A stretch of DNA of 64,000 nucleotides from an uncultured Candidatus Actinomarina sp. (GTDB taxonomy: Bacteria > Actinomycetota > Acidimicrobiia > Actinomarinales > Actinomarinaceae), in NCBI GenBank assembly GCA_902615855.1, contig CACMQN010000006.1, positions 6,208 to 70,207 on the forward strand, read 5' to 3'. Under the pieces are notes generated by a model. It was not told where the DNA came from, did no database searches, and saw only the letters and a list, made by a program, of their open reading frames with translations. Positions 1 through 64,000 of the stretch are shown in pieces; the first letter of the stretch is position 1, and each line of letters starts with the position of its first letter. A program made the position numbers and the translations under genes.

Positions 1-807
1 TACGTCGTCTTCGTTTTTCCACTGCATTGCAACTTCTATTTCTGAGTCCTTGCTTTGGTCTGAAAATGAAATTGTTTTTTCGTGAAGAACCTCAAACCCC
101 TCATTTAAATAATCAACAAAATCAACTAAACCACCTTTATAAAAGAACTGTTCTTTTGTTGCTGGTTTTACTCTGTTGTCAGTTAAGTTAATCTTGAGGC
201 CTTTGTTTAAAAATGCTGTTTGTCTCAATCTTTCCGAAACAACGTTGTAGTCGAAAACCTGTGTTTCATCAAATATTTCAGGATCAGCCAAGAAGTTTAT
301 TTTTGTTCCTGTTTTTTTGGAAGCTTTTCCTTTTTTAATTTTTGAAGTGGGCTTTCCGTAATCAAAATTTTGATTCCATACATGTCCGTCCCTTTCTACT
401 TCAACCTTCACAAAAACAGAAAGTGCGTTTACTACCGATATACCAACTCCATGTAGACCACCACTTACTGTGTAGGCTCCTGACTCAAACTTTCCTCCAG
501 CATGAAGTGTTGTTAAGACGGTTGTTAGGGCAGATTTTTTTGTTTTAGGGTGGGGCTTAACGGGTATTCCGCTTCCGTTGTCTTTTACTGTGACTGAGCC
601 GTTTTTTTCAAGCATTACATCAATTTGAGTACACCTTCCCGCCATTGCCTCATCAACAGAGTTATCCACAACTTCCCAAATTAGATGGTGGAGGCCGTTT
701 GGTCCGGTCGAACCAATATACATTGCTGGTCTTTTTCTTACCGCTTCTAGACCTTCTAAGACCTTTATGTCTTTAGAATCATAGCTTTTTGAATCTTTTT
801 TTGGCAC
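1..807 (-). CDS. gyrB: DNA gyrase subunit B, N-terminal ~269 codons (gene continues past window start)
   Basis: Absent from the ORF track because it is truncated. My translation of the minus strand from GTG at 805-807 (AGGAGA Shine-Dalgarno at 811-816) gives VPKKDSKSYDSKDIKVLEGLEAVRKRPAMYIGSTGPNGLHHLIWEVVDNSVDEAMAG...LHAGGKF...GGLHGVG, the GHKL ATPase N-terminus of GyrB. It lies downstream of dnaN as in Actinobacteria. Confidence 0.9.
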   Translation of the reverse strand, partial: MPKKDSKSYDSKDIKVLEGLEAVRKRPAMYIGSTGPNGLHHLIWEVVDNSVDEAMAGRCTQIDVMLEKNGSVTVKDNGSGIPVKPHPKTKKSALTTVLTTLHAGGKFESGAYTVSGGLHGVGISVVNALSVFVKVEVERDGHVWNQNFDYGKPTSKIKKGKASKKTGTKINFLADPEIFDETQVFDYNVVSERLRQTAFLNKGLKINLTDNRVKPATKEQFFYKGGLVDFVDYLNEGFEVLHEKTISFSDQSKDSEIEVAMQWKNEDDV

Positions 808-884
808 GGATCTCCTAAGATACGTTTCTTTTTTATATTAAGTACAGCCCCTTGCTGAACTCTTATTTTAGTAGAAATACGTTA

Positions 885-1175
885 TTATTGTTGGCTATTT
901 TGCAATTCAACACGTATAGAATTCACCGAAAATCCAAGCTTTTTTTCTATATTGTTAATTATTTTTAGAGACTCTAGTTCAATTATGTCTTTTAGTCTTT
1001 TTGAGTCAACATAAATTACAAGACTATCATTAATTACTGGTCCTGACGATATTTCGTCCTTCCAGGGGTAGGAAGAGTTGTTAAGGTGTTTTTTAACTTG
1101 TTCTGATTTTTTAAAATTTATTCCAACACTGTTTTCTTCAATGTTTATTTTTTCAGGTCCACTTGCTTGTTTCAC
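885..1175 (-). CDS. DUF721/DciA-like small protein, at the position of the Rv0004-type gene between dnaN/recF and gyrB
   Basis: 96-aa ORF with a 4-nt overlap with the dnaN stop. The C-terminal pattern SLVIYVDSKRLKDIIELESLKIINNIEKKLGFSVNSIRV fits the DUF721 signature. Synteny matches the actinobacterial origin region. Confidence 0.5.
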   Translation of the reverse strand: MKQASGPEKINIEENSVGINFKKSEQVKKHLNNSSYPWKDEISSGPVINDSLVIYVDSKRLKDIIELESLKIINNIEKKLGFSVNSIRVELQNSQQ

Positions 1176-2287
1176 GAGGCTCTTACTGGCATTAAGAGAT
1201 ATTTATAGTTCTCTGATTCTCCTTGTACTACTACGGGTTTTTCGTTTCCAGAGAATCTGATGTAAACCTTGTTGCCTTCTAAAACTTCGATGCCTTGAAT
1301 TAAGAAGTTCGGATTGAAAGACATTTGAAAGCCGTTTATATCCCCTGTTTCAACACCAAGAATTTTTATATTTAAGCTTTCGTTTCCACCACCAACATCT
1401 TTATTAAGTGTAGTGATTGTTAATTTTTCGTTGTTTTCAAAAATAAAGGTTACGGGTATATACCCCTCAGCAACGACAGTAGAGCGATCAAGACTTTCTA
1501 ATATTTCTTTCTTGTCAATCTCTGCTGTAAACAGTGTTTCTTTTGGAAAAAGGTTTTGATATTCTGGAAAAGTTCCTTCTACTTTTCTTAATGAGGCAAA
1601 ATATTTGTCATTAAAAAAGTAAAGATCTTTTTCGTTTGAATTAATGTTTAGTGTTTCTTCTTCGTTTTCAAAAAGCCTAATTACTTCGCTTAACGATTTA
1701 AATGAAATAATTCCCACATCGTTTATTGGGAAGTTGCTAATTTGTTGTGTAGCTAATCTATAACTGTCTGTTGCTGCTAGTTCTGTTTTTTCGTCTTGAT
1801 TGTTGAAATAAACACCTGTTAACACAGGTCTTCCACCCTCTGGAGTAGAAGCAATACCTACGTTCTTCAACGAATCAAACAACTCTGAAACCAACACTTC
1901 TTGTGTTTGTTCGTCTTTTTCGTGTTTTTTCAAGAATGCTTCTGGATAGTCCTGGTCTTCTAGTTTTCTTAAAGTGAAGTCTAATGATTTGGTTTCTATT
2001 TTTAACTCACTCCCTACATCAGAAAATACAACTTCTCCTTCAGGAAGTTTTCTTACAATTTCTGATAGTTTATTTGAATTAACAAGACACTTTCCTTCAA
2101 CATCTACGTCAACAACTATCTTTGACTTAATTGTTATATCCAGATCAGAACCTATAACCTCTACAAAACCGTCTGACGCGTGAAGATAAAGACCTGTTAG
2201 GACAGGTGTTGAGGGTCTGGGATTAACAACTCGAGAAACAGAAGAAACTACTTCCTTTAATACGTTTGTTTGTGTTTTAAACTTCAT
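1172..2287 (-). CDS. dnaN: DNA polymerase III beta sliding clamp
   Basis: 371 aa. The N-terminus NVLKEVVSSVSRVVNPRPSTPVLTGLYLHASDGFVEVIGSDLDITI is typical of DnaN. It lies directly downstream of dnaA. Confidence 0.9.
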   Translation of the reverse strand: MKFKTQTNVLKEVVSSVSRVVNPRPSTPVLTGLYLHASDGFVEVIGSDLDITIKSKIVVDVDVEGKCLVNSNKLSEIVRKLPEGEVVFSDVGSELKIETKSLDFTLRKLEDQDYPEAFLKKHEKDEQTQEVLVSELFDSLKNVGIASTPEGGRPVLTGVYFNNQDEKTELAATDSYRLATQQISNFPINDVGIISFKSLSEVIRLFENEEETLNINSNEKDLYFFNDKYFASLRKVEGTFPEYQNLFPKETLFTAEIDKKEILESLDRSTVVAEGYIPVTFIFENNEKLTITTLNKDVGGGNESLNIKILGVETGDINGFQMSFNPNFLIQGIEVLEGNKVYIRFSGNEKPVVVQGESENYKYLLMPVRAS

Positions 2288-2404
2288 ATTTAATCTTTTA
2301 TAAATTTAATAGTAATAACAACGTCTGACATGTATAAATAGAAAAAAAACCAATTTACAAAAAGGATTTTAGAGGAGTGAAAAGACAACAAAACCGACAA
2401 AGAA

Positions 2405-3709
2405 TTAACCAACCTCTTTTATTGAGAGCGAACTGTCGAAATTGTTTATTTCTTTGATAACTAAAGGTGAGTCTTTAGATTTATTAATATAGCTTAAAAC
2501 TGTTGAGTGGCTTCTACCACCAAGATATAAACCTATTTGATTTAATGATAGATCTGTATGTTTCCTTGCCAGAGATGCAAAAAGCCTTCTAGACTCATTA
2601 ACCTTCGATGTTCTGTTTTTTGAAGATATTAGTTTTTTATCAACTTGAAAAACCTTTGAAACGTAATCTAATATCTGATCAGGACCAATAGACTCTACAA
2701 ATCCAGACTTAGAAACAGAAATCAACTCCTTAATATAATCGAAATTACCCTTTCCTGTTTGTTTATTTATTAAGAGTTGGTTAACAATTCCGTTTATATC
2801 TCTAAAACTATCGACCCTTAACCCACTTATTTTTTTAATCTCTTCCTTAGAAAGCAAATAACCGCCCTGTTCAACATTTGCTTTCTCAATCGCTTTAAGA
2901 AACATTTCTTCATCAGGTTTTTCAATGTCAGTAACTAAACCGTTTAAAATTCTTGAAATTAGGCGATCTGGAAAGCCTAAAAGTTTATTTGGTTTTTGAT
3001 CTGAAACCAAAACAACTGCTTTCTGATTGTTTAAAAAATAATTAATAGTGTGGAAAAGCTCCTCTGAAACACCCTTTTTACCCATAAAAAACTGAATATC
3101 ATCTACCAGTAAAATGTCGACGGACCTTATTTTTGATTTAAATATATCTATATCTTTATTTTTTATTCCTTGAATATATGAATCTAAAAAAGATTCAGAA
3201 TCAATATAAAAAGAAGAGGGGTGAGCTTTTTCAATAGTTTTTAGAAGGTGTGTTTTACCAACTCCGGGAGATCCATAAACAAAAAGAGGGTTAAAACGTC
3301 CACCAGGATCTTTAACAACATTTTTTGCAGCTGTTACTGAAAGATTATTAGAGGATCCGACAAACATCTCGTCAAAAACAGATAAATCAGGCTGAACTTT
3401 TTTTATCTCTTCTTGGTTTTTTAATAGATCTTCATTTTTTTCTTCAAATTCATAGGCTTGAAAGTCTTTTTTCATATTCTTATCCAAAACAAAAACACAT
3501 TCTTTAAATCCGGTGCTTATGTTGAATGTTTTTTTGATTTTTTTATATAGTTTTTTCTCAATTGATGATTTTACAAAGTCTGATCCTACGAAAATACTTA
3601 AAGACCCATTGTCAATTTCAAAATTTACTTGTTCTAACCAATATCTTTCAGTTTTAGATAAATCTAGTTTATGTATTTCAGATTTAAACTCTTTAAGTAA
3701 ATTACTCAT
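2405..3709 (-). CDS. dnaA: Chromosomal replication initiator DnaA
   Basis: Walker A GSPGVGKTHLL, Walker B LLVDDIQF, and a C-terminal DNA-binding helix-turn-helix (LSLNQIGLYLGGRSHSTVLSYI). The ORF is open to 3790, but those first 27 codons (MVCVFSLKINMFLP...) look non-native. ATG at 3707-3709 (MSNLLKEF) is the likelier start. Confidence 0.9.
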   Translation of the reverse strand: MSNLLKEFKSEIHKLDLSKTERYWLEQVNFEIDNGSLSIFVGSDFVKSSIEKKLYKKIKKTFNISTGFKECVFVLDKNMKKDFQAYEFEEKNEDLLKNQEEIKKVQPDLSVFDEMFVGSSNNLSVTAAKNVVKDPGGRFNPLFVYGSPGVGKTHLLKTIEKAHPSSFYIDSESFLDSYIQGIKNKDIDIFKSKIRSVDILLVDDIQFFMGKKGVSEELFHTINYFLNNQKAVVLVSDQKPNKLLGFPDRLISRILNGLVTDIEKPDEEMFLKAIEKANVEQGGYLLSKEEIKKISGLRVDSFRDINGIVNQLLINKQTGKGNFDYIKELISVSKSGFVESIGPDQILDYVSKVFQVDKKLISSKNRTSKVNESRRLFASLARKHTDLSLNQIGLYLGGRSHSTVLSYINKSKDSPLVIKEINNFDSSLSIKEVG

Positions 3710-3873
3710 TCTGAACAATCTAATAAAATCTCTTCGGAAATCATAGAGTGGTAAAAACATATTAATTTTTAGAGAAAAAACACACACCAACCAAAAACCC
3801 TACGATTGTTGAGTTTATTAGAGGATATAATAAGAAAAATAATAAGTGAATTTCAGATTATAAAACCTAGTTA

Positions 3874-3909
3874 GTTTTGTTTTCGCGAAGATGGTTTTGT
3901 TTTCGCGAA
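3874..3909. repeat. Direct repeat 2 x GTTTTGTTTTCGCGAA (3874-3889 and 3894-3909), each containing the palindrome TTCGCGAA, in the dnaA-rpmH spacer
   Basis: Read directly. The copies start 20 bp apart. A ~60-bp stretch of almost pure A/T follows (3910-3970). Confidence 0.9.
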
Positions 3910-3980
3910 CTTTTAAATTAAATATTAATTTACTTTGTTTAAATAATTTTTTAATATATTGTGTTTAAACAGGAAGAAAA

Positions 3981-4115
3981 ATGAAAAGAACTTATCAACC
4001 TAGTAATAGAAAAAGAAGTAGAAAACACGGTTTTAGATCGAGAATGAGCACCAGAGCTGGCAGAGAAATTCTTAAAAGAAGAAGAAGAAAAGGTAGAAAA
4101 ACACTTTCTGCATAA
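3981..4115 (+). CDS. rpmH: 50S ribosomal protein L34
   Basis: Below the ORF-track size cutoff. My translation is [50 protein letters not shown] Shine-Dalgarno lies upstream and rnpA follows. Confidence 0.92.
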
Positions 4116-4120
4116 GCTAA

Positions 4121-4444
4121 TTGGTTAGATTTACTGCACTGAATAAGAAAAATGATTTTTTCAGACTGAAAAAAGAAACAAATTGTTTTACTGAAAAAGG
4201 ATTAAGGGTTTATATAGAGAAAAACCAAGAAAAAGTTTCAAGACTTGGTATAAGCATCTCAAGTAAGCAGACAACCGCAGTAGAACGTAATAAATTTAAA
4301 AGAAGGATTAAAGAGGCAGTTAGGGGTTTAGAAGATAAAGAAAGTTTTGATATTTATATTATTGGATCGAAAAAAAACTTAAATTTAAAGATTTTAGAAA
4401 TACAAAAAATAATTTCTTCTCATCCCAAACTAATTAAAAAATGA
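4121..4444 (+). CDS. rnpA: Ribonuclease P protein component
   Basis: 107-aa basic protein with a TTG start, lying between rpmH and yidD. Contains an RNR-like box (AVERNKFKRRIKEAVR). Confidence 0.85.
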   Translation: MVRFTALNKKNDFFRLKKETNCFTEKGLRVYIEKNQEKVSRLGISISSKQTTAVERNKFKRRIKEAVRGLEDKESFDIYIIGSKKNLNLKILEIQKIISSHPKLIKK

Positions 4445-4653
4445 AGATAACAAACATTTTGTTTACAGTGTTTCGTTCACTGCTTGGGCTCTTTGGCATA
4501 GGTCAGGGAAATTGTTTATATTACCCAACTTGTTCAAACGTGATAAGAGAAAGCTTTGAAAATAAGGGTTTAATTAGGACTCTCCCTGTTTTTATAGAAA
4601 GGGTTTATAAATGTAATCCCGTATATAGAAAGTTTGGTAAAAATTGGCAATAA
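4441..4653 (+). CDS. yidD: Membrane protein insertion efficiency factor YidD
   Basis: 70 aa with the conserved CLYYPTCSNV...CNP cysteine pattern. ATGA overlap with rnpA. Confidence 0.85.
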   Translation: MKITNILFTVFRSLLGLFGIGQGNCLYYPTCSNVIRESFENKGLIRTLPVFIERVYKCNPVYRKFGKNWQ

Positions 4654-5462
4654 TTGAACCTTTTGCACTGGCTATTGGCTTTTTGCTTTCATTTGTTTAC
4701 GGATATGTCCCCTCATATGGTATTTCCATCGCCATTTTGACGGTCATAATTAATATAATTATTTTCCCATTAACTCTTAGGCAGACCAGGTCTACCAAAA
4801 GAATGCAAGATGTTCAACCAGAGCTGAAGAAATTACAGAAAAAACATAAAGACAATAAAGAAGAATTAAACAAAGAAATAGCAGCTTTTTACAAAGAAAA
4901 AGGAATCAACCCGCTTGGTTGCGTTGTTCCTTTATTGGTACAAATGCCAGTTTGGTTCGCTTTGTTTAGAGTGTTGAGAGAGCCTCTCTTGTTTATACCA
5001 AAATCTGAATCTTTATTTTCAGACCTAGAAAACAATATAAACATTCTTTTCTTTAACATGGATCTTCAAATACCTGCATCTGAAATATCAGGATGGGTAG
5101 AAAGAGCTCCATACATTGTTCTTATTTTAATGGTTGTTGCAACCGCACTATTTCAACAACAACAAATTACAAAGAAACAAGGAAAAAGCGACAACCCACA
5201 AGCACAGCAAATGCAAATGATTGGAAAGGTTATGCCAATATTTTTCGGGTTCATTTCCTGGACTTTGCCTTCAGGTCTTGTCGTATATTTCTTAACAGGA
5301 AATATTTTCAGAATTGGTCAACAAGCCTTAATTATTCGTATAGAAGATAAAGAGGAAACAAGTGACAAAACTGAAAAAGAAAATGAAGAGAACGAGGAAA
5401 CACCAGAAACCAAGCAGCAAGAAGACCCTCGCAAAAACAGAAAAAAAAGAAGGAGAAAATAA
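4644..5462 (+). CDS. yidC: Membrane protein insertase YidC (short form)
   Basis: 272 aa, multi-pass membrane protein. Contains the 60-kDa-IMP-type core (NPLGCVVPLLVQMPVWFALF) and a Lys/Arg-rich C-terminal tail. Synteny supports the call. Confidence 0.85.
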   Translation: MAIIEPFALAIGFLLSFVYGYVPSYGISIAILTVIINIIIFPLTLRQTRSTKRMQDVQPELKKLQKKHKDNKEELNKEIAAFYKEKGINPLGCVVPLLVQMPVWFALFRVLREPLLFIPKSESLFSDLENNINILFFNMDLQIPASEISGWVERAPYIVLILMVVATALFQQQQITKKQGKSDNPQAQQMQMIGKVMPIFFGFISWTLPSGLVVYFLTGNIFRIGQQALIIRIEDKEETSDKTEKENEENEETPETKQQEDPRKNRKKRRRK

Positions 5463-6214
5463 TGTCAGACAAATGGGTAGAGGTTGAAGCAAAAACCATT
5501 GATGATGCAATTAAAGCAGGTTTAAAAGAGCTTAATTTAGAGGATGCAACTGAAGCTAACATAAGTATTTTACGCGAACCTGAAGGTGGAGTTTTTGGGG
5601 TCGGAGGGACAAAAGCCCTTGTAAGAATTTCAGTTAGATCTGGTTTTAAAAACAATAACTTAAGACAATACAAACAAAGGAACAAAAGAGACAATAGAAA
5701 AAGAGAAAAAAGAAGCTATGAGCCAAAAAAACCAAGGGTTGAAGCAGATCCCAATGAACAATTAAAGGTATCAGTTGATTTTTTACAGGGACTAATTGAC
5801 TCTTTTGGCCTTGATGGAAAAGTTGAAGGGGAAGTTGAAGATAAAAATCTTGTTGTAAACGTTAAAGGAGAACAAACCGAAGCCCTTGTCGGGGAAAAAG
5901 GAATTATTATTCGGTCACTTCATGAACTAACACGAACAGCAGTTCAAAGAAAAACAGGTGCTGGAACAAGACTAAGACTTGATGTGGCAGATTATGCTTT
6001 AAAAAGGAAAGAGGCTCTAACAATTTATGCTGAGAGACTTACTAAACAAATATTAGAGGACAAACAGGAAGTTATGCTCGAACCAATGAACTCTGTAGAC
6101 AGAAAAACCCTTCATGATGCTGTTGCAGAAATAGATGGAATTAAATCATATTCTGAAGGCAGAGAGCCATATAGATCAGTAGTTTTTGCACCTAATAGTA
6201 ACGAAGAAGAATGA
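5462..6214 (+). CDS. jag: Jag/KhpB-type RNA-binding protein (KH + R3H domains)
   Basis: 250 aa. C-terminal R3H region LEPMNSVDRKTLHDAVAEIDGIKSYSEGREPYRSVVF. It follows yidC as in most Gram-positive bacteria. Confidence 0.8.
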   Translation: MSDKWVEVEAKTIDDAIKAGLKELNLEDATEANISILREPEGGVFGVGGTKALVRISVRSGFKNNNLRQYKQRNKRDNRKREKRSYEPKKPRVEADPNEQLKVSVDFLQGLIDSFGLDGKVEGEVEDKNLVVNVKGEQTEALVGEKGIIIRSLHELTRTAVQRKTGAGTRLRLDVADYALKRKEALTIYAERLTKQILEDKQEVMLEPMNSVDRKTLHDAVAEIDGIKSYSEGREPYRSVVFAPNSNEEE

Positions 6215-6828
6215 ATTTTGAACCCCAGATACCAGAGTGGGGTTTAGATGACTTTAAAAAACATCAAGATAAATTATTTGAATATCATACGTGGCTAAAA
6301 AATACTGCCATAAAAACGGGTTTAATTAGTAAAAAAACAGATCAATTTATTTGGGATGAATTTATAATTCACTCACTTTATTTTGCAAAATTAATTAAAA
6401 AATTCAAAAATTTGAGTGAATGTGAAATTATTGATCTTGGGACAGGTGCTGGAATACCGGGCATACCCATCTCAATTGTAAACAAAACAAATGTTTCATT
6501 AGTAGACAACAAACAAAAAAGAATATATGAACTGGAAAGATTAGTAAAAATTTTAAATTTGAACAACGCTAAACCCAAAAAAAAAGATGCAAAAATAATT
6601 CTAAAAGAAGCAAAAAACTCAATAATTGTAATGAGATGCTATGTTTCAACCTCTAATATTCTGAAAACATTAGAAAAAAAGAAACTAAAAGAAAATAATT
6701 TAACAATATTTGTCTCATCTAACTCTAAATCATCAGAAATATTTAATTCAATGTTTCACGTGAAACAAGAAAAGTTTCTCATAAATAAAAATAATTTTCG
6801 TTACATAGATGTTATAACTGATATGTGA
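6211..6828 (+). CDS. rsmG: 16S rRNA (guanine527-N7)-methyltransferase
   Basis: SAM-binding motif IIDLGTGAGIPGIPISI. Lies between jag and parA. Confidence 0.85.
   Translation: MNFEPQIPEWGLDDFKKHQDKLFEYHTWLKNTAIKTGLISKKTDQFIWDEFIIHSLYFAKLIKKFKNLSECEIIDLGTGAGIPGIPISIVNKTNVSLVDNKQKRIYELERLVKILNLNNAKPKKKDAKIILKEAKNSIIVMRCYVSTSNILKTLEKKKLKENNLTIFVSSNSKSSEIFNSMFHVKQEKFLINKNNFRYIDVITDM
6752..6767. promoter_or_regulatory. parS centromere site TGTTTCACGTGAAACA (perfect 16-bp consensus)
   Basis: Exact palindrome read at 6752-6767, inside the 3' end of rsmG and just upstream of parAB. Confidence 0.85.
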
Positions 6829-7610
6829 AATCTTTATCAATATTATGTCAAAAGGGCGGTGTTGGAAAAACCACTATTGTTGTAAATATTGCAAAAATAT
6901 ATTCAAATAATGGAATAAAAACACTAATTATTGATTTAGATCCACAAGGTAACACTTCAACGTATCTTGATTTTGATAAACAAAATAAATCAATATTTAC
7001 TTCACAGAATCTTATGGATGGAAAATTGGAAAAAGAAATCGCTTTTCTTAGTAATAATTTAGCCTTAATCCCCTCAAATGAATCTATTCTAAAATTTAAT
7101 AATGAAAAAATAATCGGGGGTTCTGTTCTAGCAAAGGCTTTGCAATCATTAATTTTTAAAGATTTTGATATAGTAATTTTTGATACACCTCCAACAATGA
7201 GTTCACTTGTACAAGAAGCATTGTGTGCTTCTGATTTCTATTTAATACCAACAAAACCAGAATTTTTAGCAATAGAAGGAGTATCTCAAGCAATGTCTTT
7301 TGCAAAAGATACGATTTCAAAACAGATAAAAGTTAACCCAGTTTTCTTAGGGGTTGTTTTAAACCAAATAGAAACAGGAAGAGCAAGCTATCTTGATTTT
7401 GAAAAAGAACTGGAGTATTTATTGGCAGATAAACTCTTAAATACAAAAGTTTCAAGCTCACCAGATGTTGCTGATAGCCCATATTATCTAAAAACCGTTG
7501 AAGATTTCACTAATGATAATAAATCTAAAAAAGAGTTTTATCAATTAGCTAATGAATTACTAGAAAGGATGAATATTAATGAAAAGATCATTGAGCAGTC
7601 TTATAACTGA
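6825..7610 (+). CDS. parA: Chromosome partitioning ATPase ParA/Soj
   Basis: GTG start overlapping the rsmG stop (GTGA). Deviant Walker A KGGVGKTT, and DLDPQGN. Confidence 0.85.
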   Translation: MKSLSILCQKGGVGKTTIVVNIAKIYSNNGIKTLIIDLDPQGNTSTYLDFDKQNKSIFTSQNLMDGKLEKEIAFLSNNLALIPSNESILKFNNEKIIGGSVLAKALQSLIFKDFDIVIFDTPPTMSSLVQEALCASDFYLIPTKPEFLAIEGVSQAMSFAKDTISKQIKVNPVFLGVVLNQIETGRASYLDFEKELEYLLADKLLNTKVSSSPDVADSPYYLKTVEDFTNDNKSKKEFYQLANELLERMNINEKIIEQSYN

Positions 7611-8376
7611 TACAAACGTAAGAGAATATAACGTAAGAGAAATAAATGTCCAAAATATTAGTGAAAGCAATTCTCAAGCAAGAACAACATTTGACGACAA
7701 TAAATTAATTGAGTTAAGAAATTCAATCCAAAAAAATGGCTTGCTTCAACCACTAATTGTTCAAGAAGTAGAGCCAAATAAATATAAGTTAATTGCTGGT
7801 GAGAGAAGATTAAGAGCATCAAAAATGGTCGGCCTAGAAAAAGTACCCTGTCTCATAAAAGACATAAGTGAGAGAGACGCAGCAATCGTCGGCCTGGTTG
7901 AGAACATTCAAAGAGAAAGATTAAACCATATTGACGAGGCAATGGGTTATAAAGAAATATCAGAAAAATTCAATCTAAGTCCTGAAGAAATAGGGCTTCT
8001 GGTCGGTAAAAGTAGAGCACACGTTTCTAATATTCTACGTTTAACAAATCTAAGCGACACAGTTTATCAAGCCCTAAAAGAAGAAAAAGTCTCAATGGGG
8101 CAAGTACGGCCACTCATAAATTTAGAATTTAATTTACAAAACTCTATTCTAAATGAAATTATTTCCCTGAAGCTTTCAAGTAGGGCGGTAGAAGATAAAG
8201 TAAGAGATCTTAGTAGTGAGAAAATTTCTGATCAAGAAGTCACTTACTATAAAAACTTTTTTGAGGACAAAACAGGATCAAAAGTAAAAATAAATAAAAG
8301 CAAAGAAAAGTATAAGTTATCTTTTACCTTTGATTCAAAAGATAAGCTTGATAAGTTTGTTAATAAAATAAATTAG
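7579..8376 (+). CDS. parB: Chromosome partitioning protein ParB/Spo0J
   Basis: ParB box LQPLIVQ...LIAGERRLRA and a helix-turn-helix (EEIGLLVGKSRAHVSNILRL). Confidence 0.9.
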   Translation: MKRSLSSLITDTNVREYNVREINVQNISESNSQARTTFDDNKLIELRNSIQKNGLLQPLIVQEVEPNKYKLIAGERRLRASKMVGLEKVPCLIKDISERDAAIVGLVENIQRERLNHIDEAMGYKEISEKFNLSPEEIGLLVGKSRAHVSNILRLTNLSDTVYQALKEEKVSMGQVRPLINLEFNLQNSILNEIISLKLSSRAVEDKVRDLSSEKISDQEVTYYKNFFEDKTGSKVKINKSKEKYKLSFTFDSKDKLDKFVNKIN

Positions 8377-9341
8377 TTTTCAAATTGATTCTTTAAAGAA
8401 TCAACCAATGATTGTATTAAATCATCAATTTTTAATTTTTGGTAAAATTTACCATTTATGACAATTCCAACTGATTTTGTTTCTTTAAGAATGTTTGATG
8501 ACTTACCTATTGATTCAATTTTCAAAGTTTCAGATAAATGTTCTGCAACTTTTTTTCCAACAACACTCTCAGAAAACCTTCCTTTAAAGAAATTAACTGA
8601 TTCCTCTTCTGAGTTATTAAATGAAACAAACAAAGTTGGTTGAAGATTGTTAATATATTGAATTTTATTTTTTAGGTTTAGCTCTTCATTAATTTCTGAT
8701 GCAAATATTGAAATAATTCCATGATTTATGCAACTCTTTTTTATCTGATCATAAAATTTAATTTGTTCTTTATAACTTCCTAAATTTGGAACATCAAAAC
8801 AAACATTAAAACCTATTGTTCCAGTAGTAAGGTTTGGTGAAATTGACTTTATTGCTTCGTTTAATGAGATCTCTTGACCAGGCCTTACCAAATTTCTAAT
8901 TTCATAAACAGTATTAAGTCCAACCACTCCATCAATAGTTAAGCCTCTGTTTTCTTGAAATCTTGTTACAGCTTCAACAACAGAATTTGAGTATATTCCG
9001 TTGATAGGTTCGGAATAAAAACCCATTCTTGATAAAAGTTCTTGGAGTTCTTCAACATCTGAACCATAAAGTTCCTTGGTATTAAAACTTAATATTCTGT
9101 CTCCAAGTTTGTATCCAAAATTAATGAGCTCTCTCCAAAGATCTTCTTTATTGTTTATGTTTTCTAAATTATTGTCATCAACAAATATTTCAATAACTGT
9201 TTTTAACTCGTTAATGTCTTTATTGATTGAGTAGCCAACATAATTTAATTTATTTTTTAAATCTTCAACTTCGTCATTCGATAAGTTATCAACAATAGAA
9301 GATAAATCAAACTTAATTTTCAAGCCACCTTTCAGCATCAA
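8373..9341 (-). CDS. CwlM-like protein: peptidoglycan-binding domain plus amidase_3-like C-terminal domain, with no signal peptide
   Basis: PG_binding_1-like segment LQELLSRMGFYSEPINGIYSNSVVEAVTRFQENRGLTIDGVVGLNT. Lies immediately downstream of trxB, as cwlM does in mycobacteria. Whether the amidase domain is active is unclear. Confidence 0.5.
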   Translation of the reverse strand: MMLKGGLKIKFDLSSIVDNLSNDEVEDLKNKLNYVGYSINKDINELKTVIEIFVDDNNLENINNKEDLWRELINFGYKLGDRILSFNTKELYGSDVEELQELLSRMGFYSEPINGIYSNSVVEAVTRFQENRGLTIDGVVGLNTVYEIRNLVRPGQEISLNEAIKSISPNLTTGTIGFNVCFDVPNLGSYKEQIKFYDQIKKSCINHGIISIFASEINEELNLKNKIQYINNLQPTLFVSFNNSEEESVNFFKGRFSESVVGKKVAEHLSETLKIESIGKSSNILKETKSVGIVINGKFYQKLKIDDLIQSLVDSLKNQFEN

Positions 9342-10227
9342 TTGCTGCTTGGCATCCGGTACCGGCTGCAGTTACGGCTTGTCTATAAATTGAGTCAGCA
9401 ACATCTCCTGCTGCAAAGACACCAGGGACGCTAGTACTGGTAGCAGTAGTAGATCCAGTCTTTATATATCCTTTTTCATCAAGCTCTAAAAATCCATTTA
9501 AAAAACTTACATTTGGTGTATGTCCTATAGCTATGAAAACTCCATCAATTTCTTTTTCTTCTACCTCGTTTGTTTGACTATCTTTGAGAAGAACAGATGA
9601 AACTTGACCCTCACCTTTAATTTCCACAACTTCTTTGTTCCACGAGACATCAATTTGGTCGTGACTAAGTACCCTGTCTTGCATTATTTTACTTGCTCTA
9701 AATGAATCTCTTCTGTGGACAACAGTTACATTTTTTGCGAATTTGGTTAGAAATAAAGCTTCTTCCATAGCTGAATCTCCTCCACCAACAACTATTACAT
9801 TTTTATCTTTAAAAAAGAAACCATCACAAGTTGCACAAGCCGAAACACCATGTCCTTGTAGCTCTTTTTCTCCCTTTACATCAAGCCAGTTCGCAGATGC
9901 TCCAGATGAAATAATTACAGTTTTGAACTCGTAAGTATTTTTCGAAGTTGTTAGCTTAAATCCATTTTCAATTTTTTCTATTGAATCTACAGTCTCAGTT
10001 AAAATTTTTGTTCCAAACCTTTCAGCTTGATTTTTAAATACCTGCATCATTTCAGGACCCATAATTCCTTGATCAAAGCCTGGATAATTTTCAACATCTG
10101 TAGTGAGCATTAACTGTCCACCAGACTCTAACCCTTCAAATAAAACTGGTTCAAGGTTGGCCCTTGCAGCATAAATTCCTGCTGTGTATCCAGCAGGTCC
10201 AGAACCAATTATTGCTAAATCATCCAT
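9313..10227 (-). CDS. trxB: Thioredoxin-disulfide reductase
   Basis: FAD motif IIGSGPAGYTAGIYAAR, redox-active CATCDG, NADPH motif VVGGGDSAMEEA. Confidence 0.92.
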   Translation of the reverse strand: MDDLAIIGSGPAGYTAGIYAARANLEPVLFEGLESGGQLMLTTDVENYPGFDQGIMGPEMMQVFKNQAERFGTKILTETVDSIEKIENGFKLTTSKNTYEFKTVIISSGASANWLDVKGEKELQGHGVSACATCDGFFFKDKNVIVVGGGDSAMEEALFLTKFAKNVTVVHRRDSFRASKIMQDRVLSHDQIDVSWNKEVVEIKGEGQVSSVLLKDSQTNEVEEKEIDGVFIAIGHTPNVSFLNGFLELDEKGYIKTGSTTATSTSVPGVFAAGDVADSIYRQAVTAAGTGCQAAIDAERWLEN

Positions 10228-10504
10228 TTTTTTTCTTTCTGTAACTATTTAATGACAAAATCATAAATACTAAGCCGAGTGCACCCATTGCAAATCCAGT
10301 AGGGTTAACGCCTAGTAAAAGACCAAGTCCTTGCATAATCTTTAATATTCCTGAGAACAAAAATATTACTGCAGTGATTAATAATACAACAAGTAATAAA
10401 CCTAAAGATGCAAAACCAGTAAGTCTTTTTACGGGCTGAACGATAAGGTCTTTTACACTTTTTATTAAGCTCTCAACCGATTCAATAAAGCTATCTTCCT
10501 CCAT
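10220..10504 (-). CDS. Small membrane protein (2 TM), function unknown
   Basis: 94 aa with an amphipathic N-terminus and two hydrophobic helices. 8-nt overlap with the trxB start. Confidence 0.5.
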   Translation of the reverse strand: MEEDSFIESVESLIKSVKDLIVQPVKRLTGFASLGLLLVVLLITAVIFLFSGILKIMQGLGLLLGVNPTGFAMGALGLVFMILSLNSYRKKKNG

Positions 10505-10532
10505 AAGTTAATCATAAGCTATGTAAAACTAT

Positions 10533-11240
10533 TCATGAAGTTTTCATAATTACAAGCTTCCTCGGTGAAATCTCAAATTTATTTTTTTTATATAGATTTA
10601 GAGCCGCAATATTGTCGCTTTGGGTATTAAGTTTCATATTTATGAATTTTTTTTCAATAGCAAAATTGATCACACAATTAAGTAAATTATTCCCAAGACC
10701 TGATCCTTGATAGTTCTTTACTATTCCTATTCGTTGAAGATAAGTAAACTTTCTAGTCTCTCCTAAAATTGCATAACCATCAAGATAATTTTCGCCTCCA
10801 CTTTTGAACAAATAATTGTTGTTACAGCTCTTCATAGTTTCTTCAAGACTTGATCTTGAATTTTTCCAATAATCCTCAAATATTTTGTGATCTAATTCAA
10901 GCAAATATTCTATATCTTTATGTTCAAGTTTTTTAATTTCTATTTGTTTATTTTCACTCAGATATCTATGGTTTGAATTTTTTAGATTTAATACACAAAC
11001 ATTTAATTTATGATTGATGGTCCATCCTGATTTAATCCAGGGTTTGATCGAATTTTCATTTATCATTGACGAACTAAAACTCATGTTTGAATTTTTTGAT
11101 ATTTTTAATATTTTTTTTAAAAGACCCTCTCCTCCATAAATTTTTTGGAACAATATATCATTAACAAATTCATTAATACTCCTTGTATAAAATATTCCGT
11201 TGTAAAAGTAATGAATCTTTTTATTTTCTGTTGAATACAT
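10533..11240 (-). CDS. GNAT-family N-acetyltransferase
   Basis: C-terminal acetyl-CoA-binding motif RIGIVKNYQGSGLGNNLL. Confidence 0.6.
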   Translation of the reverse strand: MYSTENKKIHYFYNGIFYTRSINEFVNDILFQKIYGGEGLLKKILKISKNSNMSFSSSMINENSIKPWIKSGWTINHKLNVCVLNLKNSNHRYLSENKQIEIKKLEHKDIEYLLELDHKIFEDYWKNSRSSLEETMKSCNNNYLFKSGGENYLDGYAILGETRKFTYLQRIGIVKNYQGSGLGNNLLNCVINFAIEKKFINMKLNTQSDNIAALNLYKKNKFEISPRKLVIMKTS

Positions 11241-11655
11241 ATTTTAAAATTTTTTTATCTTCTTCATAGGCTAGTAATTTATAGGCCTCTTCAAAGGGAA
11301 CAATGGCAATTTCCTCTATTTCATCATCAGGTTCTTTTGAGAAACTTTCAACGACATTCATTTCATAAAACCAAACAGTTTTTTTAACTGGTTTACCATC
11401 TTTTTTTATCTCATAACGGGACTCTGCAATAGGTTTTTTTCCAACTGCAGAAACTTTAAAACCAGTTTCTTCGTAAACTTCTCTTTCCGCAGCTTTTATT
11501 GGTGTTTCTTCATCGTCAAGATGACCTTTTGGATAACCCCAAAATCCAGAATCATAATCACCTGCATATTCTTCACTTAATCTATTTTTTACCAGCAGTA
11601 TCTTGTCGTCAATTAAAACGATGCCACCAGCTGCAAAATCAACTTCTGAATTCAT
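11221..11655 (-). CDS. NUDIX hydrolase
   Basis: Nudix box GYPKGHLDDEETPIKAAEREVYEETG. Divergent from cca, as mutT4-pcnA are in mycobacteria. Confidence 0.8.
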   Translation of the reverse strand: MNSEVDFAAGGIVLIDDKILLVKNRLSEEYAGDYDSGFWGYPKGHLDDEETPIKAAEREVYEETGFKVSAVGKKPIAESRYEIKKDGKPVKKTVWFYEMNVVESFSKEPDDEIEEIAIVPFEEAYKLLAYEEDKKILKYVFNRK

Positions 11656-11691
11656 ACTTTATTGTTTCTATACATCTTCTAAGCTATCAAT

Positions 11692-13065
11692 ATGGTACCA
11701 ACAACTCTAATAAACCGAATTGAAGAGAACCCATTTTTAATGGAGCTGTCCTCATTATTTAATGACAATCAATTTAGTTTCTACTTAGTTGGCGGTGCTG
11801 TCAGGGATTTTATTTTAGATGTCGATACAAAAGATTTTGATTTTACAACAAACGCAACACCTGAAGAGTCAAAAAAATTACTTGAGGATAATAATTATAA
11901 GACCACAAGTATTGGTATAAAATATGGAACAATTGAAACCGCCCTAGAGGATTTAACTGTACATATTACCCAATTCAGGAGCGACATATACAACGAAAAC
12001 TCTAGAAAACCAGAAATAACAGACTCCAAAGATATTAATGAAGATTTAATACGAAGAGACTTTACAGTTAATGCAATTGCATTTGATATTGAGCAAAATG
12101 AATTAATTGATCCGTACAGCGGACTTAAAGATCTTTCAGAAGGAAAACTAAAAACACCTGACAATCCAAATCAGTCGTTTTCAGATGATCCACTAAGAAT
12201 GATTAGACTATGTCGATTTATAAGTACTCATGGTTTTGCTCCTGATAATGAAACATTTAAATCAATACAACAAAACATTGAAAGGGTAGAGATTGTAAGT
12301 AAAGAGAGAATAAGAGATGAGTTTTCAAAATTAGTAACTGGAGATAATGTAGCAATGGGAATTCAGGCACTAGTTGAGACCAATTTGATTGACTATATTA
12401 TTCCTGAAATTAAAGATTTAAAAATTGAAATTGATCCAAACCACCATCATAAAGACGTCTATGAACATACTTTACAAGTAACAAGCAAAGTATCATCTGA
12501 TCTAATCTTAAGATTGGGTGCGTTATTGCATGATATTGGAAAACCAGCAACAAAAGGTATTGATAACGGAAAGGTTCACTTTAGGCATCATGAGGTTGTG
12601 GGTGCAAGAATGACAAAAGAAATACTATCAAAACTAAAATATCCAAAAAAATTGATTTCGTCAGTTGCTTTATTGGTAGAAAATCATTTAAGACCTCATA
12701 CTTACAAAATGGGTTGGACTGACTCAGCAGTAAGAAGATATATTATTGATGCAGGAGAAGTTCTTGATGAACTTAATGAATTGGTAAGATGCGATGTCAC
12801 AACTAAAAACAATGAAAAAGCCGAAACAATATATAAATTTCTTGATGATTTAGAAAAAAGAATAAAAGAAGTTAAAGAAAAAGAAGAACTTAAGAAGTTG
12901 AGACCTCCAGTGGATGGAAATGAAATTATGAAAATTTTAAATATTGAACCAGGACCATCTTTAGGAAAAATTATGGAATCGTTGTATGAACAAAGAATTA
13001 ATGAAGGTGAAGTATCAAAAGAGGAAGCAATCAAATTAGCCAAAGAAGTTTATAAAAAACTTTAA
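11692..13065 (+). CDS. cca: CCA-adding tRNA nucleotidyltransferase / poly(A) polymerase family protein with HD domain
   Basis: Head-domain motifs GGAVRD and RRDFTVNA. HD motif LLHDIGK. Confidence 0.8.
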   Translation: MVPTTLINRIEENPFLMELSSLFNDNQFSFYLVGGAVRDFILDVDTKDFDFTTNATPEESKKLLEDNNYKTTSIGIKYGTIETALEDLTVHITQFRSDIYNENSRKPEITDSKDINEDLIRRDFTVNAIAFDIEQNELIDPYSGLKDLSEGKLKTPDNPNQSFSDDPLRMIRLCRFISTHGFAPDNETFKSIQQNIERVEIVSKERIRDEFSKLVTGDNVAMGIQALVETNLIDYIIPEIKDLKIEIDPNHHHKDVYEHTLQVTSKVSSDLILRLGALLHDIGKPATKGIDNGKVHFRHHEVVGARMTKEILSKLKYPKKLISSVALLVENHLRPHTYKMGWTDSAVRRYIIDAGEVLDELNELVRCDVTTKNNEKAETIYKFLDDLEKRIKEVKEKEELKKLRPPVDGNEIMKILNIEPGPSLGKIMESLYEQRINEGEVSKEEAIKLAKEVYKKL

Positions 13066-13101
13066 TTGTATAAATATTCTAAATAATGTATATTTATACA
13101 A
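13066..13101. promoter_or_regulatory. ARG-box-like operator: inverted repeat TTGTATAAATAT (13066-13077) / ATATTTATACAA (13090-13101), including the palindrome TGTATATTTATACA (13087-13100)
   Basis: Read directly. It ends 1 nt before the argR ATG. The AT-rich TGnATA...TATnCA symmetry resembles ARG boxes. Confidence 0.45.
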
Positions 13102-13563
13102 ATGTCAAAATCAACTTTACAAAGACAAAAATTAATTGCTGATTTAATTGAAGAAGGAAAAATTACTTCTCAGAATCAACTAAAAGGAATGTTGAAAAAA
13201 GAAGGTATCTCAATTACTCAAGCTACCCTCTCTAGAGATCTAACAGAAATTGGAGCAAGTAAAAAAAGAGATTCAAATAATAATTTGAAATATATTCTTC
13301 CAAAAGACGATGTAAATAATGCTCAAAAATCAATTGCAAAAAAAGCTTTAAGAGATTTTGTTTTAAGTGTCGAACCAGTTTCTAACCAGGTAATTGTAAA
13401 AACAACAACTGCTGCTGCTCAAGTCGTTGCCGAAGCTATAGATAATCTATATGTTGATGGTATAGCTGCTTCTATTGCAGGTGATAATGTTGTGTTAATC
13501 ATTTCTTATGGAAAAAAAGAGGCAATTTTAATTTCAAAATTACTCGATTCTTACTTGATATAA
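13102..13563 (+). CDS. argR: Arginine repressor
   Basis: Winged-helix N-terminus ITSQNQLKGMLKKEGISITQATLSRDLTEIG. C-terminal oligomerisation motif IAGDNVVLII. Confidence 0.85.
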   Translation: MSKSTLQRQKLIADLIEEGKITSQNQLKGMLKKEGISITQATLSRDLTEIGASKKRDSNNNLKYILPKDDVNNAQKSIAKKALRDFVLSVEPVSNQVIVKTTTAAAQVVAEAIDNLYVDGIAASIAGDNVVLIISYGKKEAILISKLLDSYLI

Positions 13564-13608
13564 AAATCTACTAGCAATTTTCTACCCATCTCCATTATCC
13601 TTATTTGA

Positions 13609-15033
13609 ATGATGGAATTATCTAAATTTAATAGAGAAAACCTTTCAAATAAAATAACTGAAGGCGCTGTTCTCTTACATGGAAATAATACTGTTTATAG
13701 AAACAATGATGTTGCTTTCGATTTCAGGCAAGATTCAAACTTTCATTACCTAACAGCTTGGCCTGAGCCATTTGCACACGCAATAATCACCATTAAAGAA
13801 AAACAACCTGATCTTTATTTGTTTGTTCAGGATAGAAATGTTGAAATGGAAACCTGGGATGGAAAGAGATTAGGACCAGAGGGTGCAAAAAAATATTTTG
13901 GTGCAACAGAAGCATTTACTTATGATGATTATGAAAAAATAGCCCCTAAATTACTATCAGGAATACAAGATATTTATTGCGACTATTCAAATGAGATTTT
14001 TGAAAAATATGATAAAAAAATAATAAATCAGGCAACACCATACGACCAAAGAGGAGCTAGTTTCAGTGATGCATCAATAAGACCGCTTTCTCCAATACTT
14101 TCTGAGCTTCGACTTATAAAAAATGAAGATGAAATTAATTATTTGAAAAAAGCTTGTGAAATTACAGTTGAAGGACACAAAGTGGCAATGCAGTACGCTC
14201 AAAAAAATATGTTTGAGTACCAAATTGAAGCAGAAATGGAAAAAACATTTTATGATCTAGGTGCTGAAAGACTTGGCTATCCGTCAATTGTTGCATCTGG
14301 AGATAACGCTTGCATTCTTCATTACTCAACAAACAGGGAAAAAGTAGACAATAGCGGTTTAGTTTTAATTGATGCTGGAGCAGAATATAACATGTATTCT
14401 TCGGATGTAACTAGAACATTTCCAATAAATGGGAAATTTTCAGCTCCACAAAAAGATGTTTATCAAGAGGTACTAAAAGCTCAAACCCTTGGTATCAATA
14501 GTGTCAACACCAAAAATACCATGTCTGATATACATAAATTAACAGTGTCATCAATTTCTCAATCATTGGTTGATTTAGGACTGGTCCCAATGGGGGTTGA
14601 CGAAACAATTTCTATGATGCATTATTTTGAATTTTTTATGCATGGAACAGGTCACTGGTTAGGTTTAGACGTTCACGACGCAGGAAGTTTAGAAGAAAAT
14701 AATAAGCCAAGAAAATTAATGCCAGGTATGGTTACAACAGTTGAGCCGGGTATCTATATAAGACCAAACAAACCCGAAATCGACTTTAAATTACTTGAAA
14801 GAGACCCGAAAGAAATAAGAGAAAGAAGAAAGCTGCTTGGTATGGAAAAAGCGACAAAATTAGAAAATGAAGAAATTAAAGATGCCAAATCTATAAAGCA
14901 CAAAATCCCAAAAGATCTTCTTGGAATCGGGATCCGTATTGAAGACGATATTGTTTGTACTGATGATGAACCAATTAATTTGACTGAGAAAGCACCAAAA
15001 TCTATAGAAGACGTTGAAGCAATTTGTAGTTAA
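13609..15033 (+). CDS. pepP: Xaa-Pro aminopeptidase (M24B)
   Basis: Metal ligand motifs DAGAEYNMYSSDVTRTFP, HGTGHWLGLDVHD, EPGIY and IRIEDD. Confidence 0.85.
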   Translation: MMELSKFNRENLSNKITEGAVLLHGNNTVYRNNDVAFDFRQDSNFHYLTAWPEPFAHAIITIKEKQPDLYLFVQDRNVEMETWDGKRLGPEGAKKYFGATEAFTYDDYEKIAPKLLSGIQDIYCDYSNEIFEKYDKKIINQATPYDQRGASFSDASIRPLSPILSELRLIKNEDEINYLKKACEITVEGHKVAMQYAQKNMFEYQIEAEMEKTFYDLGAERLGYPSIVASGDNACILHYSTNREKVDNSGLVLIDAGAEYNMYSSDVTRTFPINGKFSAPQKDVYQEVLKAQTLGINSVNTKNTMSDIHKLTVSSISQSLVDLGLVPMGVDETISMMHYFEFFMHGTGHWLGLDVHDAGSLEENNKPRKLMPGMVTTVEPGIYIRPNKPEIDFKLLERDPKEIRERRKLLGMEKATKLENEEIKDAKSIKHKIPKDLLGIGIRIEDDIVCTDDEPINLTEKAPKSIEDVEAICS

Positions 15034-15035
15034 TT

Positions 15036-15800
15036 ATGGTCACTCCTAGATTTGTCTACTCTGTATATGAAAATAGACTTCAAAACAAAATAAAAAACGA
15101 AAAACTTCCACAACACATCGGCTTAATTCATGACGGACATAGACGTTACGCAAGAAGGGAAAACCTTCTTACTTATGAAATTTCTTACAGGATTGGAATG
15201 GTCAGATTTAAAGAGTGTTTAGCCTGGTGTGATGAGCTTGGAATTAATTATGTTACAAGTTGGTTGCTATCTAAAGAGAACTTATCAAGACCTGAGGAGG
15301 AATTAAATTCTTACTATCTTGTTTTAAATGAACTATTTCAAGAATTACTTATAGATGACTTAGTTGACAATTTTAAGATAAACTTTGTTGGAAGCATTGA
15401 TTTACTTCCAGAATATCTTCAAAACTCAATTAGACAATTACAAGAAATCAGAGGTGGTGGTGAGAAAATCCTTACAATTGCTCTGGGTTATGGTGGCAGG
15501 CAGGAGATAGTTGATGCCATAAAAAGCTTGCTTAAAGAAAATAAAGAATTAGAAATAGATGATTTAATAAAGAGCATTAATGATGAACAAATAAGAGACC
15601 ATTTGTATTCTCCTGACTCACCAGATATTGATTTGATAATTAGAACTAGCGGTGAATCAAGACTGTCTGGATTTTTACTATGGCAAAGTGCTTATTCTGA
15701 AGTTGTATTCCAAGATGTTTATTGGCCTGAATTCAGGAAGATTGATTTCCTAAGGTGTCTTAGAGAATATGTTCAGCGGGATAGAAGATTTGGTAAATGA
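15036..15800 (+). CDS. uppS: Isoprenyl transferase (cis-prenyltransferase, UPP synthase family)
   Basis: HIGLIHDGHRRYA and IRTSGESRLSGFLLWQSAYSE motifs. Confidence 0.85.
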   Translation: MVTPRFVYSVYENRLQNKIKNEKLPQHIGLIHDGHRRYARRENLLTYEISYRIGMVRFKECLAWCDELGINYVTSWLLSKENLSRPEEELNSYYLVLNELFQELLIDDLVDNFKINFVGSIDLLPEYLQNSIRQLQEIRGGGEKILTIALGYGGRQEIVDAIKSLLKENKELEIDDLIKSINDEQIRDHLYSPDSPDIDLIIRTSGESRLSGFLLWQSAYSEVVFQDVYWPEFRKIDFLRCLREYVQRDRRFGK

Positions 15801-16042
15801 AGATAAGAAACTTAGATAATCTTCTCAAAACTGGTTTATTTTTTTTGATTTTATTTTTTGTTTTCGGGATTATTTATCAAGGACTTGGTGGAGGTGAATG
15901 CATAGAACAAGAGGGAATCAACGGTTGCGTTGTACAGGATAATTTAGGGCTACCACTATCAATGATCTCTTTACTCTTATCAAGTCTTAGTTTTTTTATT
16001 TTTACTATCAAAAAATTATTTAGAAACCGTCAAAACAGTTAA
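15797..16042 (+). CDS. Small membrane protein (2 TM), unknown function
   Basis: 81 aa, ATGA overlap with uppS, two hydrophobic helices. Confidence 0.45.
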   Translation: MKIRNLDNLLKTGLFFLILFFVFGIIYQGLGGGECIEQEGINGCVVQDNLGLPLSMISLLLSSLSFFIFTIKKLFRNRQNS

Positions 16043-16044
16043 TA

Positions 16045-17337
16045 TTGTTTGATATGGAAATTCTCAACACTATAGAATCAATTAATTTCACAACGCTATT
16101 TATTTTGTTTATAGGATTGAAATTTACTATTGAGACATATTTAAAATATCGAAACATAAACTCTATAAAACAAAACGAAGGAAGAGTTCCAAAAAGATTT
16201 GAAAATATTGTTAACAGTGAGGAATATAAAAAATCTACAGACTACAACCTTGACAGGTTAAAGTTTCAGATCCTTGTTTCTTTTGTAAGTATATTCATCC
16301 TCTTACTTCTAACTCTTGGGGGATTGCTTAGTTGGTTAACTCAAATTGTTCTTGGAATAACTTCATCAAACATACTAGGTGCTATTCTTCTCGGTTTTTT
16401 TATTATTATTATTTCAGAAATACTCGAAATCCCATTAGCTATATATTCAACATTTGTCATTGAGGAAAAATATGGTTTTAATAAGACATCCAAAAAAACG
16501 TTTGTGACAGATATTTTTAAAAATCTGATTATCTCATCTATAATCTCTTGTTCAATTTATGCTGTCGTCATTGGAATAATTGAAAACTTAGGAAGCAATT
16601 GGTGGATATTTGCTTTTGGTGCAGTATTTTCAATACAGTTGATTATTTTCTTTCTTTACCCAGTACTTATAATGCCTTTATTCAATAAATTTGAACCTCT
16701 TAATGATGAGCAATTTAAAAAACCTATAGAAAAGCTATTAGAGAAAGTGAAATTTAAAGCAAAAGGTCTTTTTGTTATGAACGCTAGCCTAAGAAGCTCA
16801 CACGGCAATGCTTTTTTTACTGGCTTTGGCAACAATAAGAGAATAGTTTTTTATGACACATTACTAGAAACAATCACACCTGATGAAATGGAAGCAATTT
16901 TAGGTCATGAGTTAGGTCACTATAAACTTGGACATATCAAAAAGTCACTTATCAGTTCATTAGTTTTTGGCTTTATTGGTTTTTATATTTTAAGCGAGGT
17001 TTTTAAGTCAGAAAACTTTTTTATATCTCATGGGTTAAATGACATTACTTTATATTCCAAATTTATTCTTTTTTATCTTGTAGCTGGAACATATACTTTT
17101 TTTACCCGACCAATTACCTCTTACCTATCAAGACAAAGAGAATTTGCAGCAGATGACTTTTCTTTTAAATTTACTGATGGTAAGTATATGATTTCTGGTC
17201 TGTTAAAACTAACCAAGGACAACGCAAGCAATCTTACACCTGATCCTCTGTATAGTTCTTATTATTATTCGCATCCACCAATTGCTGAGCGTGTTGCAAG
17301 TATAGAAAGAAAGCTAGCCCACACTCAAGACAAATAG
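16045..17337 (+). CDS. Ste24-type CAAX prenyl protease-like zinc metalloprotease (M48A)
   Basis: 430 aa, about 7 TM, HELGHYKLGH (HExxH), C-terminal NLTPDPLYSSYYYSHPPIAERV. TTG at 16045; an alternative ATG lies at 16054. Confidence 0.8.
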   Translation: MFDMEILNTIESINFTTLFILFIGLKFTIETYLKYRNINSIKQNEGRVPKRFENIVNSEEYKKSTDYNLDRLKFQILVSFVSIFILLLLTLGGLLSWLTQIVLGITSSNILGAILLGFFIIIISEILEIPLAIYSTFVIEEKYGFNKTSKKTFVTDIFKNLIISSIISCSIYAVVIGIIENLGSNWWIFAFGAVFSIQLIIFFLYPVLIMPLFNKFEPLNDEQFKKPIEKLLEKVKFKAKGLFVMNASLRSSHGNAFFTGFGNNKRIVFYDTLLETITPDEMEAILGHELGHYKLGHIKKSLISSLVFGFIGFYILSEVFKSENFFISHGLNDITLYSKFILFYLVAGTYTFFTRPITSYLSRQREFAADDFSFKFTDGKYMISGLLKLTKDNASNLTPDPLYSSYYYSHPPIAERVASIERKLAHTQDK

Positions 17338-18555
17338 TGCTTGAAGCGTCAAAGCAACTGTTATGAATAGAAATACGTATTGGGTTTTATCACTTTGCTG
17401 GTGGCCAAAAAGCTTCACTGCTAGGTCATGAGCTAATATAACACTTAGCATGTGACCTAGCAGTGTAACTATTACTTGTATGCCCCAAATAAACAAAGGT
17501 TCTATAAAATAATTAATTGTTGGTTCCTGTGCATTAAATAGATTTACCCCAGTTCCTATTGGGTCATTTAATCTGTAAAGAAAAGACTGAGATTCAAAAA
17601 GTAAAAGTGTTAAGTAGTGAGTTACATGATATGCAAAAGCAATTGGTAACATTGTATGTCCAAATAAGTTTGAAACTTTATTGAGTTCTAAGTTTGACCC
17701 ACCTACTTTAATTGCAAAAAAGCAAGCAAAACGGTAAAAAAGTATTGTTCCTATGTTCATTAAAAAAAACATGAAGGTTGAAAATATTGTGTCATTGATT
17801 CTTGATCCAAACTGGTTATACCAGAAAGTGGTTTCTCTTAAACCATCGTAAGTTACTGTTCCAATCATTAAAAGAACAAAATATTCAATACCCTTAAGTT
17901 TTGCCAGATTTCCAATATTATTCAGAAGAGATCGGAAGTAAGGTTTTGAATTAAACAGCTTAAGTTTGCTATATAAGTAATGAAGCAAAAGTAAGGGATC
18001 CACCTCTATTAAAGATTTTTTAAAAAAGTACCTCAGTAAATTCACAATGAAAAATAACGATATGATCACAATACCAATATTGAAGGGATCCCCAGGTTTT
18101 TTCCAGACTAGCTCAAACCAAGTAAGTCCTATGAACAATATACATGCAGAATAAACTGATTTGGGTTTATTTGAAGTAATGGAAAATAAATTTAAGGGAT
18201 TAAATTTTGCATAAACATCTCCAAAAAACAATCCTAAAACAGGTACCCCAATCCACAAAAACACCCACAACATAAGAGGAGCTATAGATGTTTTTGCTGA
18301 TTCATTCCCAATTATTCCAGGTGCAATAAGTAAGAACAGAGTAATAATTCCAAATAACTTTCCGATAAAATTTTGTTTATCATTAAACGTTTCCTCGTAA
18401 GATGAAATAATTGATTCTTTCCACGAAATCTTTAAATATACAAAAGTTATAAGAACGACCAGAGCAGATGCATTAAGAACTAAATCAAAAGGTAAAGGCA
18501 GATCTCCAACATTTACTACACCATGGTTTAGTGACTTTGGATATATATTTTCCAT
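17314..18555 (-). CDS. Polytopic membrane protein, unknown function
   Basis: 413 aa, at least 10 hydrophobic segments. 24-nt convergent overlap with the M48 gene. Confidence 0.6.
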   Translation of the reverse strand: MENIYPKSLNHGVVNVGDLPLPFDLVLNASALVVLITFVYLKISWKESIISSYEETFNDKQNFIGKLFGIITLFLLIAPGIIGNESAKTSIAPLMLWVFLWIGVPVLGLFFGDVYAKFNPLNLFSITSNKPKSVYSACILFIGLTWFELVWKKPGDPFNIGIVIISLFFIVNLLRYFFKKSLIEVDPLLLLHYLYSKLKLFNSKPYFRSLLNNIGNLAKLKGIEYFVLLMIGTVTYDGLRETTFWYNQFGSRINDTIFSTFMFFLMNIGTILFYRFACFFAIKVGGSNLELNKVSNLFGHTMLPIAFAYHVTHYLTLLLFESQSFLYRLNDPIGTGVNLFNAQEPTINYFIEPLFIWGIQVIVTLLGHMLSVILAHDLAVKLFGHQQSDKTQYVFLFITVALTLQALFVLSVG

Positions 18556-18612
18556 CTACTGTTTACATTAAACATTTAATTTTATAAAATAATAGACAAC
18601 AGGGAATATATT

Positions 18613-18789
18613 ATGTGTGTAATTTGCAGCTTAACTGACCAAGGATATGAAACAGCTTATCTTGCTGTTCAAAATGAAACAACTGAAACAATGCTCGTCC
18701 CGGTCGTAAACAGAATGCTAGAACTTCACAATTTTAATGTAATTGAATCTATGCTCATCCAAGCATCTTTAATAGGGATCATACTCTAG
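18613..18789 (+). CDS. Possible 58-aa ORF (MCVICSLTDQGYE...), unknown function
   Basis: Below the ORF-track cutoff. AGGGAA lies 7 nt upstream of the ATG. It fills an otherwise empty 236-bp gap. No recognisable motif. Confidence 0.2.
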   Translation: MCVICSLTDQGYETAYLAVQNETTETMLVPVVNRMLELHNFNVIESMLIQASLIGIIL

Positions 18790-18791
18790 AT

Positions 18792-19226
18792 TTAATTACA
18801 ATTTTTACAAAGGTCTGTACAAGTTCCAAATAATTCAAGTCTATGATCTTCTATTGTAAAATTAAACTTTTTTTCTATCCTTTTTATTTCTTTTGATAAA
18901 GTTTTTTCAAAATTTGCAGCCATTTGAATATCGATTATCTCCCCACAGTCACTACAAAATAAGTGATGATGGTGAGTTTCATCCTCAAATATTAACTCCA
19001 CAACCGTTGCATTTTCAGGGGTTGTAAATTCATTGAGCACTTTAATATTTTTAAGATCATTTAATACTCTGTAGAGTGTTGATTTTGCTACCTTGTTTTT
19101 TAATTTTGATTGCAGTTCATCTACAGTGATAGGATTCCTATTTTCAAGCAATGATTCAAGAACTATAATTCTTGGATTTGTTATTGAAACTTTGTTTTCT
19201 GACAAAATTTTTTTAGAGTCTTTCAC
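18792..19226 (-). CDS. zur: Fur-family metalloregulator, probably Zur
   Basis: Helix-turn-helix STLYRVLNDL, metal sites HHHHLFCSDCGE and CTDLCKNC. Divergent from a Zn-type ABC importer with palindromic boxes between them. Confidence 0.75.
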   Translation of the reverse strand: MKDSKKILSENKVSITNPRIIVLESLLENRNPITVDELQSKLKNKVAKSTLYRVLNDLKNIKVLNEFTTPENATVVELIFEDETHHHHLFCSDCGEIIDIQMAANFEKTLSKEIKRIEKKFNFTIEDHRLELFGTCTDLCKNCN

Positions 19227-19257
19227 AAATTAAATTATAATCGTAAAAAATTAAAAA

Positions 19258-19274
19258 ATGAGAATTATTCTCAT
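19258..19274. promoter_or_regulatory. Zur/Fur-box palindrome ATGAGAATTATTCTCAT
   Basis: Perfect 8-1-8 palindrome in the zur-znuA divergent spacer. Confidence 0.7.
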
Positions 19275-19280
19275 TTATTC

Positions 19281-19312
19281 TTGACAAATAAATTAATGAG
19301 ACTTATTCTCAT
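19281..19312 (+). promoter_or_regulatory. znuA promoter (-35 TTGACA 19281-19286, -10 TATTCT 19304-19309) overlapped by a second Zur box ATGAGACTTATTCTCAT (19296-19312)
   Basis: Read directly. The spacer is 17 nt. The second box differs from the first at one position. Confidence 0.6.
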
Positions 19313-19341
19313 TTATTGTAATTTATTTTTAAGGGGAATTA

Positions 19342-20337
19342 ATGATTAAAAACAAAAGATCAAAAGTTTTTGTAATTGTTTTATCTATTGTATTGGTTGC
19401 ATGTAGTAGTACGGGTGTGCAAGCTGAGTGCAGAGATTTGGAAGAAGTAGATGTATTAAATGTTGTTGCAACTACTCCAATGATTGGTGAATTCGTTAAT
19501 CAAGTGGGTGGTAACAACATAAATCTAACTGTTTTGATGCCTCCAGAAGCTGATCCACATACTTATGACCCTGCTCCTCAAGATGCAGAAACAATAGCAA
19601 ATGCAGACCTTATTTTTTACACAGGACTTAAATATGAGCCTGCTCCATTAATTAAATTATTAGAAAACTCTTCTTGTGGAGTAGAAGCGTTAGCTGAAGT
19701 TGGTGACGCTGTATACCCAATTGAATTCAAAGAGAGTGGTCACGATGAACATGGAGATGATGGTCATGACGATGAAGAAGAAGATGCTCATGCAGGACAC
19801 GACCATGGTGAATATGATCCACATTTTTGGTTTGACCCCAACAGAGTGTCCTACGCTGCATCATTCATTGAAGGTAAATTAGTTAGTTTTGACCCGGAAA
19901 ATAAAGAGAGTTATGAGGCATCATATAATGAGTTTGCAAGCGAATTGAAGGGACTTGTTAATCAGGTTATTGAAATAATTGGGACAATACCATCTCAAAA
20001 TAGAAAAATTATTACTACACATGAATCCTTGGGTTATCTAGAAGCAAAATTTGGATTAGAAGTAATCTCAACAATCATACCAAGTTTAAATTCTGCAAAT
20101 GAGATATCACCACAAGACTTAGGTGAAGTCATTGAGGTTATTGAAGATAACAAAGTTAAGGTCATCTTTATTGAGTCAGAGGCCCCTTCAGTTTATGCAG
20201 AAACTATCGTATCAGAAACTGGAATAAAGGCAGTAAAAGGGTTGTGGGTTGAGACACTTAAACAGGATCAAACATATGCTGACTTTTTAATAGAAGCTGT
20301 TACATTAATTGCTGAGAACACTCAAGAACTTGACTAG
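19342..20337 (+). CDS. znuA: Zinc ABC transporter substrate-binding lipoprotein (ZnuA/TroA family)
   Basis: Lipobox LVACS. Acidic His-rich loop HDEHGDDGHDDEEEDAHAGHDHGEYDPH, typical of Zn-specific cluster A-I binding proteins. Also DPHFWFDP. Confidence 0.8.
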   Translation: MIKNKRSKVFVIVLSIVLVACSSTGVQAECRDLEEVDVLNVVATTPMIGEFVNQVGGNNINLTVLMPPEADPHTYDPAPQDAETIANADLIFYTGLKYEPAPLIKLLENSSCGVEALAEVGDAVYPIEFKESGHDEHGDDGHDDEEEDAHAGHDHGEYDPHFWFDPNRVSYAASFIEGKLVSFDPENKESYEASYNEFASELKGLVNQVIEIIGTIPSQNRKIITTHESLGYLEAKFGLEVISTIIPSLNSANEISPQDLGEVIEVIEDNKVKVIFIESEAPSVYAETIVSETGIKAVKGLWVETLKQDQTYADFLIEAVTLIAENTQELD

Positions 20338-20376
20338 GCTAGACATAAGTTAGCTAAATCTTCAAAAGAATAAAAT

Positions 20377-21168
20377 ATGAATGTTTCTGAGTCCAATCAA
20401 ACAGTAGAAAAAGCTATTATTGTATCTGATGGATGCTGCGTACGGCTTGGAGATTCTTCCGTACTCGATGATGTTACTTTCTCAATTGAAAAAGGAAAGA
20501 AAGTAGCAGTCGTTGGTCCAAATGGTGGCGGAAAATCTACATTATTTAACGCTATAACGGGTTTACTACCAATAGACAATGGCTCTTTGACAATTTATGG
20601 AAAAAAACCAGAAGAGGTAAGAGGATCGATAAGTTACGTACCTCAAAAGGATCTTTTAAACAAGAATTTTGAATTAACAGTTAAACAAGTTGTTGAGATG
20701 GGATTAATAGGAAAGAAAACTTTAAGTATATTTTCACAAAGAAAAACAAATTTAAAAATTCAAAAATCTTTAGAAAGCGTTGGGCTTCTTGAAAAAATTG
20801 ATGAAAATATAAATAATTTATCAGGGGGCCAGTTTCAGAGAGTACTTATTGCAAGAGGGTTGGCGCAAAATGCAGATATTTTAATTTTGGACGAGGCTTT
20901 CAGTGCCGTAGATGTTGGTGCTCAAGAAGATATTATGAAACTATTAAATGATATTAATTTAGAAGGCAAGACTGTTCTCATAGCAACCCATGATATAAAT
21001 AACCTTGAAAATAAATTTGATGAAGTTCTTTGTCTAAATAGACATTGTTGTGCATATGGAGACCCAAAAGAGGTTCTTACTCAAGAAGTTATTAATGAAA
21101 TGTATGGGTCTCACAATGAAATGTTTAGGAATCATAATATTGAGAAACATACTAACAATAATGATTGA
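20377..21168 (+). CDS. znuC: Zinc/metal ABC transporter ATP-binding protein
   Basis: Walker A GPNGGGKST, signature LSGGQFQR, Walker B ILILDE. Confidence 0.8.
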   Translation: MNVSESNQTVEKAIIVSDGCCVRLGDSSVLDDVTFSIEKGKKVAVVGPNGGGKSTLFNAITGLLPIDNGSLTIYGKKPEEVRGSISYVPQKDLLNKNFELTVKQVVEMGLIGKKTLSIFSQRKTNLKIQKSLESVGLLEKIDENINNLSGGQFQRVLIARGLAQNADILILDEAFSAVDVGAQEDIMKLLNDINLEGKTVLIATHDINNLENKFDEVLCLNRHCCAYGDPKEVLTQEVINEMYGSHNEMFRNHNIEKHTNNND

Positions 21169-21994
21169 AATACTAACAGAGCCTTTTAGTTATAACTTTA
21201 TGGTGAGATCATTAATTGCTGCTGTAACTTCTGGAATTACACTTTCACTACTTGGACCATTTACAATCAATAGAAATATGGGTTTTATGGCAGATGCAAT
21301 AGCTCATGCAACCTTACCAATTATTGCAGTAGGAGTATTTTTAGGATTTAGTATTTCTGAACTAGGCGTTCCAGCCTCTATATTGATCGCAATCTTTCTT
21401 GGGTACATAATTAAAAATTCTAATATTGGTGAAGATACCGCAATAGGGATTATTTTCTCATCCTTTTTTGCTTTAGGATTTGTTTTAATTTCGGTGTTAG
21501 AAGTGACTGTAAATTTAGAAGATTTACTTTTTGGTCAAATCTTAGCTGTAAGCAGGTTTGATGTTTTTATTATTCTAGGGATGTGTATATCAGTAGTGAG
21601 CCTTATTACAATCTTCTTTAAACAATTAGTTTTTTATTCTTTTGATCCAGTTGGTGCTGAAGTCAAGGGGTTGAATACAAACTTTTTAAATTATCTATTT
21701 TTAGTCTTACTATCTGTTTCAATTGTTGCTTCATTGCAATCAGTTGGGATTATATTGGTACTAAGTTTGTTATTGATTCCTGCAGCCTCTGCAAAGTTAG
21801 TTACCAATACATTTCATTCTTCAATTTTTGTTAGTATTTTATTTGGTTTAATTTCTTCAGTGAGTGGACTTTATTGTTCATATTTTCTAAATTTGCCTTC
21901 TGGTCCTTCGATGTCTTTAATGGCATCACTAATATTCATTATTTGTTTTTTCATCAACAAAATAAAAAAGAATGTGGCATTTTTTAATAATTAA
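21161..21994 (+). CDS. znuB: Zinc/metal ABC transporter permease
   Basis: ABC-3 family polytopic protein. The ORF is open from 21050, but ATG 21161 (MIEILTEPFSYNFM) overlaps the znuC stop by 8 nt and fits the family N-terminus. Confidence 0.8.
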   Translation: MIEILTEPFSYNFMVRSLIAAVTSGITLSLLGPFTINRNMGFMADAIAHATLPIIAVGVFLGFSISELGVPASILIAIFLGYIIKNSNIGEDTAIGIIFSSFFALGFVLISVLEVTVNLEDLLFGQILAVSRFDVFIILGMCISVVSLITIFFKQLVFYSFDPVGAEVKGLNTNFLNYLFLVLLSVSIVASLQSVGIILVLSLLLIPAASAKLVTNTFHSSIFVSILFGLISSVSGLYCSYFLNLPSGPSMSLMASLIFIICFFINKIKKNVAFFNN

Positions 21995-22015
21995 AAGTTA
22001 ATATTGTTTTAATTT

Positions 22016-22486
22016 ATGTTTTCTGTATGGCTAAAGTCTTCAAGTAATCAACTGGATGAAATTAAAAACTTAATACACACTATTTCTGAACAAGAAAAAA
22101 CTGATTACATTGACCCTCATGTAACACTTGTAACAAATTTACAAACAGAAGAATCTGGAAAAAACTATTTAGATAAAATTGTTAAGAATAAATTTGATAT
22201 TATATTCAATAAAATTCAAGAGGGAACAACATTTTTCCAGAGACTTTATTTAACAGCGGATGATAATACTGATTTTTTTAATTCTGTGATAGAAATAGAA
22301 GGGTGGCCTAGTTTGTGGACTCCCCATCTTTCACTTTATTATGGGAATGAGTTACCAAATTCTTTTCCGTCGAAAAGTTTCGATAACATCATCCCCATAA
22401 CTGTTACGTTTGATACTCTTGGTTTGTATAAAACAGGTCCAATTGTATCGGAGTGGAAGGAGATAACCACTCTATTTTTGGACTGA
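22016..22486 (+). CDS. 2H phosphoesterase superfamily protein (cyclic phosphodiesterase / LigT-like)
   Basis: Two H-x-T/S-x motifs: PHVTLV and PHLSLY. Confidence 0.5.
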   Translation: MFSVWLKSSSNQLDEIKNLIHTISEQEKTDYIDPHVTLVTNLQTEESGKNYLDKIVKNKFDIIFNKIQEGTTFFQRLYLTADDNTDFFNSVIEIEGWPSLWTPHLSLYYGNELPNSFPSKSFDNIIPITVTFDTLGLYKTGPIVSEWKEITTLFLD

Positions 22487-23827
22487 TTCCAACGCAATGC
22501 TTACTTTTTCAGATGGAAAATCATAATCAATCAATTCTCCACTCAAAAAGGTTTCGTAAGCTTTCATATCAAAGTGTCCATGACCACACATTGCTGTCAA
22601 AACTGCAATTTGTTCCGAACTTTGATCTGCATTCTTCACGGCTCTGATAGCTGAAGCAATTGCATGAGTTGCTTCTGGAGCAGGAACTATTCCTTCTGTT
22701 TTTGCAAAAAGTTGCCCAGCCTCAAAACATTCTTTCTGACCAATTGCTTCAGCCTCAATAAGATTTTCTTCGTACATAGCACTTACCAAAGGAGCCATGC
22801 CGTGATATCGTAGACCTCCTGCATGAATAGGATCTGGAATAAAACTAGAACCAAGAGTATGCATTTTTACTACAGGAGCCATACCAACTGAGTCTCCAAA
22901 GTCATAAGTATATGTACCTTTTGTAAGAGAAGGACATGCTTCAGGTTCAACCGCCCTAATGATTGTCTTATTATTATTTTTCATATTATTTCGTGCAAAT
23001 GGTGAAAATAAACCAGTAAAGTTTGACCCTCCACCTGTACAACCAACAATTACGTCTGGATAATCCTCAGCAAGCTCCATTTGTTTTATTGCTTCAAGTC
23101 CAATAATTGATTGGTGCATTAATACATGATTTAAAACACTACCTAATGCATATCTTGTCTCATCTTCCTTTCGAGCGACTTCGATTGCTTCTGAAATTGC
23201 TATGCCTAAACTTCCTGGAGTCTCAGGGTCTTCTTTCAAAAATTGTTTTCCAATATCTGTTCTCTCTGATGGACTTGAATGGACAGTTGCACCATATATT
23301 TCCATCATTGTTTTTCTGTAAGGTTTTGACTCAAAAGAAGCAGATACTTGAAAAACTTCAAGTTCTATCTCAAATGCTTGACATGCGAAAGAAAGGGCAG
23401 ATCCCCATTGTCCTGCTCCTGTTTCTGTTACCATTTTTTTTATTCCTTCTTCAGCGTTATAAAATGCTTGTGGAATTGCTGTATTTGGCTTATGAGAACC
23501 AGAAGGTGAACCTCCTTCGTACTTGTAATAAATTCTTGATTTTGTTCCTAAAGCTTTTTCTAACCTCAATGCTCTATACATTGGCGAAGGTCTGTAAAGC
23601 TTATAAAGTTCCAAAACTGGTTCAGGTATATCTATATAACTTTCTTCTGAGACTTCTTGCAAAATGAGTCCCATGGGAAAAAGTGGCAATAAATCTTCTG
23701 GACCAATAGGCTCCATAGTCTTTGGATTTAGTTGTGGAGGTAACGGATTTGGTAACTCCGGTACAATGTTGTACCACTGTTTTGGAATATCTTTCTCATT
23801 AAGTAGATATTTATACTGTTCTTTCAT
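22472..23827 (-). CDS. trpB: TrpB2-type tryptophan synthase beta-subunit-like PLP enzyme
   Basis: 451 aa with the long TrpB2 N-terminus. PLP lysine motif GGSPSGSHKPNTA, and GCTGGGSNFTG. AAGGAG Shine-Dalgarno. No other trp genes are adjacent. Confidence 0.85.
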   Translation of the reverse strand: MKEQYKYLLNEKDIPKQWYNIVPELPNPLPPQLNPKTMEPIGPEDLLPLFPMGLILQEVSEESYIDIPEPVLELYKLYRPSPMYRALRLEKALGTKSRIYYKYEGGSPSGSHKPNTAIPQAFYNAEEGIKKMVTETGAGQWGSALSFACQAFEIELEVFQVSASFESKPYRKTMMEIYGATVHSSPSERTDIGKQFLKEDPETPGSLGIAISEAIEVARKEDETRYALGSVLNHVLMHQSIIGLEAIKQMELAEDYPDVIVGCTGGGSNFTGLFSPFARNNMKNNNKTIIRAVEPEACPSLTKGTYTYDFGDSVGMAPVVKMHTLGSSFIPDPIHAGGLRYHGMAPLVSAMYEENLIEAEAIGQKECFEAGQLFAKTEGIVPAPEATHAIASAIRAVKNADQSSEQIAVLTAMCGHGHFDMKAYETFLSGELIDYDFPSEKVSIALESVQK

Positions 23828-23880
23828 TTTTACTCCTTTTCTTGGGTTGAGCCCGGAGTTTTAATTTCAGTGACAGTAAT

Positions 23881-23905
23881 AAAAAAACCGGGCTGTGCCC
23901 GGTTT
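23881..23905 (-). terminator. Intrinsic terminator of a trp attenuator (minus strand AAACCGGGC-ACA-GCCCGGUUUUUUU)
   Basis: Read directly. It lies 53 nt upstream of the trpB2 ATG and 25 nt downstream of the leader-peptide stop. The competing antiterminator GUGCCC (23921-23926) pairs with GGGCAC, which covers the 5' arm and loop of the terminator. Confidence 0.6.
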
Positions 23906-23930
23906 AAAAACTAACTATTAGGGCACCTAC

Positions 23931-23972
23931 CTATGTAGATGTCCACCAATTTAAGTTAGTTATATTTTTCAT
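23931..23972 (-). CDS. trp leader peptide MKNITNLNWWTST (tandem Trp codons)
   Basis: My translation. ATG at 23970-23972, TGG TGG at codons 9-10, TAG stop at 23931-23933. An in-frame upstream ATG at 23984 would give MFIVMKNITNLNWWTST. Confidence 0.5.
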   Translation of the reverse strand: MKNITNLNWWTST

Positions 23973-24050
23973 AACAATAAACATACCAAAAAACTTTTTA
24001 GTAACAAAATTCATTTAAGTAAAAATTTTATTTCTCCTATTCTTGTTAAC

Positions 24051-24779
24051 GTGGAAAAAATAATAGAAGCAAAAAATTTAACAAAAATTTATGGAGAAGA
24101 CGGAACATCTGTCACAGCATTAAACCAGGTAAATCTTGATTTCTATGAAAATAAATTTACTGCAATAATGGGTCAATCTGGATCAGGGAAATCCACATTA
24201 TTACATTGTCTTGCTGGATTAGACAAAGTTACATCTGGTTCAATAATTGTTAAAGGCTTAGATTTGGGAAAGCTTAACGATAAAGAATTAACAAAAATTA
24301 GACGAGATTCTTTTGGTTTTGTATTCCAAGCTTTTAACCTTATACCAACTTTAACTGCCGAAGAGAACATAACTTTACCTTCATCAATCGCTGGAAGAAA
24401 GCCAGATGAGGAATGGATCAATCAAATAGTTAATGCTGTAGATATTGGAGATAGGTTAAATCATCGACCAAATGAACTTTCTGGGGGGCAACAACAAAGA
24501 GTTGCGGCTGCTCGGGCAATGGCTACAAAACCTGAAGTAATATTTGCTGACGAACCATCAGGAAATTTAGATTCAAAATCAAGCAAAGAACTTCTAACTT
24601 TTATGAAATCAGTAGTAACTGAATTAAATCAAACAATTGTAATGGTTACGCATGATCCCTATGCAGCTTCTTTTGCTGAAAGAGTAATAATGCTTAAAGA
24701 TGGAGAAGTAGCAAATGATATGGAAGAACCTACACAAGAAGAGATTATTTCAAAGGTCACATCTTTAAGCGATATCTAA
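24051..24779 (+). CDS. ABC transporter ATP-binding protein (MacB/LolD/FtsE-like)
   Basis: GTG start. Walker A GQSGSGKST, signature LSGGQQQR, Walker B IFADEP, H-loop VTHD. Confidence 0.85.
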   Translation: MEKIIEAKNLTKIYGEDGTSVTALNQVNLDFYENKFTAIMGQSGSGKSTLLHCLAGLDKVTSGSIIVKGLDLGKLNDKELTKIRRDSFGFVFQAFNLIPTLTAEENITLPSSIAGRKPDEEWINQIVNAVDIGDRLNHRPNELSGGQQQRVAAARAMATKPEVIFADEPSGNLDSKSSKELLTFMKSVVTELNQTIVMVTHDPYAASFAERVIMLKDGEVANDMEEPTQEEIISKVTSLSDI

Positions 24780-27430
24780 TGTTTGGATATACTAAACGAC
24801 CACTTTTATTAATTGCTTGGAAGAATTTAAAAACCTATCCAGTAAGGATATTTTTAACTACATCATCAATTATTCTTGGCGTCTCAGTAATTATTGCTGC
24901 GAATATTTTTTCTGAAAGCAATAAAAATGCCTTTGACAATTTATTCTCTGGGGTATTTGAAGGAATTGATTTAGTTGTCCAGCCTGTTCAAGAAGATTTT
25001 GCTCAAGGATTTGGTGATGACGGAGGGCAAGGTCCAATATCGTTTGAGCTCAAGAAGATTTCAGACAAAAAAATAAATGAAATAAAAAGCATAGATGGAG
25101 TAAAAGACGCATGGGGAGATGTCATAGGGTTTGCTCAATTTATAAAATTTGGACCAAGAAAAGATTGTCACTCTTTTAATCCTGAATGTAATAGGGAAAC
25201 AATACTTATACAAAACGGTTTTGCTCCTACTTTTGGTGCTGCGTGGGATACGTCTCCATACGCTACACAGTGGGAACTTATTGATGGTAATCCACCTACA
25301 AATAAACAAGAAGTTGTAATGGATTCAACAACAGCAGAAGGAAATGGCTTTTTAGTTGGAGACAGAGTTACAGTACTTGCTGGAGCAATACCAGCTTCCT
25401 TTACAATTGTAGGAATAGCAGAATTTGCGAATACGGGTTCTCCTGGAGGAGCCTCTTTTGCACTTTTTGATTTCAATACTGCACAGATTCTTTTGGACTC
25501 AGTTGGAGAAGTAGATTTCATCAATGTTGTAGTTGATGAAAATGCTGATATAAATATAGTTCGTAATGCAATATCTAATATTGACAATCAGGGTTTAGAA
25601 GTAATAAACGCTCAAGAAGCTGCTGCAGAGCAAGCAGATTCTATTAAGCAAGGTCTTGATTTTTTTAATACAATACTCAATGTTTTTGCAGGTATTGCTA
25701 TTTTTGTTGGAGCATTTATTATTCAAAATACATTCAGAATCCTTTTACTTCAAAGAACAAAAGAACTTTCATTATTAAGAGCTTTAGGTACATCAAAAAG
25801 ACAAGTTTATAGACTAGTTGTATCAGAATCGTTATACATGGCCATAATTGGGTCTGGTTTAGGAGTTGCATTAGGTATTGGGCTATCAATTGTTGTTAAA
25901 GAAGGTTTAAAATACTTTGATTTTGGACTACCAGAAGGACCGTTAGTTCTTACTCCAAATGCTGCCATTACTGGAATAATTATTGGTGTTGTGGTAACGA
26001 TACTTTCTTCATTATTGCCTGCAAGAAAAGCTTCGCAAGTTAGTCCATTAGAAGCGATAAGAGATAGCCAATCAACACCAAAAAGAAGATCACTTTTTAT
26101 AAGACTACTTATTGGATCTCTTGTCTCATTAATAGGCTTGACAATTCTTTTTGGAGTACTTTACTCATTCTTTAGAACACCATCTCTAACTGTATTACAA
26201 CAAGTTGGTTTAGGTGCAAGTATTATTTTCATTGGCATATCTGTAATAACACCATCTATAACAAAACCATTTGTTACTATTTTCGATAAACTTTATAAAT
26301 CATTTTTTGGAATTTTAGGAAAACTTGCGACTGAAAATTCAAAAAGAACACCACGTAGAACCGCTTCAACAGCATCAGCGCTAATGATAGGGTTAACACT
26401 AATTTCACTTGCAAATGTTTTAACTACCTCTTTTAAAGCACAAGCTGAGAAAGTTGTAAAAGAGGTAGTACTAGCTGATTATCAGGTTAGTGCTGCTCAA
26501 ATTTTTGCTTCACCTGGGATACCAACTGGACTATCACAAGAATTAATTGAGCTTGATGAAGTTACAGATCTTTCAAGAACAAGAGCAACAGTCGTTGGTT
26601 ACAATAATAGACCATTGATATTGGGAGCTGTTGATAAGGCAGTTTTTGATTTAATAAAAACAGATGATATTGCTGGCTCACGAGAAGATTTTTACAGTAA
26701 AGATGCAATAGGTGTTCTTAAATTCAAAGCAGAGAGTGATGATATTGCACTTAATGATAAAGTAACTTTAACAATCCCCGAGGTAGGAAAAAAAGAATTT
26801 GTTGTTAGATATATTTTTGATTGGACAACTCAACCACCTGCAGAGTTTTTCCTCCTTTTAGATAATCATGAATTTTTTTCAAATGAGTCTTTAGATACCG
26901 AACTTTATTTTAATGTTGTGACCAAAGATGAAGCAACTAAAAATAAGCTAGATGACATTATAGATCATTACCCAGGTGTTACCCTTCGTGATCAAGATGC
27001 TTTAATTGATGAAGCTAATAGTCAAATTCAATTATTGTTAAACGTAATTTATGGATTTTTATCTATATCTATTTTTGTCGCTCTTTTTGGAATTACAAAT
27101 ACTTTATCTTTATCTGTTTATGAGAGAACAAGAGAAATAGGATTGATGAGAGCAATCGGAACTTTAAGAAAACAAATAAGAAACATGGTTTTCATTGAGT
27201 CTTCAATTATTTCAATTTTTGGTGCAATACTTGGAACCGGATTAGGAATCTTTTTTGCATGGAGTTTAATTCAAGCACTGGAAGATCAAGGATTTACAGA
27301 ATTTGTTGTTTCTACGCAACAAACGATTATATGGATTGGTATAGCAATATTTGCTGGGATAATTGCTGCAATAATTCCTGCAATCCGAGCATCAAGACAG
27401 AATATTTTGGAAGCTATTTCTTATGAGTAA
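24779..27430 (+). CDS. ABC transporter permease with two FtsX-type domains and large extracytoplasmic loops (MacB-type)
   Basis: 883 aa with the FtsX signature twice (ELSLLRALGTSKRQV and EIGLMRAIGTLRKQI). ATG overlaps the ATPase stop. Confidence 0.8.
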   Translation: MFGYTKRPLLLIAWKNLKTYPVRIFLTTSSIILGVSVIIAANIFSESNKNAFDNLFSGVFEGIDLVVQPVQEDFAQGFGDDGGQGPISFELKKISDKKINEIKSIDGVKDAWGDVIGFAQFIKFGPRKDCHSFNPECNRETILIQNGFAPTFGAAWDTSPYATQWELIDGNPPTNKQEVVMDSTTAEGNGFLVGDRVTVLAGAIPASFTIVGIAEFANTGSPGGASFALFDFNTAQILLDSVGEVDFINVVVDENADINIVRNAISNIDNQGLEVINAQEAAAEQADSIKQGLDFFNTILNVFAGIAIFVGAFIIQNTFRILLLQRTKELSLLRALGTSKRQVYRLVVSESLYMAIIGSGLGVALGIGLSIVVKEGLKYFDFGLPEGPLVLTPNAAITGIIIGVVVTILSSLLPARKASQVSPLEAIRDSQSTPKRRSLFIRLLIGSLVSLIGLTILFGVLYSFFRTPSLTVLQQVGLGASIIFIGISVITPSITKPFVTIFDKLYKSFFGILGKLATENSKRTPRRTASTASALMIGLTLISLANVLTTSFKAQAEKVVKEVVLADYQVSAAQIFASPGIPTGLSQELIELDEVTDLSRTRATVVGYNNRPLILGAVDKAVFDLIKTDDIAGSREDFYSKDAIGVLKFKAESDDIALNDKVTLTIPEVGKKEFVVRYIFDWTTQPPAEFFLLLDNHEFFSNESLDTELYFNVVTKDEATKNKLDDIIDHYPGVTLRDQDALIDEANSQIQLLLNVIYGFLSISIFVALFGITNTLSLSVYERTREIGLMRAIGTLRKQIRNMVFIESSIISIFGAILGTGLGIFFAWSLIQALEDQGFTEFVVSTQQTIIWIGIAIFAGIIAAIIPAIRASRQNILEAISYE

Positions 27431-27433
27431 AAT

Positions 27434-30400
27434 TTAAGGATTTCCAGGAGGCGGTGCTTCTCCACCAGGAGGAGGTGACTCATTTCCACCAGGAGGAGGT
27501 GACTCATTTCCACCAGGAGGATTATCTTCACCACCAGGAGGCGGTGCTTCTCCACCAGGAGGATTATCTTCACCACCAGGAGGTGGATTATAACCCTCTC
27601 CTTCAGGAGGTGGTCCTTGACCCTCTTGTTCAGGTTGACATCCTGGTGCAGCTGGATTATTTGCACAATCTTCTTCATTTTGTTGTCCACCAGGAGGTGG
27701 TACTTCTCCACCAGGAGGATTATCTTCACCGCCAGGAGGTGGATTATAACCCTCTCCTTCAGGAGGTGGTCCTTGACCTTCTTGTCCACCACTTTGAGGA
27801 CAACCAGGTGCATAAGGGTTGTCATCACAATCTTGGTCTTGTATTATTCCATCTTGAGGAGGCGGAGGAGCAACTTGTGAACATGAAGGATCATCTTGAT
27901 TTTCATCGCAATAGTTTCCTGCAAATTCAGTAAAATTATCTGATTGATTTTTAAATTCATCTGCTTTCTCAGCATCTCCCCAAAAACCACCTGGTGCAGG
28001 TTGTGTCCCAGGGGCAAAACCTCCTTCAGGAGGTGGACCAAAAGCATCACCTTGACCAGGCCCTCCCCCCTCTGTTGGTTGAGCATAACAGAGAGGATCT
28101 TGAGGATTGTCCTGACAAAGTGAACCTAGATCTTCAGGATTGAATGCTTCAAATTCTTGTACACCACCTTCTCCACCGGTCAATAATCCCGATTCTGCTG
28201 GATCAAAACCTACTTGACATCCTGGTTCATTTTGATTTCCAGGAGCAGAGCAATCAAGAACAAAATAATCATCATGATTACCATATCGCTTAGATCCTAA
28301 ATCATTTGCTCCATCAATTGAATTATAAAAAACTCCTTGCTGAGCTAAATCAACATATGAATCATCACTAAACATATTTTCTAAGAACTCACCTTTATCA
28401 AAATTACTTTCTCCGTAATAATCTCTAAAACATTCTGGATGGTTAGGATCTTCTGTACAAAAATTAGGTTTTTCACCTGCTCTAGCATTTGGATTTGGAG
28501 CCGCGTATTGAGCTAACAACCCGCCAGTCAAAGGACCTTTCAACCCTCCTTCTTGTCCAAAATTTGAATCACACTCAGGTGCATCAGGAGTTTGATCACA
28601 ATATCCAGGAGCTATATATTCCCCTCCGGAGAAAACATCAGCTGGTCTGTAATTATCTCCACATTCAGTAGCTTCAGGATTTTCTTGACAGAATTCTGGT
28701 GGTGGACCAGTTAATTGTTGAGGTCCTCCATAAATATCAAACATATCATTTCTATCCAATGCAAGACCTGTTGCATCTCCGACATGTTGATGGAAAAAGT
28801 CTCCTTCACCACTACACATTGAATCATCTGGGTATTGACTACAATCTACAGGTTCCCAATCATCACCTAAAACTTCTTCATCATAAACATGAAAAAACTT
28901 ATAAACAGCTTGAGCATTTCCACCCATACACTCCGGAGAATCAGGACTATCTGCGCAGAAAGAATCTTCTTTAGGACCTCCCCCAAAGAACATTTTTCCA
29001 GCATCGGTGCTACCTTCTGCACATCCCTCAGGATTAGAGTCACAATACGCACCTCCTTCTTCAAAAGCATCTCCTACAAATTGTGGACCATTCGAACACT
29101 CGGGTAACCAAGACTGTTCATCGCAATAACCTGGTTTAATGTCATTTGCTGTAAAACTATATTCAAATCCCATTCCCTGGACCATATCCTCAACAAAATG
29201 ATTACCTGCAAATGCTTGAGCTAGAAACTCTGGAGGTGGAGCTCCAGCTGCACATTCAGGATCAGTAGGATTATTCGCACAATAGGTACCTTCAACAAAA
29301 TTATCTTGACCTGCGTTCACAAACATATTTGCAGCCGCCAGTGCCATAGCGTTAGCAACATTACCTGTATTTGCTAATTCATTAACGGCATTTGTATCTG
29401 CTGAAATAAATTGCATCATTCCATGTTGTGCACGAAAGTTACCGTTTTCATTATGGTCAAAACCAAGATCTTGAAATTTTTCATTTTCGTGAACAGTTAC
29501 AGCATCTTCAAATATTCCAAAAAATTCAGAAACCGGTGGAAGTTCTTGAGCTGGACCATTTTCAGGTGGTTCTTGCCAGTTTGCAGTTATGAACTCCTCA
29601 ACAACCTCATCTGGTACTGCTACTTCTTGTACTACTTCAGAAAGGACTTCAACAGAATTTGTTATTTCTTCTGGTGCTCCTGCTGCTACTAGAAGGGTTT
29701 GAGTTAAATCCAATCTCTCAGCATCGCTTTCAGTAAAAACTGCATTTACAGCAACATCTGCTGTTAATTGTTCACTTCCCACAGCAAGACCTTCCTGAGT
29801 TGTAGCTTTACATGTGTAACTACATGCACCTTCCATATTTGAAACAAATTCATCGACAATCAGGGCAACAGTTGATGACTCCTCATCAACCCAACCTGAA
29901 CCTCCTGTTGTTCCACTTCCAAGTTCTGTTCCTGCAGTTTGAGAGACAGCTACTAAAACTGGATCACCTTTTTCGTTAGGCAATAATTCACTAAATACTG
30001 CATCGTCTGCTTCTTCCCCACCTTCTAAAACTGTACTTTTTGCAGAAAGAGTAGTTACGTCATATTCAAACACACCCTCAGTTCCATGAACAGAGAGTTC
30101 TGCAGTTGGGGTAACAATTTTTGCAAGAGATGCTGATAGCCCTTCACTCTTGATGTCATACGCAATACTTCCAGAGATTACATCTACTGTTAAAACTCTT
30201 GCATTTTCTTCCTCATCATAATCAAAACTTCTTATGTTAATAACGGAGTTGCCACCCATTAATAGTGATGAACCATCTTCAAATGTCATCTGAGCAGTAC
30301 CATTGTCAGCTGTTCTAATCTTTACACCCATATCTAGCGGGACAATCTCACTAATCACTTCCCAGTCACTAGAGGCATCAGTGAGAATACCTGTTGCTCC

Positions 30401-30607
30401 AATAAGAGGTTTTAAGAGAATTGGAGGAACAACTAAATCTGCTTCGTTATAGACTTCTCCAGAGAATATTTCTTCATCCGCAGTTGTGGTTGTTGTAGTC
30501 TCTTCAGTGGTATCTGTATTTTCACTTGATGTGTCATCTGAACCACCACAGGCAGAAAGAATTAGAAAAAGAATAGTTAAAATAACAAAACTTTTTTTAT
30601 GTTTCAT
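27434..30607 (-). CDS. Giant acidic lipoprotein: FecR-like beta-sandwich, 13 short Cys-loop repeats and a Pro/Gly-rich C-terminal tail
   Basis: Lipoprotein signal MKHKKSFVILTILFLILSAC from ATG at 30605-30607 (the ORF is also open to a GTG at 30643). Thr-rich linker. FecR-like segment GVKIRTADNGTAQMTFEDGSSLLMGGNSVINIRSF. Then repeats of type YCANNPTDPEC, FCADSPDSPEC, YCDQTPDAPEC, FCTEDPNHPEC, DCDDNPYAPGC and others. The tail is PPPGGEDNPPGGEAPPPGG... Confidence 0.75.
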   Translation of the reverse strand: MKHKKSFVILTILFLILSACGGSDDTSSENTDTTEETTTTTTADEEIFSGEVYNEADLVVPPILLKPLIGATGILTDASSDWEVISEIVPLDMGVKIRTADNGTAQMTFEDGSSLLMGGNSVINIRSFDYDEEENARVLTVDVISGSIAYDIKSEGLSASLAKIVTPTAELSVHGTEGVFEYDVTTLSAKSTVLEGGEEADDAVFSELLPNEKGDPVLVAVSQTAGTELGSGTTGGSGWVDEESSTVALIVDEFVSNMEGACSYTCKATTQEGLAVGSEQLTADVAVNAVFTESDAERLDLTQTLLVAAGAPEEITNSVEVLSEVVQEVAVPDEVVEEFITANWQEPPENGPAQELPPVSEFFGIFEDAVTVHENEKFQDLGFDHNENGNFRAQHGMMQFISADTNAVNELANTGNVANAMALAAANMFVNAGQDNFVEGTYCANNPTDPECAAGAPPPEFLAQAFAGNHFVEDMVQGMGFEYSFTANDIKPGYCDEQSWLPECSNGPQFVGDAFEEGGAYCDSNPEGCAEGSTDAGKMFFGGGPKEDSFCADSPDSPECMGGNAQAVYKFFHVYDEEVLGDDWEPVDCSQYPDDSMCSGEGDFFHQHVGDATGLALDRNDMFDIYGGPQQLTGPPPEFCQENPEATECGDNYRPADVFSGGEYIAPGYCDQTPDAPECDSNFGQEGGLKGPLTGGLLAQYAAPNPNARAGEKPNFCTEDPNHPECFRDYYGESNFDKGEFLENMFSDDSYVDLAQQGVFYNSIDGANDLGSKRYGNHDDYFVLDCSAPGNQNEPGCQVGFDPAESGLLTGGEGGVQEFEAFNPEDLGSLCQDNPQDPLCYAQPTEGGGPGQGDAFGPPPEGGFAPGTQPAPGGFWGDAEKADEFKNQSDNFTEFAGNYCDENQDDPSCSQVAPPPPQDGIIQDQDCDDNPYAPGCPQSGGQEGQGPPPEGEGYNPPPGGEDNPPGGEVPPPGGQQNEEDCANNPAAPGCQPEQEGQGPPPEGEGYNPPPGGEDNPPGGEAPPPGGEDNPPGGNESPPPGGNESPPPGGEAPPPGNP
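27462..27509. repeat. Perfect tandem duplication 2 x 24 bp (CCACCAGGAGGAGGTGACTCATTT), encoding GNESPPPG twice
   Basis: Read directly, in frame, within the 3' end of the lipoprotein gene. Confidence 0.9.
27547..27784. repeat. 82-bp direct repeat (27547-27628 and 27703-27784, 80/82 identical, period 156 bp), encoding EGQGPPPEGEGYNPPPGGEDNPPGGE
   Basis: Aligned by eye. The two mismatches are at cac-c/g-cc and gacc-c/t-tc. It is part of a 52-aa protein-level repeat that includes one Cys loop. Confidence 0.85.
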
Positions 30608-30716
30608 GTCTATGTTCTTAATCCTAGACAAAATTTCTCTCACGTTCTATATTGATGAATTTAATATTTACCACTCTTTTTAGTAAAAAAATAGATGTCT
30701 TTTACAATAATTACAT

Positions 30717-32009
30717 ATGAAAAACCCGATTATTACTGAGTTATTGTCGAAATTAGTGGAAATTCCATCTATAAGCTCTCTTGATGAAAACCAAAAAGAT
30801 GTATTAGATTCGGCAAATTATATTGCTGATTTATTTAGTGAAATTGGTTTAAATTCGAAGGTTACTTCAAGTGAAAATAGTAAACCAGCTGTACTTGCCC
30901 AGACCGAGATAGACCCATCTAAAAAAACTGTTCTTCTTTATGCACATCATGATGTCCAACCAGTTGGGGATATAAATAAATGGGATACAGATCCCTTTAA
31001 ACCGGAGATTATTGATGGAAGACTTTTTGCAAGAGGATCTGGAGATAATAAAGCAGGAGTTGTAACTCATTATGAAGTTGTTAAAAAATTGATAGATGAT
31101 CTACCCATAAATATAAAAATCTTTATCGAAGGTGAAGAAGAAATTGGCTCTCCTTTTATGGCAGAGTTTATAGAAGAAAATAAAAAAGACTTAGAAGCAG
31201 ATGTAATTGTCATTGCAGATTCTGGAAACATTAAATCGGGTGTTCCAACTATTACTACGTCCTTAAGAGGTTTGGTTGATGGAATTATTGTTGTTGATCA
31301 GAAGATGAATCCTGTTCACTCAGGTCTTGGAGGTGGTGTTGTACCTGACGCATTTATGGTATTAAGTAAAATTATTTCATCATTTCATAATGAAAAAGGA
31401 GAATTATTAATTGATGGATTAACTCCAACTGACCAAGACGTGTATGAATTATCTGAAGAGTTTGTTCAAAACTCCCTTTCTTCCAACGGTGTAAATTTAT
31501 TTGAAATGGATAGCTATTCAAAACGACTATGGCTGGAACCAGCATTGAGTATTTTAGCTATCGATGCCCCACCCGTAGAAGAATCAGTTAACCTACTTAT
31601 TCCAAAAGCTAGAGCAAAAGTAAGCTTGAGATTACCTCCAACAGAAGATCCAGATCATGCAATGGAGATGCTCCACAAACATATAAAAGAGAACACACCT
31701 TGGAATGCAAATGTTGAATTTATCCCTGAAGCAAAAGGAAAAGGTGTACTTGTAGATCCTCAAAAAGAGTTCTCAACACAATTAATTAAATCTTTCGATA
31801 AATTTTGGGATAATGAAGTTGCATTTATGGGTGTAGGCGGTTCTATACCTTTCGCAAATATATTTACAGAACAGTTTCCAAATGCTGAGATTGTTTTAGT
31901 TGGAGCAGGAGATGAAGAAGGTAATGCTCACGCACCAAATGAAAGTGTAAACATTGAGGATATCCAGAGACTTATTGATAGTCTTGCAGACGCACTTTCA
32001 AATTATTAA
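30717..32009 (+). CDS. M20-family metallopeptidase (dipeptidase / ArgE-DapE-CPG2 type)
   Basis: YAHHDVQPVG, RGSGDNKAG and EGEEEIGS metal-binding motifs. Confidence 0.8.
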   Translation: MKNPIITELLSKLVEIPSISSLDENQKDVLDSANYIADLFSEIGLNSKVTSSENSKPAVLAQTEIDPSKKTVLLYAHHDVQPVGDINKWDTDPFKPEIIDGRLFARGSGDNKAGVVTHYEVVKKLIDDLPINIKIFIEGEEEIGSPFMAEFIEENKKDLEADVIVIADSGNIKSGVPTITTSLRGLVDGIIVVDQKMNPVHSGLGGGVVPDAFMVLSKIISSFHNEKGELLIDGLTPTDQDVYELSEEFVQNSLSSNGVNLFEMDSYSKRLWLEPALSILAIDAPPVEESVNLLIPKARAKVSLRLPPTEDPDHAMEMLHKHIKENTPWNANVEFIPEAKGKGVLVDPQKEFSTQLIKSFDKFWDNEVAFMGVGGSIPFANIFTEQFPNAEIVLVGAGDEEGNAHAPNESVNIEDIQRLIDSLADALSNY

Positions 32010-32140
32010 CAGAATGTTAATTTGAGGTAAATTCTTCAAATTTAACTACAAGCTCACAAATATCTTTATATAATCAGCTTGAGTATGGGAGAAGCTCATA
32101 TTTATTAACAATTTAGAGGGAACTTAAGGAAGGAAGTTTT

Positions 32141-32719
32141 ATGAAAACATTTTTTACGCAGCCAATAGGGCAACTAGGAAGACAAAACTCATTAGGATTT
32201 GTTGGAATAAATGTTGTTTTGCTAGTTGTAGGTTTTGGAGAAATTGATGTACCAATCGGTTTAGAAAATTTTATAAATTTTTTATGGGGATTTTCGCTTT
32301 TTTCAATAATCCTTGCTGGATATTATCTAGTTAAAGATCAGGTACCAGATTATTGGAGAGAGGCATCAGCAATATTAGGTGGAGTAATCATTGTTGGAAC
32401 ACTTCTTGAAATATCTTCGCCAGAATATAACACGGATAATGGTGGTTTTGCTCCAATGTACTTCTTATGGGCATTTAACTCATTGATTTACGTTTTTACC
32501 ATGAGAGGTACTGGAATATTTAGACCAGTTTATGAATATTTAAGTATCTTTGGTTATATTTCAATCATTATTTGGTCTGGTGCAGACGTATTTTTTGACT
32601 ATGCAATACCAGAATCTATACAACCAATTTTTGGAATTGGATGGATAGCAATGGTAATAGGATTAGGTTATGGAAGCTATGTTGCTTGGGGTGACAAAAT
32701 GTCATCGGGCACAGAGTAG
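32141..32719 (+). CDS. Membrane protein, MKTFFT paralogue 1 (about 5-6 TM), unknown family
   Basis: 192 aa with an AAGGAAGGAAG Shine-Dalgarno. Clear paralogue of the next gene: shared MKTFFT start, EID, VP(D/E)(Y/N)W, PE(Y/F)NT, F(L/F)WAF, GAD(V/M)FF(D/N)Y.(I/L)P(E/D)S. Confidence 0.65.
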   Translation: MKTFFTQPIGQLGRQNSLGFVGINVVLLVVGFGEIDVPIGLENFINFLWGFSLFSIILAGYYLVKDQVPDYWREASAILGGVIIVGTLLEISSPEYNTDNGGFAPMYFLWAFNSLIYVFTMRGTGIFRPVYEYLSIFGYISIIIWSGADVFFDYAIPESIQPIFGIGWIAMVIGLGYGSYVAWGDKMSSGTE

Positions 32720-32736
32720 AAAAAAGGAAAAAAATT

Positions 32737-33273
32737 ATGAAAACATTTTTTACATCAACAGATAAAGAAAATGGACAACAGTCTGCTTATTTAGTGATTG
32801 TTGGTAGTTTATTTGCATTTATCAGTGGATTCCTTGAAATAGATCTAGGAGGATTTTCAGTCTTTATGGATCTTATGTTTGCCTTTGGTGCATTCGGTGT
32901 GATTATGAGCTTTACACCTTTAATGGGTGATGAAGTACCAGAAAACTGGAAATACGGAACACCTGCAGTTGCTTCCATAATTACAATTGGAAATTTAGCA
33001 GGAGTGATGAATCCAGAATTCAACACATCTCCATTCAACTTTTTCTGGGCATTCACTATGGTTGGGTTTTTTGCCGTGTCAGAAGGAGTAGTAGGTCAAG
33101 TATGGCGATACATGTTGTTAGTTGCTGGACTATTTGGACTATTTTTTACAGGAGCAGATATGTTTTTCAACTATGAATTACCAGATTCACTTGCACCATT
33201 ATTCCTTGGTGGATTTGTAACATTTATTCTTGGATTTGGTGTAGGACCACTTTTAGCTTGGAATAAAAAATAG
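32737..33273 (+). CDS. Membrane protein, MKTFFT paralogue 2
   Basis: 178 aa. See the previous entry. Confidence 0.65.
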   Translation: MKTFFTSTDKENGQQSAYLVIVGSLFAFISGFLEIDLGGFSVFMDLMFAFGAFGVIMSFTPLMGDEVPENWKYGTPAVASIITIGNLAGVMNPEFNTSPFNFFWAFTMVGFFAVSEGVVGQVWRYMLLVAGLFGLFFTGADMFFNYELPDSLAPLFLGGFVTFILGFGVGPLLAWNKK

Positions 33274-33322
33274 GGCTTTGTAGACATACTTAACTAACGC
33301 AAAAAGTTACGTTAGGAGAACA

Positions 33323-33964
33323 ATGTATGTAAGACTTGGGTTAGCAAACCCTAAAGAAGGCATGACACAAGATGCCCTGAACTATTTTAGAGATGTTGCA
33401 ATTCCAGTTTATGATCAAGTAAGTGGACTACTTTCTGCTGCAGCTTGCATAAACAATGAAGGTCAACTCATGGCGTGGACTATGTGGTCTAATAATGAGG
33501 CTAAAGAAGGAGCCATGGCTGAATTTCAAGAGAACCTATCTGGTCTAGCAGATTTTATAACAGAACCACCAACAATCCTTGAAGGACCAATGGTTGCTGC
33601 TCAACAATATATTATGGTTCCAAAAGAAGGGGGTGAATCTTTCTTTGCTCGATTTGTCATGGGAGGTGGCATGCAAGATGGTAAAACATACGATGATGCT
33701 GCAAGTTTTATGAAAAGTACCGTTTATCCAGCTTATGAAAATGTTGAAGGAATCTATGCTTCTGCTGCTTGCAAAGTAGATGATGATACAGGTTTTAGTT
33801 TCAACTTTTGGACAAATCATGATGCTGCACATGCAGCATCCGATGTAATAGGTGGTGTTGTAAAAGATGCAGTTACGAGTCTAATTAAAGAAGCGCCTAA
33901 AGAATTAACTGGAGAATGTAACGTATGGAAGAACTATGTTGACTTTCCTGTAGGAAAATTATAA
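33323..33964 (+). CDS. Tandem ABM-like (dimeric alpha-beta barrel / antibiotic biosynthesis monooxygenase-like) two-domain protein, paralogue A
   Basis: 213 aa, made of two ~100-aa halves, each with the ABM-type W-x-(S/T)-x-x-(E/D)-A pattern (LMAWTMWSNNEAKEG; FSFNFWTNHDAAHAA). AGGAGA Shine-Dalgarno. Ends TGECNVWKNYVDFPVGKL, like paralogue B. Confidence 0.55.
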   Translation: MYVRLGLANPKEGMTQDALNYFRDVAIPVYDQVSGLLSAAACINNEGQLMAWTMWSNNEAKEGAMAEFQENLSGLADFITEPPTILEGPMVAAQQYIMVPKEGGESFFARFVMGGGMQDGKTYDDAASFMKSTVYPAYENVEGIYASAACKVDDDTGFSFNFWTNHDAAHAASDVIGGVVKDAVTSLIKEAPKELTGECNVWKNYVDFPVGKL

Positions 33965-33983
33965 AAAACAGAAAGGAGTTAAT

Positions 33984-34637
33984 GTGTTGTTTTTTAGATT
34001 GACACTTGTCCCAATACAAGAGGGCAAAATGGGAGATGCAATATCCTATGCAGAAGAAAAAGTGGATGAATTTATGGAGGTACCTGGATTATTACAAGTT
34101 GCGTTATGTGAAAATAGTGATGGTCAGCTTATGTCCTGGTCAACTTGGCTAACTGAAGAGGCAATGAACTCATCAAGTGAGCGATTGTCTGAGGCTTTAG
34201 GAGGCTTAAAAGATCTTGCCGCAGGACCACCAGAAATTTCTTTTGGAAAAATGACTGCAGGTCAACAATATGTAAACATCATGAAAGGTGACAGAGAAGG
34301 ACAATCTTTTGTTGTTCGAATTGGTTATGGTGCAGAATATATTGAAGAAAAATACGATGAGGGAATGGATTGGTTGCAAAATACAGTTTATGCAGGGTAT
34401 GAAGGAACGGAAGGACTACTCGGAGCATTTGCAGTAGATGTTGGTGGCAAATTTGTTACTTTAAGTAACTGGGATAGCCAAGAAGCCTTAGATGCATCTG
34501 CAGAATCTTTTCAAAAAATTATGGCTGATGCACAAAACTATATTAAAAGCCCTCCAACAATAGTTACTGGGGAATGTAACATTTGGAGAAATATGTCCAG
34601 CTTTCCAGCTGGTAAATTATCAGAATGGAGTAAGTGA
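33984..34637 (+). CDS. Tandem ABM-like two-domain protein, paralogue B
   Basis: 217 aa, GTG start after AAGGAG. LMSWSTWLTEEAMNS and FVTLSNWDSQEALDAS. Ends TGECNIWRNMSSFPAGKL. Confidence 0.55.
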   Translation: MLFFRLTLVPIQEGKMGDAISYAEEKVDEFMEVPGLLQVALCENSDGQLMSWSTWLTEEAMNSSSERLSEALGGLKDLAAGPPEISFGKMTAGQQYVNIMKGDREGQSFVVRIGYGAEYIEEKYDEGMDWLQNTVYAGYEGTEGLLGAFAVDVGGKFVTLSNWDSQEALDASAESFQKIMADAQNYIKSPPTIVTGECNIWRNMSSFPAGKLSEWSK

Positions 34638-34996
34638 AAAAAATGGAACAAATTAGTGTAACTATAAATAAATTTCCAGAACATAATGAAGAAATTTATG
34701 AAGCATGGAAATCCTGCTGGCAAGAGTTAGAAGGTTCTGAACATGCAGCATCAGATATGAAATATATTTGGTCTTATCAAATTAATGATGGAGAAGTTTA
34801 CTACATTGGAATAAACATTTGGCCTTCAAAAGAAACTAGAGCAGCTTTTGTTGAAAGTGGAGGTCCAGAAAAATTTTTAGTAGAGCTAACTAAATTGTTT
34901 GAAGAAAAAACCGGTATGACCATTGATGAGGCTAATGAAAATCGAGAAATGAATCTTGAATTACCAGGTATGGATATTCAAATTTCAAATCTTTAA
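34634..34996 (+). CDS. Single-domain ABM-like protein
   Basis: 120 aa with IGINIWPSKETRAAFVE. The GTG start overlaps the previous stop; an alternative ATG lies at 34643. Confidence 0.5.
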   Translation: MKKMEQISVTINKFPEHNEEIYEAWKSCWQELEGSEHAASDMKYIWSYQINDGEVYYIGINIWPSKETRAAFVESGGPEKFLVELTKLFEEKTGMTIDEANENREMNLELPGMDIQISNL

Positions 34997-35002
34997 TTAA
35001 AA

Positions 35003-35647
35003 ATGTACGCTGTTGCGGTAACAATATTATTTAAAGAGGGAAAGCTCGTCGAACTTAAAGACTTTTTTGAAAATACTGGTTTTCCTGCTTTAGAGGTACT
35101 AAAAGGCGACATGTATTCGATCGCCTTTTTTAACCCAAAAGATAATGTAAACCTTGGTATTGCATTTATGAAGGACAAAGAGACTGCAGATAAATTTGCA
35201 GAAATTAGAAACGAAAACTTAATGCAAATCCAAGATTTACTTTCTAGTTTTCCAAGAGTATACGAAGGCGAATTATTAACTGGTAAGACATTAAAGGACT
35301 CTTTAGTTGATGATCCAAAAGATTCTATGTTTTTGGCATTTGCAAAATTAGATGTAAAAAATGCTGATGAATATATGAATCTTCAAAAAGAAATTTATTT
35401 ACCAAAACTTGAAGATGATGAAGGAATTATTTCTTATGGATCAATTAAAATTGATGAAAATTCCCTTGTTTTATTTGAATTTTGGACCTCCCATGATGCG
35501 AAGCATAGTTTTGATGAGAAACTTAATGCAGATGAAAACGTTTACGAAAAGTTTATGCCATTGATGGATGGATTTACTGATTATTATGGTGAACCATATG
35601 CCATCAGACAGTTTGTTGACTTTAAAGCTGGTGAATCAATAAATTAA
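35003..35647 (+). CDS. Tandem ABM-like two-domain protein, paralogue C (more divergent)
   Basis: 214 aa with LGIAFMKDKETADKFAE and VLFEFWTSHDAKHSFDE. Ends QFVDFKAGESIN. Confidence 0.5.
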   Translation: MYAVAVTILFKEGKLVELKDFFENTGFPALEVLKGDMYSIAFFNPKDNVNLGIAFMKDKETADKFAEIRNENLMQIQDLLSSFPRVYEGELLTGKTLKDSLVDDPKDSMFLAFAKLDVKNADEYMNLQKEIYLPKLEDDEGIISYGSIKIDENSLVLFEFWTSHDAKHSFDEKLNADENVYEKFMPLMDGFTDYYGEPYAIRQFVDFKAGESIN

Positions 35648-35669
35648 AGAGTCCTTTAAAATTTAATAT

Positions 35670-36770
35670 ATGCTGGACGAAAGAAGATATGACATTGATG
35701 CATTGAGGTCTATAGCTCTTTTTCTCTTAATCATTTATCATTTAGCTGTTTCTTTTACTTCAGTAGCTAAATGGATTCTTTTTGTTCCAAACAACAAGCC
35801 GGTTGACAATTTATGGGGATTACTCAATATATTTAATATATGGCGAATCCCACTGCTTTTTATAATTGCTGGGATTGCATTAAGGTTTTCATTTCAAAAT
35901 AGAGGCATTGGAGAACTTTTGAAAGAGAGATTAAGAAGACTGGGAATTCCTTATCTTGTTGGTTCTGTAACTTTTGTTCCATTATATTTGATAATTTCTG
36001 CTCGATTTATTTATGGAGATATAAACACGGAAGATAGCATTGGGATTGTAATTACCTCTTTTTTCACAGGAGGACACTTATGGTTTTTAATAAATATATT
36101 AATTTATTGTTTATTACTTATCCCAATTATTGGATTCTTATCAAACAAAAAAGAGGGTTTTAAGTTTTTAGATTCAATTCTTAAATTAAGAGGAGGTGTT
36201 TTAATTTTCTCAATACCAATAGTACTTGAGGGGCATCTTCTAGACTTAACAGCTTTTAATCAAGAAATAGGTTATGGAAATGGTTACGCCGAATATTACG
36301 GTACAAATCATGGTCTACTTTTGGGTTTTTTATGGTTTTTAATTGGCATAGTTTTAACTTCTCAGGGTGATAAATTCTGGGAATATAATTTAAAAAATAT
36401 AGGCACTCATACAATCATAGGTATTCCACTTTTAGTAAATAGATTTGTAAACGAATTTGAAGTTGTAAATAAGCTAATTGCTTTCGAATCTTTTAACTTT
36501 ATTTTCTTAATTCTTGGAATTGGAGCAAAATATCTTAATAAGGATTCATCACAACTTCAATACTACAAACAAGCCTTATTTCCAGTTTATATTGTTCACA
36601 TGCCTGTACAAATGGGAGTGATGTACATTTTTTCATATATAAATTTACCTTTTTTGATAAAGTTTCCACTAGTTTTATTTTTAATCTGTTTTCTGAGTCT
36701 CACAATTTATCATGGTGTAAAAAGTATTAAAATTTTAAGACCAATTTTTGGGTTACCAAATAAAAAATAA
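35670..36770 (+). CDS. Acyltransferase-3 family (OafA/NolL-like) integral membrane acyltransferase
   Basis: 366 aa, about 10 TM. N-terminal RRYDIDALRSIALFLLIIYH motif. Confidence 0.7.
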   Translation: MLDERRYDIDALRSIALFLLIIYHLAVSFTSVAKWILFVPNNKPVDNLWGLLNIFNIWRIPLLFIIAGIALRFSFQNRGIGELLKERLRRLGIPYLVGSVTFVPLYLIISARFIYGDINTEDSIGIVITSFFTGGHLWFLINILIYCLLLIPIIGFLSNKKEGFKFLDSILKLRGGVLIFSIPIVLEGHLLDLTAFNQEIGYGNGYAEYYGTNHGLLLGFLWFLIGIVLTSQGDKFWEYNLKNIGTHTIIGIPLLVNRFVNEFEVVNKLIAFESFNFIFLILGIGAKYLNKDSSQLQYYKQALFPVYIVHMPVQMGVMYIFSYINLPFLIKFPLVLFLICFLSLTIYHGVKSIKILRPIFGLPNKK

Positions 36771-36772
36771 AA

Positions 36773-36898
36773 ATGAATCGAAAAATAATTGTTAGATGTA
36801 TTTTGGTTTTATTTTTTGTACTTTTTTTAATACTTTCTGATTCCTATATGGCACGAAGATTAGTGCAATTACCATCACTTTTATTAAACTATTTTTGA
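36773..36898 (+). CDS. Possible 41-aa single-TM peptide MNRKIIVRCILVLFFVLFLILSDSYMARRLVQLPSLLLNYF
   Basis: My translation. Below the ORF-track cutoff. It fills the gap between the acyltransferase and the PPOX-like gene. No clear Shine-Dalgarno. Confidence 0.2.
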   Translation: MNRKIIVRCILVLFFVLFLILSDSYMARRLVQLPSLLLNYF

Positions 36899-37269
36899 AT
36901 ATGAATCTCTTAGATTTTGCAGACCATGAATATATCAATTTAATCACATATAGAAGAGATGACAGCCCAGTAAAGACCCCAGTATGGGTTGCAAAATATA
37001 AGGAGTATTTAGTTATTACCTCAAGCAAATCAGCAGGGAAAGTTAAAAGAATAAATAATAATGGTAGAGCAACAATTTATGTTACAGATCAAATTGGCAG
37101 CAGTGCTCTTTCAGATCCACTTGATGTAAAAGCATCAATCATTGATGATGAGAAAAATAAACAAGAGGCTTTAGATAAAATAATTAAAAAATATGGATCA
37201 ATGTCTAAAATGTTTATTAGAGGTTCTAACGAAAATCGTGCAATTATTAAAATTCAAGAAAAGGAGTAA
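36895..37269 (+). CDS. Pyridoxamine 5'-phosphate oxidase-like (PPOX/F420-type split-barrel) small protein
   Basis: 124 aa. INLITYRRDDSPVKTPVWVAKYKEYLVITSSKSAGKVKRINNNGRATI resembles the actinobacterial PPOX class. TTG at 36895; an alternative ATG lies at 36901. Confidence 0.55.
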   Translation: MNMNLLDFADHEYINLITYRRDDSPVKTPVWVAKYKEYLVITSSKSAGKVKRINNNGRATIYVTDQIGSSALSDPLDVKASIIDDEKNKQEALDKIIKKYGSMSKMFIRGSNENRAIIKIQEKE

Positions 37270-37271
37270 AT

Positions 37272-37310
37272 ATGTTCTGTCCAGAGTGTGGATGCGAAGA
37301 CGAAAACTAA
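37272..37310 (+). CDS. Micro-ORF MFCPECGCEDEN (12 aa) behind a strong Shine-Dalgarno
   Basis: AAGGAG at 37261-37266, 5 nt upstream of the ATG. Could be a Zn-ribbon-like remnant or a genuine micropeptide. Confidence 0.2.
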   Translation: MFCPECGCEDEN

Positions 37311-37311
37311 C

Positions 37312-37803
37312 TTAAGAAAACCATTTATGAGTTCCAAAATGATTTCTTGGAACCGGTTCTCTATATTTTAAAAAATATTCAATACCTCCTAAAACTGAAT
37401 CTAGATAATTGCTCAACATAGGATTAATTTGAAAAACATAGGGAATAATATAAAGGGGGCCAGGAAATTTTTTAAGAGGATACGTATTAACTTGAATTGA
37501 TAATTCAGACGAGCTCTCGTCACCTGTTAGCTTCCATTTAACTTTTGATTTTTTTCCATTTTTGGTTCCAATTATTAAGTCATAACCATTTTCATCCCAT
37601 TGAGTAAACTCTCTTTCAAAAGTAAGTCCACTTAGATACTCTAAAATATCTTTCGATCCGACACCTGGCCAAGTGACAACAGTATTGTTTTTACAAAATG
37701 GATGAGTCTCATTTAAATAATTTGGCGTTGTTATTACATTCCAAACTTCATCTTTAGAAAAATCAAGCTTCTTAATCCTCTTAATAGATAGAATGTTGTT
37801 CAT
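37312..37803 (-). CDS. SRPBCC (START/polyketide cyclase-like) superfamily protein
   Basis: 163 aa. The N-terminal pattern KDEVWNVITTPNYLNETHPF is typical of SRPBCC ligand-binding proteins. This assignment is weak. Confidence 0.45.
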   Translation of the reverse strand: MNNILSIKRIKKLDFSKDEVWNVITTPNYLNETHPFCKNNTVVTWPGVGSKDILEYLSGLTFEREFTQWDENGYDLIIGTKNGKKSKVKWKLTGDESSSELSIQVNTYPLKKFPGPLYIIPYVFQINPMLSNYLDSVLGGIEYFLKYREPVPRNHFGTHKWFS

Positions 37804-37925
37804 AATACTATTTTAGGGCATAGGTCAACTACGTTTGGAAGAGTGTTTGAGTGACTCAATAACGCATACAAGCAGTTGACCTATAATACAATTATAGATA
37901 TCTAATCACAAACACGCAAGATTGT

Positions 37926-37959
37926 GCAAAAATATTCACAAATATGTACTTTTTGTGAA
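37926..37959 (-). terminator. Possible intrinsic terminator after the permease gene (TTCACAAA-N9-TTTGTGAA, then UAUUUUUG on the minus strand)
   Basis: 8-bp AT-rich stem read directly at 37935-37959, with the U-tract from 37926-37934. Confidence 0.3.
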
Positions 37960-38066
37960 ATTAAAGCATTAGATATAGAAACCCTACAAACATAGGGATA
38001 AGAAGAATAAAAGCAAGAGCAACAATTTTTTTTACATCCATATTTTAAGATTAACTCTGATGAGAT

Positions 38067-39230
38067 TTAAAAATAAACTACAAGAGAGATTCCAAGAATA
38101 ACACAAAGAAGTAATCCATATAAAGATATATAGACAGGAAATATTCTATTTGATTTTTTAAGTCTAATGACACAAAGATTTGTAATTGAGTAGTAAATCA
38201 AAATAAATATTGCGCTTAATTTTACAGCTGACAATACATCAAAATTTAAAACACCAACCACCACAATGAAACCAACAAATATATCTGCTACATAGGCTGA
38301 GTTTTGCTTTGGGTGGATGGTCATAAATAAGCTTGGAATTTTTTTATCTCTTGCCATTGCCACTAACACCCTACTTATCCCTGGCAAAAGAGCGAGTAAC
38401 ACAGATCCTGTAGCAACAGTTGATGCAATAATAATTAGATATGAAAACTCAGAAAAACGACTCAAGTCAAATGCGACTTTTAATGGAGTTAAGGAATTTT
38501 CAATGATACCTGGATTTACAATTCCAAGTGTAACAAATGACGTTGAGATATATAAAAATAATGTAATTCCTAAACCAACAAGTATTGCCTTAGGTATAAT
38601 TTTTTCTGGGCTATCAACCTCTTCACCGAATGTTGCAAGTCTTGAATACCCTGTAAATGCAAAGAACCAGATACTTGCACTCAGAATAAGATTTTTAAAT
38701 GAAAAACCTTTTCCAATAGGTATGTCAAATGAAAAATTACTGGAGCTTATAACAGATATAATATAAAAAATGAGTATCAGAACTATTGTGTATACAAACC
38801 ATCTGGCAATATTTACAGTCTTTGAGATTCCAAAATAATTTATTAGTGTGACAAAAATAATAAATATTATTGATACAACTTTTGGATTTTCTGGATAAAG
38901 ATAATTTCCAAGTGTTAAAGCTACCGCAGTACAACTAATTAACTTACCAATAGCAAATGAATATCCTGCAATTGAAGATGGATACTTCCCTAGAACATTT
39001 TTCGCATAAAGGTAAGTCCCTCCTGTTTCAGGGAAAAGCCTTGCAAGTTGGGCAGATGAACTTGCATTTGCAAACGCAACAGTTCCTGCGAGCAACAACC
39101 CCAATATTGAAGAGTAAGATGCAATTTTTGAAGTAGGTGAAATGTTAAAAAACAAACCAGCACCAATCATGGAACTAAGACCCAATAAGATTGATTTATT
39201 TAGTGTTAAAGTCCTCTGAAATTTGTCCAT
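38067..39230 (-). CDS. APC-family amino acid/polyamine permease
   Basis: 387 aa, about 11-12 TM. N-terminal GLSSMIGAGLFFN motif. Confidence 0.8.
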   Translation of the reverse strand: MDKFQRTLTLNKSILLGLSSMIGAGLFFNISPTSKIASYSSILGLLLAGTVAFANASSSAQLARLFPETGGTYLYAKNVLGKYPSSIAGYSFAIGKLISCTAVALTLGNYLYPENPKVVSIIFIIFVTLINYFGISKTVNIARWFVYTIVLILIFYIISVISSSNFSFDIPIGKGFSFKNLILSASIWFFAFTGYSRLATFGEEVDSPEKIIPKAILVGLGITLFLYISTSFVTLGIVNPGIIENSLTPLKVAFDLSRFSEFSYLIIIASTVATGSVLLALLPGISRVLVAMARDKKIPSLFMTIHPKQNSAYVADIFVGFIVVVGVLNFDVLSAVKLSAIFILIYYSITNLCVIRLKKSNRIFPVYISLYGLLLCVILGISLVVYF

Positions 39231-39297
39231 CTAGTAATTTTATTTCGTAAAGAAGATTCAAACAAATATGAATAATGTTTCGTGATAAAATATTTCT

Positions 39298-40287
39298 ATG
39301 TTCAATAAACTATCCCCAGCCCCAATTACAGAGCCAAAATACAGAAATTTAATGATCTTTGCCATGCTTTGGATGTTTATTGGAGCATGGGTCGATGCCA
39401 GTGCACATAGGTATGTAATAGACGAGCTTGAATCTTTTTTTACTCCATGGCACGGTATTTTATATTCAGGTTTTGGTGTTGTTGTTTTGTCTGCTGTGTA
39501 CGTTAAAAATAAAATGAAGGATTATAAATTCGACGTGGGAATATTAGGAGCTTCTATATTTGCAATTGGTGGAGGTTCGGATGCTATATGGCATACCCTA
39601 CTTGGCATTGAAGTTGGCATCGAACCATTAATTACACCTTCTCACCTCATGTTATTTTTAGGAGCATTTTTAATGTTAGATCATGTTTTTGCATCTAGAC
39701 CAAATAGAGAACATTTAGATACAGCTTCCATATTTGCTCTAGCTTCAAGCTATGCATTAGTGGTTTATATTACTCAATTTGTTAACCCATTTTTTGAGCC
39801 ATATATCTTTTTTCAAAATAATGAATTTATCTATCAAGCATTTTCTGCAGCGTCAGTATTTTTTCAAGCCATGCTTGGTTCGGTTGTTTTTGTCTATGCA
39901 ATTAGATTTAATGTTTCTCCAAAGAATATGGCATTAATATTCTTAATTTCATTCATGTATCAAGCTTTAATTTTTTTACTAGGAGACTTCCAATTATTAA
40001 TTGGAACTTTTATAGCAGGTGTCTTTATAGCTTTCTTCGTTAATCAAATAGCTACTTGGTATTACAAAACTAATCATGATAGAAAAATTCAAATATCTAC
40101 AGCTCTAGTAGGTTCACTTTATGGCTTAACTGTTGTGTTATACATATTATTAATTGAAATAACAGGTGGTTATGAGCTTTCATGGAGATTTTATGGACTT
40201 GGAGGGTTAGTAACAACACCGTTGCTGTTTGGTTATATGGTTGGAAATCTTGGCGTTAGTCCTTCTACCGGAGAGACTGTTTCCTAA
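39298..40287 (+). CDS. Polytopic membrane protein, unknown function
   Basis: 329 aa, about 8-9 hydrophobic segments, several conserved-looking His residues (SAHRY, TPWHG, AIWHT, PSHL, LDHV). Confidence 0.6.
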   Translation: MFNKLSPAPITEPKYRNLMIFAMLWMFIGAWVDASAHRYVIDELESFFTPWHGILYSGFGVVVLSAVYVKNKMKDYKFDVGILGASIFAIGGGSDAIWHTLLGIEVGIEPLITPSHLMLFLGAFLMLDHVFASRPNREHLDTASIFALASSYALVVYITQFVNPFFEPYIFFQNNEFIYQAFSAASVFFQAMLGSVVFVYAIRFNVSPKNMALIFLISFMYQALIFLLGDFQLLIGTFIAGVFIAFFVNQIATWYYKTNHDRKIQISTALVGSLYGLTVVLYILLIEITGGYELSWRFYGLGGLVTTPLLFGYMVGNLGVSPSTGETVS

Positions 40288-40294
40288 AAAGTAA

Positions 40295-41098
40295 TTATTT
40301 TAGTGAATCAGATAATTTTTTTAATTCTTTGATTGCATCCATGTCATCCTCAGGTAATTGATTTCTAGAAACTGGTTCCCCAATAATTATTCTTATTTTT
40401 TTATTTTTCTTGTTTAGAAGTTCATTTAATTGGGATATATCTCTTAACTGCGTATTTATTATTGAAGCAAAATAAAAAAACCAGGAATTTCGCCCTTGTA
40501 TATATGCAGGGATTAATAAGCAATTATTTCTCTCAGCAATGTTTAAAGGAGTTTTTTGCCAAGGCCTTTCCTCCAAGCCAAAGATAGTAAATTTTGATAA
40601 TCTTCCAGATGGAAACAATATTCCAATTCTTTCTTGAGAAAAAAATGTTCTCATTCTTTCAATGGTTTTTTTTGTTGCTGTATGTATTTGTTTTTCTTTA
40701 TCCCAAACAACTGGAGCCATCATGTCATCAAAAGCACCTAGTAAATATACAAATAATTCATTTGCAAAAAAGAATGCATCTTTTCTTTTTTTGTAGACAT
40801 TATGATACATTGCCACGGCATCAGCAGGACCCATTGGATGATTTGCAACAACTAAACATTTTCCGTCTTCAGGAATATTATTTAATCCACTTACTTCACA
40901 ATTTTTTGTATATGTATCTCCAAGCCATTCAAAAGCTTCAGATCCCGACATATTTTGTATATGGTCACCGACATAGATAGATTCATCAATTCGTAAATAC
41001 TTTGATAAAAAATTAAATATCACTTTAGAAAAAATATTTTCTTTAAGGAACCATGGCCCTCTTTCACGAATAAGGCTGTAGATTTTTTCTTCCATCAA
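40295..41098 (-). CDS. PlsC-superfamily (lysophospholipid) acyltransferase
   Basis: H-x4-D motif VVANHPMGPAD and block III FPSGRLS. Confidence 0.6.
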   Translation of the reverse strand: MMEEKIYSLIRERGPWFLKENIFSKVIFNFLSKYLRIDESIYVGDHIQNMSGSEAFEWLGDTYTKNCEVSGLNNIPEDGKCLVVANHPMGPADAVAMYHNVYKKRKDAFFFANELFVYLLGAFDDMMAPVVWDKEKQIHTATKKTIERMRTFFSQERIGILFPSGRLSKFTIFGLEERPWQKTPLNIAERNNCLLIPAYIQGRNSWFFYFASIINTQLRDISQLNELLNKKNKKIRIIIGEPVSRNQLPEDDMDAIKELKKLSDSLK

Positions 41099-41763
41099 GC
41101 TCTAAATATTTTCTTTTTACCCTTTATACCATCAAATTTTAATCGCATTCTTTTGATGATTTCATCTTTTGTTCCAGACATATCAAATGATGGTAGAAAT
41201 TTTAGTTGCCTATTTTCATAGTCAATTTGTACCGGCATTACTTGAGCCTCAAGTTCTTTTGCAAGATACACAAAGCTTGATCTAAATCTCTCTGCATCAA
41301 ACCTTCCTTCTGGTGTAACAATTAGTAAAAAATTATCAATTTTCTTTAGTTCATTAATTACAAGATCATACTGACCAGAGCCTTCTTTCCTATCAACAGG
41401 AATTGCTCCAAATCTTTTAAATAATCTTTCCTGCAGCCACCCTAGTGGCCAACTAACTCCTTGATTATCAATGTCTTTTGCATTTATAAAGGGGTTTGGA
41501 AGTTTACGCATTGTCCACTTAGCTGATAGATAGGAAACTTTAATATCTAAAGCTAAGATCATAAGAATCATAAGATATTCATCTTTAAAAGATTGATGCG
41601 GTGCAGCAACAACTATAACTCTTTTATTATCAAGGAAGCTCCCAACAGCTTTTATATCTTCAAAAAGTAATAAGAAATATGCTAATTTTTGAAGAAAAAA
41701 TCTTTTCTTTCTTGGAGTATTTGTCGGAATATCTACATCAGGAAGTATCTTTGTATACGGCAT
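41095..41763 (-). CDS. PlsC-like acyltransferase (paralogue of 50639-51304)
   Basis: AAPHQSFKD (H-x4-D), VTPEGRF. 4-nt overlap with the downstream acyltransferase. Confidence 0.6.
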   Translation of the reverse strand: MPYTKILPDVDIPTNTPRKKRFFLQKLAYFLLLFEDIKAVGSFLDNKRVIVVAAPHQSFKDEYLMILMILALDIKVSYLSAKWTMRKLPNPFINAKDIDNQGVSWPLGWLQERLFKRFGAIPVDRKEGSGQYDLVINELKKIDNFLLIVTPEGRFDAERFRSSFVYLAKELEAQVMPVQIDYENRQLKFLPSFDMSGTKDEIIKRMRLKFDGIKGKKKIFRA

Positions 41764-41788
41764 ATAAAGAATTTTATTACTTTAATTT

Positions 41789-42484
41789 TTAATATGTTTT
41801 TTCTTCTTCAGAATTTAAGAATGTTACATTATTGAATTCTTTTAATCGAAAAAAATGTCCCGATGATATTTGACTTGATTTTAAGGTAGTATGCCCAGCA
41901 TGCCTCGGAAGATATTTTCGCCAAGTCCAAGGAAACAAATCTAAATCTAAGAAATACGAGAGCAAGGCTGACATTGTTCCGGCATGTGAAATGATTAATA
42001 GTTTTTCAATTTTGGATTCAGTTAGATTAAACAATGAATCAAAGTCATTTTTTACTTTCGTGATCCCAATCGAATTTAAATTTTTATCGAGATTATCAAA
42101 TATATTTGAGCTAAATCCTTTCATATATTCACCATGAACACTTTCGTACCACTGCTCGAATGACATAGCATTTCTCTGTTCAAAAAACTTTTCTATGTCA
42201 CCACCGGACTTTCCAAAAAGCTCTTTTTCTTCATCATCAAGGGCCTCCTCAAGCCAGTCAAAAGTTTTAAGGCTTTGCGCTACACCTTTTTCTTTAAAAG
42301 GAAACATTGTTTCCTGTGCTCTTCTCAATGGTGATACCCAAAGTTGATCAAAGCTATTTTCAGAAAACATTGAAGCAGATTTATCTGCTTGTATTTTTCC
42401 TAATTCTGTTAAGCCAGGATTAAGATCATATTGATCACCATCAACCCACTTTGGTTGACCGTGCCTAATTAGAACAATTTCCAT
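41789..42484 (-). CDS. Histidine phosphatase family protein (phosphoglycerate mutase-like)
   Basis: Catalytic RHG motif IVLIRHGQP, and SPLRRAQET. Confidence 0.75.
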   Translation of the reverse strand: MEIVLIRHGQPKWVDGDQYDLNPGLTELGKIQADKSASMFSENSFDQLWVSPLRRAQETMFPFKEKGVAQSLKTFDWLEEALDDEEKELFGKSGGDIEKFFEQRNAMSFEQWYESVHGEYMKGFSSNIFDNLDKNLNSIGITKVKNDFDSLFNLTESKIEKLLIISHAGTMSALLSYFLDLDLFPWTWRKYLPRHAGHTTLKSSQISSGHFFRLKEFNNVTFLNSEEEKTY

Positions 42485-42535
42485 ATTTAAACAATAGCTA
42501 TACTTGAGTATTCTGTAGGTAATAGAATCAAATTT

Positions 42536-42991
42536 ATGGAAAAAAAACTTTTTAGGAAAAAAAATAAATTCTTTTCAAAACTTTTGAATGGTATTTTTCT
42601 TTCATATGTTTCCGTTGACAACATCTTAGAGGGTCCATTAAGAGAATTTTTAAAACGTTATTTCGATCTTGATGAATTTGGTTCTAACAACAGAGAAGAA
42701 AGTCTTTATTACCTAATTTTATTCTTTGGTCTTTTCCAAATAATCATTTCGCTTCAAGCAATTTTTCAACCAGTGATAGAAATCAAAAATGGAAAAATAG
42801 CTCTTAAGACAAAAGAAAAAATTTTGTCAATAATTAATGGCGTAGATGAAATAACTAATATTCAAGAAAAAGATGAAGATACTATCATTTTTTCATTTCA
42901 AGAAAAATCATATGAAGTAGTGATTAAACATATAGACAGTCGTGAATTAGAGCTTATTTTGACTGAAATAAAATCAGCGATTACCGAGTAA
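42536..42991 (+). CDS. Hypothetical protein with an N-terminal TM hairpin
   Basis: 151-aa ORF with no recognised motif. Confidence 0.5.
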   Translation: MEKKLFRKKNKFFSKLLNGIFLSYVSVDNILEGPLREFLKRYFDLDEFGSNNREESLYYLILFFGLFQIIISLQAIFQPVIEIKNGKIALKTKEKILSIINGVDEITNIQEKDEDTIIFSFQEKSYEVVIKHIDSRELELILTEIKSAITE

Positions 42992-43144
42992 AGTTCGCGA
43001 AAAATATATTAGAAAATATTTTGCGCAAACATGGTTTTTTACCTATATTTATAGAAACTATTGGAAAATAAATCGCAAGATTTAAAAGAAAATAGAATAG
43101 AAAATCCCGAAGGGTCGCAAGATCAATCGGGATTTTTGCTTTAT
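42990..43144 (+). repeat. Intergenic module copy 1 (155 bp), paralogous to 44457-44612
   Basis: Aligned by eye. Shared 5' 14-mer AAAGTTCGCGAAAA, promoter-like hexamers at the same offsets, UCGCAAGA hairpins, and an identical 3' 54 nt (43091-43144). Confidence 0.9.
43056..43142 (+). ncRNA. Candidate small RNA or terminator-type leader, copy 1 (tandem GCAA-capped hairpins)
   Basis: -35 TTGCGC 43021-43026, 17-nt spacer, -10 TATATT 43044-43049. Hairpin AUC-GCAA-GAU at 43072-43081. Long interrupted stem AAAAUCCCGA/UCGGGAUUUU (43101-43136) capped by GGUC-GCAA-GAUC and followed by UUUUUGCUUU. The 5' end is estimated only. Confidence 0.35.
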
Positions 43145-43174
43145 GCCATCGATTTATCTATCTAAAATTAAAGT

Positions 43175-44443
43175 ATGAAAGCACCAGTAGTTGGAAGCCC
43201 TCCTGTGGTGGGTCACTCTATACAATTTAATTATGATGCACTTGCATTGATCCAAAGACTTCAGGAATCAAAGGGTGATGTGTTTCAGCTTAATATTTTA
43301 AATGAAGACGTACTGTTATTCTTAACTCCCTCAGCTACGAAACAAATTTTTTTGGATCCTGATGATAATTTTTCTTCAAAACATGGTTGGGAATTCTCTA
43401 TAGGACCAACATTTGAAAATGGTCTAATGCTTCGTGATTTTGATGATCATAAATATCATAGATCACTTTTGCAGAATTCATTTCGTAGAGATGCATTAGA
43501 TAAATATATACACATCATTCAACCAAGAATTGATTCATGGATTGAAGAAGTAAAACAAAAAAGAGAGTTTTATTTATATAAGTCAATAAAACAACTTATG
43601 TTTAACGTTGCTGTTGAATTATTTTTTGATGAAGTTGACGATACAAAATTAAATCACTTAAATCAACTTTTTATAAATTCAATAAAACCTGCAACAACAA
43701 TTGTACGTAGCCCTTATCCAATGACAAGAATGAAAAAAGGATTAAAAGCTAGGGTCGAGTTATTAGAGTATTTTCAAGAAAAATCTGACAAGATTGATCT
43801 TTCAAAAGAAACATTGTTTGCAGACTTAGTAAAAACAAATAATGAAGAAGCTGGGTTAACAAATTTCGAAATAGCTGAGCATATGATTTTTTTACTACTT
43901 GCTGCACATGACACAACAACAAGCACCCTGACTTCATCTATTCACTTTTTAGCTGGAGATGAAAAATATCAAAACAAAGTAAAAACTGAATCTTCTACAC
44001 TGTCAAAAACAGATATATCTGATCTCAAAAATGGAATCATAGGTGAGGCTTTATTTAATGAAGCAATAAGAAAATATCCCCCTGTCCCTTTTTCTCCTCG
44101 GTGGGTAGTTCGAGATGCAGAATTGGACGGTTATGAAATACCTAAGAATACATATATTGCTGCTGGACCTTTAGTTTTACACAACGATGAAAGATATTGG
44201 GAAGATCCTTTAGCTTTCAATCCAGAAAGATTTGAAGATCCAACAATTACACATGAGGCATATTTTCCATTTGCTGGAGGAGCTCATACTTGTCTTGGAA
44301 AATTTTTTGCAAGTTATTTATTTAAAAACGTTATCTACAAACTTGTGGATAATTTTCAGGTAATTAGTACAAATGAAGAACTTAAAATCAACCCTGCACC
44401 AATACCAAACCCTAGAAAAGATGTGAAAATTCAAGTTTCATAG
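43175..44443 (+). CDS. Cytochrome P450
   Basis: Heme-thiolate loop FPFAGGAHTCLGKFFA, I-helix LLLAAHDTTTS, EAIR (ExxR). Confidence 0.9.
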   Translation: MKAPVVGSPPVVGHSIQFNYDALALIQRLQESKGDVFQLNILNEDVLLFLTPSATKQIFLDPDDNFSSKHGWEFSIGPTFENGLMLRDFDDHKYHRSLLQNSFRRDALDKYIHIIQPRIDSWIEEVKQKREFYLYKSIKQLMFNVAVELFFDEVDDTKLNHLNQLFINSIKPATTIVRSPYPMTRMKKGLKARVELLEYFQEKSDKIDLSKETLFADLVKTNNEEAGLTNFEIAEHMIFLLLAAHDTTTSTLTSSIHFLAGDEKYQNKVKTESSTLSKTDISDLKNGIIGEALFNEAIRKYPPVPFSPRWVVRDAELDGYEIPKNTYIAAGPLVLHNDERYWEDPLAFNPERFEDPTITHEAYFPFAGGAHTCLGKFFASYLFKNVIYKLVDNFQVISTNEELKINPAPIPNPRKDVKIQVS

Positions 44444-44456
44444 GGTTTTATCTTAA

Positions 44457-44612
44457 AAAGTTCGCGAAAAAAAAGATCTTAAATTTTTTGCCAAAACATA
44501 GATAAGTATGTAAATTAAATACACACTATTAAAAAAGAAGTCGCAAGACCGAAATTTTAATAGAATAGAAAATCCCGAAGGGTCGCAAGATCAATCGGGA
44601 TTTTTGCTTTAT
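44457..44612 (+). repeat. Intergenic module copy 2 (156 bp)
   Basis: See copy 1. The 3' 54 nt (44559-44612) are identical to 43091-43144. Confidence 0.9.
44523..44610 (+). ncRNA. Candidate small RNA or terminator-type leader, copy 2
   Basis: -35 TTGCCA 44488-44493, 17-nt spacer, -10 TAAATT 44511-44516. Hairpin GUC-GCAA-GAC at 44540-44549. Same terminator hairpin at 44569-44604 plus U-tract. Confidence 0.35.
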
Positions 44613-44777
44613 AGACGATTTTTTATATAAAAAAGCAAAAAGACTCCCTTGTGGCTGTTATTTTTGTTTTATCACACTTTTAGCAGTGGCTCAAAGCACG
44701 AAAGGAAGTCCTATATATAAGTTTAATAATCTTTTGATTTTGTTTTAAAATTTAGAAAAAATTCATATAATTAAAAC

Positions 44778-46028
44778 ATGAAAAAGTCAATAAATATAGG
44801 GATTATCCTACTTTTTTTACTTCAAGCATGTTCTGGCGAAGAAAATACTAAATCTCCTATAAACCCACCTCAAGTATTAGAAAATTCAGTTGAAAATGAA
44901 ATTATCGAAAACGACGTCCAAGAAGAAGAGCAATCAAAACCGGAATCAAATACTGAAATAGCTGATATTAAAGAAGTCCTTAAAGAATTCCCGCAAGGAG
45001 CGCTTTCGTTTTTAGGAGATAATGAAAAGCAATGTATATCACAAATTTCAACAACAGAAGCTCTTAAGAGCATGGAAAAAAGCTTAATGGAGGAAGGGTC
45101 AATTCTTCAGGAGCATATGGATTATTTCACATCATGTAATCTTCCTGGTCCACCTGGAATAGGAATAAAAGAAGCAACTTCTTCTAATGATAATGAAATT
45201 GTCCAAGAGACCTATTATGCCACTTCATTTGCAAGCGTTGAAAACATTAGATCTTTGGACGAAGATGGCGTAAGTCCTCATTTAGAAAAAGTTGATGAAA
45301 AGACTCTCAGATTATTTTACAGCAGCATTGAGGTAAAAGGGATAGCAGTATCATTATGTGATTATAAGTTTAAGTGTGAACTACAAGGAGCTCTTGAGAG
45401 GATGTCAGACCTAACAATAATCGAGACACTTGATGGGGTAAGAAGAGGCTACTATGTTGCATTAAATCCTCAAACTCAACAGAAAGATATTTTTACTGCT
45501 GTTTTTTCAGAAGATGGATTGAGTTACAGTAATGAAACACCGCTTGGGTTTCCTGTAGATCAGAATGAGATTGCCTGGGGAGTGCCAGATGCTGTACTAA
45601 TGCCAAATGGCTTAGTAAGAGTTTATTGGGTGTATACAGAAGACAAGACCTCTGATGAAAAACTTGTAAGTGCAACATCTAAAACCACTAAGGGTGTTGA
45701 GTTTATCATGGATCCTGGGTACAGGTTAGAAAATGGCTATGTAGATTTTGAAGTAATAATAGCTGCTGAAGGAGACTGGAAAGCTCTAATGTCGTATACT
45801 CCTCATTATATGCCCGAAATACCTCAGAGCTTATTTTATGCAACATCTAAAGATGGATTAAAATGGGATTTAATCGAGGAAAGAATTACTCCTAAAGGGT
45901 ATTCTTACTTTGACCCTACAGCAATCCCAATTGATGACAAAAACTATTTAGTCGTAGGGTCAGCTGCTCCTAACACTTTGGGAGATAGAGAGCATATATT
46001 GTTTACTGCTGAGTTAGTACTGCCATGA
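44778..46028 (+). CDS. Secreted lipoprotein with Asp-box-like motifs, paralogue 1 (possible beta-propeller; function unknown)
   Basis: Lipobox LLQACSG. The C-terminal ~270 aa are paralogous to the next gene (WGVPDAVLMPNGLVRVYWVYTED, SATSKTTKGVEF, DPGYR, GYVDFEV, LFYATSKDGLKWD resembling the SxDxGxxW Asp box). Confidence 0.65.
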   Translation: MKKSINIGIILLFLLQACSGEENTKSPINPPQVLENSVENEIIENDVQEEEQSKPESNTEIADIKEVLKEFPQGALSFLGDNEKQCISQISTTEALKSMEKSLMEEGSILQEHMDYFTSCNLPGPPGIGIKEATSSNDNEIVQETYYATSFASVENIRSLDEDGVSPHLEKVDEKTLRLFYSSIEVKGIAVSLCDYKFKCELQGALERMSDLTIIETLDGVRRGYYVALNPQTQQKDIFTAVFSEDGLSYSNETPLGFPVDQNEIAWGVPDAVLMPNGLVRVYWVYTEDKTSDEKLVSATSKTTKGVEFIMDPGYRLENGYVDFEVIIAAEGDWKALMSYTPHYMPEIPQSLFYATSKDGLKWDLIEERITPKGYSYFDPTAIPIDDKNYLVVGSAAPNTLGDREHILFTAELVLP

Positions 46029-46990
46029 GAGAAAAAAAGTTTGTTTTGTTTTTTTTAATATTAGTTTTTGGTATGTGTGGCAGTGACTCCTCTATTGAAG
46101 TAAATGAACTTGTAGAAGAAGATAAAGAAACTGCCCAAACTGACACGGATAATAAATCTGATTTAGTAAGTAAGGACAGTCAAGGCATAGCGATTGAAAA
46201 TATAAAATCTATAGATCATTACGGTACAAGTTCACATATGGAAATAGTAGATGACTCTACTTTAAGACTTTTTTACAATGATTTTGGTGGTGTTGTGGTT
46301 TTTCTTTGTAGTTATGATTTTGATTGTGAAAAACAGGGAAATATCCAATTTATTACAGACCTTACTTTGATTGAAACTCTTGACGGTGAAAGAAGAGGTT
46401 ATTTTGTCGAAATGAATCCAAATACAATGGAAAGTGGGATTTATACTGCAAAATTTTCTGAAGATGGGCTCACCTATACTGAGAAAACACCTCTAGGCAT
46501 TACAGCTAGAGAGGATGAAGTTGCTTGGGGTGTTCCTGACACAGTAGTTATGCCAAATGGTTTGATAAGAGTTTATTGGGTGTATACAGAGGATAATTTC
46601 TCACCTGAGAAAATTGTGAGTGCAACGTCAAAAACAACAAAAGGGATTGAGTTTACACTTGATCCAGGATACAGAATTGATGATGGATACGTAGACTTTG
46701 AAGTTTTAAAAGCGGAAGAAGGAGACTGGAGAGCTGTAATGTCATACACACCGCACTACCTTCCCAACATACCCCAGAGTTTATTTTACGCAATATCAAG
46801 AGATGGTTTAGATTGGGAATTTAGTAAAGAGAGAATAACTGAAAAAGATTTTAGTTATTTAGATCCAACAGGAGTACCACTTGACAACGGGACATATTTA
46901 CTGGTTATGAGTGGAGCAACTAATGAAATGGCTGATCCAATGAAAAATCCTAATTATCAATTATTTACAGCACAATTAATTCTTCCATAG
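46025..46990 (+). CDS. Secreted lipoprotein with Asp-box-like motifs, paralogue 2
   Basis: Lipobox VFGMCGS, ATGA overlap with paralogue 1, and the same conserved blocks (WGVPDTVVMPNGLIRVYWVYTED, LFYAISRDGLDWE). Confidence 0.65.
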   Translation: MREKKFVLFFLILVFGMCGSDSSIEVNELVEEDKETAQTDTDNKSDLVSKDSQGIAIENIKSIDHYGTSSHMEIVDDSTLRLFYNDFGGVVVFLCSYDFDCEKQGNIQFITDLTLIETLDGERRGYFVEMNPNTMESGIYTAKFSEDGLTYTEKTPLGITAREDEVAWGVPDTVVMPNGLIRVYWVYTEDNFSPEKIVSATSKTTKGIEFTLDPGYRIDDGYVDFEVLKAEEGDWRAVMSYTPHYLPNIPQSLFYAISRDGLDWEFSKERITEKDFSYLDPTGVPLDNGTYLLVMSGATNEMADPMKNPNYQLFTAQLILP

Positions 46991-47034
46991 AATATATCAA
47001 ACTAAATAATCATTTTTTCATTTATAATTAACCC

Positions 47035-47802
47035 ATGAATATTGGTGCACATATACCCTCAAAAAACGCTATAGAGGAAATAAAATCAAGAAAGGGAGAT
47101 ACTTTTCAAATATTTATTTCTAGTCCCCAAATGTGGAAAAGCCCAAAACCCCGTGAAGATGTTGATGTTTTACAAGAGTATGATGGCCCAATTTATGTTC
47201 ATGCACCATATTTAATTAATGTTGCTACTCCAAATAATAAAGTTCGCCATCCAAGCAGAAAACTATTAAAAGACACGTGTAAAGTTGCTGCAAGTTTTGG
47301 TGCCAAAGGAGTAATTGTTCATGGAGGATCTGTTGGTGAAGGTGGAGACATTAGTGTTGGTTACGACAACTGGAGAAAAGCTTTAGAGCATGTGGAGGAT
47401 ACAGGCATGAGAGTGTTGGTTGAAAATACTGCAGGTGGCAAAAATTCAGTCGCAAGATATATGGACTCAATTGAGAGGTTATGGGAGGTAATCGGTCATT
47501 TAAACGTAGGACTATGTTTAGATACTTGCCATACCTGGGCTGGAGGAATACCTACCATTGATGCAGTTAAGGGATTCAAGAAATTAGTCAAAAAAATAGA
47601 TTTAATACACTTTAATGATTCTAAAGATGGTTTTGAGAGTAGTAGAGATAGACATGAAAACTTAGGAAAAGGAAAAATTCCAAAAGAGGAATTAGAGTAT
47701 GTAATCAAAAATGCAAAAACAGATATTATTGTGGAAACACCTAATGGACCAGATGCACAAAAAAAAGATATTGCTTGGATAAAGAGGCGTTTAAATAAAT
47801 GA
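47035..47802 (+). CDS. nfo: Endonuclease IV (AP endonuclease family 2)
   Basis: HAPYLINVATPN, VHGGS, ENTAG, CLDTCHTWAGG, HFNDSK and DRHENLGKGKI metal-site motifs. Confidence 0.85.
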   Translation: MNIGAHIPSKNAIEEIKSRKGDTFQIFISSPQMWKSPKPREDVDVLQEYDGPIYVHAPYLINVATPNNKVRHPSRKLLKDTCKVAASFGAKGVIVHGGSVGEGGDISVGYDNWRKALEHVEDTGMRVLVENTAGGKNSVARYMDSIERLWEVIGHLNVGLCLDTCHTWAGGIPTIDAVKGFKKLVKKIDLIHFNDSKDGFESSRDRHENLGKGKIPKEELEYVIKNAKTDIIVETPNGPDAQKKDIAWIKRRLNK

Positions 47803-49067
47803 ACTATTTACCAAAAAACCTAACGTTTGAGGAGGGAGTCGCGTTTATAAACGGCTTTTCACTCATTGATATCTCATCAGAACATGGAACACCTCTTTAT
47901 GTATATGATTGGAATCATATCGAAAACAATATATCTGAATTCACAAATGCTTTCGGTGAAGATACTTTATATCGATATGCTGCAAAAGCCTTTATCTGCA
48001 AAAAGCTTGTCGAACTATTGGATAAAAATAAATGGGGTGTTGATGTAGTCTCGGGAGGTGAAATGGCAACGGTTTTATCTTCAATAGATACACTCGAAAA
48101 CACACTATTTAATGGGACTTATAAAACTAAAGAAGAGGTAGATTTTTTCATATCAAATAATGGTGGACATATATCAATTGATAACTTGAATGAAATCTCT
48201 TTACTTCAACAAATTGCTTCAAAAAATAAAAGAAAACAATCAGTTATTCTAAGAATCAATTTAGATCTTGGCGCAGAAACCCACCCAATGGTTTTGACAT
48301 CAGGTTATGATCAGCAGTTTGGACTTTCAATCGATATTGCTGATACAGCCCTAAAAGAAGTTTATAATTCTGACTCACTTTTATTTTCAGGAATTCATGT
48401 CCACATAGGAAGCCAGATTAAAGATCCCGAAAGATTCAAAAAAGCAATGGAAGAGTGCTCTTTATTTTTAGAAAAGAACAAAGCTAGTGTTGAAAGAGAG
48501 ATTGTTTTTGACGCTGGTGGTGGTTTCTTTTCTCCCTATGAAGGTGATGAGAATAGTCAAGACCTTGAAGCTTACTCTGAGGCGATTAAGTCTGGTATTG
48601 AAGAAAACTGGAGTTCAGACTATAAAATAATGATTGAACCAGGGAGAGCTGTTGTTAATAACGCTGGACTAATTCTTTATACCGCAGGAGCAATAAAAGA
48701 AGACAGAGGAGATAAACCATATATTTTGGTTGATGGAGGAATGTCAGATAATCCAAGACCAGCTTTATATGGTAGTGAACACAAGTTATTTAATATATCA
48801 GGAAACAAAAAAGAGGAAGAAAAAGTTTTTGCAGTATCTGGAAGACATTGCGAATCAGGAGATCTTTTAGTCGAAGAAGCAAGTCTTCCAACTGACACAA
48901 ATCCAGGCGATATTTTAATGTCAACATCTACCGGAGCTTACACATTCGCTATGGCCAGTAATTACAATAGGGTTCCAAAGGCTAAAGTCATTGGTATATC
49001 AAGTAATGAGGTTTTCGACTTAGTCAAAAGACAGTCTTTTGAAGACACTCTTGCACAAGATTCTTAA
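47799..49067 (+). CDS. lysA: Diaminopimelate decarboxylase
   Basis: PLP lysine motif YAAKAF, plus HVHIGSQ, DAGGGF and CESGD. ATGA overlap with nfo. Confidence 0.88.
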   Translation: MNYLPKNLTFEEGVAFINGFSLIDISSEHGTPLYVYDWNHIENNISEFTNAFGEDTLYRYAAKAFICKKLVELLDKNKWGVDVVSGGEMATVLSSIDTLENTLFNGTYKTKEEVDFFISNNGGHISIDNLNEISLLQQIASKNKRKQSVILRINLDLGAETHPMVLTSGYDQQFGLSIDIADTALKEVYNSDSLLFSGIHVHIGSQIKDPERFKKAMEECSLFLEKNKASVEREIVFDAGGGFFSPYEGDENSQDLEAYSEAIKSGIEENWSSDYKIMIEPGRAVVNNAGLILYTAGAIKEDRGDKPYILVDGGMSDNPRPALYGSEHKLFNISGNKKEEEKVFAVSGRHCESGDLLVEEASLPTDTNPGDILMSTSTGAYTFAMASNYNRVPKAKVIGISSNEVFDLVKRQSFEDTLAQDS

Positions 49068-50056
49068 TTTTTTATTAGCCCTCTATCAATATAGAAATTA
49101 ATTGTATCAGTGATTGTTTCAATAAAAGGTCTATTAGCGTGACCTAATTCATTTTTGGCTAGCGTACAAGGTATCAGTTTATGTGCAGTTTTTATTGTAT
49201 GAATAGTGTCAATCGTCATGAGTCTTGGTTTCTTTGTAAATTTTGACTTTACTATTTCATATGGAACATTGAAATACATTGAAGATATAGGCAAAGCAGC
49301 AATCAAAGTTCTCCTATCTAATAATTCACCTATCATTTTTGCAATTTCTGGAAACATTAAAAATTCTCCACCTACGAGATAATTTTGACCATTAACACCT
49401 TTTATTGAACAATTAATTGCAGTTTTTGATAAATCTCTCACGTCAACGTAGTTATATCCAAAATTTATGTTCAAAAGTCTCTTTTGGTTTGCAATATCGA
49501 TCATTGATTGACAATTTAGTCCAGGTTTAAAATCATTGGGACCCATTATTGATGTTGGATGAATAATGCTTGCATCTAGATAATTATTTGTAAAATCTAA
49601 AACAATTCTTTGACCATCAGCCTTAGAAAGGTCATATGGAATTGACTTAGGATTAGATATAAGATTTCTAGATTCATGTAAGGGTTCATCCATCGGTTCT
49701 CTTTGAAATGCATCAATAGAAGAAAAATGAACTAATTTTTTTATATTTGCATCTACAGATGCTTCACATACATTTTTTGTTCCCTCGACATTTATTTTTC
49801 TTATCAGATTTTCATATCTTCTATCAAGACTTATAAAAGCAGCTGTATGGAAAACTACCTCAACATCTTTAAAAGCTGGCTTAAGAGAATCTTTATCTGT
49901 AATATCAGCTTTGATTAATTCAATGTCTAAATTTTCAAAGGCTCGATAATCGTTGTCATAATCAATGCACCGCACTTTGTATCCTTGGTTAATTAATTCC
50001 CGTGAAAGATTTGCTCCAACATGTCCAGATCCACCAGTAATTAATGCGAGAGTCAT
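49064..50056 (-). CDS. NAD(P)-dependent epimerase/dehydratase-family (extended SDR) oxidoreductase
   Basis: Rossmann motif LITGGSGHVGANL. Catalytic YDLSK (YxxxK). Confidence 0.8.
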   Translation of the reverse strand: MTLALITGGSGHVGANLSRELINQGYKVRCIDYDNDYRAFENLDIELIKADITDKDSLKPAFKDVEVVFHTAAFISLDRRYENLIRKINVEGTKNVCEASVDANIKKLVHFSSIDAFQREPMDEPLHESRNLISNPKSIPYDLSKADGQRIVLDFTNNYLDASIIHPTSIMGPNDFKPGLNCQSMIDIANQKRLLNINFGYNYVDVRDLSKTAINCSIKGVNGQNYLVGGEFLMFPEIAKMIGELLDRRTLIAALPISSMYFNVPYEIVKSKFTKKPRLMTIDTIHTIKTAHKLIPCTLAKNELGHANRPFIETITDTINFYIDRGLIKN

Positions 50057-50071
50057 ATTATTATTTTAATT

Positions 50072-50335
50072 ATGGATAATGATGAAAAGCTAATTAGAAA
50101 AGCAAAAGCACGTATAGGTTTTAGAATTCATAGTGTTATTTACTTCATCGTTTGTTTAGCTCTGACTTTATTCGATATATTTATTGACTCTACTGGTGCA
50201 AATTGGTGGTATTTTGTTGTTGGTGGTTGGGGTATTGGTTTGCTTTCACATTTTGTAGGTATTACAAGCAATAGTCTTTTTTCAGTTGAAAAGGAAGTAG
50301 AGAGATTAAAGAACGATAGTAAAGATAGATATTAA
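50072..50335 (+). CDS. 2TM-domain small membrane protein
   Basis: 87 aa. KAKARIGFRIHSVIYFIV...NWWYFVVGGWGIGLLSHF resembles the 2TM family pattern. Confidence 0.5.
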   Translation: MDNDEKLIRKAKARIGFRIHSVIYFIVCLALTLFDIFIDSTGANWWYFVVGGWGIGLLSHFVGITSNSLFSVEKEVERLKNDSKDRY

Positions 50336-50340
50336 GTTTT

Positions 50341-50538
50341 TTAATCGTCACCAAAAAACATCTGGTTTCCACCGTATGGAATTTCTTCGTCTTTTGAATA
50401 GATTTCTACAAAACGTTGTTTTATCTCTTTAACTTTGTCAATGAGTCCAATTTTTTTTAAATAGTTGTATGGAGCTCTAAAAACTCTATCTTCAAACTCT
50501 AAAAATTTTGATATTTTCTTACTCATCGTTCTAAACAT
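50341..50538 (-). CDS. Hypothetical 65-aa protein
   Basis: ORF only, no motif. Confidence 0.35.
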   Translation of the reverse strand: MFRTMSKKISKFLEFEDRVFRAPYNYLKKIGLIDKVKEIKQRFVEIYSKDEEIPYGGNQMFFGDD

Positions 50539-50638
50539 TAGCGTTTACTCAATTTTATAAAAACTTTTTGTTTATTAAATCTTTGTAAACATGGATATTT
50601 AGCCTATTATCCCTAATGATTGGGGGTTCTTTACATTT

Positions 50639-51304
50639 ATGAAAGACATTAAAATAACTAAAAATCATCCCATAAAGAAAAGGTATATATTAGGACCTCT
50701 AGGAAGAATATTTTTGAAAATAATTAACTGGGATATTATCGGAAATCTTCCAGATAAAAAAAGAATAATTATTGCATCAGCACCCCATTCATCAAGTTTT
50801 GATAGCATTTATGCTTTTTTTGTGTGTTTGGCATCAGATCTAAAATTCTACTTTTTAGGGTCAATATCAATGTTTACAAGAATTGTTATTCCTATTCCGT
50901 TTAAAAAGAATCCAGACAAACTAGGTATTCCCCATCCTTTTGGCTTGGTTCAAAAAAAGATACTTTTAAATTTTGGGGGTATTCCTGTTTGGAGAACAAA
51001 GTCAACTGGTGTTACACAACAAGTTATTGATCAATTAAAAACAAAGGACAAATTTATTTTATATTTAACTGTTGAAGGCCTCATGCATACAAATAAAACA
51101 ATCAAAAGTGGATTTTATTATATTGGAAAAGAACTTGATGCAACCATTGTTCCTACAAAAATTGATTATAAAAATAGAAGGTTTGAACTTATGGAAGAAT
51201 ATTTACTGACTGGATCGGTAGAGAATGATAAAAATGCATTAATGGACGTATACCACATGGTTCAGGGAAGAAATAAAACATTTTTAAAACCAGAGAAAGA
51301 TTAA
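50639..51304 (+). CDS. PlsC-like acyltransferase (paralogue of 41095-41763)
   Basis: SAPHSSSFD (H-x4-D). Same length and architecture as the 222-aa paralogue (IPV.R, ...KIDYKNRRF / QIDYENRQL). Confidence 0.6.
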   Translation: MKDIKITKNHPIKKRYILGPLGRIFLKIINWDIIGNLPDKKRIIIASAPHSSSFDSIYAFFVCLASDLKFYFLGSISMFTRIVIPIPFKKNPDKLGIPHPFGLVQKKILLNFGGIPVWRTKSTGVTQQVIDQLKTKDKFILYLTVEGLMHTNKTIKSGFYYIGKELDATIVPTKIDYKNRRFELMEEYLLTGSVENDKNALMDVYHMVQGRNKTFLKPEKD

Positions 51305-51409
51305 TTTGTTAGTAATTTTTTTAGTCATTATTGGTTCGGTATTATTAATTAGCTGGTTTCCAAATATGTCTATCTTGATTGGTATCATTGGAGTTGTATT
51401 AGGAATAAA

Positions 51410-52522
51410 TTGGTTGATAAAAAACGACAACTATTACGAATAAACAAACTCTTAATTTTTATTTTTATATTCATTTTTTGTGGTGGAAGCGACAATTCTA
51501 GCTACAGTAATATAGACAATTTAACTTCTGTTGTTGAAGAAAGTCAAGAATCAACATCTGATCAAGAATCAACACAAAACTCAGATGAACAGAATACTAA
51601 TGAATCTGTATGGGGTGAATGGTATGGAGATATAGAAATATATGCTGCCCCTGATGTAACCCAACAACACATAGATATCACACTTGAATGGGTTAAAAAG
51701 GGTATTGAATTTTGGGGAAGTTATGGACCTCTCGAGTTATGGATTGTAGGAGACACATATGAGGGGGCAATTGCATTAGACAATTTATGGTGCGATGTTA
51801 GAACCCAAAAAGATCCTAAATGGAATACTGAGTGGGATTGTGCAAATGGAGACCCTTACGGATCTGGTGATGGCTGGTCACCTTTTTATAGATGTGTTGA
51901 CGAAGGATGTTCTGCGGTCTCAACCTATATTCAAAGTAATTTAGATTACTGGTTTAATATCATAACAATGTCTTCAAAGTATCCAGGTCCAGAAGAAGAG
52001 GACTATAAAAAAGTAGTACTACATGAATACTTTCATGTATATCAACATGGTCATATATCCGATCCAGATGATGATACTGATGGAGATTGGAGAACAAGTA
52101 TTAGAAACCTTAAGATGGACGGCAGCCTAGAACAAAGACCATGGTTTGCTGAAGGAAGTGCAGAATATATGGGTCAATACTGGTACTCACTTCAGCCCGG
52201 AGTAGATGACAATTATTTCAGTCAAGTAATGAGTTGGAAAGCCGAAACTCTTTCCACGTATCTTGACGACGGAAGAAGCATGAGAGACATAGGTTTTGAT
52301 GCTCCATTTGAGATTTATGATGTAGGTACTTGGTTTATTGCTTACATAATAAGTCAGACAAGTGAAGAAACTGTAAGGGTTAACTTTTATAAAGACCTTG
52401 ATACTCTAGGTTTTGAAGCTTCATTTGAAAAAAACTTTGGAAAGTCATCAGATGCAATGATTGCTGAATTCAATGAATGGGCAGATCAGCCTATTTCAGA
52501 ATTAGTAAAAATATTACCTTAA
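51410..52522 (+). CDS. Secreted lipoprotein with an HExxH zinc-metallopeptidase motif
   Basis: TTG start, lipobox IFIFCGG, Ser/Glu/Gln-rich linker, VVLHEYFHVYQHGH. Confidence 0.55.
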   Translation: MVDKKRQLLRINKLLIFIFIFIFCGGSDNSSYSNIDNLTSVVEESQESTSDQESTQNSDEQNTNESVWGEWYGDIEIYAAPDVTQQHIDITLEWVKKGIEFWGSYGPLELWIVGDTYEGAIALDNLWCDVRTQKDPKWNTEWDCANGDPYGSGDGWSPFYRCVDEGCSAVSTYIQSNLDYWFNIITMSSKYPGPEEEDYKKVVLHEYFHVYQHGHISDPDDDTDGDWRTSIRNLKMDGSLEQRPWFAEGSAEYMGQYWYSLQPGVDDNYFSQVMSWKAETLSTYLDDGRSMRDIGFDAPFEIYDVGTWFIAYIISQTSEETVRVNFYKDLDTLGFEASFEKNFGKSSDAMIAEFNEWADQPISELVKILP

Positions 52523-52740
52523 CGATATTTATCAAAAAAACCTTTTCTATACGCGTAATAAGTAACTGCACTTAAGACTATCCCAGAAAAGAATGGAGGG
52601 ATTCTTACTAGAAATAATATAAATGCAATACCAGCAATTGTATAGTCAACGTATCTCCAAAACTTATTCGATAATTTAGGTAGTAGATTAAACAGCCTAA
52701 GTACAAGAATTACTGCAACAAAGACAATTAGATAATACAT
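52519..52740 (-). CDS. Small membrane protein (2 TM)
   Basis: 73-aa hydrophobic ORF. Confidence 0.4.
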   Translation of the reverse strand: MYYLIVFVAVILVLRLFNLLPKLSNKFWRYVDYTIAGIAFILFLVRIPPFFSGIVLSAVTYYAYRKGFFDKYR

Positions 52741-52780
52741 AGTATAAATTAAAGCACTTCAGGAATTACAATCAAATTAC

Positions 52781-53626
52781 ATGGATAAGGTTGTTGTAAT
52801 CACCGGTGCAAATTCAGGAATTGGATATGCAGCTGCAAAAATATACGAAAGCAAAGGGTATTTTGTAGTTTTGGGTTGTAGGAATCAAGAAAAAGGAATA
52901 GCTGCTGAAAAAGAGATTGGTAAAAATTCAAAATTTATAAAACTGGATATGACCGACTATGAAAGTATTGATAATTTTTACAATAACCTAACCAGTAATT
53001 TTAAAAATATTGATATTTTTTATAGCAACGCTGGAATAATGTATGTTCCTTTTTCAAAAACTAAAGAAGGGCTTGAATCCACACTGGCGACAAACTATTT
53101 TGGCTCAACTTACTTAACTTTAATGATGTTGGATCTAATGAAGAATGTCGCGAGCTCTAGAATTGTTCAAATTTCAAGTATCGCAATGTATTTTATAAAG
53201 GAGATGAGATACGAGAGGCTAGAAGATGAGTCCATATATAGTCCCTGGACTTGGTACAACTATTCAAACCTATATAGAACAATGTTTTCATTTGAACTCG
53301 ATAAAAAAATAACAAATTTTGAAACAGATGTTGTAGTTGCTCACCCAGGGGTTACTAGATCAAGACTATACAGAAGGAGTAATCCAAGCTTGAGCTATAA
53401 AATAATCGATAAATTTAAGACAAACGTATCTACAGGAGTAGCTCCTGTGATTGAAGCAAGCACAGCAGCTGAATTAGAAAAAGAAAGAGTTTATGCTCCA
53501 AAAATAATTCATCAATATGGAAAACCTTCAACATATAAAGCAAACAAACTTGCCTATAACCTTCAAGAGAGAGAAACATTATGGAACTATACTTTAGATA
53601 AAATTGGGATGAAAGATATCTTGTGA
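52781..53626 (+). CDS. Short-chain dehydrogenase/reductase
   Basis: VVITGANSGIGYAAA (TGxxxGxG) and NAG motif. Confidence 0.8.
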   Translation: MDKVVVITGANSGIGYAAAKIYESKGYFVVLGCRNQEKGIAAEKEIGKNSKFIKLDMTDYESIDNFYNNLTSNFKNIDIFYSNAGIMYVPFSKTKEGLESTLATNYFGSTYLTLMMLDLMKNVASSRIVQISSIAMYFIKEMRYERLEDESIYSPWTWYNYSNLYRTMFSFELDKKITNFETDVVVAHPGVTRSRLYRRSNPSLSYKIIDKFKTNVSTGVAPVIEASTAAELEKERVYAPKIIHQYGKPSTYKANKLAYNLQERETLWNYTLDKIGMKDIL

Positions 53627-53928
53627 TAATAATTCAAACAACAATTGGATCAGAAGAGGACGCAAGAGAGTTAACAAATTATCTTGTCAACAAACAACTT
53701 ATTGCATGTGGGACCTTTACCAAAATTCAATCCATTTACAAATGGGAAGGGAAAATCCAACAAGAATCTGAATATGAAATTAATCTTTACTCAAAAGAGT
53801 CACTACATGATCAGTTGATTGAAACATTACAAGAAAAGCACACTTATGAACTTCCAAAGATTACTACGATAAAACCCACTTATACTTTGCCTGAATATGA
53901 TGATTGGGTAAATAAAGAAACTATTTAA
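53623..53928 (+). CDS. cutA: Divalent-cation tolerance protein CutA
   Basis: GTG start. LIACGTFTKIQSIYKWEGKIQQESEYEINLYSK...HTYELP matches the CutA1 pattern. Confidence 0.7.
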   Translation: MIIIQTTIGSEEDARELTNYLVNKQLIACGTFTKIQSIYKWEGKIQQESEYEINLYSKESLHDQLIETLQEKHTYELPKITTIKPTYTLPEYDDWVNKETI

Positions 53929-54407
53929 TTATTGTCTCGAAGATATCCAAAAATACTATATTCATCAAGATTTATACTTCTTTCGTTATTTTTATCCAAA
54001 GCAGCAACTATTTGAGCTCTATGTTCTGTAGCGTGAAATATCATCATAGATAATATAACCGAGACTTTTCCAGAACTTTCTCCCTTTGACGTTTCAAACG
54101 TAACCTCTTCATCTTCTCTGTAAGACTGTTCAATTAAATCTTTATCGATATTTTCAAGTGCATCGATTAGATCATCAATTAAATCTGGACTCTCCATATC
54201 AAATTCAATTTTAGAAAATGGTTTTTCTTGCAGCCTTTGACTGTATAAATATGATGCTGTAACAATATGAACCATAATTGTTCTAACTGTCCATTCTTTA
54301 TCAATGACATAGTAATCCAGCACTTCCGGGTCAAGTTTTTTTATCTCTTTATAGATCTCTTGGTTTGCCCAAGCCATATGTTTTGTTAAAAGCTCAATGG
54401 AAATCAT
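53925..54407 (-). CDS. DinB-family (four-helix bundle, metal-binding) protein
   Basis: His triad context (MVHIVTASY..., IFHATEHRAQI). Confidence 0.55.
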   Translation of the reverse strand: MISIELLTKHMAWANQEIYKEIKKLDPEVLDYYVIDKEWTVRTIMVHIVTASYLYSQRLQEKPFSKIEFDMESPDLIDDLIDALENIDKDLIEQSYREDEEVTFETSKGESSGKVSVILSMMIFHATEHRAQIVAALDKNNERSINLDEYSIFGYLRDNN

Positions 54408-54700
54408 TCTGACTCAAGTCTATTTAATCTTATATGAATATCATCTATTTTTTTTGATAGTTCTTGAATGTCATCAACATTTTTTGCAGATCTTAGATAA
54501 CGATCATTCTGCCATTTTAAACCCCATTTTGTTAAACCTATGCTGAAGGCACCCAGGGGTACAACTACAAAAAGACCTGATAGCTCTCTACTAAATGCTA
54601 CTCCTAAAAACATAAATCCAAAAAGTAAGTACATGAATGACATAATTACTTTTTCCATTGTTCTTGTAATTTTTTTCTCTTTCGTTTCTTCAGAAGTCAT
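54404..54700 (-). CDS. Small membrane protein (2 TM) with a C-terminal coiled-coil
   Basis: 98-aa ORF with a 4-nt overlap with the DinB-like gene. Confidence 0.45.
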   Translation of the reverse strand: MTSEETKEKKITRTMEKVIMSFMYLLFGFMFLGVAFSRELSGLFVVVPLGAFSIGLTKWGLKWQNDRYLRSAKNVDDIQELSKKIDDIHIRLNRLESE

Positions 54701-54733
54701 ACTTAAAGAATACCTGTGATTTAAAATAGAATC

Positions 54734-55138
54734 ATGAAAATTATTGTCCTCTGTACGGGAAACTCCTGTAGATCTCAGATTGCTGAAGGATTACTAAAAT
54801 CAAAATATCCAGATTACGAAATACATTCAGCTGGAACAAAACCAGAGTTAAACGTCAACCCTTATGCAATAAGAGCCATGAAAGATGCAAACATTGATAT
54901 ATCTAACAACTATCCAAAATTGGTGGATGATTTTGTTGATCAAGAGTTCGATTATGTACTTACCGTCTGTGATTCTGCAAATGAAATTTGTCCAACGTTT
55001 CACAATGCAAAAAATAAAATACATAACTCTTTTGAGGACCCAAGCCAAGACTCATATGAATCAGACGAGCATGCTATGGAAATATATAATCAAACTGTCA
55101 AAGATATAAGTAATTGGATTGAACAATTAGATTTTTAA
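54734..55138 (+). CDS. arsC: Arsenate reductase, thioredoxin-coupled LMW-PTP type
   Basis: P-loop CTGNSCRS, plus the Cys pair in VCDSANEICP (C-x6-C, like the pI258 ArsC Cys82/Cys89 arrangement). Confidence 0.75.
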   Translation: MKIIVLCTGNSCRSQIAEGLLKSKYPDYEIHSAGTKPELNVNPYAIRAMKDANIDISNNYPKLVDDFVDQEFDYVLTVCDSANEICPTFHNAKNKIHNSFEDPSQDSYESDEHAMEIYNQTVKDISNWIEQLDF

Positions 55139-56106
55139 TTTAAGTAGTACTCAGTTCTATAAAGCTTAAAAAATGAAAAGGTTGCAGCCGAACATAGTAA
55201 ATGCCATATCATATGGGCTTGTAACCATGAGTCGGGATTGCACCAAGGATGATCTGGAACTCCTGTTTCCCATATAAGTAAGGCACCAAAGAAGGAGAGA
55301 AATCCTAAGAAAAACCAAGGAGAGTACTTTATTTCAGATGGTTTATTTAATTTTGGAATTAATGCGGGAGCAAAATAAAGTAGCATTTCCCAATTATTCT
55401 GGAAGTTTTGAAAAGACTCTATTACAGGACTTCCAAAAAGTTGCTGAATTACTAATACTGAAATACCTGAACTAATTCTTCCATAAATGTTTGGAAACTT
55501 TACAACTATTTCAGTAGCTATCCAAAGCCCAATACTCAATTCGAACAAACTTATTCCAACCCCAAATCCTCCATTCAAAAACCATGAATCAAAGGCATAT
55601 ACTGTAACTAGTAAAAAGTAAAGAACAAGATACACTCTTGTTGAAAAACCAATAAGTTTTTTTAGGTTGTAAATCCATAAGATAACTATGTACATAATCA
55701 TTGATAAATTATCAAGCCATGCACCAAATTCAGTATTCGTTCCATGCATTGCCATTGAACCCGGTCCAAGAAAAGTTGAAGCCCCGGCATATATGACTGC
55801 AATACTTGAAGAGCTAAACATAGTAATTCCGTTGTCAGAAGTTGCATCTTGAGACAATTTATAGAACATATAAAGACCAACAATTACAAATCCCAAATTT
55901 CCTAATGTATTTGAAGGTTCTCTAAGTAAACCATCGCTTACCCGCTCACACCATCTAGAAACTTCCCCTATAGCATTTTCATTTGAAGCTCTATCACCCC
56001 AGCCATCTAAACCAAACAGAATATAAATAGTAAAAAATCCTAAGACAGAATAGATCGCAACTTTTAAAGGAAAATAATTTTTAAGGTTATTTTTTAGATT
56101 CATCAA
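55135..56106 (-). CDS. Alkaline-ceramidase-like (PAQR-fold) 7-TM zinc hydrolase
   Basis: N-terminal GWGDRAS...WCERVSDGLLREPSNTLGNLGF resembles the ceramidase WCE...E..NT.SN signature. His ligand candidates MAMHGT and HMIWH (HxxxH). Confidence 0.45.
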   Translation of the reverse strand: MMNLKNNLKNYFPLKVAIYSVLGFFTIYILFGLDGWGDRASNENAIGEVSRWCERVSDGLLREPSNTLGNLGFVIVGLYMFYKLSQDATSDNGITMFSSSSIAVIYAGASTFLGPGSMAMHGTNTEFGAWLDNLSMIMYIVILWIYNLKKLIGFSTRVYLVLYFLLVTVYAFDSWFLNGGFGVGISLFELSIGLWIATEIVVKFPNIYGRISSGISVLVIQQLFGSPVIESFQNFQNNWEMLLYFAPALIPKLNKPSEIKYSPWFFLGFLSFFGALLIWETGVPDHPWCNPDSWLQAHMIWHLLCSAATFSFFKLYRTEYYLN

Positions 56107-57274
56107 GAGATTTTACTGACGCAGTCAATGATCTATCCATATCTGATATTAGATCCTCAATATTCTCAAGACCTACAGATATTCTTATTAAATCATTTGG
56201 TGCTTCAGCATCTGTTCCAGCCGCTGAATCATGTGTCATTAACGAAGGTACTTCAATTAATGACTCTACACCACCTAAACTTACAGCCAATTTATACAAA
56301 TCTAAATTAGAGAACAATTTTTGATCGTCTATATGATCCCCTGTATAAAAACTAAGCATTCCACCAAAATAATCCATTTGCTTTACAGCAATCTCGTGGT
56401 TTTTAAAATTTGTCAAACCTGGATACTTGACTTCTTTAATGTGTTCAGAATTTGATAAATATTCTGCAAGTTGATGAGCATTTTTTGAATGCATTTGTAT
56501 TCTTGGTCCAAGAGTATACAAACCTCTTTGAGCAAGATATGCGTCAAATGGTGACATTACTGCACCACTTGCTTTTTGTACTAAATGTAAATATTCATGT
56601 ACTTCAGAATTATTCGTTACGACAACTCCTCCAAGCGTGTCGCTATGTCCTCCAATATATTTAGTTGTAGAGTGCATAATAATATCGACGCCATGTTCAA
56701 ATGGTCTTGTAATAAATGGTGTGGAGAAAGTACTATCAGCAACTAAAAGTGAATTTTTTTCGTGTATTATTTTTGCAATTGATGACATGTCATAAAGGTT
56801 TATATTTGGATTGGAAGGAGATTCTATCCAAACAAGCTTTGTATTCTCATTAATCAAAGATTTTAATTTATTTGTATCATTGAAATTACAAAAATTTACT
56901 TCTATACCCCGTTTTGTAGCAATCTGTGTAAAAAATCTTGTTGTACCACCATAAACTTCATCGGTAATTACAACATTTTCTCCTGGTTTGATCAACTCTG
57001 CAATCATTGTTACGCAGGCCATTCCTGAAGCCATTGCAAAACCATGTAACTTTTCATGATCATCCACGCCCTCCAAAGAAGCCATTGTTCTTTCAAATAT
57101 TTCTCTAGTAGGATTATTCATTCTTCCATAAAAATATTCTGATTCACCTGGTTTAGTATTTTCAAACGTTGTAGACATGTGCAATGGAGGCATCACATCT
57201 CCGGTTGGCAATTTAAATTTTTTATGTGTGTGGATAGCTCGAGTATTTATTCCATATTTTTTTGATTTATCCAT
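56087..57274 (-). CDS. Cys/Met-metabolism PLP enzyme (cystathionine gamma-synthase / beta- or gamma-lyase family)
   Basis: PLP lysine motif HSTTKYIGGHSD. Family-typical N-terminus. Confidence 0.85.
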   Translation of the reverse strand: MDKSKKYGINTRAIHTHKKFKLPTGDVMPPLHMSTTFENTKPGESEYFYGRMNNPTREIFERTMASLEGVDDHEKLHGFAMASGMACVTMIAELIKPGENVVITDEVYGGTTRFFTQIATKRGIEVNFCNFNDTNKLKSLINENTKLVWIESPSNPNINLYDMSSIAKIIHEKNSLLVADSTFSTPFITRPFEHGVDIIMHSTTKYIGGHSDTLGGVVVTNNSEVHEYLHLVQKASGAVMSPFDAYLAQRGLYTLGPRIQMHSKNAHQLAEYLSNSEHIKEVKYPGLTNFKNHEIAVKQMDYFGGMLSFYTGDHIDDQKLFSNLDLYKLAVSLGGVESLIEVPSLMTHDSAAGTDAEAPNDLIRISVGLENIEDLISDMDRSLTASVKSLDESKK

Positions 57275-57366
57275 AAAAAGAGTCTAAATAGATTATTTTT
57301 ATTAATCCAAAAAATTTCGTTTACTTTTAACTTGATACTTTTGGAATGCTGTCTTAATTTACTAAT

Positions 57367-57792
57367 ATGATTAAAAAAATATATATTGCAGGACCATTAT
57401 TTAATCTTCATGAACAAAAATACTTAGAAGATATTGCCAAAGTATTAGAGGAAGATGGTTATGTTTGTTTCCTTCCTCATAGAGACCAAACCGGAATAGA
57501 CAAATCAGAGCTCAAAGGGACAGAAATGAAACAATCTACCAAAGATAGAATATTTCAAAATGATTTGGAAGCACTAGAAGATTCCGACCTAACAATTGCA
57601 CTTGTAACTGGACAAGATATTGATTCTGGAACTGCATCAGAAATAGGCTATACATTTGCTAATAAAAAGCCAGTTATAGCAATAAATGCAAATGAAAGAA
57701 GATACAGAAACTTATTTGTTGAGGGAATGATCTCACAAACGGTGAATAATATAGATGAATTAATTCCTATAATCAAAAAAATAAATAATTAA
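57367..57792 (+). CDS. Nucleoside 2-deoxyribosyltransferase family protein
   Basis: IYIAGPLFN and DSGTASEIGYTFANKKPV motifs. Confidence 0.7.
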   Translation: MIKKIYIAGPLFNLHEQKYLEDIAKVLEEDGYVCFLPHRDQTGIDKSELKGTEMKQSTKDRIFQNDLEALEDSDLTIALVTGQDIDSGTASEIGYTFANKKPVIAINANERRYRNLFVEGMISQTVNNIDELIPIIKKINN

Positions 57793-58988
57793 ATTCTGAC
57801 TAGGATTTTTTTAAAGCCTCTAATACCAAAAGCACCTGTCCTTTCAGGATCATCCAAAAGATCAATTTCATGTTGAAATAAGTTACCAAACGAAACTTCT
57901 AATTCTAATCGTGCAAGATGAGCACCAAGACAGAAATGAACCCCACCACCAAAACTTGTATGATTTAAATTTTTTCTTTCAAAATTAATTTTTTCAGGTG
58001 AATTGTAAACTTTTCTATCCCTATTTGCTGAACCCAAAAGAATTGCTATTTTGGAGTTTTTTTCTAATTTATATCCAGCAAGTTCTGTATCTTCCAGAAC
58101 CCATCTTTGAAAAAATTGTAAAGGACTGTCCCATCTAATTAGTTCTTCGATAATATCTTTTACATCAAATTTTTGATTTAGATTTTTAGTTTTTATGTTG
58201 TTTCTATTCAACGCGACGATGGAGTTACCTATTGTATTGACGGTAGCTTCGTGACCGGCATTCAACAAAAGAATAACAGTACATATTATCTGATCTTTTG
58301 TTAATTTTTGATTATTTTCTGTTACTTGTGAAAGTCTTGAAATCATATCATTTTTAGGTTGTAACTTCTTTTCATCAATTAGATTGCTGATGTAGTAGTA
58401 AAATTCTTTAGCAGCCTGTTCAGCTTCAAGAGCGTCATCTGAACTTACATTGAGATCATACATCTTAACTATACAATTCGACCAGTATAGAAAATTATCA
58501 TATTGGTCTTCAGGAACTCCCAGTAGCTCTCCTATGACAGATATGGAATATGGTTGTGCATAATCTTTCAATAAATCAAATCTATCTTTATTTAATGTAT
58601 TTAAAAGCTCCTTTGATTTTTTTTCCATAAATGGTCGTAGCTCCTGGACTTGTCTATTTAAGAAAGCTTTAGCTACAAGGCCTCTTAGGTCTCCATGTAA
58701 TTGACCTTCTAAATTCAATAAAGAAAATTCTTCAGTTCTCCAAAAGTATTCATAGTTATCTTTATCGGAACCTTCTTTATCAGACATCATGACATCTTTA
58801 GGGTCAGAAGATGAAAATAATTTGCTAGTTTGAACATGCTTTACATCATCAAATCTAGGGATAAGTGTCAAATTGCTATTTGTATCAATATGTAATGGCG
58901 AGGCCTCTCTTAAATCACTTAAGTATGGATATGGATCGTGAATAAAATTTTTGTCGTTATTTGGAAAATTTATCTCTGGTATTTTCAT
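57789..58988 (-). CDS. Cytochrome P450 (CYP, bacterial class I-like)
   Basis: Heme loop FGGGVHFCLGAHLAR, I-helix LLLNAGHEATV, EELIR (ExxR). Confidence 0.9.
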   Translation of the reverse strand: MKIPEINFPNNDKNFIHDPYPYLSDLREASPLHIDTNSNLTLIPRFDDVKHVQTSKLFSSSDPKDVMMSDKEGSDKDNYEYFWRTEEFSLLNLEGQLHGDLRGLVAKAFLNRQVQELRPFMEKKSKELLNTLNKDRFDLLKDYAQPYSISVIGELLGVPEDQYDNFLYWSNCIVKMYDLNVSSDDALEAEQAAKEFYYYISNLIDEKKLQPKNDMISRLSQVTENNQKLTKDQIICTVILLLNAGHEATVNTIGNSIVALNRNNIKTKNLNQKFDVKDIIEELIRWDSPLQFFQRWVLEDTELAGYKLEKNSKIAILLGSANRDRKVYNSPEKINFERKNLNHTSFGGGVHFCLGAHLARLELEVSFGNLFQHEIDLLDDPERTGAFGIRGFKKILVRI

Positions 58989-59077
58989 ATTTCCAAAGTA
59001 TCAGTTTTTAGAAGATTTTCTACATATTTATAAAAAAGTTCGTGATTAATTTATTAAGGCTTGATATCATCAAATTT

Positions 59078-59842
59078 ATGTCTGAGAAAAAATCAATGCT
59101 CGATGGTGAAAGACAGTATCATATACAATTAAAAGAGGGAGATATTGCAGATTTTGTGATACTTCCTGGAGATCCAGGTCGAGTTGATTTTATAGCTGAG
59201 CAATTCGAAGACGCTAAAGAAATAGCATTTAATAGAGAATATAAAACTATTACTGGAACTTATAAGGGCAGACCAGTAAGTGTTACTTCAACAGGTATTG
59301 GATGTCCATCAGCAGCAATAGCTATCGAAGAATTAGCAAATATTGGTGCAAAGACCTTAATTCGGCTTGGAACCTCTGGAGCAATGCAAGAACATACCAG
59401 GGTAGGTGACTTAGTAATTGCTAATGGTGCAGTTCGACAAGAAGGAACTTCATTACAATATATGCCAATAGAGTTTCCCGCTGTAGCAAGCTCTGATATG
59501 GTCTCAGCTTTAGAAAACTCAGCAAAAGAAAATGGAGCAAAATATCACATTGGTGTCGTACAGTCCAAAGATTCTTTTTATGGACAGCATGATCCTGAAT
59601 CAATGCCGGTATCTTATGAATTAAATCAAAAATGGGAAGCATGGGTCAAAGGAGGAGTTCTTTGCTCAGAAATGGAAGTCTCTACTTTATTTGTAGTTGG
59701 AAGCTATAGAAAATTAAGAACTGGCGCATTATTAGTAGTATACGGAGACCAAAATAGAAACGAATCACTAAACAAGGAAACATACCTAAACTCTGTTAAA
59801 AATGCGACAAAAATTATTCTTGAGTCTAGTTTGAATGTATAG
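59078..59842 (+). CDS. udp: Uridine phosphorylase (PNP/UDP-1 family)
   Basis: LPGDPGRVDFIA, STGIGCPSAAIAIEEL, RLGTSGA, SEMEVSTLF. The ORF is open from a GTG at 59042, but ATG 59078 (MSEKKSML) is likelier. Confidence 0.8.
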   Translation: MSEKKSMLDGERQYHIQLKEGDIADFVILPGDPGRVDFIAEQFEDAKEIAFNREYKTITGTYKGRPVSVTSTGIGCPSAAIAIEELANIGAKTLIRLGTSGAMQEHTRVGDLVIANGAVRQEGTSLQYMPIEFPAVASSDMVSALENSAKENGAKYHIGVVQSKDSFYGQHDPESMPVSYELNQKWEAWVKGGVLCSEMEVSTLFVVGSYRKLRTGALLVVYGDQNRNESLNKETYLNSVKNATKIILESSLNV

Positions 59843-59849
59843 TTAGATA

Positions 59850-60068
59850 ATGGATACTGGAAATTTAATTGCGTTTTTAAAGAAATTCAGCTTTGGTAGA
59901 TTAATTTTTTCAGGTATTTTACTCCGAATATCCGCCGCACTTATTGACGGTATTTTTGGGTTAGAAATAAATGAAACTCCAAATTTCAATATTTATATTT
60001 TTGTAATTGCACTAATTTATACTATTTTTTGGATGTTTAACAAAAGTTATTCAGAAGAGGACGAATAA
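59850..60068 (+). CDS. Small membrane protein (2 TM)
   Basis: 72-aa ORF. 22-nt convergent overlap with the ribokinase gene. Confidence 0.35.
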   Translation: MDTGNLIAFLKKFSFGRLIFSGILLRISAALIDGIFGLEINETPNFNIYIFVIALIYTIFWMFNKSYSEEDE

Positions 60069-60925
60069 GAAGACTGAGTTCCTTTTTTTGTCACAGATAA
60101 AGACGATTTTTCAATTGCTAATCTAATTGCTTCCTCTGGACTTTTTAACATACCTATTGCGTGAGCAAATGTTCCAACAAATGCATCACCTGCACCTGTT
60201 GTATCGACTACCTTAACTTTTGGTGCATCAAAATATTCTATTTTATCAGATTTAACATAGGCCGCACCTCTCTCACCGAGGGTAACAATTAGACCTCCCT
60301 TAATTTGACCATTAAATTTAATTAAGTTTTCCTCATTCAGATTTGTTTTACTTACGATTTCAAACTCAGTCTCATTTGGAATTAACCAATCAATATAATT
60401 TAAAAATTCTGAGTTCAAGTACTTACCTGGAGCAGGATTAAATATTGTTGTTATATTATTTTCTTTTGCAAATTTAAAAATTTCATTATTTATTTTCATA
60501 GGTATCTCACATTGTCCAACAATTACTGAAATATCTCCTACTTTTTGAATATCTAAAATTGCTTTTTCTGAATCTATTTTGCTATTTGCTCCTGGAATTA
60601 CGATTATTCTATTTTCTCCCTTTGAATCAACCCAAATTGGGGCAACTCCACTCGATCCTGAAACTCTTTGAACAAAATCAACATTTACTAGATGATTTTT
60701 ATAGTTTTCTAATGTTGCATCAGCAAATAAATCATCGCCTAAACATGTAATGATATAGGCATCTGAACCAAGTAGGCCAATCATGACAGCTTGGTTAGCT
60801 CCTTTTCCTCCAAATCCAGTCTCATACGATTCACCAAAAACAGTTTCACCATCTTTAGGCATATTTGAAGCATAAGAAAATTGATCAATATTAGAACTTC
60901 CAACAACAAATATTTTTGGATTCAT
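60047..60925 (-). CDS. rbsK: Ribokinase
   Basis: GGKGANQAV and DTTGAGDAFVG (PfkB signatures). Confidence 0.85.
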   Translation of the reverse strand: MNPKIFVVGSSNIDQFSYASNMPKDGETVFGESYETGFGGKGANQAVMIGLLGSDAYIITCLGDDLFADATLENYKNHLVNVDFVQRVSGSSGVAPIWVDSKGENRIIVIPGANSKIDSEKAILDIQKVGDISVIVGQCEIPMKINNEIFKFAKENNITTIFNPAPGKYLNSEFLNYIDWLIPNETEFEIVSKTNLNEENLIKFNGQIKGGLIVTLGERGAAYVKSDKIEYFDAPKVKVVDTTGAGDAFVGTFAHAIGMLKSPEEAIRLAIEKSSLSVTKKGTQSSYSSSSE

Positions 60926-60973
60926 AAAAAAATTATAAATTGGTCAGAAGGATATTTCTACTAGGATTTTGAC

Positions 60974-61567
60974 ATGAAAAAAATTTCAATATCTAAATTA
61001 ATTATGTTATTTATATTTATAAATATTTGTAACCAAAGCGAATCTATCTACTCAGGGACTTCTGAGAGTAAAATAAATGACTGCATCGCCCTAGCCGATG
61101 CTATCGAGGAGGTTTTTGATGAGATACAAATTCAGGCATACGAAAGCTCAATTTATAGATCTTATTCAAACATTGATCCAACAAAACTAGATTATGTTTA
61201 TGAAGCTTTGAGGATTAACAAAATTGGAATCGATGGTATTGAAAATATAAGAGATAAATATATAATAAACAGAACTTTTTTTGATAATCTTCTCACTGGT
61301 TTCTATAACAATTTTGAAGATTCCCGTACAGCTAATTTAGCAATGGAAGAACACTTATTGTCAATAAATAATCAGTGGACAATTCAAGATGAAGTAGATT
61401 GGTGGGAGGAAAATCAGGAATACAGTATTCGTAATTGGCGAACATCAGATGAATTCAAAGAATTAATGCTTACAAAGTCACAGAACACATTAAATCCAGA
61501 TCCAGATTTTGTTGTTAGTGATAGTTATCCAAAAAAAGTTCTTCGAAAATATTGTGATAGTTTGTGA
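60974..61567 (+). CDS. Secreted/lipoprotein of unknown function
   Basis: 197 aa. Signal peptide with FINIC lipobox-like cysteine. No recognisable domain. Confidence 0.5.
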   Translation: MKKISISKLIMLFIFINICNQSESIYSGTSESKINDCIALADAIEEVFDEIQIQAYESSIYRSYSNIDPTKLDYVYEALRINKIGIDGIENIRDKYIINRTFFDNLLTGFYNNFEDSRTANLAMEEHLLSINNQWTIQDEVDWWEENQEYSIRNWRTSDEFKELMLTKSQNTLNPDPDFVVSDSYPKKVLRKYCDSL

Positions 61568-61590
61568 TCTATTTGATAATCTGTAATTAA

Positions 61591-62559
61591 ATGACGACAA
61601 GAAAATTTTTTATTGATACTGACACTGCATCCGATGATGCTGTTGCCATCTTAATGGCTTTAGAATGGGAAAATGTTGATGTTTTAGGTATAAGCATCGT
61701 TTCTGGAAATATGCCCGTAGAACAAGGAAGTAAAAATGCTCGATATACTGTTGAGCTTTGTAACAAAACTACTCCTGTATACATTGGAGCAGACAAGCCA
61801 TTAGTTAAGAAAAGAGAACATGCAGATTGGTTTCATGGACCAGATGGAATGGGAGGTATGAATTATCCAGACCCAATATCAGAGGAGTCAGGAGAAAATT
61901 TCATCGAAGTTCTAGAAAATCATATTAGCTCTAATCCAAACGAAATTACGCTTGTAACACTTGGACCCCTCACAAATATTGCAAATTTCATTAAGCACAA
62001 CCTGCAGTCTTTTTTGGAATTAAAAGAAGTAATAATAATGGGAGGTGCAGCAAATACTGTTGGAAATGTTACACCAGCTGCTGAATACAACATCTGGTGT
62101 GATCCAGAGGCTGCAAAAATTGTATTTGACTCAGGACATAATAATATAACTATTGTTGGTTGGGAGCTTTGTCGTGGAGGAGCTAATCTTACAGAAGATG
62201 AAATGGATTTTATCTATTCATTTAAATCTGAAAAAGGTGATTTTGCTATAGATTGCAATAAACATGCTCTTGACTCAAGTAAAAATTGGTTAGGTGACCC
62301 TGGTTTAGGATTGCCAGATCCAGTAGCAATGGCAGTTGCATTGAATGAAAATGTCGTAAAAAAAGTTTCCAGACATTATGTTGATGTTGTATTGGATGGA
62401 CCTGCTAGGGGAATGACGATTGTTGATCAGCTGCATGTAGGAGAGAACGAACCTCATATAGACGAATGGTGGTCACGTACAGAAAGAAATATCAATGTTT
62501 GTTGGGAAATAGACAATAGTTTATGGAAAGAAACTCTTTATAAAACGCTAAGAGTTTAG
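61591..62559 (+). CDS. Inosine/uridine-preferring nucleoside hydrolase
   Basis: N-terminal aspartate cluster DTDTASDDAVAI. VTLGPLTNIA. Confidence 0.85.
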   Translation: MTTRKFFIDTDTASDDAVAILMALEWENVDVLGISIVSGNMPVEQGSKNARYTVELCNKTTPVYIGADKPLVKKREHADWFHGPDGMGGMNYPDPISEESGENFIEVLENHISSNPNEITLVTLGPLTNIANFIKHNLQSFLELKEVIIMGGAANTVGNVTPAAEYNIWCDPEAAKIVFDSGHNNITIVGWELCRGGANLTEDEMDFIYSFKSEKGDFAIDCNKHALDSSKNWLGDPGLGLPDPVAMAVALNENVVKKVSRHYVDVVLDGPARGMTIVDQLHVGENEPHIDEWWSRTERNINVCWEIDNSLWKETLYKTLRV

Positions 62560-63155
62560 TCTTCTCCCCAAGTTTCTTCTAAAAAGCCTTTTCTTCCACT
62601 TGCTTCAGCATATATTTGATATCTTGCACTTTGTTTTTTATAAAAGTCTTGGTGGTATTCTTCAGCTATATAAAACTCGGGGGCTTCTGATATTACTGTA
62701 ACAATGGGTTTAGAAAATTTACCAGAATTCTCTAGAACCTCTTTTGATTTTTTGGCTAAATCGTTCTGTTCATCTCCAATTGTAAAGATTTCAGTCCTGT
62801 ACTGTGAACCAACGTCAGCAAATTGATAATTAAGTGATGTAGGATCTATATTCCTCCAAAATACTTCTAGTAGTTCCTCATATGAGACAATATTTGGATC
62901 ATATAAAATTTCTACTACTTCAGCATGTCCTGTTTTTCCAGTAACAACTTGTTCATATGTTGGATTTTCAATTGTGCCACCCATATATCCTGAAGTAGCT
63001 TCAATTACGCCATCCAATGCTTCAAATGGTGGCTCCATGCACCAAAAACAACCTCCAGCAAAGTAAGCTTTTTCAGTATTTTGTGACATATCTGATGTTT
63101 CTAAACTTATGCATGAAAACAATAGTAGTAGAAAAATAAATTTTAAATTTTTCAT
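62556..63155 (-). CDS. msrA: Peptide-methionine (S)-S-oxide reductase with an N-terminal lipoprotein-type signal (exported MsrA)
   Basis: Active site GGCFWCMEP. N-terminus MKNLKFIFLLLLFSCIS. Confidence 0.85.
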   Translation of the reverse strand: MKNLKFIFLLLLFSCISLETSDMSQNTEKAYFAGGCFWCMEPPFEALDGVIEATSGYMGGTIENPTYEQVVTGKTGHAEVVEILYDPNIVSYEELLEVFWRNIDPTSLNYQFADVGSQYRTEIFTIGDEQNDLAKKSKEVLENSGKFSKPIVTVISEAPEFYIAEEYHQDFYKKQSARYQIYAEASGRKGFLEETWGED

Positions 63156-63200
63156 AATACGTAAGTATATAAATTCAAAAATTTACATTTATGTAAATGT

Positions 63201-63230
63201 AAAAAAGGACCAGTTGACTGGTCCTTTTTT
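63201..63230. terminator. Bidirectional-looking intrinsic terminator AAAAAAGGACCAG-TTGA-CTGGTCCTTTTTT
   Basis: 8-bp GC-containing stem flanked by A6 and T6, read directly. It lies 5 nt after the stop of the 63235-63852 gene. Confidence 0.7.
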
Positions 63231-63234
63231 CTTA

Positions 63235-63852
63235 TTAATTGCCTGATGAGCTAAAAGCTACACCTATTGCAAATGTAAACACGGGAAATAAAATTACGCC
63301 ACCCAATAAAAATATTGGAACAGCAGCTGCTTGAGGGACTAATCCAAACAAATTGCCGATACTGACAGCGATTACCAAGTAAGCTGCAGCTTGTCCAGAA
63401 ATTTTACCCCACGAGGGAACCATTCTATTTTCATCAGCGCTCAATAAACATAATGCCCAGATACCAAATAATAGGAATGTAGCAAGTTGTCCTACATTTG
63501 CTATTTCTGATACTTGATTTGCGTTGAGAACGGTCTCAAATACATTATTAGCATTAGCTGTTGGTGCTAATGAACCCGTCAATTGTACAACTGCAGCAAC
63601 AAATGTAATTGCGCTAACAATTCTAAAATAAGGATTATTATCACCAAAAAGCTTTTGTGTTAGAGAAATTGTAAACAGTAATGCAAAGCTTTGTACAAAG
63701 CCAACAATATCAACTATTCCTCCATATTGCTCACTGTATCCAACTTGATCAGGTCCTATAAGCAATGCAAATACCGCAAATTGAACAATAGTTCCTATAG
63801 CTGCAATTCTTGCCATCAAACTTCCAAGTTGTGCTTCTTTTGTAGTTAGCAA
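63235..63852 (-). CDS. Polytopic membrane protein, unknown function
   Basis: 205 aa, about 6 TM. TTG start 4 nt after an AGGAGG Shine-Dalgarno. Confidence 0.6.
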   Translation of the reverse strand: MLTTKEAQLGSLMARIAAIGTIVQFAVFALLIGPDQVGYSEQYGGIVDIVGFVQSFALLFTISLTQKLFGDNNPYFRIVSAITFVAAVVQLTGSLAPTANANNVFETVLNANQVSEIANVGQLATFLLFGIWALCLLSADENRMVPSWGKISGQAAAYLVIAVSIGNLFGLVPQAAAVPIFLLGGVILFPVFTFAIGVAFSSSGN

Positions 63853-63929
63853 ACTTCCTCCTAGTTAACTCTTATATTTAATATTTTACAAAAAAAAGTT
63901 CCCGTTAGAGGTCTCTTTTTGATCAAAAA

Positions 63930-64000
63930 TTAATTTGGTGTTTCACCTTCTTTGAAATCGACAAATAATTTACCAGCGTATACAGGACCCATATAGGCGA
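63930..64000 (-). CDS. 3' end of an unidentified gene (...AYMGPVYAGKLFVDFKEGETPN*), continuing beyond the window end
   Basis: My translation of the minus strand. The frame is open to the window edge. Too short to identify. Confidence 0.35.
   Translation of the reverse strand, partial: AYMGPVYAGKLFVDFKEGETPN

Follow-up and report, generated by a model that had tools for sequence, protein, structure and literature searches.

Within the 64-kb stretch of Candidatus Actinomarina DNA analysed here (the window), a cytochrome P450 gene is bracketed by two co-oriented modules of about 155 bp (Table 1). A preliminary description had supposed the host to be a low-GC marine actinobacterium, which was right, and had recognized two paralogous modules on the same strand, which alignment over ~155 nt and the identity of their 3' ends now confirm. 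Positions 43089-43144 and 44557-44612 agree letter for letter, and a 40-mer across the terminator hairpin occurs exactly twice in the 64 kb against an expectation of 0 (100 shuffles). TCGCAAGA is present five times in the window where 0.94 occurrences are expected, four of the five falling inside the modules, and AAAGTTCGCGAAAA stands at 42990 and 44457 and once more, letter for letter, on the minus strand (3900-3913). The window holds these two module copies only, the next-best covariance-model matches being the reverse strands of the same hairpins. Module 1 begins at the stop codon of a 151-aa open reading frame. Neighbouring genes encode a phosphatase, acyltransferases, lipoproteins, a TIM-barrel protein and a decarboxylase; for the P450 protein of the window no exact record was found. 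A small open reading frame within the module was considered and rejected, as neither ATG nor GTG occurs in the part predicted to be transcribed and the short ATG frame of module 1 is missing in L002-type copies.

Table 1. Features of the two modules, the intervening P450 gene and the replaced segment (positions in the window).
Feature	Position	Strand	Remarks
Module 1, whole unit	42990..43144	+	Upstream box to end of U-tract; 110.6 bits with family model R1
Module 1, TCGCGAAAAA box	42995..43004	+	Putative operator or UP-like element, placed 26 nt before the -35-like hexamer
Module 1, promoter-like element	43021..43049	+	TTGCGC 43021-43026, 17 nt, TATATT 43044-43049
Module 1, hairpin 1	43058..43095	+	Fold and covariation; GCAA tetraloop 43075-43078
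Module 1, hairpin 2 and U-tract	43100..43143	+	Intrinsic-terminator-like; GCAA loop 43117-43120, then UUUUUGCUUU
Cytochrome P450 gene, alpha allele	43175..44443	+	Between the modules
Module 2, whole unit	44457..44612	+	110.6 bits; begins 14 nt past the P450 stop codon
Module 2, TCGCGAAAAA box	44462..44471	+	Family-wide box pattern
Module 2, promoter-like element	44488..44516	+	TTGCCA 44488-44493, 17 nt, TAAATT 44511-44516
Module 2, hairpin 1	44526..44563	+	Inner stem GUC/GAC, GCAA loop 44543-44546
Module 2, hairpin 2 and U-tract	44568..44611	+	Identical to module 1 counterpart
Segment replaced and highly divergent with respect to the close relative L002	43145..47100		Left edge is the end of module 1; right edge approximate

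The modules belong to a family, of which about 164 instances, 109 of them distinct, were gathered from related genomes and marine metagenomes; a metagenome scan contributed ~140 instances beyond those found at the P450 loci of related genomes, and the covariance model added more variant copies and tandem pairs. The search pattern itself accounts for some of the constancy of upper stem and U-tract in sequences L017-L136; the window together with L001-L016 makes up the set free of this bias. Both modules flank the P450 gene in 7/7 GTDB Actinomarina-group species, located via the 151-aa protein, and in more distant contigs. The family as a whole occupies at least four distinct gene settings as well as tandem module-module arrays, and the bracket that had first appeared specific to the P450 gene is instead one case of a multicopy family. 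Each genome carries several paralogues (two in the window, two or three in related contigs), and the split into paralogue types A, B and C is itself ancient. Linker and hairpin 2 are 91-100% identical between genomes whose P450 genes agree at 45-60% of third codon positions and 82-96% of second codon positions, so that the 3' domain is far more conserved than neighbouring coding sequence; hairpin 1 is 68-90% identical, and the information profile agrees. Genomes of the Candidatus Actinomarinales are ~1.1 Mb in size and 97% coding, with two sigma factors and a median of 2-3 bp between genes (PMC7771536). The retention of 150-nt non-coding units under such economy implies function, and a unit that is kept in several copies per genome and that in part exceeds second codon positions of the neighbouring gene in conservation is therefore likely, on this comparative evidence, to be a central regulatory component.

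The module matches no known RNA family, in agreement with the first impression of it. Rfam 15 gave 0 matches at the gathering threshold over the whole window, E-value scans of 42900-44800 and 44600-44790 returned nothing credible, and the best sub-threshold match, rimP on the minus strand, reached 28.1 bits against a gathering score of 47 and catches the terminator only. A tRNA/tmRNA scan gave no match, viral contigs contained no exact 26-mer of the hairpin, and in the literature on Actinomarina we found no paper that describes the modules. The family is undescribed, strongly conserved and multicopy, absent from Rfam and from the papers found and, as far as sampled, limited to the Candidatus Actinomarinales.

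Upstream of the structured part, the modules share a rigid promoter-like geometry. The TCGCGAAAAA box is present in 108/109 distinct modules, a TTGNNN hexamer lies 26 nt from the box start in 107/108, and the spacer from TTGNNN to the -10 hexamer (TATATT, TAAATT or TACATT, hence TAnATT) is exactly 17 nt in 108/108, with spacer letters that vary and carry little information. The hexamers of the two window copies are those initially described, and the distance of 27 nt once given between box and hexamer is obtained when counting from the first T of TTCGCGAA, the start of the TCGCGAAAAA box giving 26 nt. Hairpin 1 follows 7-9 nt past the -10 hexamer. This footprint, in which each copy carries its own TTGNNN-17-TAnATT and spacing is fixed while spacer sequence varies, upholds the earlier view of small-RNA-like genes under selection rather than a recent duplication, and we infer that the element is a working promoter. 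The promoter region of dnaA likewise has the TCGCGAAAA box, twice, which makes the box a candidate operator common to the modules and dnaA.

Downstream of the promoter-like element, both copies fold into two hairpins, with coinciding MFE and centroid structures (-26.6 and -28.5 kcal/mol) and z-scores against shuffles of -5.2 and -6.35; RNAalifold arrives at the same two-hairpin structure independently. Hairpin 1 of module 1 is built of an outer CUAUU/AAUAG stem, A-rich internal loops and an inner stem capped by GCAA. In hairpin 2, where conservation within the family peaks, 11 lower pairs lead through a 2x2 AG/AA internal loop into a 4-bp GGUC/GAUC stem with a GCAA loop. Comparison of 50 sequences identified five covarying pairs, namely 16:47 (UA/AU), 17:46 (CG/UA/AU) and 27:36 (AU in 28 sequences, GC in 22) in hairpin 1, for which covariation had been set as a test, together with 62:85 (CG/UA) and 65:82 (AU/GC/GU). 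Across the comparison 84% of cells are paired, against at most 44% in slid controls, and the covariation score exceeds that of every one of 500 shuffles. Loop variation stays within the GNRA class (GCAA, GAAA, GUAA), and the tetraloop context of both hairpins is UCG(C/A)AAGA. G-U pairs at 69:78 in all sequences and at 64:83 in 12 of them would become A-C mismatches on the opposite strand, and the covariance model scores the reverse strand at no more than 25.8 bits compared with 110.6 bits forward; the G-U pairs point to modules that encode a plus-strand RNA. Hairpin 2, which is paired in 100% of the 50 sequences and is followed immediately by the U-tract, resembles an intrinsic terminator as predicted from its structure. 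The alternative pairing of CUAUU with the second AAUAG of AAUAGAAUAG, proposed at the outset, is not a family feature, since this repeat varies in relatives (AACAG, AAUAA, UGUAG); it was also the sole candidate for an antiterminator, and no conserved antiterminator pairing was found.

The gene contexts of the modules bear directly on their function. In most of them the upstream gene runs in the same direction and its stop codon lies within ~5 nt of the module start, and the distance from the U-tract to the downstream start codon is nearly constant at 32-38 nt, with P450, NHL-type lipoprotein and 5'-3' exonuclease genes as recurrent partners. The upstream neighbour may change while the downstream gene stays with the module. 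This linkage and spacing could reflect a role in cis, and the succession of promoter, structured RNA, terminator and gene is the classical layout of an attenuator, in which the module promoter would drive the downstream gene and hairpin 2 would halt transcription conditionally, until a protein or ligand bound to the UCGCAAGA hairpins lifted the block. Such a leader, which had been offered as an alternative in the preliminary description, implies a regulon comprising P450, lipoprotein, 5'-3' exonuclease and other genes, yet these are unrelated in function, and in at least 22 instances the gene that follows is convergent, at a distance of 0-39 nt, where a leader would be co-directional with the gene that it precedes. 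The downstream genes, moreover, have a TAnnnT or TATAAT hexamer of their own 6 nt before the start codon and no Shine-Dalgarno sequence, a leaderless pattern shared by 21/38 genes of the window that have an upstream gap of at least 40 nt and exemplified by the P450 gene itself (TAAAAT, 43163-43168); read-through RNA would be poorly translated. With the terminator as the most conserved part and hairpin 1 as the least, the modules are the opposite of riboswitches, and the missing antiterminator and the agreement of MFE and centroid structures likewise speak against conditional folding. We consider a leader or attenuator distinctly improbable, and the riboswitch reading is rejected on the same evidence.

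Two arrangements in L014-type genomes are particularly informative. In one, a GNAT gene on the opposite strand converges on a copy of module 1, which therefore has no gene to lead, while another copy is preceded by a divergent gene and is therefore not the 3' UTR of any gene; both retain all features of the family. The second arrangement weighs on the possibility that the modules are repeated terminators or insulators, that is, structured mRNA 3' ends and bidirectional terminators that release no separate RNA, with an upstream part that serves as a DNA site for a nucleoid or replication protein. The frequent proximity to an upstream stop codon is as expected for such elements, as are the A-run and U-run around the hairpin that would allow termination on both strands, the convergent GNAT genes that end exactly at the hairpin with a gap of 0 nt, and the presence of the upstream box at dnaA. 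However, a plain terminator needs neither 54 invariant nucleotides nor a second conserved hairpin nor a TTGNNN-17-TAnATT element at fixed distance, copies behind a divergent gene remain intact with no upstream mRNA to terminate, and tandem copies would be redundant. We judge it unlikely, if worth bearing in mind, that termination and insulation account for the modules. Only an autonomous promoter-to-terminator unit fits all contexts, and a multicopy small-RNA gene is therefore the best reading.

The modules also delimit an exchange of genes between lineages. Two deep P450 alleles with 64% amino-acid identity substitute for each other between the modules, in a pattern that runs against the phylogeny of the flanks and with breaks of identity at the modules, which comparison of the sequences shows to be a cassette replacement. 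Relative to L002, the replacement extends over the P450 gene, module 2, element X and the lipoprotein pair. Their strong conservation lets the modules act as homologous junctions for this replacement. The earlier suggestion that the modules were copied with, or permit recombination of, a P450 cassette is borne out to this extent, and support for it is partial. Direct repeats around an exchanged gene, together with the many metagenome contigs that end at the hairpin as multi-copy repeats would cause, could be taken to indicate a mobile or recombinogenic DNA element of the REP/REPIN, MITE or integron-attC type whose role is to move cassettes such as P450. Against this, modules occupy the same sites in 7/7 species loci and in more distant contigs rather than being variably present, and hold orthologous positions across genera in which the flanking protein is only 43% identical; the paralogue types are ancient, single copies adjoin housekeeping genes, and the G-U pairs and covariation indicate an RNA and not a DNA hairpin. 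The sequence shows neither terminal inverted repeats nor target duplications, no integrase lies within 20 kb of flanks, and no transposase is found among the neighbouring genes. A mobile element is, in our estimation, highly improbable.

On balance, we think it somewhat more likely than not that each module is an autonomous small-RNA gene of a multicopy, or "sibling", family. Transcription would start ~7 nt past the TAnATT hexamer, from a promoter formed by TAnATT, the TTGNNN -35 hexamer and the TCGCGAAAAA box centred ~60 nt upstream of the predicted start, and would end at the U-tract to give an RNA of ~88-90 nt, which we infer to accumulate as a discrete species. The best candidate for its functional surface is the 3' hairpin, which hardly varies and encloses a purine internal loop, in combination with the purine-rich linker. 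Its binding partner is most plausibly a protein, possibly a dimer touching both identical loops, which are 42 nt apart; the alternative partner would be a target RNA in trans. Hairpin 2 may in addition terminate the upstream gene and insulate the leaderless promoter of the next. Small RNAs that act by base pairing typically conserve their seed and let the terminator drift, and GNRA loops make poor pairing seeds. In the modules, by contrast, the terminator hairpin is the invariant part, a difference that counts against a small-RNA gene, and the conserved positions are mostly paired or inside GNRA loops.

Several known systems share part of this organization. The CiaR-dependent csRNAs of streptococci and Qrr1-5 of Vibrio are sibling small-RNA families with a shared regulator-dependent promoter, and like the modules comprise several paralogues of ~90 nt, some in tandem, each with its own promoter (predicted in the modules), a box at fixed distance and an intrinsic terminator. 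They have conserved single-stranded seeds and variable terminators, however, as opposed to an invariant terminator hairpin and closed GNRA loops, and no sequence or Rfam similarity connects them to the modules. Yfr2 of marine picocyanobacteria is a multicopy, abundant small RNA of ~90 nt with 5' and 3' hairpins and individual promoters, and resembles the modules in copy number, length, hairpin arrangement, streamlined marine hosts and a promoter per copy (predicted in the modules), although it belongs to a different phylum, lacks an Rfam match to them and carries between its hairpins an unpaired, conserved GGAAACA that the modules do not have. The actinobacterial 6C RNA (RF01066) likewise has two hairpins with the same loop motif followed by a terminator, but its loops are C-rich, single-stranded and suited to pairing, in contrast to the GCAA, GAAA or GUAA loops of the modules, which gave no match to RF01066 at the gathering score or at E-values up to 10. 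DapZ and MicL are small RNAs embedded in 3' UTRs, with their own promoter and a terminator common with the upstream mRNA; the modules similarly begin at or just past an upstream stop codon and would use the same terminator, yet they also occur with no co-directional upstream gene, and their promoter-like element is placed behind the upstream coding sequence and not within it. REP/REPIN elements are near-identical imperfect palindromes at gene ends that possibly act as terminators and that break assemblies. The modules share these traits but are low-copy and orthologous across genera, with an asymmetric RNA structure that includes G-U pairs and is accompanied by a promoter-like element and a second hairpin; the stretches of sequence covered contained no RAYT gene. 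Integron attC cassettes differ in that the modules have no integrase in 20 kb of flanks.

The Candidatus Actinomarinales are abundant, uncultured bacteria of the surface ocean, and to our knowledge almost nothing is known of their gene regulation. The RNA consensus and covariance model provide a concrete probe for marine metatranscriptomes, the upstream box a candidate operator common to the modules and dnaA, and the P450 locus an example of predicted conserved RNA genes acting as gene-replacement junctions in a streamlined genome. A more far-reaching proposal, which we hold to be decidedly unlikely as a whole, would join these elements: a protein-binding RNA of a new class whose pair of hairpins with identical loops would titrate a dimeric factor, whose transcription would follow replication or growth state by way of the TCGCGAAAA operator shared with the dnaA promoter, and whose ultra-conserved genes would be landing pads for the exchange of cassettes, such as P450, between Actinomarina lineages. 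If true, these RNAs would be a core global regulator in a free-living bacterium that ranks among the poorest in genes.

Some further resemblances and structures were considered. Likenesses of hairpin 2 and element X to group II intron domain 5 or SRP-like motifs were rejected, as the defining motifs are absent and Rfam lends no support. Element X was also rejected as a plus-strand structured leader (weak consensus fold of -5.4 kcal/mol, no covariation), and pairing between the module and element X amounts to a 7-bp match within a paired region, which was judged to be chance. The minus strand of element X folds better than the plus strand. The apex of hairpin 1 in module 2, finally, may resemble a GCAA hairpin of E. 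coli 16S rRNA, a likeness on which no conclusion here rests.

Our findings place the two modules flanking the P450 gene within a multicopy family whose members are best read as predicted small-RNA genes, that is, autonomous units running from promoter to terminator. As the preliminary description had claimed, the spacers on either side of the gene are paralogous and co-oriented: within the window they align pairwise over ~155 nt and are identical over the final 54-56 nt, a 40-mer over the terminal hairpin occurs in exactly two copies against 0 expected from shuffles, and folding gave the same two hairpins, each closed by GCAA, in both copies (-26.6 kcal/mol, z = -5.2 against shuffles, for one copy and -28.5 kcal/mol, z = -6.35, for the other). 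The G+C content of the window is ~32%. TCGCAAGA, for which 0.94 occurrences would be expected, is found five times in the window, four times within the modules, and the plus strand reads directly as the promoter-like hexamers and 17-nt spacing claimed for both copies, TTGCGC-17-TATATT in copy 1 and TTGCCA-17-TAAATT in copy 2. No Rfam family reached threshold in the window, a permissive scan of 42900-44800 gave noise only, and a scan for tRNA and tmRNA genes found none; R1, a covariance model of the module RNA trained on 50 distinct transcripts, retrieved modules 1 and 2 only from the window, at 110.6 bits each.

Orthologous loci were sought in species-representative genomes with the 151-aa protein encoded upstream of module 1. 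All seven loci found belong to Candidatus Actinomarina, OCS155 or related single-cell or metagenome-assembled genomes, P450 is flanked by both modules in 7 of 7, and the 3' 54 nt of the modules is invariant across them except for one base. Modules were again present on contigs reached through remoter 151-aa homologues (68%, 63%, 59% and 43% identity). On L014, the most distant of these contigs, a 150-aa gene (+) is followed by a module, a GNAT gene (-), a second module and P450 (+); hairpin 2 there has the lower stem CCCGG/CUGGG instead of CCCGA/UCGGG, and the helix of hairpin 1 is retained through a register shift to CACUA/UAGUG. A metagenome scan with the pattern GGGTCGNAAGATC-N8-TTTTTGC matched at least 120 contigs (L017-L136), from which 11 matches were excluded (nine without the module lower stem, the deleted copy L041 and the contig-truncated copy L044); the pattern presets the upper stem and U-tract in these contigs, and the unbiased evidence for invariance is that of the window and the loci reached through the 151-aa protein (L001-L016).

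Among the matches listed and the earlier loci there are at least about 164 instances and at least 109 distinct full modules. Their downstream neighbours include P450 (at least 50 instances), an NHL-type lipoprotein (at least 40), a convergent GNAT gene (at least 22), a 5'-3' exonuclease (at least 19), a zinc-type alcohol/threonine dehydrogenase and a TIR-domain protein; upstream lie the 151-aa protein, a 176-aa membrane protein, P450, MetX-, MetY- and MetK-like enzymes and a DNA-alkylation-repair protein. The covariance-model search of relatives, as initially proposed, was run with R1 and found further variant copies in other loci, including a third paralogue type ending GGGAUUUUCACUUU, and modules arranged as tandem pairs. 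The modules do flank P450 as first described, but they are not specific to it: they are a multicopy family with several gene contexts, not a P450 bracket. Contigs L018, L019, L044, L049, L060, L088 and L089 end within a few bases of the module terminator hairpin, as expected if the identical 54 nt recur in each genome and break assemblies.

RNAalifold recovered the two hairpins independently from the 50-sequence alignment, with 84.4% of cells paired on that structure against at most 44% when partners were slid by 1-3 columns. Cells changed on both sides numbered 45 against 16.7 +/- 4.0 in shuffles, and the covariation score was 0.113 against 0.063, neither value being reached in any of 500 shuffles. 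The A-U to G-C exchange originally noted between the two copies of hairpin 1 proved to be family-wide (pair 27:36, AU 28 / GC 22), and hairpin 1 also covaries at 17:46 (CG 34 / UA 5 / AU 1) and 16:47 (UA 44 / AU 4); the remaining covarying pairs are 65:82 (AU 35 / GC 12 / GU 3) and 62:85 (CG 49 / UA 1). Hairpin 2 is 100% paired in this alignment, loop changes stay within GNRA (GCAA, GAAA, GUAA), and only the plus strand accommodates the G-U pairing found at 69:78 in all sequences and at 64:83 and 55:92. In comparisons of genomes with 60-89% P450 protein identity, the 53 nt of linker and hairpin 2 are 91-100% identical and hairpin 1 is 68-90% identical, with 45-60% at third and 82-96% at second codon positions of P450; the 'terminator' is thus constrained in sequence, beyond shape. 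Such sequence constraint is unusual among small-RNA terminators, and in riboswitches the terminator is the variable part, whereas here it is the most conserved. Actinomarinales genomes have two sigma factors, a median spacer of 2-3 bp and a coding density of 97% (PMC7771536), and such compactness makes functionless retention of the modules implausible.

Across the 109 distinct modules, the information profile peaks at the TCGCGAAAAA box, TTGC, TAnATT and the RNA body, with a trough in the spacer separating the hexamers. The box is found in 108 of 109, its start lying 26 nt before that of the -35 hexamer in 107/108; the hexamer spacer is 17 nt in 108/108, the -10 hexamer is TATATT (58), TAAATT (42) or TACATT (5), and the CUA of hairpin 1 follows its end after 9 nt in 97 modules, 8 nt in 9 and 7 nt in 2. 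Fixed geometry around a free spacer has the look of a promoter preceded by an operator or UP-like element, from which we infer promoter activity.

The alternative of a leader or attenuator governing the downstream gene, raised in the preliminary description, would suit copies preceding a co-directional gene, yet some copies precede a convergent gene with box, hexamers and both hairpins intact. Co-directional downstream genes, moreover, lack a Shine-Dalgarno sequence and each have a separate -10 hexamer ending 6 nt ahead of the start codon: TAAAAT-6-ATG for the exonuclease and, in this window, for P450, and TATAAT-6-ATG or GTG for the lipoprotein. We rejected the leader reading. A 3' UTR of the preceding gene was likewise rejected, as some copies follow a divergent gene yet keep the same parts intact. 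In tandem modules each copy has a separate promoter-like element, and only an autonomous promoter-to-terminator unit fits every context. Of the 38 window genes whose upstream gap is 40 nt or longer, 21 show the leaderless arrangement. Across the window, TAAAAT or TATAAT stands exactly 6 nt before the start in many operon-first genes that lack a Shine-Dalgarno sequence, which implies that leaderless mRNAs would be widespread. As for how the predicted small RNA might act, two identical hairpin tips, UCG(C/A)AAGA, at a constant spacing of 42 nt and a nearly invariant hairpin 2, AG/AA loop included, would favour a protein partner, perhaps dimeric, over seed pairing.

The preliminary description had also considered that the modules are terminators copied when a P450 cassette was inserted, and that direct repeats on both sides would let P450 be lost by recombination. 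P450 comprises two deep alleles with ~64% amino-acid identity (window and L001-L014), alpha in the window, L001, L005, L007 and L009, and beta in L002-L004, L006, L010 and L014. By their upstream 329-aa and 151-aa proteins, the window groups with L001-L007, L009 and L010 are remoter and L014 is remotest; the allele distribution cuts across these groups, contradicting the flanking-gene phylogeny. Identity between the window and L002 is ~0.9 through module 1, 0.46-0.6 from 43151 and recovers near 47100-47500, and between L009 and L010 it is ~0.9 to the end of module 1, 0.6-0.7 over P450 and 0.91-0.97 again ~200-300 nt past module 2. No tandem alpha and beta P450 genes occur at one locus among the at least ~164 instances listed. 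The modules are, as judged from these alignments, the junctions of a replaced segment, a role we attribute to their extreme conservation, which makes them good substrates for homologous recombination. Single copies also adjoin housekeeping genes, and we read cassette exchange as a consequence of module conservation, not as the modules' primary function. The lipoproteins after module 2 are of types 48% identical, differently combined with the P450 alleles.

The module family would be comparable in logic to multicopy small-RNA families with a shared promoter box, such as csRNAs, Qrr, Yfr2 and 6C, from each of which it differs in sequence, loop type and an inverted conservation pattern. Viral contigs gave no match to the module hairpin (exact 26-mer). 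We found no description of the family in the literature searched on Actinomarinales or marine small RNAs, and in the Actinomarinales genome paper non-coding RNA appears only as a figure track (PMC7771536).

Features of the window, with positions in related loci where named
Feature	Position	Strand
Module 1, after the 151-aa ORF	42990-43144	+
P450 gene	43175-44443	
Module 2, after the P450 gene	44457-44612	+
Hexamer-6-start examples	43163-43177; 44766-44780; 47023-47037	
Element X	~44628-44713; L010 9331-9420; L014 8717-8810	
Lipoprotein genes	44778-46028; 46025-46990	
Stretch shared by lipoprotein genes	45489-45788 / 46439-46738	
rpmH-dnaA spacer	3791-3980	
Boxes in rpmH-dnaA spacer	3879-3888; 3899-3908	-
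Coding tandem repeat	27420-27790	
Long ORF containing the repeat	27434-30643	-

The module's TCGCGAAAA box occurs twice in the rpmH-dnaA spacer, 20 nt apart and 19 nt upstream of TATAAT on the dnaA strand, one box matching the 14-mer AAAGTTCGCGAAAA exactly; TCGCGA occurs just five times in 64 kb, four of them in this spacer or the modules. This suggests a putative DNA-binding factor common to the dnaA and small-RNA promoters. Directly after module 2 lies a third conserved non-coding element, element X, found in relatives upstream of an AP_endonuc_2 / decarboxylase operon. Its consensus folds better on the minus strand (alifold -11.8 vs -5.4 kcal/mol), with a closing helix GGACUUCCU/AGGGAGUCU containing U-G pairs, then UUUUUGCUUUUUU, and a conserved TAAAAT-like hexamer 8-9 nt upstream; its alignment showed no covariation and Rfam no match, and it may be a small RNA of ~85 nt that runs convergently to the module. 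The two downstream lipoprotein genes, neither with a Pfam match, share 72% identity over 300 nt and are thus paralogues. Elsewhere, a CCAGGAGG-rich tandem repeat with a 21-24-nt period is predicted to encode a proline/glycine-rich stretch.
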